In this document: piece after piece, positions 1 through 64,000 of the stretch
How the letters are laid out: each line of letters opens with the position of its first letter
Numbering within the stretch: position 1 is the stretch's first letter
NCBI GenBank assembly: GCA_036565605.1
Contig: DATCXV010000009.1
Coordinates: forward strand, 4,977-68,976
DNA length: 64,000 bases
Reading direction: 5' to 3'
Origin: Minisyncoccota bacterium
GTDB taxonomy: Bacteria; Patescibacteriota; Minisyncoccia; Phycocordibacterales; UBA6065
Program-made: the position numbers and the translations under genes
The notes under the pieces: generated by a model
What the model was told of the DNA's origin: nothing
What the model saw: the letters and a program-made list of their open reading frames with translations, nothing else
The model's database searches: none

Positions 1-6865: not shown

Positions 6866-7860
6866 TCATTCCTTCTCAAAAACTCAATCCAAAAATCTTC
6901 GACAAGGATGTCGAACAGGTTCCGATCCGTAAAGGATTTGGCGAGGGCTTGCTTGCAGCAGGAGAGAAAGACAAAAATGTAGTCGGACTATGCGCAGACC
7001 TGACCGAATCGACACAAATGCATTTGTTCAAAGAGAAATTTCCCGAACGATTCATTGAAATCGGTGTTGCGGAACAAAATTTGGCGACAGTGGCTTCTGG
7101 TATGGCTGCGATGGGCAAGTTGCCGTTCATTTCTTCGTACGCCATGTTTTCACCGGGTCGTTCTTGGGAACAGATCCGTACGACCGTTGCTTATAATGAT
7201 CGACCGGTCATTGTTGTTGGATCACATGCGGGAGTCTCTGTTGGCCCCGATGGTGGCACGCACCAGGCTATCGAGGATATCGCTTTGATGCGCGTCATGC
7301 CCAATATGATCGTTGTATCACCATGCGATTCGATTGAAGCGAAGAAAGCGACGCTTGCTCTGGCTGCTTTGAGGAAGCCGGCATACTTACGCTTGGCTCG
7401 TGATAAGACGCCGGTTGTAACTACCAAGGATACGCCCTTCGAGATCGGCAAGGCTCGAGTTTTTTTCGAGCCGATCGCCGGCAATCCTGACGTCACCATC
7501 ATTGCTACGGGATCGCTTGTCCATAATGCTTTGGTCGCTGCACGCGAGCTTGAAAAAGAAAAAGTGGGCGTGACCGTCATTCACGTGGCTACAATCAAGC
7601 CGCTTGATGGTGAGACCATACTGCGAGCAACCAAAGCTTCCGGTGCCGTTGTGACCGTTGAAGAGCACCAGATTGCGGGCGGTATGGGCTCGGCGGTCTC
7701 TGAATTTCTGTCCGAACATCATCCGGTGCCTGTTGTGCGCGTCGGCGTTCATGACCTCTTTGGTCAATCTGGCACACCAGCCGAATTGGTAGAGCATTAC
7801 GGCATGGGTGTCTCACACATAAAAGAAGCAGCAAAAAAGGCCATTCGCATGAAGCGATAA
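6862..7860 (+). CDS. tkt: transketolase, C-terminal (pyrimidine-binding + C-terminal) subunit
   Basis: 332 aa with IEIGVAEQNLATVASGMAA...HAGVSVGPDGGTHQAIEDIALMR, typical of the transketolase C-terminal half. Confidence 0.9.
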   Translation: MIIPSQKLNPKIFDKDVEQVPIRKGFGEGLLAAGEKDKNVVGLCADLTESTQMHLFKEKFPERFIEIGVAEQNLATVASGMAAMGKLPFISSYAMFSPGRSWEQIRTTVAYNDRPVIVVGSHAGVSVGPDGGTHQAIEDIALMRVMPNMIVVSPCDSIEAKKATLALAALRKPAYLRLARDKTPVVTTKDTPFEIGKARVFFEPIAGNPDVTIIATGSLVHNALVAARELEKEKVGVTVIHVATIKPLDGETILRATKASGAVVTVEEHQIAGGMGSAVSEFLSEHHPVPVVRVGVHDLFGQSGTPAELVEHYGMGVSHIKEAAKKAIRMKR

Positions 7861-7875
7861 GGTTTTCTTGCGAGG

Positions 7876-8508
7876 CTAAACAATGATTTCTTGTCTGCGG
7901 CTTTCCAGGGCGTTGCGGATTGTTTCGGTATCAGAATATTCAAGTTCGGTACCGGTAGAAAGTCCGCGACCAAGGATGGTCACCTTCAGGCGGTGATCTT
8001 TGACCAATGAAGCAATCAAACCTTCGACATATTCGCGGGTATGTTCGCCTTCGCTGTTTAGCGACAGGGCCAAAATGATTTCCTTCAAACCACTTTGAAT
8101 ACGACGGGTCACGGTCTCGATCAATTCTTGCGAGCGGAGCTTTGAGTCCGGGTCTTTATCAATAAGAGAAAGCGTATTGCCAAGGACGAAATAGTATCCG
8201 CCGTACACTTTGCTTTTTTCGATGGCGTCCAAGTCAACATCCTTGGCCACGATCATCAATGCAGAAGTGTCCCGGGATGAATCTGCACAGACAGAACAAA
8301 GACTCGCATTCGAATTGCGGTGATCGAAAAAACGGAAGCACGACGTACAGACCGAGACGCGTGAAGCAAGTTCGGTGATTTCTTTGGAAAGCGATTGGCG
8401 ATAACCTTCGGATGTTGCTAGAAGGAAATAGACGAACCGCTTGGCCTGACGCGGCCCGATGCCTGGAAATTGGCGGAAGAGCTCGTGAAGACGATTAAGG
8501 TGGTCCAT
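7876..8508 (-). CDS. recR: recombination protein RecR
   Basis: FPGIGPRQAKRFVYFLL (HhH), a C4 zinc finger (CTSCFRF...CSVC) and a Toprim region. Confidence 0.9.
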   Translation of the reverse strand: MDHLNRLHELFRQFPGIGPRQAKRFVYFLLATSEGYRQSLSKEITELASRVSVCTSCFRFFDHRNSNASLCSVCADSSRDTSALMIVAKDVDLDAIEKSKVYGGYYFVLGNTLSLIDKDPDSKLRSQELIETVTRRIQSGLKEIILALSLNSEGEHTREYVEGLIASLVKDHRLKVTILGRGLSTGTELEYSDTETIRNALESRRQEIIV

Positions 8509-8529
8509 ATCGGAGCTATTGTATCAAAC

Positions 8530-9903
8530 CTAGAAGGCTCCTCCAGCCGGCTGGAAGTCGCCGAAATCGGCCTTTTCGACTGAAAGATAGGTAGCCTTGT
8601 CGGAATCGAAGACAAGTTGAATTTCGCCGGTCGGGCCGTTACGATGCTTTTCTATAAGAATGGTGGCTTCGCGCGATCGAGCCTGTTCACCAGATTCATC
8701 TTTCTCACGATGAATGAACATAACCACATCGGCATCCTGTTCGATGGAACCGGAATCGCGGAGGTCTGAAAGACGAGGCTTGCCACCGCGTGATTCAACG
8801 GCACGCGAAAGCTGCGACAAAGCGATCACGGGCACGTCCAAATCACGGGCAAGATTTTTAAGCGAGCGCGAAATTTCAGTCACTTGTTGAACAACGTTGT
8901 CAGAGCGAGCTGACTGCACTGGCGTCATAAGCTGGAGATAGTCAACAATGACAAGACCCAGATTCTTCTCGGCTTTCAGACGGCGGGCGATAGCACGCAT
9001 TTTCAAAATATTGTTGCCTGGCTGGTCGTCGATATAGATCGGTGCTTTTGAAAGCTTGTCCATGGCATCACGCAGATTCACCGACATTTCATCGACTGAC
9101 AAACCCTTACCGGTACGCAATTTCCATGCATCAATACGGGATTCTGCTGAAAGCATGCGTTGGACCAACTGGGCGGCGCTCATTTCAAGTGAGAAGATGC
9201 CGACTGGAATATTGTGTTCAACGGCTGCCTTGCGCGCAAAGTCCAGTGCTAATGATGTTTTACCCATCGAAGGGCGAGCGGCCAAAATAATCAGGTCAGA
9301 TTTTTGAAAGCCTGAAAGTTTGTTATCCAAAGCTTTGAATCCGGTCGGCACGCCGCGCAGTTCGTCAGAAGAAGACTGAAGGCGTTCGATCTGATCCCAA
9401 GCCTCGGCCAGAGTGTCCTTCAAGTGGACGAATTTATGCGACCCGACGGAATTGGTCACTTCGAACAAACGCTTTTCAGCCTGATCGATAATCTCTTCCA
9501 ATTCACCGCGTTCTTCAAAGGAAAGTCCGGTGATATGTTCGCCGGCTTCGATAAGCTTTCGCATCATCGATTTTTTCTGGACGATCGACGCATAGTGACG
9601 TACGTTCGATGCCGACGGCACAGTGTTTACAAGCTCGGTCAGATACGATGCGCCGCCGATGCGATCAAGCTGACCCATATCCTTTAATTTCGAAGAAAGC
9701 GAAAGTAGATCGATCGGATTGCCCTTGGCCATCAATTCCATACAGGCATTCCAAATAACGCGATGTTTTTCCGAATAGAAATCGTCTTCACGCACGACGT
9801 CGGTAACCTCGTGGATGGCTTCCGGGCGCAGCATGATCGAGCCAAGCAGTGCCTGTTCCGCATCAAGTGACTGCGGGGGAACGCGAATGCGATCGTTTCT
9901 CAT
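8530..9903 (-). CDS. dnaB: replicative DNA helicase DnaB
   Basis: 457 aa; Walker A ARPSMGKTSLAL and DnaB C-terminal motifs (VIALSQLSRAVESR). Confidence 0.9.
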   Translation of the reverse strand: MRNDRIRVPPQSLDAEQALLGSIMLRPEAIHEVTDVVREDDFYSEKHRVIWNACMELMAKGNPIDLLSLSSKLKDMGQLDRIGGASYLTELVNTVPSASNVRHYASIVQKKSMMRKLIEAGEHITGLSFEERGELEEIIDQAEKRLFEVTNSVGSHKFVHLKDTLAEAWDQIERLQSSSDELRGVPTGFKALDNKLSGFQKSDLIILAARPSMGKTSLALDFARKAAVEHNIPVGIFSLEMSAAQLVQRMLSAESRIDAWKLRTGKGLSVDEMSVNLRDAMDKLSKAPIYIDDQPGNNILKMRAIARRLKAEKNLGLVIVDYLQLMTPVQSARSDNVVQQVTEISRSLKNLARDLDVPVIALSQLSRAVESRGGKPRLSDLRDSGSIEQDADVVMFIHREKDESGEQARSREATILIEKHRNGPTGEIQLVFDSDKATYLSVEKADFGDFQPAGGAF

Positions 9904-9991
9904 GCCGACATTATCGCAAAGCGTTGGCGGGAAGGGGAAGTGGTCGAAGCGGATAAAACTGTGTCTATTCTGTGGAAAAGAGCCTTATCGA

Positions 9992-11388
<1,397 letters not shown>

Positions 11389-11398
<10 letters not shown>

Positions 11399-12333
11399 TT
11401 CTTCCTCATCATAATAAAGACGACCAGAAGTGCCGCGGCCAAAGCCATGGCACCCACCAGCGCGAATTCATGCGGTGAATGTGCGAACGGCGTATCGTCT
11501 GCCTCTATCAGAAACCAGTTGAAAACAATGGTTACGACGGCCGAAACGACGGTGATGGCCGTGAATGTTTGCATGATCTTGTTCTGCTTGGTTTCAAGCA
11601 AGGCTCCATTCGTCTCGCGCAGTTCGTGTAAAGATTCAGAGAGGCTGTGGACTTCCTTGTGCACCTTTAAACATTCGCTTTTTGCGTCATCAAGATAGTG
11701 TGAAAAATCGGCAGGGAAGAAGCCGCGGGCCGCCAATGAGAACGAGGAAAGCACTTCCTCGTGCAGAGCAGTGGCATGCTTGAAGGCAAGCAATTCGCGC
11801 GAGACTTTCGAGATCTCGAAAACCATATCGCGCTCGCGGCCAGAGAATGTCTCAGCTTCAATTTCAGTCAGAGCTTCGCGGACGCTTTCCAATTCATTCG
11901 ACAGACCATAATACAGGGCGCGGATAATGTAATAGAACATAAAGCCGGCATGTTCGCCTAATTCGCGATTGCGCTCCAAAACAGAATTGACCTCGAACAT
12001 TTTTGAAAAATGGTGCAGGGAGTCGACTGGCCCTTGATGCGCAGTGACGATGAAATCTCGCCCGACTATGAAATCGACCTCGCCCGTTGGAAGTTTCAAA
12101 GCCAGATAGACATAGTCGTCAAAGCGTTCGGCTTTAGAGCGTGCCGAGGGCACCAGAAGCTCTTCAGCGGCCAAGGGATGAATGCTGTAGCTTTGAACTA
12201 TCTCGCGGACGTCTTCGATTGTCGGGTCCTCGACGTCAACCCAGGTGGCCTTCTTATACGTATATGTTCGTATCATGACTCTCGAAAAAAGATGTTGTAA
12301 TAATAGCATGATATAATGTCGCGCATGAATCAA
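11389..12333 (-). CDS. CorA-like divalent cation transporter (non-canonical pore motif)
   Basis: CorA-like N-terminal soluble domain, two C-terminal TM helices and a terminal basic MRKKWL tail. The position of the canonical GMN motif reads VFNWF. Confidence 0.65.
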
Positions 12334-13584
12334 ACGAAGCGGACGCTAATCGGTTTAGGAGCGCTCTTCTGCCTTATTGGAGCGTATTCCATCGGGTATC
12401 ACTCGGGATCGGCGGGTGTAAGTTCAGCGAGGTCGGTCGCGGGCGTGGCGAATATCGAAAGCGGCAAACCGTCACAAGTTGATTTCGGCCCGTTCTGGAA
12501 GGCTTGGAATGTCATCGATGATAAGTTTGCTGGCACGACCACGGATGACCAGGCAAAAGTCTATGGTGCTATCGAAGGCATGGCAGCGTCCCTGGGCGAC
12601 CCGTACACAGTCTTTTTCCCACCAAAGGAAGCAAAAATTTTCCAAAGCCAGATCGCCGGCTCGTTCGAAGGTGTGGGTATGGAAATTGGTGTCAAAGACA
12701 ATAAGCTTGTAGTAGTTGCGCCGATCAAAGGTTCGCCGTCAGATAAGGCTGGGTTGAAGCCAGGTGACGTTATCTTGCAGATCAACGATACGGAATCGAT
12801 CTCTTTGGCTACGGATGAAGCAGTACAATTGATCCGCGGCAAGGCAGGCACGGTGGTAAAGCTTACGGTGGCGCGCGAAGGCGCCAAAAGCCCGCTCGTA
12901 TTTAACGTGACGCGCGCCACCATCGATCTGCCTACGGTCGAAACAGATACCAAGGATGAGATCGCATCAGCAGATAATTCGGGCGGTACTGGCTTGCGCA
13001 AAGATGGCATCTTCGTCATATCGCTCTACAGTTTCAGCGCTAATTCAGCCAATCTGTTCCGAAATGCCCTGAAAGAATTCATCGATTCTGGCTCTCATAA
13101 ATTGATCGTGGATCTTCGTGGTAACCCGGGCGGATATTTGGAGGCTGCGGTCGACATGGCATCGTGGTTTTTGCCTCGTGGCGCAACTGTTGTTCGCGAA
13201 GACTTCGGTAAAGGGGAAGAGGAGAATGTATACCGCTCCAAGGGCTATAATGTCTTTGGTGACGACCTGAAGATGGTTGTCTTGGTTGACGGCGGCTCGG
13301 CATCAGCGTCAGAGATCTTGGCGGGCGCGCTTTCCGAAAACGGTGTGGCGACGCTTGTCGGTACCAAAACCTTTGGCAAGGGTTCGGTCCAGGAATTGGT
13401 TCCCATCACATCGGATACGTCGCTTAAGGTCACCATTGCTAAGTGGCTCACACCCAAGGGCATTTCCATTTCGAAGCAAGGAATCACGCCAGATTACGTG
13501 GTACCGGTTACTGAAGCAGATATTGTAGCCAAGAAGGACGCACAGATGAATAAGGCAGTGGAGTTGTTGTCGAAGGAGAAGTAA
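12316..13584 (+). CDS. ctpA: C-terminal processing (S41) peptidase with PDZ domain
   Basis: PDZ (GDVILQINDTE) and S41 catalytic region GGSASASEILAG. Confidence 0.85.
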   Translation: MSRMNQTKRTLIGLGALFCLIGAYSIGYHSGSAGVSSARSVAGVANIESGKPSQVDFGPFWKAWNVIDDKFAGTTTDDQAKVYGAIEGMAASLGDPYTVFFPPKEAKIFQSQIAGSFEGVGMEIGVKDNKLVVVAPIKGSPSDKAGLKPGDVILQINDTESISLATDEAVQLIRGKAGTVVKLTVAREGAKSPLVFNVTRATIDLPTVETDTKDEIASADNSGGTGLRKDGIFVISLYSFSANSANLFRNALKEFIDSGSHKLIVDLRGNPGGYLEAAVDMASWFLPRGATVVREDFGKGEEENVYRSKGYNVFGDDLKMVVLVDGGSASASEILAGALSENGVATLVGTKTFGKGSVQELVPITSDTSLKVTIAKWLTPKGISISKQGITPDYVVPVTEADIVAKKDAQMNKAVELLSKEK

Positions 13585-13626
13585 TCACGGTTGTCTCTTG
13601 AAAAATCGGAATAAATCGGCTAATCT

Positions 13627-14079
13627 GTGCTCACTATGAAAATCGTATTGCTCAAAGACGCAAAGAACATTGGCAAGAAGCACGACGTCAAAGTCGTTGC
13701 GGACGGCTTCGCACTTAATAATTTGATTCCGCAGGGTATTGCAGAAGTCGCAACAGCTAAAGTGCTTTCTCGTGTGGAAGCGATCAGGAAACAGGAAGAA
13801 GCAGACAAGAAAGTCCGCGCAGACCTTTTGGCAAAGAATTTGAAGTCGCTTCATGACGCTCAAGTTGTTGTTACGATGGAAGCAAACGAGAAAGGTCATC
13901 TTTTTGCAGGCCTTCATGCTGCCGAAATCGCTCCTCTAGTCAAAGAGCAGACCCGAATCGATGTCTTGCCGGAATTCATTGTTTTGGAGAAACCGATCAA
14001 AGAAGTCGGTGCACACAAGATTGATGTGAAGGTTCAGGGCCAGTCAGCGACATTCACCTTGAATGTCAAAGCGAAATAG
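13627..14079 (+). CDS. rplI: 50S ribosomal protein L9
   Basis: MKIVLLKDAKNIGKKHDVKVVADGFALNNLIPQG, typical L9 N-domain. Confidence 0.85.
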   Translation: MLTMKIVLLKDAKNIGKKHDVKVVADGFALNNLIPQGIAEVATAKVLSRVEAIRKQEEADKKVRADLLAKNLKSLHDAQVVVTMEANEKGHLFAGLHAAEIAPLVKEQTRIDVLPEFIVLEKPIKEVGAHKIDVKVQGQSATFTLNVKAK

Positions 14080-14111
14080 TTGCTTGCGTTATACAAAGAG
14101 ATGTGGAAAAT

Positions 14112-14133
14112 AGGGGCCAGGGAGCCCCTTTTC
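14112..14133 (+). terminator. intrinsic terminator after rplI
   Basis: aggggccagggagcccctttt: GC stem plus T-run 30 nt after the rplI stop. Confidence 0.5.
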
Positions 14134-14135
14134 CT

Positions 14136-14252
14136 ATGGCCCGCAATAAAAGCACAAAATCCGCCAAGAAATCGCCCCGCACGGCACGCAAGCAGAGCAA
14201 GGCTCGGAAGGCATCGCCCTCCAAGCCCCACCTCGGCAATAACGTGCACTAA
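14136..14252 (+). CDS. putative 38-aa highly basic micro-protein, not in ORF track
   Basis: MARNKSTKSAKKSPRTARKQSKARKASPSKPHLGNNVH*, about 40% K/R, bracketed by two terminators. Confidence 0.25.
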   Translation: MARNKSTKSAKKSPRTARKQSKARKASPSKPHLGNNVH

Positions 14253-14275
14253 GAGAGCGGTTTCTTCGGAAAACT

Positions 14276-14306
14276 GGCCACCGCGCATGCGCGGTGGCCT
14301 TTTGTT
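14276..14306 (+). terminator. rho-independent terminator
   Basis: ggccaccgcgcatgcgcggtggcc palindrome followed by ttttgttt. Confidence 0.65.
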
Positions 14307-14449
14307 TGATACCATTCCTTTGGAATTTGATCTGTCATGGCTATCCCATCCGTCACGATTAGAAAAGGCAAGGGCCGTATCTATCGGATGAAAGTAAAAA
14401 AGAAGCCGATTCGTTTTTTACAGTATCCGCGTTATCGTCGTAGATAGCA

Positions 14450-14476
14450 AAATCCCCGCATTCGCGGGGATTTTTT
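14450..14476 (-). terminator. rho-independent terminator for rpmA (bidirectional shape)
   Basis: aaatccccgcattcgcggggatttttt lies immediately 3' of the rpmA stop (14485-14487) on the minus strand. Confidence 0.65.
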
Positions 14477-14484
14477 CATGTCTC

Positions 14485-14757
14485 TTACTTAACGTTGACG
14501 ACGCTTTTCGTCTTGGTCTTGCCGTTGAAGCCAACCTTCCTCTTGGAGCCAAACGAAACGGTGCCTTCGGCGGTTGCGTAAATGGTGTAGTCTTTGCCGA
14601 GCGCGGTATTGGTGCCTGCAAGGGTGTTAAGGCCCTCCTGGCGGATGATGATCGATCCAACCTTGGCTTTTTCGCCAGCATAGAGCTTCACGCCCAGGTA
14701 TCGAGGGTTCGAATCGCGGCCGTTTTTGACTGTACCTCCGGATTTCTTTGTTGCCAT
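14485..14757 (-). CDS. rpmA: 50S ribosomal protein L27
   Basis: MATKKSGGTVKNGRDSNPRYLGVKLYAGE..., canonical L27. Confidence 0.92.
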   Translation of the reverse strand: MATKKSGGTVKNGRDSNPRYLGVKLYAGEKAKVGSIIIRQEGLNTLAGTNTALGKDYTIYATAEGTVSFGSKRKVGFNGKTKTKSVVNVK

Positions 14758-14811
14758 GTGGATTACTGAGGCGAATTTTTATCTTTTCTTTATCTCGCCT
14801 CGCTATACTTA

Positions 14812-15252
14812 ATGGGTATGACTAGGTTTCAAATCATAAGCCATATCAAGGAAAAAATCAAGCTTTGGGTGGGTTTGGCTGAGAAGAGGGATATTTTCGT
14901 TGCCTTGGTTGTCATTTTGACCGCTCTTTCTGCCTTTTTCATAGGTCGGATATCGCGTATTGAAACGGACCGTCCTCCGGTGGTTATTCGTCAATTTCCG
15001 GCCGTGCAAAGTCCGGTCCAGGTACCAAAAAAGACCGCGGTAACTGCGGTGGCAAGCCAAACTGCGGCTGTCGGAGCAAGCAGTGGGGCAGTGAAGGGAA
15101 TATATGTGGCCTCCAAAAATGGGACTAAGTACCATTTACCAAACTGTATTGGCGCTAAAAGTATTTCTGATGCAAATAAAATCTGGTTCGCCACCAAAGC
15201 GGATGCCGAAAAAGCAGGGTATACGCCGGCAGGGAATTGCAAGGGGATATAA
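14812..15252 (+). CDS. membrane-anchored protein with C-terminal Ada-like zinc-binding domain
   Basis: One TM helix (IFVALVVILTALSAFFIG). The C-terminus GIYVASKNGTKYHLPNCIGAKSISDANKIWFATKADAEKAGYTPAGNCKG follows the Ada N-terminal metal-binding pattern (Y-H-x-P-x-C ... F-x-T-x-x-x-A-x-x-x-G-Y-x-P-x-x-x-C). Confidence 0.55.
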   Translation: MGMTRFQIISHIKEKIKLWVGLAEKRDIFVALVVILTALSAFFIGRISRIETDRPPVVIRQFPAVQSPVQVPKKTAVTAVASQTAAVGASSGAVKGIYVASKNGTKYHLPNCIGAKSISDANKIWFATKADAEKAGYTPAGNCKGI

Positions 15253-15313
15253 CCCACATGTTGTCTCAACCATGAATTAATGGTTAAATCTCTAAAGAAA
15301 GCACACCCCTATT

Positions 15314-15721
15314 ATGAGTAATGATTACCGACGGTCTCGCTACATTCCCGGTTTTATCAGGATTTGGCGCGGTAAAGCACGGGAAGAGCGCTTTATTGAG
15401 GCATGGACTAATCCGCCAAATCCACCAGATTGGTTTGCGGACGTCCGCAAAGCCTCAAAAGAAGAGGACTTTTCTGGCGTTGATGCCTTTTTTATCTGTA
15501 AGGATCAAACCGAGATTCCGGTGCAGATAAAAGGCACGTATGCCGGAATAGAGGACTACCTTCGGGCACATCCTATATCTGAAAAGAACGTGGTCCTGCT
15601 TCAAATCCAAGCCATTATGAGTTTGGAGGAGATCCGGCTACTTAGCTTATTCGCACTGAGGGCCTATTTTTCACGGGAGCCTCAAAAAACAGCTTTACCT
15701 GAAACTAGCAAGACGGCATAA
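15314..15721 (+). CDS. hypothetical protein
   Basis: 135-aa ORF with ATG start, followed by a terminator; no recognised motifs. Confidence 0.4.
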   Translation: MSNDYRRSRYIPGFIRIWRGKAREERFIEAWTNPPNPPDWFADVRKASKEEDFSGVDAFFICKDQTEIPVQIKGTYAGIEDYLRAHPISEKNVVLLQIQAIMSLEEIRLLSLFALRAYFSREPQKTALPETSKTA

Positions 15722-15735
15722 TGCCGTCTTTTTCT
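15711..15735 (+). terminator. rho-independent terminator
   Basis: agacggcat-aat-gccgtct + tttttctt. Confidence 0.6.
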
Positions 15736-15773
15736 TATATATGGCTCTATTGGGCCATTTTGTATAAAATCTC

Positions 15774-15802
15774 TTGACTTTTAAAACCAAAGGTGCTATA
15801 AT
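15774..15802 (+). promoter_or_regulatory. near-consensus sigma70-type promoter
   Basis: TTGACT (15774-15779), a 17-nt spacer, then TATAAT (15797-15802), preceded by an AT-rich UP-like stretch. About 90-105 nt upstream of the next ORF. Confidence 0.6.
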
Positions 15803-15892
15803 GGAGATACATCAGAGTTTTCCTCTGGTGATTTGTTTTTAAGGGCGGGTCACTCAAAGGCGTAAGCCGATAGGGGCACGAACTTAGGGACT

Positions 15893-16351
15893 TTGAAACC
15901 ATCAATTATGATCGAGATTACGACCAGCCTGGTCATGCTCGCTTCCGCTTTTCTTCCCGCTGCAAGCACGACTCCTGCGACTGCATCGTCGACCATAGCG
16001 GAAAACGCAACCTCGTCGGTTCCTCTTACGTCGGTGTCGGTCGAGGCCTATGTCCGCGATTACTTCAAGGACACCCCGGTCTTGGCTGAAGTAGCAAAGT
16101 GTGAGTCCACGTTCCGTCAGTTCGATTCGAAAGGCCGCGTTATTCGCGGAAAGGAGAATCCGGACGACGTCGGCGTGATGCAGATCAACACCTTCTATCA
16201 TGGTGAGTCTGCAGAAAAGCTTGGCTACGACTTGTACACCATCGACGGCAACCTCGGCTTTGCCCGCTGGTTGTACGGCAAGTATGGTTCGGATCCGTGG
16301 GTCCATTCTTCCAAATGTTGGAAGAAGTACGAGAAGATCGCGATGAAGTAA
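15893..16351 (+). CDS. secreted lytic-transglycosylase (SLT)-like protein
   Basis: N-terminal signal/TM, Ala/Thr/Ser-rich linker, then CESTFRQF...DVGVMQIN, resembling the SLT catalytic E-S ... G-(L/V)-M-Q-I motif. Start is either TTG 15893 or ATG 15908. Confidence 0.5.
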   Translation: MKPSIMIEITTSLVMLASAFLPAASTTPATASSTIAENATSSVPLTSVSVEAYVRDYFKDTPVLAEVAKCESTFRQFDSKGRVIRGKENPDDVGVMQINTFYHGESAEKLGYDLYTIDGNLGFARWLYGKYGSDPWVHSSKCWKKYEKIAMK

Positions 16352-16366
16352 AAGCAAGCAGCATAG

Positions 16367-16404
16367 AAAAAAGCCCGGTCTCCGAAGGAGACCGGGCTTT
16401 TTTA
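16367..16404 (+). terminator. rho-independent terminator
   Basis: aaaaagcccggtctccgaaggagaccgggcttttttat. Confidence 0.75.
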
Positions 16405-16509
16405 TGGAGACCAATTTTCTTGCAAAAGGGTAGCAGGAGAGTAGTATCGACCACGGAGTATAGTTCTCCAAATCGCCCTACATAACTGGGCATAGTCGAA
16501 AGGATTGTT

Positions 16510-17346
16510 ATGAAATCGTTAGCTGTTAGCACGTTGGGATATCAAGAATGGAAGAAGCGTCTGCTTGATGGGGACGAAAATTCCTTGATCCATGAAAAAT
16601 TGGGGGCTCTCCAGCACGGAAGTGTTTTCTTTGGAGCGACAGGAGACAATGGCGACCCGATCGCCCTCTATCTGGCTCTAGCGGACAGATTTATGACCAA
16701 CGATATCTACCCGTTGCCTAACTGGATTAAAGATGCAGAAGTCATGGCAAAGGCGAGATCGGTCCTGGTGAAGCACTTCTTCAAGGTGCATCCGGTCATT
16801 GATTATTGGAACTTCATCACAGTTGTTGCGTTCAGCCCGGACTTATTACCGGTGCTTATACACTTTCTCTGCTCTGCACGGAGGGGGATCGCAAAAAGAA
16901 TTGATTTCTTCAAATGGAATTACCAGTTCGTCGATGATGCATACGCTGAGCGAAGTAAACACGACGCAAAGCAACAGCACGAGGACAAGACGATCTCGTC
17001 CTTCCTGAGCCATCTCCTGTGGTTACTCATGCAGGGAATTACTCCTCATAGCGAGCAGCGGCGTTTGGACCTTAAAAAAGCGCTCAAGCCTTATGAAAAA
17101 GATATCCTTCTCGAGATATTCATCCGGGCGCCCTGGCAGCTTCTGCCGTTCCGGATGGATAAAGAATGGGTTGAAGTGTTCGAAAAGGACCTCAAACAAT
17201 ACCCGGAAGTGCATCCAAGGACCTTTGAAGACAAGGTAAATAGTGACGATCGCATGTGCAACTACAGGCACCATGATCTGCCGTCTGTCGCAGCTCCTAC
17301 GAGAGCTGAGGTTCTGACCGTGCTGAAGTCCCGGACGTATCAATAA
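16510..17346 (+). CDS. hypothetical protein (278 aa)
   Basis: Long ORF with ATG start, own terminator downstream, no recognisable domain. Confidence 0.5.
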   Translation: MKSLAVSTLGYQEWKKRLLDGDENSLIHEKLGALQHGSVFFGATGDNGDPIALYLALADRFMTNDIYPLPNWIKDAEVMAKARSVLVKHFFKVHPVIDYWNFITVVAFSPDLLPVLIHFLCSARRGIAKRIDFFKWNYQFVDDAYAERSKHDAKQQHEDKTISSFLSHLLWLLMQGITPHSEQRRLDLKKALKPYEKDILLEIFIRAPWQLLPFRMDKEWVEVFEKDLKQYPEVHPRTFEDKVNSDDRMCNYRHHDLPSVAAPTRAEVLTVLKSRTYQ

Positions 17347-17360
17347 GGATTGAATTATTC

Positions 17361-17393
17361 AAAGCCGCGACCTTTTTTATCGCGGCTTTTTTC
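17361..17393 (+). terminator. rho-independent terminator
   Basis: aaagccgcga-cctttttta-tcgcggc + tttttc. Confidence 0.65.
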
Positions 17394-17734
17394 TGACCCA
17401 AAACCCCCACCAGCCGTTTCATTTTGCAAAGGGGAGTATGAGGTCAGCGTTCCATGACCACATCGCAACGTCGGATTTTGGTTAACGAAAGTAATTTTGA
17501 TCGTGATTGTTTGGCGAAGAAAATTTTTGCGAACGAGACACGTGATATGGCAAAAGCCACGCATGCGTCGAGGTACGCCGCCTAAAAGTCTTTGAAACTG
17601 CCGAGAAGGTCTTGTAGGTCATAGACTTAAACGAACCAATATATATGCTATAATATGAGTATTAGAGATATTATACTCAATTACATATATACTTCCCTCA
17701 TACTCTAAACACGCCGCGCGGGATATAATTTCTA

Positions 17735-18727
17735 ATGCAAACGTATACGATCATGAGCAGAAATATTCAGCTATACAAAAGTCGCGGTGGCAGTCTTCCC
17801 CTCATGGACGACTTCCTTCTCCATATCCAGGCCAACAACTATTCCAAAGAGACGCTTTATAACTATGAGCGCGACCTCAAGACCTTTGATACCTTTCTTA
17901 CTGTCGAATTGGGTAAAATGCCCTTCTCTCAGGTTACTAAAAGGACGATCGAGCAGTTTAAGGCGTACTTGAACTCGACTGACCGTAGGACTGCCGAAGG
18001 AAAAGCCTCGGAAATGATGCTGAAGAGCGGATCGATCAACCGTACGCTGTCGTCCTTGCGCCGATACTTATCATATCTTGTTGATATGGACCAAAAGGTG
18101 CCGATCGCGCCGAACGCGATTAAGCTCATTAGGATGGAAAAGCCGCATTCGCGCGTGACCGAGCTCAAGGAGCTGGTCGAGCTCATCGAATCGCCGTCGA
18201 AGTTCGAACAAGACAAACACGTCGCCTTGCGCAATCGCGCCATGCTCGAGACATTGTTTGCAAGCGGCATGCGTATTTCAGAGCTACTAAGCTTGAAGCG
18301 CGCTCAGATCGACAAGACTGGCCGTGTTTTCATCCAAGGTAAAGGCAAGAAGCAGCGCTTCATATACCTGACCGAGCGCGCTAAAAGCCATATCGACGCC
18401 TATCTGAAGATTCGCGACGACGATTCGCCGTACCTATTTATCCCGAACCGCGGCAAGAATGCCCAGAAAAAGGACCGCCGCGTCTCCTCTAACTATTTGC
18501 AGATGAAGATCAAGCAGTACCGCGAACTGATCGGCATCAATGTTCCGACCAGCGCCCACTCACTGCGCCACGGCTTCGCTACCTATTTGGCCGAATCCGG
18601 CGCTAATCCGGCCGCTATTCAGATTTTGCTGGGCCACGAATCGCTCGATACCACGACCCGCTACGTCCACGCGTCGGATAAGTATGCCGAGGACACGCAT
18701 AAGAAGTTCCATCCACTTAAGGACTAA
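17735..18727 (+). CDS. tyrosine recombinase, XerC/XerD-like (phage integrase family)
   Basis: N-terminal SAM-like domain (TLYNYERDLKTFDTFL) and C-terminal catalytic residues R...K...HSLRHGFAT...LGHESLDTTTRYVH (R-H-R-Y). Confidence 0.85.
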   Translation: MQTYTIMSRNIQLYKSRGGSLPLMDDFLLHIQANNYSKETLYNYERDLKTFDTFLTVELGKMPFSQVTKRTIEQFKAYLNSTDRRTAEGKASEMMLKSGSINRTLSSLRRYLSYLVDMDQKVPIAPNAIKLIRMEKPHSRVTELKELVELIESPSKFEQDKHVALRNRAMLETLFASGMRISELLSLKRAQIDKTGRVFIQGKGKKQRFIYLTERAKSHIDAYLKIRDDDSPYLFIPNRGKNAQKKDRRVSSNYLQMKIKQYRELIGINVPTSAHSLRHGFATYLAESGANPAAIQILLGHESLDTTTRYVHASDKYAEDTHKKFHPLKD

Positions 18728-18754
18728 AACAAAGGCTTAGGATCCAGAGGCTAC

Positions 18755-19069
18755 CTATTCTCCAATCGGCCTATATGGCTGGTCTCCGATATGTATAAGC
18801 CTCTTCCCTGCATTCTCTATTTCTGTGGGAGCACCAGCGTCGATGCGACCCAAATTGTGGACGAATGCCTGCCAGATAATTCCAATGAAAACATTGCGAT
18901 ACAAGTAGGTCACGGGGCCTTTTACATAATCCCATACCTTCTCTACCCCGCTCCAGGCGTAATTCAAATTCGATTGCGTCGTGGGTGCTTCGATGATCGC
19001 TCTTAGGTCATAGCCGAAGAAGCTCAAAATGATGATCCCAAGCACCGCAAGGATGATGTACTTGATCAT
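18755..19069 (-). CDS. hypothetical small membrane/secreted protein
   Basis: 104 aa with N-terminal TM helix MIKYIILAVLGIIILSFFG. Confidence 0.4.
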   Translation of the reverse strand: MIKYIILAVLGIIILSFFGYDLRAIIEAPTTQSNLNYAWSGVEKVWDYVKGPVTYLYRNVFIGIIWQAFVHNLGRIDAGAPTEIENAGKRLIHIGDQPYRPIGE

Positions 19070-19094
19070 GAATTTAGTATATCACCCAAATCTT

Positions 19095-20387
19095 TTAGAG
19101 AGCCGGCAGATATGCACTGGGGTCGAGGTATGCCGTTGGTGGTGCGGCGACCGTCTTGATGCCAGCACAGTTCGTCGAGCCAAGCGAAGACGAATCAACT
19201 ACACGCACACCTGCGGTCGCATAAACGCCGAAATGGAGATGTGGACCGGTTGCGTATCCTGTCTGACCCGAATAGCCGATGGTATCGCCGGTCACGACCG
19301 TGTCTCCGGGCGAAACAGACACCACGGACAAGTGGCCGTAGATCGTGGAAAGACCGTTAGGATGCTTGATCAGGACAAATTTTCCGTACTGGCAGCCGCT
19401 CTTGGACCTTACCGCTTCGGTATCGACGACGGTGCCCGAGAGCGCAGCTTTAACCGGTGTGCCGATCGATGCGGCTAAGTCGATGCCGCCGTGGGTACCG
19501 GACGTGTACAAACGTTTCGCGGCGACAGTCTTGCCGAAATATTGGGTGACGCGGATAACGGAAAGAGGCCACTCCAAAATGCTGTGTCGTGCGTTTGGAA
19601 TAGCATTGGGATCAAGCGTGATCTTCAATTGGCTTTCGTATGCAAACAATTCTTTTTCGTACTGCTCGCGCTGGGCAACTTTGTCGTCCAGGATGGCTTT
19701 GTAGTTCGCTTCCCTATTCTTTGTTTCCGTCAAAAGTTTGTCCTTTTCAGTTTTAGTTGAGGCAACAACTTTTTGTTGGTCTGCAAGGCTCTTGCGATAA
19801 GCTTCAAGTTTGGTTTTCTCCCCTGTCGCCTGGTCGCGGCGCGCGCCCAAAAGCATGCGCAGGTCACGCAATTCTTCAAGATCTACTTTGACGCGGCCTT
19901 GGACCGAGCGAAGGGAGTTCACATAATCGAGCGCGCTGGAAATACCTTCATCCGACAGTAGGGTTTCTGCGAATGATTGCGATTCGGCTGCGCTAACATT
20001 GCGCATGGACTCGGCGATGGCGGCCTCGCGCACAGAAATTTTTGCTTCCGCGTCATCGATATCATCTTCAAGCTGTCCCAAGGTGAGCGATGTTTTGTCG
20101 ATCTGGGTTGCCGTCAAAGAAAGGTTCGCCTGCAATTTTTTTTGCGTCGTTTCAAGCTGTGACAAGGCAGACTTGAGCGACTGGGCCTGTGCCGACGTCG
20201 AGTTAAGAAGCGTTGAGTACTGATCGATCTGCCTTTGCAGATCGTCGATCTTGCGGTTGTTTTCTTCGATCTTGGCGCGGATCGCTTCTGGGGACTCAGC
20301 GGCGAAAGCAGAGTGAGTCAAAAAAACTGCCGCAAGGGCGGCAAACACAGACAAAATCCCAAAGATGATGTTACTTGATTTCGTCAT
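19095..20387 (-). CDS. M23 family metallopeptidase with N-terminal coiled-coil (EnvC-like)
   Basis: Signal peptide, long Q/E/K-rich coiled coil, and a C-terminal HGGIDLAAS...GYSGQTGYATGPHLHFGVY M23/LytM domain. Confidence 0.85.
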   Translation of the reverse strand: MTKSSNIIFGILSVFAALAAVFLTHSAFAAESPEAIRAKIEENNRKIDDLQRQIDQYSTLLNSTSAQAQSLKSALSQLETTQKKLQANLSLTATQIDKTSLTLGQLEDDIDDAEAKISVREAAIAESMRNVSAAESQSFAETLLSDEGISSALDYVNSLRSVQGRVKVDLEELRDLRMLLGARRDQATGEKTKLEAYRKSLADQQKVVASTKTEKDKLLTETKNREANYKAILDDKVAQREQYEKELFAYESQLKITLDPNAIPNARHSILEWPLSVIRVTQYFGKTVAAKRLYTSGTHGGIDLAASIGTPVKAALSGTVVDTEAVRSKSGCQYGKFVLIKHPNGLSTIYGHLSVVSVSPGDTVVTGDTIGYSGQTGYATGPHLHFGVYATAGVRVVDSSSLGSTNCAGIKTVAAPPTAYLDPSAYLPAL

Positions 20388-21786
20388 GCGCGCATTTATC
20401 CAGGGCCGTTTCGATACGTTTGATCGTTGTTTCTTTGCCTAAAATCGCAGCCAAGGTGAACGGATTAGGCGATCGATCTTTACCCGACAGAGCATAGCGT
20501 AAAGGCCACAAAACGGCTCCCCTGCCCTCTTTTTCTGCATAAGGCCAAATGACCGCCTTCACGCTTGCCTCATCCCAGGTGGCCGATTTGAAGCTCTGAA
20601 GCATATGCCTGACGTTGGCTAGATGCTTCTGTGCACCGGACAGGTCTGTTTCGTCTTTCCACTTAAGTGACAAAGCATCGTATTGCGGATCCGCGAAATA
20701 ATAATCGAGGTCGCGCTCTTCGATCATGGTGTCGATGTCGTTCAAGGTATCGATGCGCTCTAAGACAACGGGTGCGATGTTTGTAAGCAGCATGTGGTCT
20801 ATCTTCCATCCCAAATCCCGTGCCCGAGCAGACCGCAGAATGCGCTCTTCAAGTATGGTTGCAAATTTGTCTTTCGAGAGACGCTTCAGATGTTCTTTGT
20901 TTATCCAGCGCAATTTTTTCTCGTCAAAGACTGCGCCGCCCTTTTGAACCTTGGAAAGATCGAAGGCTTTGACCAACCCTTGGCGATCGAAAATTTCCTG
21001 GTCAGTGCCCGGGTTCCATCCGATGAGTGCCATGTAATTCAAAAGTGCTGACGGAAGAAATCCTTGGTCACGATAAAACGTCATCGGCTGGGCGCCGTGG
21101 CGTTTGGAAAGCTTTGATCGATCCAGGGCAAGTACCAAGGGCAGATGTGCATAGACAGGTGTCGGTGCGCCTAATGCTTCTTGGATGAGTATTTGTCTCG
21201 GTGTATTTGAAATGTGGTCTTCGCCTCGGATAACGTGCGTTACGCCCATAAGGAAGTCATCGAGCACGACCACAAAGTGGAAGATCGGTTCGGTCGGACT
21301 TTTGGCGATAACGAAGTCTCCCAGTTCAGTGGTGTCGAACTCTACGTCACCACGGATCAAATCATGGAAACGGACGCGCTTGTTGGGGTTGCGGAAACGA
21401 ACCACTTCGGCTCGCTGCCCTTCTTCGGTTACTTCTTCTTTCGAGATGTATGCCTTGTCTGCGGCGATCAGCTTATGGATCCATTCTTCATACAGATCAG
21501 TGCGTTCAGACTGGCGGTAAAACTCGTCGTGTGGTAATTCGAGCCACTTCAGACTTTCAACGATGTTGTTCTCGAATTCCTTTTTCGAGCGCGCTTTATC
21601 TGTGTCTTCGATGCGCAGGATGAAGGTGCCTTTGTGCTGTTTGGCGTACAGATATGAAAAGACTGCCGTACGATAGCTGCCGGCGTGCAAAAGACCGGTC
21701 GGAGACGGTGCAAATCGCGTCACAACCTTCGGCTTGCGGGAAAACAGGCCCTTGATTCGGCGCAGCATAATGCGGCCATTATACAC
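20371..21786 (-). CDS. gltX: glutamyl-tRNA synthetase
   Basis: RFAPSPTGLLHAGSYRTA (HIGH-class), ILRIEDTD, KLSKRHG (KMSKS). Confidence 0.9.
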   Translation of the reverse strand: MYNGRIMLRRIKGLFSRKPKVVTRFAPSPTGLLHAGSYRTAVFSYLYAKQHKGTFILRIEDTDKARSKKEFENNIVESLKWLELPHDEFYRQSERTDLYEEWIHKLIAADKAYISKEEVTEEGQRAEVVRFRNPNKRVRFHDLIRGDVEFDTTELGDFVIAKSPTEPIFHFVVVLDDFLMGVTHVIRGEDHISNTPRQILIQEALGAPTPVYAHLPLVLALDRSKLSKRHGAQPMTFYRDQGFLPSALLNYMALIGWNPGTDQEIFDRQGLVKAFDLSKVQKGGAVFDEKKLRWINKEHLKRLSKDKFATILEERILRSARARDLGWKIDHMLLTNIAPVVLERIDTLNDIDTMIEERDLDYYFADPQYDALSLKWKDETDLSGAQKHLANVRHMLQSFKSATWDEASVKAVIWPYAEKEGRGAVLWPLRYALSGKDRSPNPFTLAAILGKETTIKRIETALDKCAHDEIK

Positions 21787-21812
21787 GACTTCCGATGTTT
21801 TCGCAGGCCACT

Positions 21813-22940
21813 CTACTTTACGTGCGAAAGCGCAATATTCACGATTTCTCTAGCGATTTTATCTGCTGCGTCTTTATGAGCAAAGGCTCCGGCGGCTTCC
21901 TTCATCTTTTGCGCAATGGCAGGGTTTGTGACTAGGCGATCGATTTCAGCTGACAATACGTGCGGCGAAAGGTTCGACTCTTCAATGACCGAACACGCTC
22001 CGGCCGCGGCGTATGCGAAAGCGTTCGAAGTTTGGTCATGGCTTATCGATTCTGGAATAGGAATGATGATGGACGGTCTCTTCCACAAAGCGATCTCGAA
22101 GATTTGGGAACCAGCGCGTGAAATGATTACCGAGGCAGCTCCAGCAGCCATGCGCAACGTTAACGTATTCAGATACGCATGAGGCTTGTAACGATTCTGG
22201 TTCGGATTCTCGCGCAGAATGACGGCGGCGGTGTTTGTCATCTCGTCGATATTTTCTTTGCCTGTCTGATGGATCACGGAATATTTCGAAACCAGATCCG
22301 GCAGAATGTCGATCATTGCATCGTTGATGCGTTTTGAACCTTGTGAACCACCCAGAATAAGAATGACCGGCACATCGTTTTCGAGCTTCAGATATTCGCG
22401 TGCCCCTTCGGTTAAAGGCTCCATTACTTCTCTGCGTACCGGATTGCCAGTTTCGGCTACTTTACCTTTTGGAAAATACTGGGCTGCCTGCGGATATGAT
22501 ACAGCGATTCTTTGTGCAAACTTCCCTGCCCACAAATTAACGCGACCCGGGTGCGAGTCGGACTCATGGATCACCACTGGAATGTGCAAAAGACGCGCGG
22601 CAAACAAAACCGGAAACGAAACATAGCCGCCTTTGCCAAAAACCACATCAGGATAAATGCGCCAGACGGTTATAACCGCCTGTATGATGCCCGCTGCTGT
22701 TTTGAACAGGTCTACAAGATTTAGAAACGAAAAATAGCGACGTACTTTACCCGCATAACTTTTCTCGAAGGTAATACCGCGTTCATACAAGGCGCGTTCG
22801 TCATACGGGGATGGAGCGAGGTAAAAAAGCCGCGCATCAAGGAGCTTTTCCTGTTTAACGATATCATTGATCGATTCCGCGACAGCAAGCAAGGGATAGA
22901 AATGACCGCCCGTGCCGCCTCCGGTGAGGATGATTTTCAT
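21813..22940 (-). CDS. murG: UDP-GlcNAc--undecaprenyl-PP-MurNAc-pentapeptide GlcNAc transferase MurG
   Basis: MKIILTGGGTGGHFYPLLAV, G-loop, GT28 family. Confidence 0.9.
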   Translation of the reverse strand: MKIILTGGGTGGHFYPLLAVAESINDIVKQEKLLDARLFYLAPSPYDERALYERGITFEKSYAGKVRRYFSFLNLVDLFKTAAGIIQAVITVWRIYPDVVFGKGGYVSFPVLFAARLLHIPVVIHESDSHPGRVNLWAGKFAQRIAVSYPQAAQYFPKGKVAETGNPVRREVMEPLTEGAREYLKLENDVPVILILGGSQGSKRINDAMIDILPDLVSKYSVIHQTGKENIDEMTNTAAVILRENPNQNRYKPHAYLNTLTLRMAAGAASVIISRAGSQIFEIALWKRPSIIIPIPESISHDQTSNAFAYAAAGACSVIEESNLSPHVLSAEIDRLVTNPAIAQKMKEAAGAFAHKDAADKIAREIVNIALSHVK

Positions 22941-22966
22941 GCGGCAATTCTAGCACACGAAATCTC

Positions 22967-24121
22967 CTATCTTTTTGCCGTCCTCGAAATATTCAAAAGC
23001 ATGCCGCATTCTGCTAGGACGAAGAAAAGCGCCGTGCCTCCTTGCGACACGAACAATAATGGGATGCCAGAAAGCGGCAGGACACCTGCCATGGCCCCGA
23101 TGTTCACGAATGATTGTGCAATTACGAACGTGGCGATACCGGTCGCAAGAAGCGATCCAAAGGGGTCGCTTGCTCGTGCGGCGATGCGGAATGTACGCAG
23201 AGCAAAAAAGACGTACAGACCGATCAGGGTAATGGATCCGATGAGACCGAATTCTTCAGCAGCAACAGCGAAGATCGAGTCGCCCACTGGCTCGGGCAGG
23301 TATGCAAATTTTTGGATGGACTGACCGAAGCCGCGGCCGGTTATTTGTCCCGATCCGATGGCGATAAGTGATTGTTCTATCTGATATCCAGATGTCTGGC
23401 TTTTTTCGGCCGGGTGAATGAACGTTTCAATACGTGCGCGCACGTATGGTCTCCATACAGCAAGTGCCGCCAAAGCGACAAGTCCGATCGCCCCTACGGC
23501 AAAGATGTGTTTCCACTTCCCTCCTGCCACCAGATACATGGCGACGATCGAACATGAAATGACAGCCAATGTGTCTGTGTCAGGCTGAAGCAAACATAGA
23601 ATGCCAACCACAACAAGCATTACGCACAAAGGCACCAGTCCTCGTCGCCAGTCTTTGATGCGCTCGCCCACGAGTGAAAGCCAGGCTGCAAAGCAGATGA
23701 CTGCCGTAATCTTTAACGCCTCGGATACTTGAAATGAGAACGATCCAACCAAAAGCCATCGCGTCGCGCCGCCATGTGAAAGTCCAAGTCCGGGAATGAA
23801 AATGATCAGGTTTAAAACGATGGCAGCCAGAAATGCCCAGAAGGACCAGGTGCGCAGGCGCAGATAGTCCAGGCGCGAGAATGCCCACAGCGCTACAAGT
23901 CCAGGCAAAAGGCCAATGGTCACCTGCTTCCAGGCGATGGAACTCATGTGTGCCTGATCTCGGGCTAACAGTCCAAGCGATGCAGAAAGAAAAATAAGAA
24001 ATCCTGCTGTGACCAAGGCAAGGATCGATACAAGGAGCGGAGTATCAACGCGGCGAATGCGCATATGAAAAAGTATATCACGCAGAAAACAAAAACCGCT
24101 CGGAATAATTCCAAGCGGCAT
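22967..24121 (-). CDS. ftsW: SEDS family peptidoglycan polymerase (FtsW/RodA)
   Basis: About 10 TM helices with the conserved SEDS region FAYLPEPVGDSIFAVAAEEFGLIGS. The true start may be the internal ATG near 24064. Confidence 0.85.
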   Translation of the reverse strand: MPLGIIPSGFCFLRDILFHMRIRRVDTPLLVSILALVTAGFLIFLSASLGLLARDQAHMSSIAWKQVTIGLLPGLVALWAFSRLDYLRLRTWSFWAFLAAIVLNLIIFIPGLGLSHGGATRWLLVGSFSFQVSEALKITAVICFAAWLSLVGERIKDWRRGLVPLCVMLVVVGILCLLQPDTDTLAVISCSIVAMYLVAGGKWKHIFAVGAIGLVALAALAVWRPYVRARIETFIHPAEKSQTSGYQIEQSLIAIGSGQITGRGFGQSIQKFAYLPEPVGDSIFAVAAEEFGLIGSITLIGLYVFFALRTFRIAARASDPFGSLLATGIATFVIAQSFVNIGAMAGVLPLSGIPLLFVSQGGTALFFVLAECGMLLNISRTAKR

Positions 24122-24400
24122 TGTTTTGGGCTGTTCGTGTTAGACACGTAAGCCGGGAGAAACCCTTTTGGATTGATCCAAAGGTGAAACCTAGTTGTTT
24201 TCGTTCAGTATTCGCAACAGAGACCGTTCGTCGTCGTTAGCATCAGATCCTGGAGGGACCGCGGCATCAGGTGCAAACCATATGTTTGTACCTGGTTGGG
24301 ATGTGATGGACGTTCGCGCCGTCGCTTTGTTGCGTTCAAAGAACTTACCAACCTTATAAGCTAGTATAGCAGATCCTATGAATTTGTCAAGCGATCTGCT

Positions 24401-25351
24401 CTATTGAGCCACAGACTGCGACGTTGTGGCCAGGTAATTGATAGTTGCCTTTACCAAAGCACTCATATCCGTAAATCGTCCATCATAAGACGAGCCAAGT
24501 ACCGTGACGATAATAGGGTGTCCAAGCCCCGCATCGAACGCAACGGTCAGGTTTCCTCCGGACAGATCTGTGTAACCAGTTTTCGAGGCGATTGCTCCAG
24601 GAATATCAGGCAGCGCCTTGTTCGTGTTCCCTGCCGGGTGTGCCGCGATCTTTGAATCGATCACGGTCGCATTCAGTGCAGTTGCTTCGACAATGTGAGG
24701 ATCTTTGTCGAGGATTTTTTTCAAAAGTTTTGTTACGTCGCGCGCTGAACCATATCCTCCGGCCTGGGTTGTGGTTATATCGAGACCAGAATAGTTATAG
24801 AAATGCATACTTGAAAGTCCAAGCTTCGTTGCTTGTATATTCATGTGTTCGATAAATTCAGAAGTTGGTGTCGATTCGATTGGAGTCGATGTTGCGGCGG
24901 CGATAAGTTGTGCGCCTGCAACCGAAGCGATGGCGCGCGCTCCGTCGTTAGAAGAAACGATCAGACTGAAATCTATCAGAGAACCCAAATCCCATTCCTC
25001 GTCGGTGTAAAGCCCTGTGTCCCCTTCCTCGCGCACGTCATCGGCGGTAACCCGGACCAACAGATAACGTGGCACGATTCCGTACGCCGTATAAGCAGTC
25101 ATTAATTTTGTAAGCGAAGCAAGCGGCAGCGATTCGTCTGCATTATGTTCAAAAATGGTTCGCCCGGTCTGTGCGTCATACACAATAGCGGCCTTCGCTT
25201 CAATCGCCGGTGCGATAAACAGCGGTGTTGAAGTCGAAGTGATCTCTTCTGTAATCTTATGCTCTCGACCTGGATAGGACCACCACAAAAACAGCCCCAG
25301 TAGGAGCGTCACTGCTATTGTTTCAAGCCATGCGCGAGTTCGTGGATCCAT
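24401..25351 (-). CDS. D-alanyl-D-alanine carboxypeptidase (S11, PBP5-like)
   Basis: SLTKLMT (SxxK), SSNDGA (SxN), KTGYT (KTG); N-terminal signal anchor. Confidence 0.8.
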   Translation of the reverse strand: MDPRTRAWLETIAVTLLLGLFLWWSYPGREHKITEEITSTSTPLFIAPAIEAKAAIVYDAQTGRTIFEHNADESLPLASLTKLMTAYTAYGIVPRYLLVRVTADDVREEGDTGLYTDEEWDLGSLIDFSLIVSSNDGARAIASVAGAQLIAAATSTPIESTPTSEFIEHMNIQATKLGLSSMHFYNYSGLDITTTQAGGYGSARDVTKLLKKILDKDPHIVEATALNATVIDSKIAAHPAGNTNKALPDIPGAIASKTGYTDLSGGNLTVAFDAGLGHPIIVTVLGSSYDGRFTDMSALVKATINYLATTSQSVAQ

Positions 25352-25357
25352 ATTTGG

Positions 25358-25939
25358 TTATGCAGTCGTCTGTTCAGCGGTGAATGCCTCGAGCTCTGCT
25401 TTCACTTGTGTAAACTCGGGCAAATCTTCAATGCGCGAGACACCTACGTGTGACAAAAGTTCGACCGTCGGTTTGTACGAAAAGCCTCGGCCTTCTTTTT
25501 CGGTCGTGCGTTCAATTAATCCGCGGACAAGCAGATTACGAATGATGAACGACGAATTGACGCCGCGAATATAATCAATATCAGAGCGGCGGACCGGTCC
25601 TTTGTACAAAATTATGGTAAGCGTTTCCAGTCCAGCTTTGCCTAAATCTCGGTACAGTTCTTCTTTGGTCAGCTTTTCTATAAGAGCGCTTGCTTCTGGA
25701 GCGGTACGGAGCTCGATTTCATCGCTGGCGCGTACAATGCGCAGGCCACGGATTGAAAGCTTTTGTTCCAGGCTGGTCAGTGCCGTTTCCAGTTCTTCGG
25801 CCGTGCATTCCAAAGCAGCCGCGACTTTCGCCTTCTTCCAAGGCTCGCCTTTCCAAAATAGAACGGCTTCAAGCTGTGATTCTAGGTCCATGGCCATATT
25901 GTTCCAGTATAAATCCAAATAAAAAATATTGCGACACAA
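25358..25939 (-). CDS. scpB: segregation and condensation protein B
   Basis: LEAVLFWKGEP...IRGLRIV...YIRGVNSS...IRNLLVRGLIER winged-helix repeats. Confidence 0.85.
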   Translation of the reverse strand: MCRNIFYLDLYWNNMAMDLESQLEAVLFWKGEPWKKAKVAAALECTAEELETALTSLEQKLSIRGLRIVRASDEIELRTAPEASALIEKLTKEELYRDLGKAGLETLTIILYKGPVRRSDIDYIRGVNSSFIIRNLLVRGLIERTTEKEGRGFSYKPTVELLSHVGVSRIEDLPEFTQVKAELEAFTAEQTTA

Positions 25940-26182
25940 ATAAAAAGATTCTGGCGAAAGTAAAGGTATGTACCTTCGTACTATCTATGCGGGTTAACAC
26001 AGGAAATCAAGTTATGTCCGCGCAATCACAACCGAATAGCGAGATAAAGCGACAGTAATACCTGCCGCCTTCAATCAAGATGCCGCTCATAACGGCACCG
26101 TTGTGGAGGGTAAATCCAATCACATCTTCCCAACGTTTTCACAGCACTTCAAAAAGCCGCCGATCGACCGGCGGCTTTCGGT

Positions 26183-26977
26183 TTAATATCGCGGCACGCC
26201 TACCTGCTCTGTTTCCATATGGATATCGTCGAAATGTCGTTCTTGCGAGACATTAATGATGCCCTGCTTTACTAATTCAAGCATAGCCAAAAACGAAACG
26301 ATCACATTTACCTTTTCGGTCGGATTTCCCTTTTGACCGCCAGAAAATTCGCGGAAAGACATCTTTAGGCTTTCGGATACGCGTTTGGTCAGGCTTTCGA
26401 TCATTTGTTCCAGGCTTATGACTTTGTCCACGACCACTTTCGGCAAAAATTCGCGCTTGGGCAGATTTTGCAGAACGCGTTTGGCAGCATCAAGCAAGTT
26501 AGCCAAGGTCATATCGGCATCCGGCGCAAAGACCGGGTCCAAGCGGCGCTCGCCGCGAGAAAACAAAACCTGTGCGCCGAACAAAGGCTTTATCTTCTGC
26601 GACAAGGTGCGCATGCGCTCGTAGACTTTCAGGCGGCGTTCCAGGTCTTCGATGGACGCTTGTTCCTCGGTCGTCAAATTCAGGGTTGGTAGAAGCGATT
26701 TTGATTTGATCAACAGGAGCGTTGAAGCAACTAATACGAATTGGGCGCTGTCGGCGACCGGAAATTCGCCAAGAGTCTTTACATATTCAATATAATCATC
26801 AGCGACCTTTGCTAAAGACACATCGTTTACGAACAGTTTTCGCTTCTCGATGAGGTCAAGAAGAAGCTCAAGCGGGCCTTCAAAATGTTCCTGTTTGACG
26901 GTGAATGACATGGCTTCAATTGAGGCTATTGTAGCATGTTGGTCACCTACTTTGATTAAAAGATAACCGCTCTCCAA
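26183..26977 (-). CDS. scpA: segregation and condensation protein A
   Basis: FEGPLELLLDLIEKRKLFVNDVSLAKVADDY, kleisin N-terminal motif. Confidence 0.85.
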   Translation of the reverse strand: MESGYLLIKVGDQHATIASIEAMSFTVKQEHFEGPLELLLDLIEKRKLFVNDVSLAKVADDYIEYVKTLGEFPVADSAQFVLVASTLLLIKSKSLLPTLNLTTEEQASIEDLERRLKVYERMRTLSQKIKPLFGAQVLFSRGERRLDPVFAPDADMTLANLLDAAKRVLQNLPKREFLPKVVVDKVISLEQMIESLTKRVSESLKMSFREFSGGQKGNPTEKVNVIVSFLAMLELVKQGIINVSQERHFDDIHMETEQVGVPRY

Positions 26978-27265
26978 AAAAATGGGAGCGGTCTGGTGGA
27001 ATGAAATAAAGAACTGAATGGATCCTCTCGCGTTGGCCTTATGCCAAAGTGACTTATGGATTGCGCGGGTTTGAAGGCAATAGACGCCATGTGGAGATCG
27101 ATGACTGCTGTCATGGAAACTCCGCTCGGAACTTTCTTGCGAAAGAGCTGTGGAGGGAGAGAAACTATCTCGATCCTTCCACTAATAGTACGTTTGAGAA
27201 GCGGCAAAAATTTCAAAGAAAACCGGCACCTTGTGGAGCCGGTTTTCTGCTGAACTATCAATATC

Positions 27266-28660
27266 TTAAGCCTTCTTTTTGACAGTAATTCCCAACTCCA
27301 TGAGCTGACTGTTCGATACCTCCGATGGCGACTGCATCATAAGGTCCCTTCCCTCGCCCGTTTTGGCGAAGGCGATCACCTCGCGGATGTTTGGTTCGTT
27401 CTGGAGGATTGCCATTAAACGGTCCATGCCCCAGGCGATGCCGCCGTGCGGAGGCGCGCCATAGCTGAAAGCTTCCAACATGTGACCGAAACCGGACTGA
27501 ATTTTCGCTTCGTCATAATTCATGACTTCAAGCACTTTGCGCAAGGCTTCCGGCTTGTGATTGCGGATCGAGCCGCCGCCGATCTCGAAGCCGTTCAGCG
27601 CTACGTCGTATTGGGTGGTCAGGATCTGCTCGATATTTTCCTTCTTCATGAGCATGTCCATGTGCTCTGGCTTCGGGGCCGAGAACGGGTTGTGGGTGAA
27701 AGTCCAGCCGCCCTGGTCGTTTTTCTCGAAGAACGGAAAGTCCACGACCCAGCAGAATGCAAGCAGATCAGGGTCATTTTTATCCGTGCGCAAATCCGGC
27801 TTGTCGGAATTGTATTTTTCCATCGCTTCTTTATATGAAAGGCGCGGGAATGGAATTTCTTGGATCTTTTTATGTGGGGCGACGGTCTTTACCAGATCGA
27901 TGAGTAATCGTTCGTTCAATGCCATGACATCTTCGCGAGTGACGAAGCTCATCTCCATATCGAGCTGTGTGAATTCCGGCTGGCGGTCACCACGGGTGTC
28001 TTCATCACGCATGCAGCGCGCAATTTGAAAGTAGCGTTCAAAGCCGGACGTCATCAACAGCTGCTTATACTGCTGGGGCGACTGCGGCAGTGCATAGAAT
28101 TTGCCGTTTTCGAGGCGCGACGGTACCAGAAAGCCGCGGGCGCCATCATGAGTGAATTTGGTAAGCATCGGTGTTTCGATCTCGGCAAAGCCTTCTTTGG
28201 TAAGCCAGTTACGCACGAACATGTTGACCGAGTGGCGGGTACGGATATTCTTTTGAAGGCGCGGCCGGCGCAAGTCCAAATATCGGTATGTAAGGCGCGG
28301 CTCTTCACCGATCTCGCGGCCATCCGAACGAACGTCGATGGGCGTGGTCTGGGCTTCGTTCAGGACTTTGATGTCAAGAATTTCAAGCTCGATCGAGCCG
28401 TTCTGTTTATCTTTTTGAATGTTCTTTTCCGGGCGCGGGTTTACCTTGCCGGTGATTTCCACTACCCATTCCGTGCGCAGAGTCTGGGCGATCGCCATCG
28501 ACTCTGCCTTCGGCAAAACAACACCTTGGACGTAGCCCGTCATATCACGGAAGTCCAAAAAGATCAGTTTGCCTTGGTCGCGGCGGACGTCAACCCAACC
28601 TTTGATGATGACAGTCTCGCCTTTCTTTGATTCGAGGTCTTTGATGAGTGTTCGTTCCAT
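27266..28660 (-). CDS. aspS: aspartyl-tRNA synthetase, short form without the bacterial insertion domain
   Basis: OB-fold anticodon-binding N-terminus and class II motifs (FRDEDTRGDRQPEFTQLDMEMSF; GGGSIRNHKPE). The 464-aa length implies the GAD insertion domain is absent. Confidence 0.9.
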   Translation of the reverse strand: MERTLIKDLESKKGETVIIKGWVDVRRDQGKLIFLDFRDMTGYVQGVVLPKAESMAIAQTLRTEWVVEITGKVNPRPEKNIQKDKQNGSIELEILDIKVLNEAQTTPIDVRSDGREIGEEPRLTYRYLDLRRPRLQKNIRTRHSVNMFVRNWLTKEGFAEIETPMLTKFTHDGARGFLVPSRLENGKFYALPQSPQQYKQLLMTSGFERYFQIARCMRDEDTRGDRQPEFTQLDMEMSFVTREDVMALNERLLIDLVKTVAPHKKIQEIPFPRLSYKEAMEKYNSDKPDLRTDKNDPDLLAFCWVVDFPFFEKNDQGGWTFTHNPFSAPKPEHMDMLMKKENIEQILTTQYDVALNGFEIGGGSIRNHKPEALRKVLEVMNYDEAKIQSGFGHMLEAFSYGAPPHGGIAWGMDRLMAILQNEPNIREVIAFAKTGEGRDLMMQSPSEVSNSQLMELGITVKKKA

Positions 28661-28689
28661 TGTAATTCGTTAAGAGACGGGGTGTATAT

Positions 28690-28912
28690 AAAAAAGCGCC
28701 CCTCCGAAAACAAGCTTTCGCTTGCTCTCGCAGGGGCGCCCTCAAAATAAAGAGAGTCGCGGTGCCACCCTGTCTTGTAACTTGTTTATACCGCATCGGG
28801 CGGCATCCGGGGGATTCTACGGCCTTTGCAGGCTTTCCTTCCCCGTCCTCGCCGGTGTCTGCCGGGTCGTCAGATGAAAATACTGTAGCGCGATTGTCAG
28901 TCGTTGTAAATA
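28690..28912 (-). promoter_or_regulatory. T-box riboswitch leader upstream of aspS
   Basis: Minus-strand AGGGTGGCACCGCG (plus 28758-28771) matches the T-box consensus AGGGTGGNACCGCG. It is followed on the minus strand by a GC-rich hairpin (ggcgcccctgcgag...cggaggggcgc) plus a U6 run (plus 28691-28696), then about 30 nt to the aspS ATG. Confidence 0.6.
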
Positions 28913-28913
28913 T

Positions 28914-30677
28914 CTATTCGTTTAGTGTCTGCAAATCCCTCAACCTTTTGAACTCACCTCCCTTTTCCACCAGTTCTTGATAGGTGCCCTGTTCGACGAT
29001 CTTACCCTCTTTGAAGACCAGAATTTTGTCGGCTTTGCGGACGGTCGAAAGGCGGTGCGCAATGATCAATGTCGTACGGTCCTTCATGATCTCGTCCAAA
29101 GATTGCACGATGTGCGCTTCAGATGCCGCATCCAATGCCGATGTTGGCTCGTCGAGAACCAGAATTTTCGGATCACGCAGAAAAGCACGGGCGATAGCAA
29201 TCCTTTGCTTTTGGCCCACTGACAATTTCATGCCGCGCTCGCCCACCTGTTGGTCCCACTTATTGGGAAGGCGTTCGATAAAATCGCATTTGGCTTTTTC
29301 TGCGGCCCAGCGGACTTTTTCGTCCGAAACGTCAGGTATGCCGTATCGAATGTTCTCCTGAATAGACGAATTGAAGAGTGTAATTTCCTGCGATACCACC
29401 GCCACGGCCCGGCGCAGACTTCCCAAATCTATTTCGCGCGTGTCGATGCCGTCGATCGAAACTGACCCTGAATCAGGCAGATAATATGCCGAAACCAGGT
29501 CGATAAGGCTCGACTTGCCGACGCCGGATTCTCCAACGAAAGCAACGACTTCACCTGCCTTAGCCTCGAATGAAACATCTTTCAAAATCGGAGTCTGGCC
29601 GTCATAGCTGAACGAGGTACGGTCAAAAACAATCTGTCCCATGGTCTGAGGCAATTCTTTGCCTCGGTACGGCTCTTCTTGCTCATGAGCAAGTTTGTCT
29701 GCATCCTCCATCGAGATAAGGCTGTTCTGGATAAAGCGCCACTGGCGAAAAAGTTGGCGCAGTGGTTCGAAGAAGCTTGAAACGTATGTCGCAAGCGCTG
29801 CGAAGGCACCAATGGTCATGAGGCCGTTGCGAATAGCAAGATACGCCATCCATAACGCGGCTATGCGGGCGGAATTTTCGATGATGCCTTGAAAAAGTGC
29901 CAGGTTCCTTTGGGCTGAAAGCATCTTTAATCGCGGACCAAGAGAATCTTCGAACCACGCTTTATGCATTTTCGCCGACTCGTTTGATTCGGACGCTGCC
30001 TCTTTGACCATGCGGACATTGAACAGGGCGTCACCGGCTACTCCCCTGGCTTTGGTGTAAGCGTTTTGAACTTTACGCTGAAGTCTGGCAAAGGGCTGGA
30101 CGAATAAAATTGAAATGACTGAGTACAAAAGTGCCGCTCCGACCAAAATCCATCCGATTGTCTGTTCCTTTTGAAAGACGTATACCGAAGCGATGGCAAT
30201 GAAGACGAATTGCGGCAAAAGCGAGAAGACATATTCGGACCAGAACTGCGGGATTGCTTGGACGCCGCGGTTAATCTTTTCGGTCACTTCGCCGTGCCGA
30301 TGGGTCTTGTGGAACGAGACGGGCAGACGCAGCATTTTTGAAAACAGGCCGTGCATGTATGAAAGCCGCATCGATTCGTCGACAAAATTTTGGATGCGAC
30401 CTTGGACATTTGAAAGGAAACGCGTGCCGAACAGCACTGCGGCAAGCACGATCATTGCTTTAAGTGTCTCTTTCTGCCCTGCTTCTGATGCTACGGCGTC
30501 AACGACGTGGCCGAAGGCAATTGGGAAAAGACCGTTTGCGATACCCATACCGACGACGATCAAAAGTAGGACGGCCAGCCTGCTTCGATATCCTTCGGTA
30601 GTCCGATACATCATTCCCAGACCATTGCGGAAGTCTTTGAACGTATATGCTCGTTCTGTCGGGGTGTCGTGCTTCAT
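28914..30677 (-). CDS. ABC transporter, fused permease/ATPase (exporter type)
   Basis: Six N-terminal TM helices, Walker A GESGVGKSSL, signature LSVGQKQR, Walker B ILVLDEPTSALD. Confidence 0.85.
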   Translation of the reverse strand: MKHDTPTERAYTFKDFRNGLGMMYRTTEGYRSRLAVLLLIVVGMGIANGLFPIAFGHVVDAVASEAGQKETLKAMIVLAAVLFGTRFLSNVQGRIQNFVDESMRLSYMHGLFSKMLRLPVSFHKTHRHGEVTEKINRGVQAIPQFWSEYVFSLLPQFVFIAIASVYVFQKEQTIGWILVGAALLYSVISILFVQPFARLQRKVQNAYTKARGVAGDALFNVRMVKEAASESNESAKMHKAWFEDSLGPRLKMLSAQRNLALFQGIIENSARIAALWMAYLAIRNGLMTIGAFAALATYVSSFFEPLRQLFRQWRFIQNSLISMEDADKLAHEQEEPYRGKELPQTMGQIVFDRTSFSYDGQTPILKDVSFEAKAGEVVAFVGESGVGKSSLIDLVSAYYLPDSGSVSIDGIDTREIDLGSLRRAVAVVSQEITLFNSSIQENIRYGIPDVSDEKVRWAAEKAKCDFIERLPNKWDQQVGERGMKLSVGQKQRIAIARAFLRDPKILVLDEPTSALDAASEAHIVQSLDEIMKDRTTLIIAHRLSTVRKADKILVFKEGKIVEQGTYQELVEKGGEFKRLRDLQTLNE

Positions 30678-31456
30678 GATAGTTTGCTTCTTAAAGATGA
30701 TTCCTGCACGATAACGTGACTTAATCCAAATTGGGCAAAGACACAGTATCCCTTTTTGATGTATTCAACGATAGTGTTAACGATGCATTCATCACGTACT
30801 TCTCCAGACATAAGAGAAACATCATTTACGGCAATACGATGCTCGCTCATCGGATCAATTGCGTCATAGAAGATTTTGTCATTGTTTAGTGAGAATGGAA
30901 CACCCAGAATCTTTTCGTGGATCTTTTTCATGTGATCAAGAGAGAAATCATAGTCGTTCCAACCACTTTCCATGCGGTCATAAGCGAGCGAGTCTTTGAT
31001 GTAAGGCTCGAAATCGGACTTTGGATCAATTTTGTTCATCCATTGATACACCATACGCGCGAAATAATAGTATTGGATCTCGTCGCGGCTGAATTCCTTT
31101 TCCAGAGCCCTTCTCTCCTCCCCTCTTTCTGGTTCTGGAGAACGTATTTCGATCTTTGCTTGATGTGCGAGGTGTGAGATAAGACCCATGCCGCCTTCAT
31201 CCAGAATCGATTCCCCTTCTGTTTTTCGAGGTTTTCTGATTCCACCTTCTACAAAAACAATCTTCTTTTGTGATGGATCGTTCAAGAATTCTTGCCAGAC
31301 AGATTTAACTTTCTCCCACTGTGGATTTTTCGGGTCGAATGAATGCTCTTCGCCAAAGTAATAAAGATTGCCCGTCGGCGTCTTCAGTTTCAAGATATAT
31401 GGCGCTGGCCATTCAGTCTTCCGATATTCTTCAGGGGTCATTAATCGCATGATCAT
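30674..31456 (-). CDS. hypothetical protein (260 aa)
   Basis: ATG start; its stop overlaps the ABC transporter start (ATGA); no recognisable domain. Confidence 0.5.
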   Translation of the reverse strand: MIMRLMTPEEYRKTEWPAPYILKLKTPTGNLYYFGEEHSFDPKNPQWEKVKSVWQEFLNDPSQKKIVFVEGGIRKPRKTEGESILDEGGMGLISHLAHQAKIEIRSPEPERGEERRALEKEFSRDEIQYYYFARMVYQWMNKIDPKSDFEPYIKDSLAYDRMESGWNDYDFSLDHMKKIHEKILGVPFSLNNDKIFYDAIDPMSEHRIAVNDVSLMSGEVRDECIVNTIVEYIKKGYCVFAQFGLSHVIVQESSLRSKLS

Positions 31457-31458
31457 AC

Positions 31459-32046
31459 TTATAGCAAACCTCTCACAATCCTTTCTAAGTCTTTTTCGTC
31501 CGTAAACATATATGATTTGATTCCAACGCTTTCGGCTGCTTTCAGATTCTTTTCCTGGTCATCGAAATAAACGCACTGATCCGCTTTCAAGCCGTGTTCT
31601 TCAAGAATCGATGTCCATGCTCGTGTATCTGGTTTTACAAAGCCTGTTTGCCAGGAGAAAAAGATCTTATCGACCGCATCGTGCACCCACGGGTAGTGAT
31701 CATAATATTCAGCCCGCTCTTTGAAATTGTTCGAAAGGATAAATACCTTTATCCCTTTGGTCCGAAGTTCTTTTGCAAATGAAACCATGCTCTCAGAGAC
31801 TTTTTCTGCCTTGAACCAGTAATCCCAGAACTCTGATTCTGAAATTGATACTCTCCATTCCTTGAGTGCAGGTTCCCACAATTTGAACGAATTACCCGCG
31901 TTCGGTTTGCGTGCTGCATCCATAATTGAGGAAAGTTTCGGTAAAAAAGTTGCAACCGGAATACCAAAATCACTCTGAAAACGGTCGCTCAGCTTAGGAG
32001 ACTGAAGAAAGATGCCGTTGAGATCGAATATTGCTGCTTTAAGCAT
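31459..32046 (-). CDS. HAD-superfamily hydrolase-like protein
   Basis: N-terminal AAIFDLNGIF (HAD motif I-like, but DxN instead of DxD), VFILSNN (motif II-like), and a C-terminal YFDD region. Confidence 0.6.
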   Translation of the reverse strand: MLKAAIFDLNGIFLQSPKLSDRFQSDFGIPVATFLPKLSSIMDAARKPNAGNSFKLWEPALKEWRVSISESEFWDYWFKAEKVSESMVSFAKELRTKGIKVFILSNNFKERAEYYDHYPWVHDAVDKIFFSWQTGFVKPDTRAWTSILEEHGLKADQCVYFDDQEKNLKAAESVGIKSYMFTDEKDLERIVRGLL

Positions 32047-32051
32047 GCTGT

Positions 32052-32399
32052 TTACTTTCCTATGATTAAATGAAGGTGAAAATGTGTCGGAATCGATTTG
32101 TTTTTTGGGGTGGCCTCGATAATGTAATCGTACTTTGAAGCTATGTATGCAGATTTGATCTCGGAGAATTCATGAAGTTCGTCTGCGGTAAGTTCTTTTT
32201 CTGTTACATGCCGCATCGGCACAAGCATGTGATGTTCGCTTGCAATAAGATCATAGGGAAATTCATTACTCGTCACTTTCCAATATTTGAAAGCCTGAAT
32301 CGGTTTCTTATCACAAAGCGCGCAGGTGCCATTATCCGGATGCGAAGCCTGATATTCCTTATATCGCTGCTTCATTTCTGGCGTCCTAAGGCTTGCCAT
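32052..32399 (-). CDS. HIT (histidine triad) family protein
   Basis: C-terminal PTHFHLHLI matches the HxHxHxx triad; N-terminal CALC pair. Confidence 0.6.
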   Translation of the reverse strand: MASLRTPEMKQRYKEYQASHPDNGTCALCDKKPIQAFKYWKVTSNEFPYDLIASEHHMLVPMRHVTEKELTADELHEFSEIKSAYIASKYDYIIEATPKNKSIPTHFHLHLIIGK

Positions 32400-32403
32400 T
32401 TGC

Positions 32404-33375
32404 TTAGAATTTCACTCCAACTGCGGTTTTTATCTTCTCCATCGTCTCCCCTGCTTTCTTTGCAGCCCTCTTGCCGCCCTTCTCGAGGATCTTGATCACC
32501 TTCCTTTTATTCTTCGCCAGCTTCTCGCGGCGTTCGCGCATCGGGCGGATGAATGCCTGAATGTCAGCAGCCAAAGCTTCCTTTAAATCCTTATATTTAC
32601 CTGCTTTTTCGGCATAAAGCCTGTCCAAATATTCTTTATCGCGGAACAATTCGTGGATAGCGCGGACGTTCGTGGGAACGCCAGAGCCAGAATCTGTGAC
32701 GATCGACATAACCGTTTTTTTGATCTCGTCGTCGGTGGAGAAAAGAGGAATGGTATTTCCGTACGATTTGGACATTTTGCGGCCATCAGTGCCAGGTACG
32801 GTGCCAACGCCTTCCATGATGAAATCCGCTGGAAGTTTAAACGTCTCTCCGAACGTGTTATTAAACTTTTGTGCAATGTCGCGAGTGTATTCGATGTGCT
32901 GCTTCTGATCCGCTCCAACCGGCACAATATCTGTTCCGTATAACAGAATGTCTGCGGCCATAAGGACCGGATAATTGAACTTGCCGACAGAAATTTCCTG
33001 ATTCTTTGCTTCAGCGTCTTTGAAGGCGTGTGCGCGCATAAGGTATGGCATCGACGTGATTGTGTCGAATATCCACGCGAGCTCAGTGTGAGCAGGGACA
33101 TCGGATTGCTTGAAGAGCGTGCATTTTTTCGGATCAAGGCCGATGGCAAGATAGTCCAAGGCCAGGTCAAGAATATTTTGACGCATCTGCTCTGCGTTCT
33201 GGACCGAGTTCAAAGCATGGTAATCCGCAAGCATGATGAAGCATTCGTATGTTCCGGTGTTCAAAAGATCCACAAATTGCTTCATGGCGCCGAAATAATT
33301 GCCGATATGCGGTCTGCCGGAAGGCTGGACGCCCGAAAGGAGTACTTTCTTTTCCATGGCTCTAGAGTACAACAA
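32404..33375 (-). CDS. trpS: tryptophanyl-tRNA synthetase
   Basis: LSGVQPSGRPHIGNYFGA (HIGH) and KMSKSYGN (KMSKS); 323 aa. Confidence 0.9.
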   Translation of the reverse strand: MLYSRAMEKKVLLSGVQPSGRPHIGNYFGAMKQFVDLLNTGTYECFIMLADYHALNSVQNAEQMRQNILDLALDYLAIGLDPKKCTLFKQSDVPAHTELAWIFDTITSMPYLMRAHAFKDAEAKNQEISVGKFNYPVLMAADILLYGTDIVPVGADQKQHIEYTRDIAQKFNNTFGETFKLPADFIMEGVGTVPGTDGRKMSKSYGNTIPLFSTDDEIKKTVMSIVTDSGSGVPTNVRAIHELFRDKEYLDRLYAEKAGKYKDLKEALAADIQAFIRPMRERREKLAKNKRKVIKILEKGGKRAAKKAGETMEKIKTAVGVKF

Positions 33376-33389
33376 AAGCAGGTTGTGTG

Positions 33390-33860
33390 CTATTTCTCTG
33401 CAGCAACGAGCTTTCCATCCCGTACTTCGAAATTCGCTGTCACTCCCACTGAAACAGGTGCGGACATTGGTTCGGTTGGTTTGCGGTCCATGTAATTGAC
33501 GATAATCTTCCCGTCTTTGAATTCGGTCGTTTGCGGAGCGATGCGGTCTCCCAGAAGTAATGCGTTTGCCGGAACAAGACCTGAATCGGTACCCAAAGCA
33601 AGTGCGATGTAATAGAACGTGCCCGAACCTCCTGGTTGATCCTGGATCACGAATGCAGCGTCTTCCCTGCCATCTTTGTCGAAATCACCACGGACTTCAT
33701 TACCGAAATATGTTGCTTCACCTGCACCCAATGTTACCTGACGCTCTACCAAAAGATATGTACCGGTTTTGTAGTCTGCTTGGGTTGGAATGTGGTGTAT
33801 GAATACGTACAAAACGACAAGAACGATAATGAAAACAAGAATGTAGAGAGGTTTTTTCAT
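33390..33860 (-). CDS. hypothetical secreted protein
   Basis: 156 aa with N-terminal signal/TM (LYILVFIIVLVVLYVF). Confidence 0.45.
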   Translation of the reverse strand: MKKPLYILVFIIVLVVLYVFIHHIPTQADYKTGTYLLVERQVTLGAGEATYFGNEVRGDFDKDGREDAAFVIQDQPGGSGTFYYIALALGTDSGLVPANALLLGDRIAPQTTEFKDGKIIVNYMDRKPTEPMSAPVSVGVTANFEVRDGKLVAAEK

Positions 33861-34441
33861 ACAAGATATAATATCGCCTTTTTCACAGCATTCAAATAGT
33901 CCTTGTGAAGAATTTTGTGTCCGACACCTTTGACCGTGATCAACTTGGTATGAGGAATTCTCTTCGCAGTCTCGCGTGCTCGGTTTATCATATCTTTATC
34001 TTCGGTGCTTCCTACAAGTACAACAGTTTTAGATTTGATTCGCGGCACAAGCTTTTGGAAAGAGAAAGGCTTGTCAGAAAAATTCTTCTGCCACCATTCT
34101 GACCAGGATTGATCTAGAGTTTCTAAATCTTCAGCAAACCACGAAGACAAAGAAGCCAGGATCAGCCCATCAGGTCTGATTTTTCCTGCTGCTAAAAATG
34201 CGACAAGTGCCCCAAGCGAGAATCCAAAGACGTATATACATACTCCCTTTGGCTTGGTCCTGTATACCTTCAAAAAATCCTGCACAAATTCTTTAAACTG
34301 CGCGGGTCTTTTCCGATCCCAGCGTATTGGCACGAAAATAGGCTCGAATCCCTCTTTTTTGAATATGTTTTCGAGTTCAGACGCGGGCTTATATACTTCA
34401 TATCCTGGAATGATGTAGACGATTTTTCTCATGTGCATCAA
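33857..34441 (-). CDS. alpha/beta-hydrolase fold protein
   Basis: GFSLGA nucleophile elbow (GxSxG) and a C-terminal GVGHK His; 194 aa. Confidence 0.6.
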   Translation of the reverse strand: MMHMRKIVYIIPGYEVYKPASELENIFKKEGFEPIFVPIRWDRKRPAQFKEFVQDFLKVYRTKPKGVCIYVFGFSLGALVAFLAAGKIRPDGLILASLSSWFAEDLETLDQSWSEWWQKNFSDKPFSFQKLVPRIKSKTVVLVGSTEDKDMINRARETAKRIPHTKLITVKGVGHKILHKDYLNAVKKAILYLV

Positions 34442-34959
34442 GTTAACCTTTTGAGAGTTTCTTCTAAGGCTACGAGACCCTCATTTTCGTTGAGTTTAGT
34501 ATTATCGACTATCTCCCAGCCTCTTTTTTCCGTTTCACTCCTCAAAAAACGTGCCCAATTCATCATGTGCTTGTTTGCAAGCCCAGGCTGTTTTCGTTGG
34601 ATAAGACGATATCTACGCTCATCTTCAGAACAATCGATGAGAATGACGGAATAATTGTTGATTTCTCGTTCCCTGCAAAGTTGCTCGATATAAGCTGGAG
34701 GTAATTGTCCTTCAAATAGAGTTGGTAGTTCATCGGATTGCTTTTCGATGATATCCAACCATTTATGGGCGATAGTCTTCTGCCAATTTTCCCAACCGCC
34801 AAACTCCTTCAGTACCTCTGACTCGGATGGTACGCCAAAATGATCGAAGTAGCAGAAGTGATAAAGATTTTTACCATTTATTTCGATCTTTTTTAGTGTA
34901 CTGGTTTTTCCTGATCCTGATGCTCCAGTGATGAAAATTATTCTACGTTGATAGGCCAT
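34438..34959 (-). CDS. P-loop NTPase/kinase-like protein
   Basis: Walker A ITGASGSGKTS near the N-terminus, and ILIDCSEDER (Walker B-like). Confidence 0.6.
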   Translation of the reverse strand: MAYQRRIIFITGASGSGKTSTLKKIEINGKNLYHFCYFDHFGVPSESEVLKEFGGWENWQKTIAHKWLDIIEKQSDELPTLFEGQLPPAYIEQLCREREINNYSVILIDCSEDERRYRLIQRKQPGLANKHMMNWARFLRSETEKRGWEIVDNTKLNENEGLVALEETLKRLT

Positions 34960-35234
34960 TAATCTTTAAGCGAAATAAGCTGAAGGCCGTGTTTGTCTAT
35001 CTCTTCTTGCGGCCAAAATCGAGTAAGATCGTTCAATTTCCATTTGCCAACGTATCCGACTCTTTTTTTGATTTCGCGACCTGCATACGACTTTGTGTTC
35101 GGATCCCATTCTTTCAATAACAAGTTGTCGCCTTCGGCAATATCAAAATCGTTCAACCTTAATTCAAATGTTTTCTTATTATCGAGTATTTGCTGAAAGT
35201 ATTCAGGAAAAACTTTTTTCTCGATTGTTTTCAT
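34959..35234 (-). CDS. DUF3850 (ASCH-like) domain protein
   Basis: MKTIEKKVFPEYFQQILDNKKTFELRLNDFDIAEGDNLLLKEW matches the DUF3850/ASCH-like start pattern (family name from memory). Confidence 0.5.
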   Translation of the reverse strand: MKTIEKKVFPEYFQQILDNKKTFELRLNDFDIAEGDNLLLKEWDPNTKSYAGREIKKRVGYVGKWKLNDLTRFWPQEEIDKHGLQLISLKD

Positions 35235-35236
35235 AA

Positions 35237-36553
35237 CTATTTCAGCACAGCTGCAACGTCAGCAGGGGAAACTTTCTCTTGTGTTCCCTTCTCTAAATCT
35301 TTCACTATAACTTTTCCTTCCTTTGCTTCGTTGGTGCCGTACATGATTGCATAACGGATGCCTTTATCAGAAGCATAAGAGAGCTGTTTTTTGAGATCCG
35401 CTGTTTCGAAATACAGAACGGTGTTTATGTCCGCAGTGCGCAGATCCGATGCCATTTTCAGGTATTCGTTTTGCAGGGCTTCGTCAAAATTGACGATCAG
35501 AGCCTTGGAAACCGTAGTCTCGGTCTTTATCAGTTTCAGTTCTTCAAGGGCTGCCAAGAGCCGATCCAGGCCAATAGAGGCCCCTACAGCCGGCATCGGT
35601 TTGTTTGCGAACATGCCAACAAGTCCATCATAGCGACCGCCGGAAAGAACGGATCCGATGGACGGCAAAGCGGTAAGATTTGTCTCGAAAATCATGCCGG
35701 TGTAATAGTCGAGTCCACGCGCGATTGAAAAATCAATCACGAAGCGCGGCTTGAATGTAGCTTGAGACGCAAGCTGGTACGCTGACTCGATGATACCTAA
35801 AAGTTTTTCCAAAGGCGCCTTGGTACCTGGAAAGCTTTCTGCGGCGTTCATAAGATCCGTGCGTTGTTCGATGGGATCAAGTGCTACAGACGCGAAAGCG
35901 ATAATGGCCTGGGCTTTGTCGGCCACAATCCCTTTTTCTGAAAGCTCCTGCATGACGCCGTCCTTCCCTATCTTGTCGATCTTATCCACCGCGCGGATGG
36001 CAGAAAGCTGTTCGCTTTCCGAAAGACCCAGAGATCCATAGAACGCGGAAATGATCTCTCGCGAATTTACGCGCATGATGAAGTCGCTTACGCCAAGAGT
36101 GCACAGTGTGGATGCAGCTAATGCCAGTATTTCGGCGTCTGCAAGTGGATTTTCCGTACCGACAATATCAGCATCGCACTGATAGAATTCGCGAAAGCGA
36201 CCTTTCTGGGTATTTTCTGCGCGCCAGACTGGCGAGACCTGATAGCGCTTCCACGGCTTCTTGATATCGTTTTGATACTGTGCAACGACACGTGCCAAAG
36301 GAATGGTGAGATCATAGCGAAGAGCAACGTCACGGTCACCGTTATCACGGAAACGGTACATGAGCTTGTCCCCTTCGTCGCCGTATTTACCGACAAGTGT
36401 TTCTGCGTATTCCAAAGCTGGCGTTTCCAAGGGCTCGAATCCGAAGCGCTCGTACGACGCTTTAATGGCCGAAATCATCTTCTGTCGAACGATCTGTTCG
36501 GCAGGAAGAAAGTCGCGGAAACCTTTCAGAGTCTTTGGTTCGATCTGTGACAT
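35237..36553 (-). CDS. hisS: histidyl-tRNA synthetase
   Basis: Class II motifs (FRDNGDRDVALRYDLTIPLAR; GGRYDGL; GLDYYTG). Confidence 0.9.
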   Translation of the reverse strand: MSQIEPKTLKGFRDFLPAEQIVRQKMISAIKASYERFGFEPLETPALEYAETLVGKYGDEGDKLMYRFRDNGDRDVALRYDLTIPLARVVAQYQNDIKKPWKRYQVSPVWRAENTQKGRFREFYQCDADIVGTENPLADAEILALAASTLCTLGVSDFIMRVNSREIISAFYGSLGLSESEQLSAIRAVDKIDKIGKDGVMQELSEKGIVADKAQAIIAFASVALDPIEQRTDLMNAAESFPGTKAPLEKLLGIIESAYQLASQATFKPRFVIDFSIARGLDYYTGMIFETNLTALPSIGSVLSGGRYDGLVGMFANKPMPAVGASIGLDRLLAALEELKLIKTETTVSKALIVNFDEALQNEYLKMASDLRTADINTVLYFETADLKKQLSYASDKGIRYAIMYGTNEAKEGKVIVKDLEKGTQEKVSPADVAAVLK

Positions 36554-36567
36554 GGGTTCAGTCTAGT

Positions 36568-38211
36568 CTATGACGTGGCTTCCGGCAATTCCACATAGAA
36601 TTGGCTGCCCTTTCCTTCCCCAGCTGATTCTGCCCAAATTTTACCACCGTGGGCATTCATGATCTCTTTTGCGATGAAAAGGCCCAAACCGGTGCCGTGG
36701 ATGTTTGCTTCCGATGCGCTGGGTGCGCGCGAGAATTTCTGAAAAAGTTTAGGCATGACTTCCGATTTGATGCCAACGCCCGTATCCGCAATCTTAAGGC
36801 ATATCATCTTATGAGCAGTGTCTTTGGTAAGCGAAACTTCGATAGATCCTTGCGGCGTGTATTTGATCGAATTGTCGATAGCGTTCATGATAACTTGCTT
36901 GAATTTATCTGGATCTGCTTTGATCGGATAAGTCTGCGAGGCGTCAACCGAGACCGAGTATGCAAGGCCCTTTGCCCCGATGTTCACCTTTTGTTCGTTC
37001 ATAACATCATTCAACAGATCCTTGAAATCCATCGCGATCAAATTATATTTCATGGTACCCAATTCAATGCGCGAGACGTTCAGATAGTCTTCGACGATCG
37101 ATACCAATGTTTTGGTTGAAGTCTCGATTACTTGGATAATATCGCGGACCGGCTTTGGCACTTCGCCTAAATCTCCTTCCAAAATCATCGACGCATTGCC
37201 GCGGATTGATCCCAACGGACTGCGCAACTGATGTGTTGCGAACGAAACGAATTCGGTTTTTTGTTTGTCGAGCTCTGTGAGGCGTTCGTTTGCTTTTTTC
37301 AGGTCTTCAGCAAGTCTTTCGATCCTTCTACGCTGGTCAAATTCTTTTTTGGCGTCACGCGCAAGCAGTACTCCAAAGGCCAGTGTGACAACAAAGGTCA
37401 CCAAGGTCAGTTTCTGGGCACCAGAATCTTCGATAAAGAAGAATTGCGTACCGACCATGACGATAAGAACATACGAGAGAAGTTGCGTGCCTAAAATACG
37501 TAAATGGAATACGTGCAAATTAGTCACCGCATATATGATCATGAAAAGAAATGCCGGCAGGACAAATAGGCTGTACAAATTGATCTCGTAAATGCCTGTT
37601 TGGCTTGATATATATTCCGTTACAGAAAAGACTGCAAAAAACAAAAGTAGTCCCGCGGCTACTGTCCAGATTTCTACGCGTCGTTGGCGTGCGGTTTTGC
37701 GGGATGCCAGAATGGCCGAGACTAAAATATATATGCAAACAATCCATTCGATCGCCAATTTGTATTGGGTGAGCCATTCACTGTTGAAAGCTTCGCACTG
37801 CGGTTGATTGAAACCAGTTATCGATTTTCCGGTAACAGTGATCCACCATGCAGGAATTGAAAGTGCTAAAAAGGCTATTTTAAGCCATTCTGGCACCTTT
37901 TTTCCATCGTTTACCAGTATGGCAAAGAAATATGCGCCAGCAAGATAGAACACGACATTGATGTAATCAAGAGGTGCCCAGAATGAAGTGACGAGATGAT
38001 AGTCTGATTGTGTCCACAAAACAACATCACCTATAAGCCACAGACAGAAACCTGATACGAAAAGTGCGAAGACTCGTGAAATAAGCGAAAAGCGGGATTT
38101 GAAAAGAACCAAGATAGCCAAGAGCATGGCTATGACCACTGGAACGAGGTGGGAATAATATGCAATGGTGTGATAGTCGACGGTCGTTATGAAGCAGGTG
38201 TTGGGGTTCAT
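36568..38211 (-). CDS. sensor histidine kinase (multi-TM sensor, HisKA + HATPase_c)
   Basis: Eight or more N-terminal TM helices, H-box FVSFATHQLRSPL, and a G-box GTGLGLFIAKEIMNAHGGKI. Confidence 0.85.
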   Translation of the reverse strand: MNPNTCFITTVDYHTIAYYSHLVPVVIAMLLAILVLFKSRFSLISRVFALFVSGFCLWLIGDVVLWTQSDYHLVTSFWAPLDYINVVFYLAGAYFFAILVNDGKKVPEWLKIAFLALSIPAWWITVTGKSITGFNQPQCEAFNSEWLTQYKLAIEWIVCIYILVSAILASRKTARQRRVEIWTVAAGLLLFFAVFSVTEYISSQTGIYEINLYSLFVLPAFLFMIIYAVTNLHVFHLRILGTQLLSYVLIVMVGTQFFFIEDSGAQKLTLVTFVVTLAFGVLLARDAKKEFDQRRRIERLAEDLKKANERLTELDKQKTEFVSFATHQLRSPLGSIRGNASMILEGDLGEVPKPVRDIIQVIETSTKTLVSIVEDYLNVSRIELGTMKYNLIAMDFKDLLNDVMNEQKVNIGAKGLAYSVSVDASQTYPIKADPDKFKQVIMNAIDNSIKYTPQGSIEVSLTKDTAHKMICLKIADTGVGIKSEVMPKLFQKFSRAPSASEANIHGTGLGLFIAKEIMNAHGGKIWAESAGEGKGSQFYVELPEATS

Positions 38212-38226
38212 GGGAAGATATGAAAA

Positions 38227-39036
38227 TTATAGCAGCTTCTTTTTTACATAATCCAAAGAGGTGTGCGGATGGCACATCCAGAACTCCTCTCCTTCTATGT
38301 CGGTTGGCTCGAGGGCGACTATGAGAGGTTTTACACCAGTTGCTTTCATTATCCGTAGAAACGCAGGCAAGAAGATTTCCCGAGTGAAACCCACTTCCTT
38401 CATGTCGAGCATGAAATTCTCGAAGAGAACAGCGTGTTTTACGAAGAGCGATAGGAAATTTTCGTAATAACCTTTTGCGGCCCCGCCTGAAGTTGCAAAC
38501 CAATCGGAAGCATCGTAAAAAACAGCAGTATCAAGTTTCGGGTAAGTATTTTCAAAAAGTTCACGATGAAAGTCGACCAATGGTTGGCCCCAGAGGGTTT
38601 TTACTTCATCGATTTTCTTGCCATTGTACGAATTGAAATCGATGACATTTAGTCTTTCGATCTTCGAACCTCCCTTTTTTCCTTTACCAAAAAAGAAGCT
38701 GAGTTTGCCTAATGCTTTTTTCACATCATTGTTCGAGGTGAATTTATCCTTACGGTATTCCCAGAACAAGGGTTGCAGCCCGCACACTGCGTCAGCGATA
38801 CTTACAAACCTGCGCAATTCATAATTAGGAGTTGTGACCTGGCGGAATAATACAGCCTTAGGTCCGTCAGAAAGTGGTTCTGGGATGCGTATCGCGACAG
38901 AGTCCCGCATTCGAGCACCCAGTGATTCGTCGGCGTTACGGGAACGAAGTTCCTCGATTGCCTTATCGAGCGGTGTATAAATGAAAGCGTTAAACGCCTC
39001 TCTGTCCGAGATGAGTTTTTCGATATCTATATCCAT
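38227..39036 (-). CDS. hypothetical protein (269 aa)
   Basis: ORF with ATG start immediately upstream of the histidine kinase; no recognisable domain. Confidence 0.5.
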   Translation of the reverse strand: MDIDIEKLISDREAFNAFIYTPLDKAIEELRSRNADESLGARMRDSVAIRIPEPLSDGPKAVLFRQVTTPNYELRRFVSIADAVCGLQPLFWEYRKDKFTSNNDVKKALGKLSFFFGKGKKGGSKIERLNVIDFNSYNGKKIDEVKTLWGQPLVDFHRELFENTYPKLDTAVFYDASDWFATSGGAAKGYYENFLSLFVKHAVLFENFMLDMKEVGFTREIFLPAFLRIMKATGVKPLIVALEPTDIEGEEFWMCHPHTSLDYVKKKLL

Positions 39037-39037
39037 T

Positions 39038-39364
39038 TTAGTTGCTGCAGGTATCGTCCGATGATTCTCCGCACGCTATTTCTGTGCACTGGATTTCGCC
39101 TGATTCACATTGCGCGAGGCATGTATCATCTGTGCACTTTGAAAAATCTGCCGCGTTTATAGAAAAGACTCGATAATTAGAGAGGTTGTTTGGCGGACAT
39201 TCATCAGTGTTTTCGCAATCTCGAACGAAACATGTCTGTGATGCTTCATCGCAAGGTGCTTCGACCAAAAAGTCATACGACTTATTTTTGTAGAATGTCG
39301 AATAGGAGTACCAGAAGACTGTAAGAACCATAGCGGCAAAAACTGTAAAAAGTATTTTGTTCAT
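39038..39364 (-). CDS. cysteine-rich small secreted protein
   Basis: Start at MNKILFTVFAAMVLTVFWY (signal/TM); this ATG overlaps the EamA stop (ATGA). 13 Cys in about 108 aa (CDEASQTCFVRDCENTDECP..CTDDTCLAQCESGEIQCTEIACGESSDDTC). Confidence 0.5.
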   Translation of the reverse strand: MNKILFTVFAAMVLTVFWYSYSTFYKNKSYDFLVEAPCDEASQTCFVRDCENTDECPPNNLSNYRVFSINAADFSKCTDDTCLAQCESGEIQCTEIACGESSDDTCSN

Positions 39365-40332
39365 ACGTTGTAAATCATATAAATACCAACACCCATGATG
39401 GCGATGCACAAGAGTTTTTGTGCCAGATGGCCGCGTGCAATTTTTTCAGTGAGTATATGTGGAAAGTACAGTGAAAGTACAAGTCCAAGCGTAAACACGA
39501 AAAGTGGCTGGAACGAATAGTTAACAAGCAGCACGAGCGATATTGGAGCCAGAAGCATTGCGAAATAGTTGATGGCATTAGCGATTACCAAAAGAAGCTC
39601 GGTCGCGATGTTTATGCCAAGGATGGATTTGTGTTTGGTTAAGATGATCCGCAAAGCATCTTCTCTGTAGCGGCGAACACAGAGGAAAAAAGCAAGACCA
39701 AAGGCCGCAACGCCAATTTGATTCCAAAAAAATGATGATATGAACGAAGTGTCTGCTCCGATTTTCTTGAAAAGCGTGTCACTTATGGCGAAGCACAAGC
39801 TGGATAAGGTCATTAATAGGACCGGCCGAAATTTAGGTCGGAAATCTCGTTCAAATTCAAGCGAGAGTACTGCCGCCCCTGCAATTATGATAATACCCCC
39901 AAGGATCTGCTGTCGCGATAGTATTTCTCCGAGAAAAAAGTACCCGAGAATGTAAGCAAAAACTGGTGAAAGCTGCCAGAACGGTACGACATACGACGGA
40001 TCGTCTTTTTCGAGCGCTTTCATGGCGAAGAAATTTCCGAGTGTTATAGCAACACCCGAAAGCGCAAGTATGATCCGGTCTCCGGATGGTACTGTAAACA
40101 GAGTGTGGTCAAAGAAAAGAATTACCGGCAAAAAGAGAACCGGAAAAAGAGATGAGAATGTGATAAGCCCACCCACCCCGCTGATCGAAGGGAATTTCGA
40201 TACAAGGTATTTATCTGCGTGATTAAGGAAGCTCCAAATAAGCGGAGCGGTGGCTGCAAGGATAAACCAGACCATATTCAGATCATAGCACATCCAAAGT
40301 CCGTATTGTCCAGCAAATAAAAAGCGCCGCAT
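39361..40332 (-). CDS. EamA/DMT-family transporter
   Basis: Ten TM helices with duplicated EamA-like halves. Confidence 0.8.
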   Translation of the reverse strand: MRRFLFAGQYGLWMCYDLNMVWFILAATAPLIWSFLNHADKYLVSKFPSISGVGGLITFSSLFPVLFLPVILFFDHTLFTVPSGDRIILALSGVAITLGNFFAMKALEKDDPSYVVPFWQLSPVFAYILGYFFLGEILSRQQILGGIIIIAGAAVLSLEFERDFRPKFRPVLLMTLSSLCFAISDTLFKKIGADTSFISSFFWNQIGVAAFGLAFFLCVRRYREDALRIILTKHKSILGINIATELLLVIANAINYFAMLLAPISLVLLVNYSFQPLFVFTLGLVLSLYFPHILTEKIARGHLAQKLLCIAIMGVGIYMIYNV

Positions 40333-40350
40333 TTCTGCGGCGCCTCGATA

Positions 40351-42144
40351 TCACGAATTCTTTTCTCTTTGCGGCGGAGTAAAAAATTCGCGACATATTT
40401 TTCCTTCCAGGAAGTCAGAGTACGCGTCGATGTTCAATAGTTTCTTATGCGTTCCTTCCGCGACCACCTTTCCTCCTGAAAGGAAGATGAGGTGATCAGA
40501 GGTAAGGATGCTTGGCGACTTATGGGCGATCATCACGCATGTAGCGTTCTGCTCGGCTATATATCGCCGCAAAGCCTCGTTCACTTTCCTGTCGTTCTCG
40601 GGGTCAAGGCCGCTCGTTGGTTCGTCCAAAAGAAGCAATCTCGCGTTCCGGTGCCTTACTTGTGCCATTGCTATGCGTTGCGCTTGGCCTCCAGAGAGAC
40701 CAAAGTCGTCACCTGACAGAATGGCATTATAGCCCTCGGGACCGAACCGATCCTTGAACTCGCTCACATTCATCTGATCCATGACGTGCTCGAACATTTC
40801 AGGTGTGACTTTGCTTGCACTGCCATTAAGGCCGAACAAGACATTGTCTCGTACTGAAACATCATTCCATAAATGAAGGTACGGATTTTGCCATACTACC
40901 CCCGTATGCGCTTGCCATTGGCGCTGATCGATATCGCGCAGACGTGTGTTTCCGACATAGATATCGCCTCGTTCCGGAACATACATGCCCATTAACAGTC
41001 GAAGGCATGTAGATTTACCTGAACCAGATGATCCGATGATGCCTGTCATTTTTCCGTACGGAATCCTGAAGGTGCAATCCTGCAGATCCCACTTGATGCC
41101 TTCCTGGTAATAACGGAACCACACATGCTCGAAGCGAATATCGCCATCGGGCACTGGACGGTTCTGAATCTCCAGTCGGCTCGGCTCTGGCTCTGGTTTT
41201 GTAGAAAGCATACCGAAGTACTTTTCTACCTGCTCATCATTTTTATGGGAGAGCTCTGAATGGATCGTGTTGAAGCTTGCCATGGTCTCGAAGATCGAGA
41301 GGACAAGCCACATCACCACCACGAACGACACAGCGTTGAACGAGCTGTATGCCGAAAGAATGGCACACAGCCCGACAACTGCTATCTGTCCGAGGCCAGG
41401 TATGCTCTCGTGAGAGAGTTCTGCTTTCACTTGTTTGCGAGCCAGACGGATACCTTCGATACACGCCTTGTCGATACGCTGTGCATACTTTGCAATAAGC
41501 GACTCTTCGACGCCATTAAGGCGTGTTATCGTCACTTTCTGTATCATTTCCCTGAACTTGGCGGTTATTTTAATGCACTCTGTATTGTGTTCGGACATCT
41601 CGAGCGATGTCGTCTGTGCGCTTCGATGCCATACATACAGGTATGTAACCGAAAGCATTGTAATGACGACGGCCGAACGCCATTCGACAACCGCCAAAAC
41701 CGTGATCAGGACTACGGCTTTTACGAGAAGCGGAATTGCTTCTCTGAAAACCGTATCCATGAACGCGTTGATGGCTGTCTCGCCTTCCGAAAGCACTGTC
41801 GCAATATAGCCGCTATCGAGGCCCACAAGATCTTGGATCGGAAATGTGTGAACTTTCTCTGCCGCAAACAAAAGTATGCGAACTTGTGGCCCATACGCGA
41901 CGCGTGTTTTGAACACGATCTTCTGGGCCCAATGTGTAAAGGCCTGATAGAAGATCGCGATGCAAAGCAGTGCTGCGTATCCGCTGTCGATCGAACCTCC
42001 CTTCAACATGTTGGCAATAAAGTACCACTGCACCAGGGGCGCAGTGGTACTCAGACAATTAAGGATGCAATAGAAGACCATGTAGCCGCGATACGGCTTC
42101 ACAAGTCCCCACACCTGACGGATTCGAGTGAGGTAAGCTTTCAC
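40351..42144 (-). CDS. ABC exporter, fused permease/ATPase
   Basis: Walker A GSSGSGKST, signature LSGGQAQR, Walker B LLLLDEPTSGLD. Confidence 0.85.
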   Translation of the reverse strand: MKAYLTRIRQVWGLVKPYRGYMVFYCILNCLSTTAPLVQWYFIANMLKGGSIDSGYAALLCIAIFYQAFTHWAQKIVFKTRVAYGPQVRILLFAAEKVHTFPIQDLVGLDSGYIATVLSEGETAINAFMDTVFREAIPLLVKAVVLITVLAVVEWRSAVVITMLSVTYLYVWHRSAQTTSLEMSEHNTECIKITAKFREMIQKVTITRLNGVEESLIAKYAQRIDKACIEGIRLARKQVKAELSHESIPGLGQIAVVGLCAILSAYSSFNAVSFVVVMWLVLSIFETMASFNTIHSELSHKNDEQVEKYFGMLSTKPEPEPSRLEIQNRPVPDGDIRFEHVWFRYYQEGIKWDLQDCTFRIPYGKMTGIIGSSGSGKSTCLRLLMGMYVPERGDIYVGNTRLRDIDQRQWQAHTGVVWQNPYLHLWNDVSVRDNVLFGLNGSASKVTPEMFEHVMDQMNVSEFKDRFGPEGYNAILSGDDFGLSGGQAQRIAMAQVRHRNARLLLLDEPTSGLDPENDRKVNEALRRYIAEQNATCVMIAHKSPSILTSDHLIFLSGGKVVAEGTHKKLLNIDAYSDFLEGKICREFFTPPQREKNS

Positions 42145-42271
42145 GAACCGGACCTTTCGTTGGATTGTTGAGTTGAGCTGACGTTAGAACTAAAAAGACC
42201 AAAGTGCCAAAAGGGCTCTTTCTAGCCTTATTACGCCGCTTGGTGTCGCTTTGTTCGATACACTTTAGTAA

Positions 42272-42300
42272 AGTAGAAAAAAGAGCCTCCGAAGAGGCTC
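42272..42300 (-). terminator. rho-independent terminator
   Basis: Minus-strand agagcctcttcggaggctct + tttttc, just 3' of the ABC gene that ends at 42307. Confidence 0.6.
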
Positions 42301-42306
42301 TTTGAA

Positions 42307-44205
42307 TCAACTGAACATACTTACTTCCCGTGTTACCAATGTTCGGTATTCCACGCAGGACCTCATCAGTTCTTCGTGGTTACCGATACCGGCGATGCCT
42401 CCTTGTCGGAACACGATGATTTGATCGGCATGACGGATAGTCGACAGGCGGTGTGCAATGATAATACTGGTTCTGCCTGCCATTGCATCCCGCATAGCCT
42501 GATGGACCAGCGCCTCATTCTCCGGATCCAAAGCATTTGTTGCTTCGTCCAGAATGATAAGGCTCGGCTCCCTCATGAGCGCTCGCCCAATGGCGATGCG
42601 TTGGCGCTGTCCGCCAGAGAGTTGAACGCCGTTTTCACCGATTAAGGTGTCGAAGCGTTTTGATCCCAGACGCGGATAGAACTCGTCGATGCGCGCGATC
42701 TTAGCGATCCGGTCCAAGTCCTCGTCAGTTACAAACTGCGCAGAGCCGTTAAGGCCATACGTCAGATTGTAGCGAACAGTCTCGTCCCAGAGTTTTGGAT
42801 CTTGCTCGACCGTTCCCACTGACTTTCGCCAATGGTGAAGATCAAGCAGCTTCAAATCGTTTCCATCAATAAGGATTTGGCCTTCATCGGGATCGTATCC
42901 ACGCAAGGTCAGTCCAATTACGGTCGACTTGCCGGAACCGGAAGGTCCCACAAGAGCGCAGGTTGAGCCGGCTTTGATTCTAAACGAGAGGTTATTGACC
43001 GCGATCGGTCGCTCACCCTCTTCTTCTGCCGATTCGTCCTCTTCGTCGTCATCGTGCTTGCTCACGAACTGATGTTCGGGATAGCGAAATGACACGTTAC
43101 GGAACTCGATCTCGCCTCGGAAGGCTTTTGGCCGAATGGGATTCTCGACAACACTGATTGCTGGGGGCATATCGACAAGATCGAAATACCGTCCAATCAG
43201 TACATTATTCTTGGAGATTTGCCGTTGGAGCGAACCGACCATCGACAACGCACTGAAAGCGTGAGATGCCCATCCAAAAGCGATAACAATCGCACCGGCC
43301 GATACCTTGCCCTGAGAAGCCAGATAGATGCCGACGAATGTTATACCGATCTGACCCAAGTGAGAAAACGGTTCGCGAAAAACATGAATCAAACCAACAT
43401 AGCGCACCCAGAGGGCGCGACCAAAGTCGTTGCATTCCTTTTCCTGCGCAGCAAATTCCCGCTTGAGACGCTCTTCTTGCCCACACACCATAACGAGACG
43501 CAGATTTTTGATCCGCTCCCAATATGTTGTGCCAAGCTTGTTCTCCATCTTGGCGTGCCGTTTGATATCCGGCAACAGCCTCTTGTTGATGAGGTAGCTT
43601 GATGTGACATAGAAGATGACCGACGTGATTGCAACCAGTCCCATTAAGGGACTGATATAGACCAACGCGATCGCAGCGACCACTACACGCAAGAGAGCTG
43701 ACACAACTTGTGTAAGGAGGAGATCGACCATTTGTGACAAGGCGACTTCTCCCTTTTTGATCACATCATGCTTGAAGCCTGAATTCTGATTGGTAATCTG
43801 GCCGATCGAAAGACGGCTGATTCCCGTAAGAGTCGTGTCAGATGCGACTTCTCCATTATCGTAAGCAACCTTTTTCAGGTATTGCTTGTCGAGAAAGAAG
43901 TAGATCACACCGCGAATTTCCATGGCCACGAAGGTTGCTGCGATAAGCCACATCTGCTTTGAAAGCGGATGATGGTTCACAACTCCATCGATGATGAAGC
44001 CGTTCAAGAACGGCACCACAAGTGCTGCCGCCTGGCTTATCGAATCCCAAATCATGGCATTTCGTAACGACGGATGAAGAGGCCGATAGACCTCGCGAAT
44101 CCGCCGTAGGCGGTTCTTGGTACTTATCTTCACTGAGTACTCCTTTGGTTGGGGGTTGAGTTGAAAAGAACTATTCTGAAAATAAACACACCGTGCTTGT
44201 CGCAC
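42307..44205 (-). CDS. ABC exporter, fused permease/ATPase (partner of 40351-42144)
   Basis: Walker A GPSGSGKST, signature LSGGQRQR, Walker B LIILDEATNALD, and an acidic insert DDDEEDESAEEEGE. Confidence 0.85.
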   Translation of the reverse strand: MRQARCVYFQNSSFQLNPQPKEYSVKISTKNRLRRIREVYRPLHPSLRNAMIWDSISQAAALVVPFLNGFIIDGVVNHHPLSKQMWLIAATFVAMEIRGVIYFFLDKQYLKKVAYDNGEVASDTTLTGISRLSIGQITNQNSGFKHDVIKKGEVALSQMVDLLLTQVVSALLRVVVAAIALVYISPLMGLVAITSVIFYVTSSYLINKRLLPDIKRHAKMENKLGTTYWERIKNLRLVMVCGQEERLKREFAAQEKECNDFGRALWVRYVGLIHVFREPFSHLGQIGITFVGIYLASQGKVSAGAIVIAFGWASHAFSALSMVGSLQRQISKNNVLIGRYFDLVDMPPAISVVENPIRPKAFRGEIEFRNVSFRYPEHQFVSKHDDDEEDESAEEEGERPIAVNNLSFRIKAGSTCALVGPSGSGKSTVIGLTLRGYDPDEGQILIDGNDLKLLDLHHWRKSVGTVEQDPKLWDETVRYNLTYGLNGSAQFVTDEDLDRIAKIARIDEFYPRLGSKRFDTLIGENGVQLSGGQRQRIAIGRALMREPSLIILDEATNALDPENEALVHQAMRDAMAGRTSIIIAHRLSTIRHADQIIVFRQGGIAGIGNHEELMRSCVEYRTLVTREVSMFS

Positions 44206-44381
44206 GGTGTGTCAAATACTCGATGAGGATCAAGTGCTTACGACACCATGCGACAACGGCAAACTGCAGGCGCGACAAAATGCGCGTTCGGAGTTCCTTT
44301 GCGGTTGTGCATATACAAAATCATGTACGAATATCTTAACACAAATACACCACGGATGCAAGCGGCGTCCGATGTGCAGAT

Positions 44382-45494
44382 CTATATCCCCTCTTTCTTA
44401 AGGCTCTCTACAGCCTTCTTTGCTTCCTTGGATAGTCTTTTTGGCATCGTTACGTGAACGACGACCAACGCATCGCCGCGGCCGCGGCTTGTGGGAACTC
44501 CCTTGCTGCGTACACGCAGGATTTCGCCTTCGGCAGTACCTTCTGGAATCTTCAATTCGATATCTCCGTCCAGCGTCTTAAGCGGATAGGTCATGCCCAA
44601 AAGCGCGTCGGACAATTTGATATCCACTTCGCAGACCAGATTCGTACCCTCTTTGCGCCACAGCGAGTGCTTTTTGACGTGTATGCGGATGTACAGGTCC
44701 CCCGGTTCGCCGCCGGAAATCGCTTCACCTGCCTTTGACAGACGGATCATTTCGCCGTCGTCGAGTCCAGCCGGGATCTTTACTTTGATCTCTTGATTGC
44801 GCTTGCGGACGCCGGCACCCTTGCAGACTGGACATTTTTCTTCCGGTTCGCTGCCTTTGCCGTGACAAGTTGGACACGTGGTCGTTGCTTGGAACGAGCC
44901 CAAGATCGAGCGCTTCACTTCTGTTACGCGGCCTGAGCCGGAACAGGTGTGGCACGTCTTCATTTTCGAACCTGGTTTTGCGCCCGAGCCGGCACAGTTT
45001 TCGCAGGCCGACATTTTGTTAAGGACGATCGATTTTTCGACACCAAAGATCGATTCCTCGAATGTTATATCAACGTCAACTTGAATGTCAGAACCTTTGA
45101 CCGGCCTTTGCGAACGACCGCCGCCGAACATCGAACCAAAGATGTCGCCGAGGTCGAATTCAACGCCACCGTTCTGTCCGAAGCCTGCGTTTTGGAAACC
45201 TGAAAAGTCGAAGCCGAAGTCGTTCGGATTGAAGCCTGCGCCACCAAAGCCACTGCCTCCCATACCTGGCCCCGCTGAACCGAATTGGTCGTATTGGGAG
45301 CGCTTCTTCTCGTCTGAAAGCACCGAATACGCCTCGTTTACTTCTTTGAATTTGTCGGCATCACCGCCGGATTTATCCGGATGATACTGATGCGCGAGCT
45401 TCCTGAACGCCTTTTTGATGTCGTCTTGCGACGCGTTCTTTTCGACGCCGAGGGTCTTGTAATAATCTTTTGACATTATTTTCTGGAGAAACAA
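44382..45494 (-). CDS. dnaJ: chaperone DnaJ
   Basis: J-domain (YHPDK), G/F region, and four CxxCxGxG zinc-finger repeats. Confidence 0.92.
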
Positions 45495-45581
45495 ACTTGC
45501 TTAGTCCGTAAACTCAAGCAGACACCCTCTTCCCCACGACCCCATGGTCATGAGGAATGGCTGTCTGCTTTTTATTTCAAC

Positions 45582-47522
45582 TTACTTCTTTTCCGTGTAC
45601 TCAGCGTCCTTCACACCATCCTTACCGTCATCTTTCTTCTGATCACCTCCCTGCTGACTCTGACTGTTCTGGCCAGCCGCCTGCTGTGCTTTCATCATGG
45701 CTTCGCCAATCTTCTGCATCGATGTAGATAGTGCTTCGGAAGCTTTCTTGATCGCTTCAACATCTGTGCCTTCCTTGGCTTTCTTCAGATCCGCGATCTT
45801 GGCTTCGACGTCGGACTTCACATCGGCAGGAACTTTGTCTCCGCCGTCTTTAAGGGACTTTTCAGCAGTATAAATCATTTGCTCTGCAATGTTACGAGTC
45901 TCGACTTCGGACTTTTTCTTTTCGTCTTCAGCAGCGTTCATTTCCGCATCCTTCTTCATGCGTTCGATGTCTTCCTTGGATAGGCCTGACGAACCTTGGA
46001 TCTTGATCGACTGCTCTTTACCGGTCGATTTCTCCTTGGCCTTGACGTTCAAGATGCCGTTTGCGTCGATATCGAAGGTCACTTCGACCTGTGGGACGCC
46101 ACGTGGAGCTGGCGGAATGCCGTCGAGGATGAACTTACCCAGCGATTTGTTGTCTTTCGCCATCGCACGGTCTCCTTGGACGACGTGGATCTCTACCGAA
46201 GTTTGATTATCTGCCGCGGTCGAGAACACCTGTGATCGCGAGGCTGGGATCGTGGTGTTCTTCTCGATCAACTTCGTCGCCACGCCACCCATGGTTTCGA
46301 TGCCAAAGGAAAGTGGAATAACATCGAGAAGGAGCACGTCTTTGACATCACCCTTCAAAACGCCACCCTGAATAGCTGCGCCCAAAGCGACCACTTCATC
46401 CGGGTTCACGCCCATGTGCGGCTTCTTTTTGAAGTAGTCTTCGACAGCTTTCTGCATGGCGGGCATGCGGGTCTGGCCGCCGACCAGGATCACTTCGTTG
46501 ATGTCGCCCAAGTTGAACGGAGACGCTTCCATGGCACGCTTAGTGATCATCATGGCGCGGTCAATGAATTCAGCACAAAGCTCTTCAAGCTTTGCACGAG
46601 TCATTTTTTTAACCAAGTGAAGTGGACCGTCCGAACCGACCGAGATGAACGGAATATTGATCTCGGTTTCGACGGCGGTTGAAAGCTCGATCTTTGCCTT
46701 TTCGGCCGCATCGTCGAGGCGCTGTTTTGCAAGTGTGTCTTTGCGCAGGTCTACGCCGTTCTCCTTCTGAAACTCTTCAGCAAGCCAGTTGATAATTTTC
46801 TGGTCGATGTCTTTGCCGCCCAGGTGCGCGTCACCGTCGGTCGATTTCACTTCGATGACGTCGTCGCCTACTTCCAGAACGGAAATATCGAAGGTACCAC
46901 CACCAAAGTCGAAGACGACGATCTTCTCGTCTTTCTTTTTGTTGAAGCCGTATGCAAGAGCAGCGGCGGTCGGTTCATTAATGATGCGCTTTACATCAAG
47001 ACCTGCGATCTTGCCGGCGTCTTTGGTTGCCTGACGCTGCGAGTCGTTGAAATATGCAGGCACCGTAATGACCGCTTCGGTCACCGGTTCGCCCAGGCGT
47101 GCCTCGGCATCCGCCTTCAATTTGGCCAAGATCATGGCCGACATTTCTTCTGGGCGGTACCACTTGTCACCCATCTTTACTTCAATGCCGCCATTTTCGG
47201 ACTTGCGCGATTCGAATGGAACCGACGCGACGTCCTTCTGTACTCCTGGTTCGTCCCACGAGTGGCCGATGAAGCGCTTGATCTGATAAACCGTGTTCTT
47301 CGGGTTTGTCACTGACTGGCGCTTGGCGATTACGCCAACGACACGCTCCTTGGTTTTGGTTTCCGCGACGATTGACGGCGTCGTGCGCATGCCTTCGGCA
47401 TTTTCAAGAATCTTGGCCTCACCTCCTTCCATAACTGCAACGGCCGAGTTCGTGGTACCAAGATCGATACCAATTATTTTAGACATAGTTTGTGAGCTTA
47501 ACGTTCGGTAATAGAAAAGCAC
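45582..47522 (-). CDS. dnaK: chaperone DnaK (Hsp70)
   Basis: [33 protein letters not shown]; likely start at [10 protein letters not shown] (about 47486). Confidence 0.95.
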
Positions 47523-47543
47523 GGCGAAATGCCGTACAAGGCG

Positions 47544-47894
47544 TTAAGCAATTGCAGGCGCGCGCGGAGGTTGGTTTACGAGAAAGACCAGGGTGTATAC
47601 AAAGGGCGCGACATAAGTCTGAAATACAGCCTTAGCAGCCAATAATGGCGCGCGCGTAAAGGCAGCTGGAAGGGTCAAAACGGCATCTTCCTTGGCCATC
47701 TGCGCAGGTGCCGTCTTAGTACCGAGGAAGCGCACTTCCACCGCTCCACCCATGTTTATGAGAGCAAAGAAAGCAAAAACCGATTCTCCGTTTCCGAGAA
47801 CCACTTCTTTGCTGACTATGTGAACTTTGGGTTGCTGGATGAGCATCGCTTGATAGTACGTATGATATCCGATCTTACTTTCCTTCCACAACAA
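47544..47894 (-). CDS. hypothetical ORF between grpE and dnaK
   Basis: 116-aa ORF overlapping the grpE 3' end by 20 nt (or starting at internal ATG about 47846); no motif; may be spurious. Confidence 0.3.
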   Translation of the reverse strand: MLWKESKIGYHTYYQAMLIQQPKVHIVSKEVVLGNGESVFAFFALINMGGAVEVRFLGTKTAPAQMAKEDAVLTLPAAFTRAPLLAAKAVFQTYVAPFVYTLVFLVNQPPRAPAIA

Positions 47895-48333
47895 CGACCT
47901 TTGCCGGACGGATCAGTTTGGCGCCGAGTATGTATCCTTTTTCAATGACTTTCAGTATGGTGTCAGGTTTCGCGCCCTCTGACTTTTCATATTTTATAGC
48001 TTCGTGCTTGGAATGATCGAAAGACTCACCTAATGGATTGATTTCCTTCAAACCGTTCTGCTCGAGCACGCCCTTGAGCTGGTTATAAATGTACTCGATA
48101 CCTGCACGCCAATTTTTGTCAGCCTTTTCCCAGGCTTCTTTATTCGAGAATGCCATTTCAAAAGACTGAAGAACGGGCAAAAGCTCTTCGATCAGTCCTT
48201 CGTTTGCCATGGTGCGGAAATCAGCCATGGTGGCTTCGGACTGTTTCTTGAAATTGGCGAAGTCCGCTTTGGCGCGTTGCCAGCCCGCAAGATATTCGTC
48301 GCGCTCGGCGGTGATTTTTTCAATATCGCTCAT
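47875..48333 (-). CDS. grpE: nucleotide exchange factor GrpE
   Basis: Coiled-coil N-terminus (YLAGWQRAKADFANFKK) and the C-terminal GrpE beta-domain (DPNLHEA-type DHSKHEAI, VIEKGYILGAKLIRPAKVVV). Confidence 0.85.
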   Translation of the reverse strand: MSDIEKITAERDEYLAGWQRAKADFANFKKQSEATMADFRTMANEGLIEELLPVLQSFEMAFSNKEAWEKADKNWRAGIEYIYNQLKGVLEQNGLKEINPLGESFDHSKHEAIKYEKSEGAKPDTILKVIEKGYILGAKLIRPAKVVVVEGK

Positions 48334-48344
48334 ATGGTTTTGAC

Positions 48345-48373
48345 ATTTTAATGATGCGGAGATAACCTGTCAA
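48345..48373 (-). promoter_or_regulatory. sigma70-type promoter for grpE operon
   Basis: Minus-strand TTGACA (plus 48368-48373), 17-nt spacer, TAAAAT (plus 48345-48350), about 12 nt upstream of the grpE ATG region. Confidence 0.5.
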
Positions 48374-48421
48374 TGGGTCAGTATCGCTCATCAACCTCAA
48401 CGTATCAAAACGTATCCCAAA

Positions 48422-48760
48422 ATGAGTTCATTGCAGTCAGTAGTAGATTTCCGTCAAACTGGAAGCTTCTCCTCTAACAGATTCCTTATTAGTCTTCCCT
48501 TGCCCGTTGAATATCCAAGCAAGGGTTGTCCCTTAAGGAAAATGTTCGAGATCGAAGGCAATTACCGTGCTCCGCGCCGTGGCGCCCAGCTTCAGGTACC
48601 AGGTCTTGGCAATTTGTTTGTTGCTGCGATCTCGTGGGAGCCACGCAAAGGTGGCGCTCGGCAGATTGTGACCATGGACATGGCTCCAGGGGGTACACGT
48701 ATTAGGCTCCCGGACGAGGAAACGATGCAGGCGCTCGGTTACGAACTCTTCACTAACTGA
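48422..48760 (+). CDS. hypothetical protein
   Basis: 112-aa ORF divergent from grpE, followed by a terminator. Confidence 0.4.
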   Translation: MSSLQSVVDFRQTGSFSSNRFLISLPLPVEYPSKGCPLRKMFEIEGNYRAPRRGAQLQVPGLGNLFVAAISWEPRKGGARQIVTMDMAPGGTRIRLPDEETMQALGYELFTN

Positions 48761-48782
48761 CGGACCGCTTCTCTTTATATGA

Positions 48783-48813
48783 AACCGATCGCAAAGAAGC
48801 GATCGGTTTTTTT
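48783..48813 (+). terminator. rho-independent terminator
   Basis: aaaccgatcgc-aaagaa-gcgatcggt + ttttttt. Confidence 0.7.
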
Positions 48814-48825
48814 ATCTCCCTTTAA

Positions 48826-49047
48826 TTAAATCGCTCTCCACGTTGAACCCGTACATACTTCGAGAGTTGAACTGTGCCAGCGTATCGTGCCAGCTGTGTC
48901 TGGAGCGTGATCATTAATGGAATTAAAGCTGATCCAACCAATATTCGGCGACCATGCCCACCCAACCAAATTGTGTTCGGTACCGGCGTGCACGAAAATC
49001 GGCACCAAGAAAAGTGGGATTACTAAAAATAGCTTCCGCAAGGACAT
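48826..49047 (-). CDS. hypothetical small secreted protein
   Basis: 73 aa with N-terminal signal peptide LFLVIPLFLVPIFVHAG. Confidence 0.35.
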   Translation of the reverse strand: MSLRKLFLVIPLFLVPIFVHAGTEHNLVGWAWSPNIGWISFNSINDHAPDTAGTIRWHSSTLEVCTGSTWRAI

Positions 49048-49079
49048 AGATCAAGGAAGGTATATCATTAATTTGTGAC

Positions 49080-49625
49080 CTACCACGGTCGCGGTGTTCC
49101 GTTGATCGCAGTTGAGCCTGCGTATGTGACATTGTCTGGAAGTATGATGATGATTTCGCGAGAAGTAGCTCCGTTTCTAATAATAAAGTATTTCGTAAGA
49201 GCCGTTGAAGAGAAGTTTTGAGATGCGGGAGTTCCTAACTTGCGCCAGCCGTCCCTGAAATAGGCATATATTGCAGCCGCACTTCCGTCTTTTGTTGCAA
49301 GCGGGAATACTTCTGAAAGCCTATTGGTCATACTTTGAGAAGGGACATAGCCATCGCCATCGGTAATATTTGAAAGAGCGAAAGTCCCTTCATCAATTAT
49401 GAAATAATGGTCCATATTTACTGGAAGCACATAAGAATGCGTTCCATTGAGACGGTTGACTGCTATACTGTTGCGCGATTGAATTACCTCTTCCTGTTGT
49501 TTTGCGACAAGAGCCTTCGATCGTGAAGTGTTAAGGGTAGACATAACGACGGAAGCAAGAAGAGATATGATCGAGATGACGACGAGAAGTTCGATAAGAG
49601 TGAAACCTTTTTTCATTAATTTCAT
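49080..49625 (-). CDS. type IV pilin / pseudopilin
   Basis: MKLMKKGFTLIELLVVISIISLLASVVMS prepilin cleavage/methylation motif. Confidence 0.78.
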   Translation of the reverse strand: MKLMKKGFTLIELLVVISIISLLASVVMSTLNTSRSKALVAKQQEEVIQSRNSIAVNRLNGTHSYVLPVNMDHYFIIDEGTFALSNITDGDGYVPSQSMTNRLSEVFPLATKDGSAAAIYAYFRDGWRKLGTPASQNFSSTALTKYFIIRNGATSREIIIILPDNVTYAGSTAINGTPRPW

Positions 49626-49683
49626 AGTATCACAATAAAAAATTCTCGATCTAGTCAGATCGAGAATTTTTGTGAAGTGAATT

Positions 49684-50100
49684 TTAACGTTTAGACCACT
49701 GTGGGCTTTTACGTGCCTTCTTGAGGCCGAACTTCCTGCGTTCTTTGGCGCGAGGATCGCGCTTCAACATGCCCGCCTTCTTAAGCTTCTTGCGGAGCTC
49801 TTTATCATATTCGATCAAAGCGCGCGAGATAGCATGGCGCAGCGCTTCAGCCTGGCCGTGGATTCCGCCGCCTGTAATAACTGCGGTAACCTTGAACTTC
49901 TGAGTAAGCTTAGCCTCGTTGAACGGAGCAGTAGCGATCGACTGAAGTTCGGTCGTAGCGAAATAGCCGGCCAAATCTTTGTTAGATTCGTCTGCGTTCG
50001 AAATCTCGAACGATTCTTTCGCTGCCGGCGAAATGCGCGCGCGAGCAACTGCCGTCTTGCGGCGTCCGACTGCTTCGAAATATTTAGTATCGGTAGACAT
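49684..50100 (-). CDS. rpsI: 30S ribosomal protein S9
   Basis: GGGIHGQAEALRHAISRAL...RDPRAKERRKFGLKKARKSPQWSKR. Confidence 0.92.
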   Translation of the reverse strand: MSTDTKYFEAVGRRKTAVARARISPAAKESFEISNADESNKDLAGYFATTELQSIATAPFNEAKLTQKFKVTAVITGGGIHGQAEALRHAISRALIEYDKELRKKLKKAGMLKRDPRAKERRKFGLKKARKSPQWSKR

Positions 50101-50117
50101 AAAATTACGGCGTATGG

Positions 50118-50468
50118 TTATTCGGTGACGGTCAAATTCTTCATCATCCTGTCCTGAAGCTTGTTCTTCGGGAGCATGCCGTAGACAGCGACTTTGAAAG
50201 CTTCGCCATAACCTTTTTTCTCGATCATATGTGCGAGCGTTGATTCGATCAAGCCGCCCGGGTAACCAGTGTAGCGAGTATAGATCTTTTCATCCTTCTT
50301 CTTGGATGTAATATCAGCCTTGGAAGCATTGGTGATCGTCACTTTGACGTCAGCAACAACGTTCGGCTGGTATGCCGTCGAAGTCTTGCCCATAAGGATC
50401 TTCGCAGCCTGCGATGCAATGCGGCCGATCTTCTTTCCCGATGCGTCGATGGTGTGGTTGGTAGTCAT
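50118..50468 (-). CDS. rplM: 50S ribosomal protein L13
   Basis: MTTNHTIDASGKKIGRIASQAAKILMGK, canonical L13 start. Confidence 0.92.
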   Translation of the reverse strand: MTTNHTIDASGKKIGRIASQAAKILMGKTSTAYQPNVVADVKVTITNASKADITSKKKDEKIYTRYTGYPGGLIESTLAHMIEKKGYGEAFKVAVYGMLPKNKLQDRMMKNLTVTE

Positions 50469-50472
50469 ACGT

Positions 50473-50826
50473 TTACTTTACGAACTGGATATGAGCCATC
50501 TTGGCGCCATCGGTCTTACGCAATGGAAGTTTAACGACACGAGTGTATCCGCCTGGGCGGCCCTTGTATGCCGGAGCGATCTTTTCGATCAGCTTCTTGG
50601 CAGCTTTTTCATCGCCGATGCGAGAAACGATCAGGCGGCGATTTGCAAGCGTTGCGTCGAGTGCCTTGGTAACCAAAGGCTCGATGAACATGCGCAATTC
50701 TTTTGCGCGAGTTTCAGTCGTGGTGATGCCCTCATGCAGAACAAGCGAGCGCACCAAAGACTTGACGAGCGAGCGTCGCTGTCCGCGTTCCCTTCCCAGA
50801 GTGCTGAATTTGTCGTGGTGGCGCAT
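50473..50826 (-). CDS. rplQ: 50S ribosomal protein L17
   Basis: MRHHDKFSTLGRERGQRRSLVKSLVRSLVLHEGITTT. Confidence 0.92.
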   Translation of the reverse strand: MRHHDKFSTLGRERGQRRSLVKSLVRSLVLHEGITTTETRAKELRMFIEPLVTKALDATLANRRLIVSRIGDEKAAKKLIEKIAPAYKGRPGGYTRVVKLPLRKTDGAKMAHIQFVK

Positions 50827-50854
50827 GGTTTTCTAATGGAGGGCTATCTTAACA

Positions 50855-51817
50855 TTATTTAAGCGTAATGCCAAATTCCGAGAGAGCTTTCTTGATTTCC
50901 TGAATGCCCTTCGGACCAAGACCGTCGATCGACTCGATGTCGATCTCCTTCTTCTTGACCAAGCCTCCGACGGTGCGGATGTTGGCCGAAGAAAGTGCGT
51001 TCATGGTGCGAGGCGAAAGCTCCAGCTCTTCGATGCGAGTCTTCAAGAACTCGGTATCAAGTTCTTTCTTCGGCATAGCGACCGGTTCGAGCTTTGCAGG
51101 CTTCGCTTCGGCTGCCGGTTCCTCTTCTTTGAAGCCAACAATGGCCTTCAACTGATGAATCATGGTCGCGATCGACTGCTCCAAAGCCTGGTGAGGCGTG
51201 ATAGTACCGTCGGTTTCGATGGTAAGCTTCATGCGGTTGAAATCCGTGCGGTCACCGACGCGCATATTTTCAACTTCGTAGTTTACGCGGCGGATCGGAG
51301 TAAACGTTGCATCAAGTGCAATAGTGCCAATATCAACACGATCTTTCTGAAGAACGTCCTTCGAGACATAGCCAAGACCGCGAGCAACCGTTATTTCCAT
51401 ATCGATGTCAGCCGCCTTGTCAGTAAGGCTCATGATGTACTGGTCAGGATTGAGAATCTCGACCTGGCCTGGAACCTCAAGGTCAGCGCCGGTAACATCC
51501 TTGACGCCCTTTATTTTGAGCGAGATTGTCTGAGGCTCGTTACCCGTCATCTTGATGCGGAGGCGCTTCAAGTTAAGCAGGATGGTGATAACGTCTTCCT
51601 TGACGCCTTCAATAGTCGAAAATTCGTGTTGGACGCCAGCGATCTTTACATGCGTTACTGCCGTACCTGGCAAAGATGACAAAATGATGCGGCGAAGGCT
51701 GTTACCCAAGGTGTGACCATAACCCGGATAGAGGCCGTCAATTTCGTATACGCCAAGATTATCCTTTTCAAGGACGATTTTCGGCTTCGACGGTACTACG
51801 ATGTGAGTCTCGTTCAT
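50855..51817 (-). CDS. rpoA: DNA-directed RNA polymerase alpha subunit
   Basis: N-terminal dimerisation domain (GYGHTLGNSLRRILLSSLPG) plus C-terminal alpha-CTD HhH (SPRTMNALSSANIRTVGGL). Confidence 0.92.
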   Translation of the reverse strand: MNETHIVVPSKPKIVLEKDNLGVYEIDGLYPGYGHTLGNSLRRIILSSLPGTAVTHVKIAGVQHEFSTIEGVKEDVITILLNLKRLRIKMTGNEPQTISLKIKGVKDVTGADLEVPGQVEILNPDQYIMSLTDKAADIDMEITVARGLGYVSKDVLQKDRVDIGTIALDATFTPIRRVNYEVENMRVGDRTDFNRMKLTIETDGTITPHQALEQSIATMIHQLKAIVGFKEEEPAAEAKPAKLEPVAMPKKELDTEFLKTRIEELELSPRTMNALSSANIRTVGGLVKKKEIDIESIDGLGPKGIQEIKKALSEFGITLK

Positions 51818-51838
51818 AGTGTGTACGTTACTTAAAAA

Positions 51839-52441
51839 TTAACGGCTATAAAACTCGATCACTTGCCCCAGGTTGAAGAGGTTCTCCTTCTGATCCCACT
51901 TCGGAGATCCCTCGGCGGAAGCAGTCTTCTTGTCTGCGTCGTAGGAGAGCCACGACGGAATTCTTGCGGCCTTTGCTTTCTCTTCAAAATCCTTGAAGAG
52001 AGGCTTCTTCTGGCTTGATGGCATAACAGTGATCTTGTCGCCCTTCCCTACTTCGAACGAAGGCGAATTGGTGCGAGTACCATCGACGGCAATGTGGCCG
52101 TGAACGACCATCTGGCGAGCTGCCTGACGCGTCGGCGCCCAACCAAGGCGGTACAAAACATTGTCGAGGCGTGTTTCGAGGCGTTCATACAATGCCTGCG
52201 TAGTGTTCACGCCCTTCTTGGCCACCGATTCCTTGACATACTTCTTGAACTGGCGCTCCAAAACACCGTAGGTATAGCGAACCTTCTGCTTTTCAAGCAT
52301 CGAGAGAGCGAAATCTCCTTTCGGGCGAGAACCCGACGGTGCCTTGCGCTCTGCGCGGAGAGCGAACTTCTGGGTCGACGTTTTCTCGAAGATTGATGCT
52401 CCGAGGCGGCGTGCGATCTTGTACTTGGGCTTGTTGATCAT
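51839..52441 (-). CDS. rpsD: 30S ribosomal protein S4
   Basis: KYKIARRLGASIFEK...S4 domain RLDNVLYRLGWAPTRQAARQMVVHGHI. Confidence 0.92.
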   Translation of the reverse strand: MINKPKYKIARRLGASIFEKTSTQKFALRAERKAPSGSRPKGDFALSMLEKQKVRYTYGVLERQFKKYVKESVAKKGVNTTQALYERLETRLDNVLYRLGWAPTRQAARQMVVHGHIAVDGTRTNSPSFEVGKGDKITVMPSSQKKPLFKDFEEKAKAARIPSWLSYDADKKTASAEGSPKWDQKENLFNLGQVIEFYSR

Positions 52442-52459
52442 AGGAATTGGTAAATTGGA

Positions 52460-52900
52460 TTAGACGCGTCGCGGTTTCTTTGGTCGAGGGCCATTGTGCG
52501 GAACTGGCGTCACGTCCTTAACAGACGAAATGCCGATGCCCTTGGTGATGAATGAACGGACAGCCGATTCACGGCCCGATCCAACACCCTTAATAACGAC
52601 GGAAACTTCTTTGACACCCATGAGCTTTGCTTTGTCAGCAAGAATCTCGCCAACTTTGGCAGCAGCAAACGGAGTTCCCTTCTTTGCGCCCTTGAAACCA
52701 AGAGCTCCTGACGAAGACTGGGCCAACGCGTTACCCTTGGAATCAGTAAGCAGACAGAGCGTGTTATTGTACGTGGACTGGACGTACAAGGTCGCAGCGT
52801 CAACTTTGCGCTTTGGTGCTTTGACGGTAGCCGTGCTTGCCGACGGATTCTTCGGCTCGGACGACGCGACTTTCTTCTCTGCTTTCTTTGCTTCAGCCAT
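52460..52900 (-). CDS. rpsK: 30S ribosomal protein S11
   Basis: GTPFAAAKVGEILADKA...SVKDVTPVPHNGPRPKKPRRV. Confidence 0.92.
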   Translation of the reverse strand: MAEAKKAEKKVASSEPKNPSASTATVKAPKRKVDAATLYVQSTYNNTLCLLTDSKGNALAQSSSGALGFKGAKKGTPFAAAKVGEILADKAKLMGVKEVSVVIKGVGSGRESAVRSFITKGIGISSVKDVTPVPHNGPRPKKPRRV

Positions 52901-52933
52901 GGTGTTTAGGAATAATTAAATTACTTCAGCAGA

Positions 52934-53314
52934 TTACTTCTTCTCTGCTACCTTGCGACCGGTGCCCGCTGTCTTGCGGACGTTACCGCGGCGAGTACGC
53001 GAGTTGGTCTTGGTGCGCTGACCGCGAACCGGGAGGCCGCGCTGATGGCGAACACCACGATACGCCTTGATGTCCTTCAAGCGTTTTACGTTTGCTGCGA
53101 CTTCGCGCTTCAAGTCGCCTTCGATCTTGAGGCCTTCCATCGCTGCCTTAATAGAGTTTTCTTCATCCGCCGTGATGTCTTTCGACTTTTTGGTCGGATC
53201 AATCTTAGCGTCCTCGAGGATCGAGAGAGCGCGAGAACGACCGACGCCGTAGAGCGTGGTCAGAGCGATTGCAATTTGCTTTTCGTCAGGAAGGGTTATA
53301 CCGAGGATGCGCAT
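52934..53314 (-). CDS. rpsM: 30S ribosomal protein S13
   Basis: MRILGITLPDEKQIAIALTTLYGVGRSRA...YRGVRHQRGLPVRGQRTKTN. Confidence 0.92.
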   Translation of the reverse strand: MRILGITLPDEKQIAIALTTLYGVGRSRALSILEDAKIDPTKKSKDITADEENSIKAAMEGLKIEGDLKREVAANVKRLKDIKAYRGVRHQRGLPVRGQRTKTNSRTRRGNVRKTAGTGRKVAEKK

Positions 53315-53367
53315 GGGTAGGACGTGTGGGAATAGGTTGCTATGGTAGCACGGTCACTTTTAAATGT

Positions 53368-53484
53368 CTAGCCCTGACGCTGCTTATGGCGAGGATTGCC
53401 CTTGCACACAACATAAACATAGCCCTTGCGACGGACTATTTTGCACTTGGCGCACTTGACCTGTACCGATGATTTTACTCGCAT
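53368..53484 (-). CDS. rpmJ: 50S ribosomal protein L36 (not in ORF track)
   Basis: Minus-strand ATG (53484-53482) to TAG (53370-53368). [38 protein letters not shown] has the canonical C-x2-C-x12-C-x4-H L36 pattern. Confidence 0.88.
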
Positions 53485-53506
53485 GGAATTTGATTAAAAA
53501 TGAAAA

Positions 53507-53719
53507 CTACATTCGCTGGACTACCCTGCCTTTGCCGCCGTAGGGATCAAGCTCTACCTTGACCTTGTCGCCGACAAGCACCCGGATACGATTCATCCTC
53601 ATCTTGCCTGCAAGATACGTCAGTATCTCGGAACCGTCTTCGAGTTGGACGCGAAAGAAGGTATTAGGCAAGGCTTCGGTGACGACGCCCTGGACGCTTT
53701 GTTTATCTTGGTCTGCCAT
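53507..53719 (-). CDS. infA: translation initiation factor IF-1
   Basis: 70 aa S1-like OB fold; GVVTEALPNTFFRVQLEDGSEILTYLAGKMRMNRIRVLVGDKV. Confidence 0.92.
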   Translation of the reverse strand: MADQDKQSVQGVVTEALPNTFFRVQLEDGSEILTYLAGKMRMNRIRVLVGDKVKVELDPYGGKGRVVQRM

Positions 53720-53766
53720 TATTTCGAACGTCTTGCCATTATAGACTGAAGCAAGAAGAGTGTCAA

Positions 53767-55125
53767 TTACGGAGTCTTGGTTATATCAATCGAAGAGAGT
53801 GATGTTGGGAACGAGCGACGCCAGAATGGTCTGATAGATATATCAGCCTTCTCGATCATTGGATAATTAGAAAGGATGGTAGAAACAGCTGCGCGAGACT
53901 GCCCCTTAAGTGCTGTTTTCAATGCTAGTTCATCATACGTCCATTCAAGTGTGGCAGGACCTTTAAGCGAGAACGAAATCGAGTCAGAAGAAGGATCAAA
54001 GCCAGACTTTGGTGTGAAGACCAGATCCGCAGGTTCCTGGATGATTGTCGCACTACCATCATTTTTGCCAGTCGCAGCAGCGATAGCTTGGCCAAAGGCG
54101 TGCGGCTCGAAAACTGCTGCTGAAATAGTACCTTCTTCCTTGATCAAAGCCGAACCACTATCAGCAGATTCGTCAGGCAGGTCTTTGAAGCTGATCACGT
54201 ACGCATTGTCATAAAAGACTGCGCCTGGAGCCATGGCCGCCTTTGCTTTTTCAAGAAGCGATGTCGTAAGTGCAGCTTCGTTTGCTTGTTTTGCCTTTGC
54301 ACGATCAGCATCAGCTACGACCTTCTGTGTGCCTACAAAGCCGCCAGCAAAAGGAGTTTTTGATCGAGCGTAAAAACCCTGGTAGCGAGGATCGCCTTTA
54401 AAACCTGGAATAGTTAAATCCTTCAAGCCAACATTGTATTTATCGCCTGGTTCATCGGCCATGACCACTGCTTCAATCGATCCTGGCTTTGATCCAGATT
54501 TGCCCGGCACGGTAACCGAGTCAGAAATGCGGTACACAAGTCCTTCTGGTGTCTCGAAACGAGTATTTTTAATAAGTCGCTGCGATGCCGAGCTGTAATT
54601 GTTATATATAACGATCGTCCCCGACGCGCGGGTTGAAACCTGTTTTTCGCCGTTCGCTTTGACCGTCTGGCCTGCTGTATCTTTGATAATTACCGGCAAG
54701 AAAGCCAGGCCAGTTGCAGCCTCCTTCTTTGCTGTAAAGTCATTTGCAACGGTAACATCAGCCGTCTTTACTGTTACAGCCATAGCTGCACCATGGAAAA
54801 CAGTTGATAGAAGCACCGCAGCGACGATGACCAACGTGACGATACCTGCGAAAACTCTTTTCGCGCTTGAACCGCGGCGTCGGGACCTCGGCTTTTTTTT
54901 ACTTACTTCTTCCTGAGCATGCTCCCACTCTCTTATTGCTTCAGAAGGCTCGGGCCTGCGTTCTACTTTTTTGCGGACAATTACCATGTCGCCATCTTGC
55001 TCGACGACTGGTTCGGTTCGAGGCGCTGGACGTTCAACCGCACGCGGTCGAATATCTTTAAGCGGCACGTTCCTGATAGAACGACGATCTGGTGGCACGA
55101 TGTCTTGGAAAGAATTTCGAGGCAT
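53767..55125 (-). CDS. bitopic membrane protein (basic cytoplasmic N-terminus, one TM, large extracytoplasmic domain), hypothetical
   Basis: 452 aa; RSRRRGSSAKR then TM FAGIVTLVIVAAVLLSTVF, then a long T/S/A/G-rich region with no motif. Confidence 0.5.
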   Translation of the reverse strand: MPRNSFQDIVPPDRRSIRNVPLKDIRPRAVERPAPRTEPVVEQDGDMVIVRKKVERRPEPSEAIREWEHAQEEVSKKKPRSRRRGSSAKRVFAGIVTLVIVAAVLLSTVFHGAAMAVTVKTADVTVANDFTAKKEAATGLAFLPVIIKDTAGQTVKANGEKQVSTRASGTIVIYNNYSSASQRLIKNTRFETPEGLVYRISDSVTVPGKSGSKPGSIEAVVMADEPGDKYNVGLKDLTIPGFKGDPRYQGFYARSKTPFAGGFVGTQKVVADADRAKAKQANEAALTTSLLEKAKAAMAPGAVFYDNAYVISFKDLPDESADSGSALIKEEGTISAAVFEPHAFGQAIAAATGKNDGSATIIQEPADLVFTPKSGFDPSSDSISFSLKGPATLEWTYDELALKTALKGQSRAAVSTILSNYPMIEKADISIRPFWRRSFPTSLSSIDITKTP

Positions 55126-55141
55126 AACTCTGTTATGTTTC

Positions 55142-56365
55142 CTATATCATATCATACGCTCGGGCAGCGAAAGCAGATGCGATAGCAATGAAGGCATCTT
55201 TTTCCGCGTGCTCGCTAAAAGAAACTGAATCTTTCAGGCGATCGGCGCTTACCAATGTCGGTGAAAATGATCCGGCCGAAAGCGTTCTCATAAAGAATGG
55301 AAGCAGGTCACCGTCGATAACGGCATAACTTTCTTTCGGAAGCGACACATGGTCAGAAAGCCGGGTCAGAGCATCAGAAAGCGATTTCATCCAGTTTTCC
55401 CCCGCCTCGTCTAAGACCGGCCGGACCTTTTCCTTGGTCGTATCGTCAAGTTTTCCTTCTTCATATAGACGAATCAAAGATGAGGCTTGCTCGGGTGATG
55501 TTGCAAAGGCTTTTGCAGCCGCAGAAACAATAGTATTGCGACCTGCCGGAAAGCTTGCGCTTTCAAGCAGAAGTCCGTCTTTGGTCACTGCGACGTCCGA
55601 AAGTTCTCCACCGATATCAAGATAGAGAAAATCCGGCGCAGTCTGAAACGTATCTCGAATAGTCGAGAATGAAGCCAATGCCAGCGTGTGCGCATTGGTT
55701 CCTTTCGGGTGAAATGCAGCAATTGTTATCTGGCGGACTTTTTCTAAAACCATATTCGGAACCAAGCTCATAAAGATCGAGATTTGAGCGGATTTTGCCT
55801 TTTTGCCGTACGGATCGGCAAGTTCGTAACCGTTCAGTGTGATCTGCACCACCTTACGTTCGATGATCGTAAGTTCCTTTGCGATCTCATTTGCTACTCC
55901 ACCAACGTCTTGCGCAATCTTTTCAATCAAAGCCTCTGTAAGCTCGAACGGTGTTTCTTCATCGATTGAAACAACACGCGTCTGAGTCACCGACCAGGGC
56001 GAAGAAAAGATATGCATCACTCGCTTCACCTTAAGACCACCAAATTCTGTGAACTTCAAATGTGATGCACCTTCGTGGATTATGCGCTCGTTCGCTCTTT
56101 CCAAAGCTGCAATCATCTGAGAAAGAAGGCGCTCTGCATCTTTGCTCGAGGTGGCCTTTTCAGACAGCAATTCGCGAACCGTAAAAATGACTTGAGGTGC
56201 AGCACCCTTTGTAAATCTAACCAAGCCCGCCCCAACCGATGCCGATCCGATGTGAAAGACAACACCGAGTTCGGTTTTCGAAGAGAAAAGAGACATGGGT
56301 AAAGTATAGCAAAGAAAATGGACCCGTCGCGCAGCGACGATAGGTTTCTCGAATTGACTAAACAA
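55142..56365 (-). CDS. actin-like ATPase (FtsA/PilM-like, ASKHA superfamily), hypothetical
   Basis: GVVFHIGSASVGAGLV (phosphate-1-like) and LYLDIGGELSDVAVTKDG (phosphate-2/adenosine-like). The likely start is the internal MSLFSSKTELG (about 56296), which would remove the overlap with alaS. Confidence 0.5.
   Translation of the reverse strand: MFSQFEKPIVAARRVHFLCYTLPMSLFSSKTELGVVFHIGSASVGAGLVRFTKGAAPQVIFTVRELLSEKATSSKDAERLLSQMIAALERANERIIHEGASHLKFTEFGGLKVKRVMHIFSSPWSVTQTRVVSIDEETPFELTEALIEKIAQDVGGVANEIAKELTIIERKVVQITLNGYELADPYGKKAKSAQISIFMSLVPNMVLEKVRQITIAAFHPKGTNAHTLALASFSTIRDTFQTAPDFLYLDIGGELSDVAVTKDGLLLESASFPAGRNTIVSAAAKAFATSPEQASSLIRLYEEGKLDDTTKEKVRPVLDEAGENWMKSLSDALTRLSDHVSLPKESYAVIDGDLLPFFMRTLSAGSFSPTLVSADRLKDSVSFSEHAEKDAFIAIASAFAARAYDMI

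Positions 56366-64000: not shown

Follow-up and report, generated by a model that had tools for sequence, protein, structure and literature searches.

T-box riboswitches share a 14-nt consensus, AGGGUGGNACCGCG, that includes a 7-nt UGGNACC bulge (PMC11297988). T-boxes that act on transcription depend, as a rule, on a long Stem I that carries an elbow platform, the discriminator has been described as requiring Stem III, and the basal pair of the A2 helix is a G.U wobble regarded as the primary steric sensor (PMC7583486). Forms with a short Stem I have been described as translational ileS leaders of Actinobacteria (PMC7583486; 10.1101/2023.02.28.530422; PMC12990946). The ultrashort class consists of a short helix with the specifier in its terminal loop, has no elbow platform and depends on Stem II together with Stem IIA/B (10.1101/2023.02.28.530422; PMC7583486); it acts on translation, with the Shine-Dalgarno sequence sequestered, and is presented there as limited to ileS and tRNA(Ile) in Actinobacteria (10.1101/2023.02.28.530422; PMC12990946). 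The ileS leaders of Mycobacterium smegmatis, M. tuberculosis and Nocardia farcinica are given as examples (Sherwood et al. 2015, via 10.1101/2023.02.28.530422, PMC7583486 and PMC12990946), and the M. tuberculosis ultrashort T-box is described as retaining Stem III.

Surveys have recorded T-boxes from Firmicutes, Actinobacteria, Chloroflexi, Deinococcus-Thermus and a small number of Proteobacteria. In Clostridium acetobutylicum, aspS or genes for transamidation are reportedly under the control of Asn-specific T-boxes. A full-text literature search, the coverage of which was partial so that an earlier description is possible, returned no paper linking T-boxes with Patescibacteria or Saccharibacteria. 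The element preceding aspS that we analyse here belongs, broadly taken, to the T-box family, though it is missing several features of both canonical and ultrashort T-boxes, and its closest known relative is the actinobacterial ultrashort T-box.

The window (the whole stretch of DNA that was analysed, 64,000 nt in length) carries the following aminoacyl-tRNA synthetase genes.

27266..28660, minus strand: aspS, the putative regulated gene, encoding a bacterial-type AspRS of 464 aa without the GAD insertion domain
9992-11398, minus strand: cysS
20371-21786, minus strand: gltX
32404-33375, minus strand: trpS
35237-36553, minus strand: hisS
56358-58139, minus strand: alaS

Upstream of aspS lies a 253-nt intergenic leader on the minus strand, which runs between an ABC-transporter gene (28914-30677, with its stop codon at 28914) and the ATG at 28660. 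Each of the five other synthetase genes either overlaps its upstream neighbour or is separated from it by a gap of at most 55 nt, and the original prediction was therefore right that none of them has room for a leader. The same prediction had described the AspRS as insertion-less and archaeal-like. Pfam domains of the protein comprised an OB fold and tRNA-synt_2 only, and the GAD domain was indeed absent, but the enzyme is of the bacterial type, the best model being bacterial NF001750 (615 bits in two stretches) against 234 bits for archaeal NF003483. Neither gatCAB nor asnS was found among the 33 window ORFs scanned. A tRNA(Asp) gene was found neither in the window, nor in 200 loci, nor beside the best relatives, and there was no tRNA(Asn) gene in the window or in the 200 loci.

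A consensus scan of the leader identified a candidate promoter with nine of twelve consensus matches.

28882..28910, minus strand: promoter-like site, with -35 box TTTACA at 28910-28905, a 17-nt spacer and -10 box TACAGT at 28887-28882

From this site we infer a transcription start at about 28875, just ahead of the point where base pairing in the RNA begins. Inspection of sequences from relatives showed a -10-like box of the TATAAT type approximately 12-20 nt upstream of Stem I. A second promoter-like match, at 28688-28659, was judged to be a chance occurrence since its -10 box overlaps the start codon.

The 3' half of the leader contains the elements expected of a T-box expression platform.

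28758..28771, minus strand: T-box sequence AGGGUGGCACCGCG, with bulge UGGCACC at 28767-61
28732..28771, minus strand: antiterminator, with helix A1 (AGGG 28771-68 with CCCU 28735-32), the 7-nt bulge and helix A2 (GCG 28760-58 with CGC 28738-36)
28690..28740, minus strand: intrinsic terminator, with a hairpin at 28740-28696 (-39.9 kcal/mol) followed by U6 at 28695-28690

The segment AGGGTGGCACCGCG at 28758-28771 on the minus strand matched the T-box consensus exactly, as had been predicted, and shuffling the window 100 times with its dinucleotides preserved never produced the exact 14-mer. When the antiterminator segment was folded alone, the minimum free energy (MFE) structure consisted of precisely A1, the bulge and A2, at -13.7 kcal/mol. 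Both A1 and A2 were 100% paired in the copies described below, with some compensatory changes, in an alignment that is model-based. The basal pair of A2 is G-C here (G28760-C28736), and it was G-C in 28, A-U in two and G.U in one of the 31 copies. In bacteria, tRNA(Asp) has G73, and the UGGC of the bulge would pair with a tRNA 3' end of GCCA that has G73 as its discriminator base.

The GC-rich hairpin and U tract that had been noted about 30 nt before aspS were confirmed by folding, with the U6 tract ending 29 nt before the ATG at 28660. An automatic terminator scan reported none, although folding shows the hairpin clearly; the scanner missed it because of a G/G mismatch in the stem and a stem length beyond what its gapless rule permits. 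The 14-mer does not overlap the 5' arm of the terminator as claimed in the original prediction, lying 17 nt upstream of it, but the 3' strand of the antiterminator with which it pairs (CGC plus CCCU, 28738-28732) does double as that arm. The canonical antiterminator/terminator logic thus holds, with one strand common to two folds of very different predicted stability. Reuse of the antiterminator 3' strand by a terminator followed by a run of at least four U was seen in 31 of 31 copies, and in no copy did the hairpin cover a Shine-Dalgarno-like sequence or ribosome-binding site. As folded, the expression platform of the aspS leader is a textbook T-box switch.

Between the predicted transcription start and the T-box sequence we could assign the following structures, the first on the basis of the MFE of the single sequence and covariation.

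28846..28874, minus strand: Stem I, a K-turn with a short hairpin
28857..28859, minus strand: specifier triplet GAC (an Asp codon) in the terminal loop of Stem I, followed by the conserved purine A28856
28810..28844, minus strand: Stem II, with lower helix GGGGA 28844-40 paired to UCCCC 28814-10
28788..28809, minus strand: Stem IIA/B pseudoknot, with IIA formed by AUGCCGC 28806-00 and GCGGUAU 28794-88 around the loop CCGAU
28772..28787, minus strand: A-rich linker AAACAAGUUACAAGAC, 16 nt, at the usual place of Stem III

The C-stem of the K-turn pairs UCU (28874-72) with GGA (28848-46), and is followed by a 3-nt bulge GAC (28871-69) and tandem G.A pairs between GA 28868-67 and GA 28850-49. Next to these, a 4-bp helix (CCGG 28865-62 with CCGG 28855-52) closes a 6-nt loop, CAGACA (28861-56), which contains the specifier; GAC or GAU had been expected. 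Stem II has an S-turn internal loop (5' AGGAAA 28839-34, 3' CGUAGAA 28821-15) and an upper hairpin at 28833-22 (helix GCCU/AGGC, loop GCAA). IIB is formed by pairing of CGG 28809-07 with the CCG at 28799-97 in the IIA loop, which is F-box-like (CCGNN). The helices of the specifier hairpin, Stem II and IIA/B were reproduced by the MFE fold of the decoding half alone.

A linker of 11-17 nt with the conserved pattern ..RAG....AAAAC and no pairing potential was present in 22 of 24 copies, and L064 and L161 carry insertions within the linker position. We considered the hairpin at 28806-28788 as a candidate Stem III and rejected this assignment because it lies 16 nt from A1 and because its loop covaries with the upstream CGG, as is expected of IIA/B. 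Stem III, a long Stem I, an internal specifier loop and the distal double-T-loop platform are all absent from the aspS leader. The original prediction had made the case for a T-box depend in part on a Stem I with a specifier loop upstream; no canonical Stem I exists, and what is found in its place is a non-canonical K-turn hairpin with a terminal-loop specifier, conserved in 30-31 other leaders.

A match to the Rfam T-box covariance model had been proposed as a check. Scanning of the whole window with Rfam at gathering thresholds gave no match to any family, RF00230 and tRNA included. In a permissive scan of 28600-28960, RF00230 reached 11 bits (gathering score 93; E = 3.5) over model positions 187-216, corresponding to the antiterminator only, and apart from this piece the permissive scan of that region yielded only chance-level matches. 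At the gathering score, RF00230 recovered the canonical control L090 with 112 bits and none of ten tested loci of the window's type.

One could argue from this that the leader is an ordinary canonical T-box of the RF00230 type whose score is low through divergence of the genome, since its platform is canonical in the 14-mer, the 7-nt bulge and the strand common to antiterminator and terminator, and since K-turn, Stem II S-turn and IIA/B pseudoknot are standard T-box modules. We regard this as very unlikely. The distance from the -10 box to the first helix is only about 13 nt, which leaves no place for a canonical Stem I with its roughly 90 nt; the specifier is in a terminal and not an internal loop; the distal platform and Stem III are missing; and the Rfam model that finds L090 finds none of the ten tested loci of the window's type.

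Relatives of the leader were sought in two ways. A protein scan of 185,579 species genomes with AspRS provided the 80 closest loci, chosen by protein only, all of which came from Patescibacteria/Parcubacteria-type MAGs and encoded enzymes of the same short length with 52-73% identity, in agreement with the earlier view of a CPR-like genome. The T-box motif was found before aspS, or before a short operon ending in aspS, in 11 of these 80 protein-selected loci (L004, L005, L007, L012, L016, L019, L021, L043, L064, L068 and L079), and nowhere else in the 576 kb of the 80 loci. In addition, a metagenome scan with an exact 17-mer of the T-box, ACAGGGTGGCACCGCGA, returned 120 loci, which were a mixture of ordinary T-boxes, chance matches in coding sequence and further copies of the window's type. 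In all, 30 further copies were found, or 31 with the divergent L007. The reduced T-box type appears to be confined to aspS in Patescibacteria.

We built a covariance model from the window sequence alone, with the structure assigned by eye (R1), which gave 16-67 bits for the relatives and 37-80 bits for homologous leaders, and rebuilt it from 21 copies (R2). R2 gave 85-131 bits for copies with the full architecture, 22-60 for smaller forms and less than 37 for ordinary T-boxes; the window copy scored 113 bits, though it is among the sequences from which R2 was built. Across the relatives, the element holds its position ahead of aspS although the DNA further upstream is different, and some, for example L019 and L068, have a separate terminator upstream.

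Plain MAFFT alignments of the leaders were off by one column in Stem II and scrambled around insertions, and were replaced by a model-based alignment. In the resulting 31 rows, which are realigned hits of the covariance model and hence fitted to it, 91.8% of the cells were paired and 21 of 26 pairs showed changes on both sides. The covariation score of 0.338 was reached in none of 500 shuffles (0.123 +/- 0.010), and it dropped to 0.088 or less when partners were slid by 1-3 columns. All four pairs of the Stem I 4-bp helix covaried (variants CCGG/CCGG, CCAG/CUGG, GCCG/CGGC, GCUG/CAGC and UCGA/UCGA), as did four of five pairs in the lower helix of Stem II and all seven in IIA. In IIB, CGG/CCG is replaced by CGU/ACG in L087, L100, L108, L115 and L147, and by CAG/CUG in L021 and L170.

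The model did not extend to the C-stem of the K-turn, which was therefore not fitted; pairs were counted in 71 of its 84 cells, compared with 55 +/- 2.8 after shuffling, with none of 2000 shuffles reaching the observed value, and the C-stem covaried, occurring as UCC/GGA, ACC/GGU, AGC/GCU, AAC/GUU, AUC/GAU and GCC/GGC. The S-turn bases were invariant in 24 of 24 copies (5' A-R-G-A-A, 3' U-A-G-A). Invariance within the T-box stretch is partly by construction, because the metagenome copies were picked with an exact 17-mer. RNAalifold applied to a plain MAFFT alignment also recovered Stem I, the lower helix of Stem II and the antiterminator.

That a T-box controls aspS, as originally proposed, is supported by the conserved decoding domain, by covariation and by the agreement between specifier and gene, although it is not a canonical one. 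The leader very probably attenuates transcription as a T-box that responds to tRNA(Asp) and has a reduced decoding domain, in which reading tRNA binding, charge sensing and the direction of regulation are read from sequence and predicted structure. Transcription would start at about 28875, and the nascent RNA would fold into the K-turn and the 4-bp hairpin showing GAC in its 6-nt loop, and then into Stem II. The anticodon GUC of tRNA(Asp) would pair with GAC, and the S-turn purines of Stem II, placed by the IIA/B pseudoknot, would be expected to dock along the codon-anticodon helix. If the tRNA were uncharged, its 3' GCCA would pair with the UGGC of the bulge and stabilise the weak antiterminator (-13.7 kcal/mol), the stronger terminator (-39.9 kcal/mol) would be blocked, and RNA polymerase would enter aspS. 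With charged tRNA, the antiterminator would be left unstabilised, the terminator would form, and transcription would stop at U6, 29 nt before the ATG.

Antitermination of transcription is favoured here because the terminator design is found in all 31 copies and covers no ribosome-binding site. A translational T-box that hides the ribosome-binding site, like the actinobacterial ultrashort ileS class, would fit the decoding domain, as terminal-loop specifier, Stem II and IIA/B resemble those described for that class (10.1101/2023.02.28.530422). Such a mode of action is even harder to credit than a canonical T-box, given that the alternative hairpin is followed by at least four U in every copy (six in the window), and that hairpin and U tract in the window end 29 nt short of the ATG and cover no Shine-Dalgarno-like sequence. 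It is less credible still that hairpin and U6 merely terminate the ABC-transporter gene, which lacks any further terminator ahead of the promoter-like site of aspS, with the 14-mer a chance match or decayed relic, since the exact 14-mer is unexpected by chance, all conserved family positions are intact in the window copy (113 bits with R2, whose building set includes this copy), and relatives keep the element before aspS despite different upstream DNA, L019 and L068 even having a separate terminator.

We then compared the putative tRNA(Asp)-responsive attenuator with the described classes. It and the ultrashort class have in common a short Stem I, a terminal-loop specifier, the lack of an elbow platform, an S-turn within Stem II, the IIA/B pseudoknot and a T-box bulge of the kind that pairs with NCCA. 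The aspS element differs from that translational class in having an intrinsic terminator; it precedes aspS with specifier GAC (AAC in relatives) and not ileS with a specifier for tRNA(Ile); and it occurs in Patescibacteria and not Actinobacteria, with a 16-nt linker where the ultrashort class has Stem III. With canonical T-boxes (RF00230; Bacillus tyrS type) it shares the 14-nt sequence, the antiterminator/terminator switch, the K-turn at the base of Stem I, the S-turn within Stem II, the IIA/B pseudoknot, an aminoacyl-tRNA synthetase as target and a specifier matching the amino acid of that synthetase. Unlike them, it lacks the long Stem I, the internal specifier loop, the distal T-loop platform and Stem III, its A2 basal pair is G-C and not G.U, and it scores 11 bits where the gathering score is 93. 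That the aspS elements form an undescribed T-box class, one that terminates transcription, lacks both elbow platform and Stem III and recognises tRNA(Asp) or tRNA(Asn) specifically, is in our judgement about as likely as not.

As a conserved and covarying family, the aspS T-boxes depart from three expectations, namely the need for an elbow platform, the restriction of short forms to translational control and the need for Stem III. They offer a natural test of the parts that a T-box needs to sense tRNA during transcription, and engineering could use them as a compact scaffold. They also extend T-boxes to the candidate phyla radiation, in which gene regulation is almost unknown, and suggest that in the reduced genomes of this group aspS has been singled out for control by tRNA charging. 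Annotation based on Rfam would miss the element, as the window copy and ten tested relatives fall below the gathering score.

Four smaller relatives (L004, L104, L168 and L012) have neither Stem II nor IIA/B. In L004, L104 and L168, Stem I through antiterminator measures about 80 nt (79 nt for the L004 form), and of the usual parts only K-turn, specifier hairpin and antiterminator are left. The glyQS T-box of Bacillus and Geobacillus is likewise reduced and transcriptional, and like these four relatives it is without Stem II and IIA/B. However, glyQS keeps the long Stem I with its elbow platform and Stem III, whereas the window copy does the reverse and keeps Stem II and IIA/B. If functional, the forms in L004, L104 and L168 would be the smallest natural tRNA-sensing switches, and would run counter to the idea that a T-box acting during transcription cannot catch tRNA fast enough without a long Stem I.

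An AspRS gene lies downstream of the element in 31 of 31 copies tested. The enzymes are mostly of the bacterial short type, and those of L147 and L172 are of the archaeal/non-discriminating type, 26-35% identical to the window enzyme. Since copies precede two types of AspRS, the RNA follows function and not one gene lineage. Among 24 aligned copies with the full architecture, the loop triplet was GAC in 18 and AAC in six, with A as the next base wherever aligned, and a seventh AAC specifier was read by eye in L007. The AAC relatives are thus L007, L016, L068, L087, L100, L115 and L176; in L016 and L007, AAC goes together with UGGU.

AspRS also charges tRNA(Asn) for transamidation in organisms without AsnRS (PMC2494555), and an AAC specifier on aspS makes sense for an enzyme of this kind; the AAC variants would tie control of aspS to the charging of tRNA(Asn) by AspRS. 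The occurrence of AAC in place of GAC in seven relatives could also be taken to mean that another signal, such as tRNA(Asn), is sensed, or that the RNA acts jointly with a K-turn-binding protein, as K-turns bind proteins of the L7Ae family in Bacillus (PMC7583486). For the window copy this is scarcely probable, because its specifier is GAC and not AAC, and dependence on a protein would supplement the T-box mechanism and not replace it.

The seven AAC relatives, with aspS under a specifier of the tRNA(Asn) type, resemble what is reported of the Asn T-boxes of Clostridium acetobutylicum. The window copy has GAC and is in this respect unlike those T-boxes, which are said to be canonical Firmicutes forms with a long Stem I. 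The first gene under putative control of the L079 copy is similar to an asparaginase N-terminal domain, and aspS comes after it.

The specifier of the reduced T-box leader was AAC (Asn) instead of GAC in seven relatives, and in each of these the leader was still located upstream of aspS. The copies concerned are listed here; L-numbers denote related loci, found as Patescibacteria AspRS-protein matches or metagenome T-box 17-mer matches, and are followed by coordinates within the locus.

Copies of the leader with an AAC specifier
L016:195-301
L068:2778-2914
L087:8223-8403
L100:5351-5507
L115:1499-1638
L176:227-371
L007:2520-2760

Because an AAC specifier lies ahead of aspS, the gene would respond to the charging of tRNA(Asn) in these seven lineages, as expected of a non-discriminating AspRS that supplies the transamidation route. 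The T-box bulge was UGGU in two of the AAC-specifier copies (L016:276-289 and L007:2667-2680) and UGGC in all other copies. Taken together, the AAC specifier and the UGGU bulge would predict that tRNA(Asn) in L016 and L007 carries the discriminator base A73, which is unusual.

At L079:2243-4866, the T-box was followed by a 170-aa ORF and then by a 621-aa aspS bearing an extra C-terminal extension. The 170-aa ORF weakly resembled type I asparaginase/GatD proteins over their N-terminal domain (E = 2.7e-11, under the family cut-off), and at this locus aspS may share its regulation with an enzyme that supplies Asp. Two further loci (L147:4859-6142 and L172:4609-5970) encoded AspRS of the archaeal/non-discriminating type (archaeal-type model NF003483, ~510 bits) and not the bacterial short form, and were preceded by the same reduced T-box with the specifier GAC. 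Either the leader was transferred between two unrelated types of aspS, or it is older than their exchange.

Still smaller forms of the leader were detected, three of which lacked both Stem II and the pseudoknot.

Smaller T-box forms without Stem II and pseudoknot
L004:782-861
L104:858-935
L168:1645-1742

In these, the K-turn/specifier hairpin was joined by a linker of ~25-30 nt directly to the antiterminator, giving a total of 79-98 nt. L012:707-825 was also a smaller form but kept a Stem III-like hairpin, while L019:2810-2913 and L105:2617-2723 carried an unrelated hairpin. A terminator was present in all six, and an intact aspS lay downstream in every case except L104, where the contig stops before the gene.

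Insertions were seen at the place of Stem III. L161:1852-2143 contained ~135 additional nucleotides between the pseudoknot and the T-box, and L064:1-199 had additional hairpins in the same interval, one of which, 5 nt upstream of helix A1, looks like a retained Stem III. These two loci hint at the route by which Stem III was lost.

Within the terminator stem, most relatives (for example L005:2933-2975, L108, L170, L172, L176 and L180) shared a near-identical inner segment, CUGCGAAUUUAUUA...UAAUGAAUUCGGAG, in which a G/G mismatch is conserved, and AspRS of the loci sharing this segment was just 60-70% identical to the window's enzyme. The segment is conserved beyond the needs of a terminator. 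The window copy deviates here, with CUGCGAGAGCAAGC.

A second promoter-like match (window 28659-28688, minus strand, TATACA/18 nt/TACAAT) was judged to be due to chance, its -10 box overlapping the aspS start codon. The window's 64 kb contain six aaRS genes, each encoded on the minus strand, and aspS alone is preceded by a leader.

Aminoacyl-tRNA synthetase genes of the window
9992-11398, minus, cysS
20371-21786, minus, gltX
27266-28660, minus, aspS
32404-33375, minus, trpS
35237-36553, minus, hisS
56358-58139, minus, alaS (short, 593 aa)

Immediately downstream of alaS, on the same strand, lie two neighbouring ORFs (53767-56365, minus; 452 aa and 407 aa) that gave zero NCBIfam matches at E <= 1e-6. 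A 278-aa ORF (61183-62019, minus) showed a weak Cas4-like match (E = 2.2e-8, under the family cut-off). GC content was 0.416 at 1-4000, against 0.45-0.52 elsewhere in the window.
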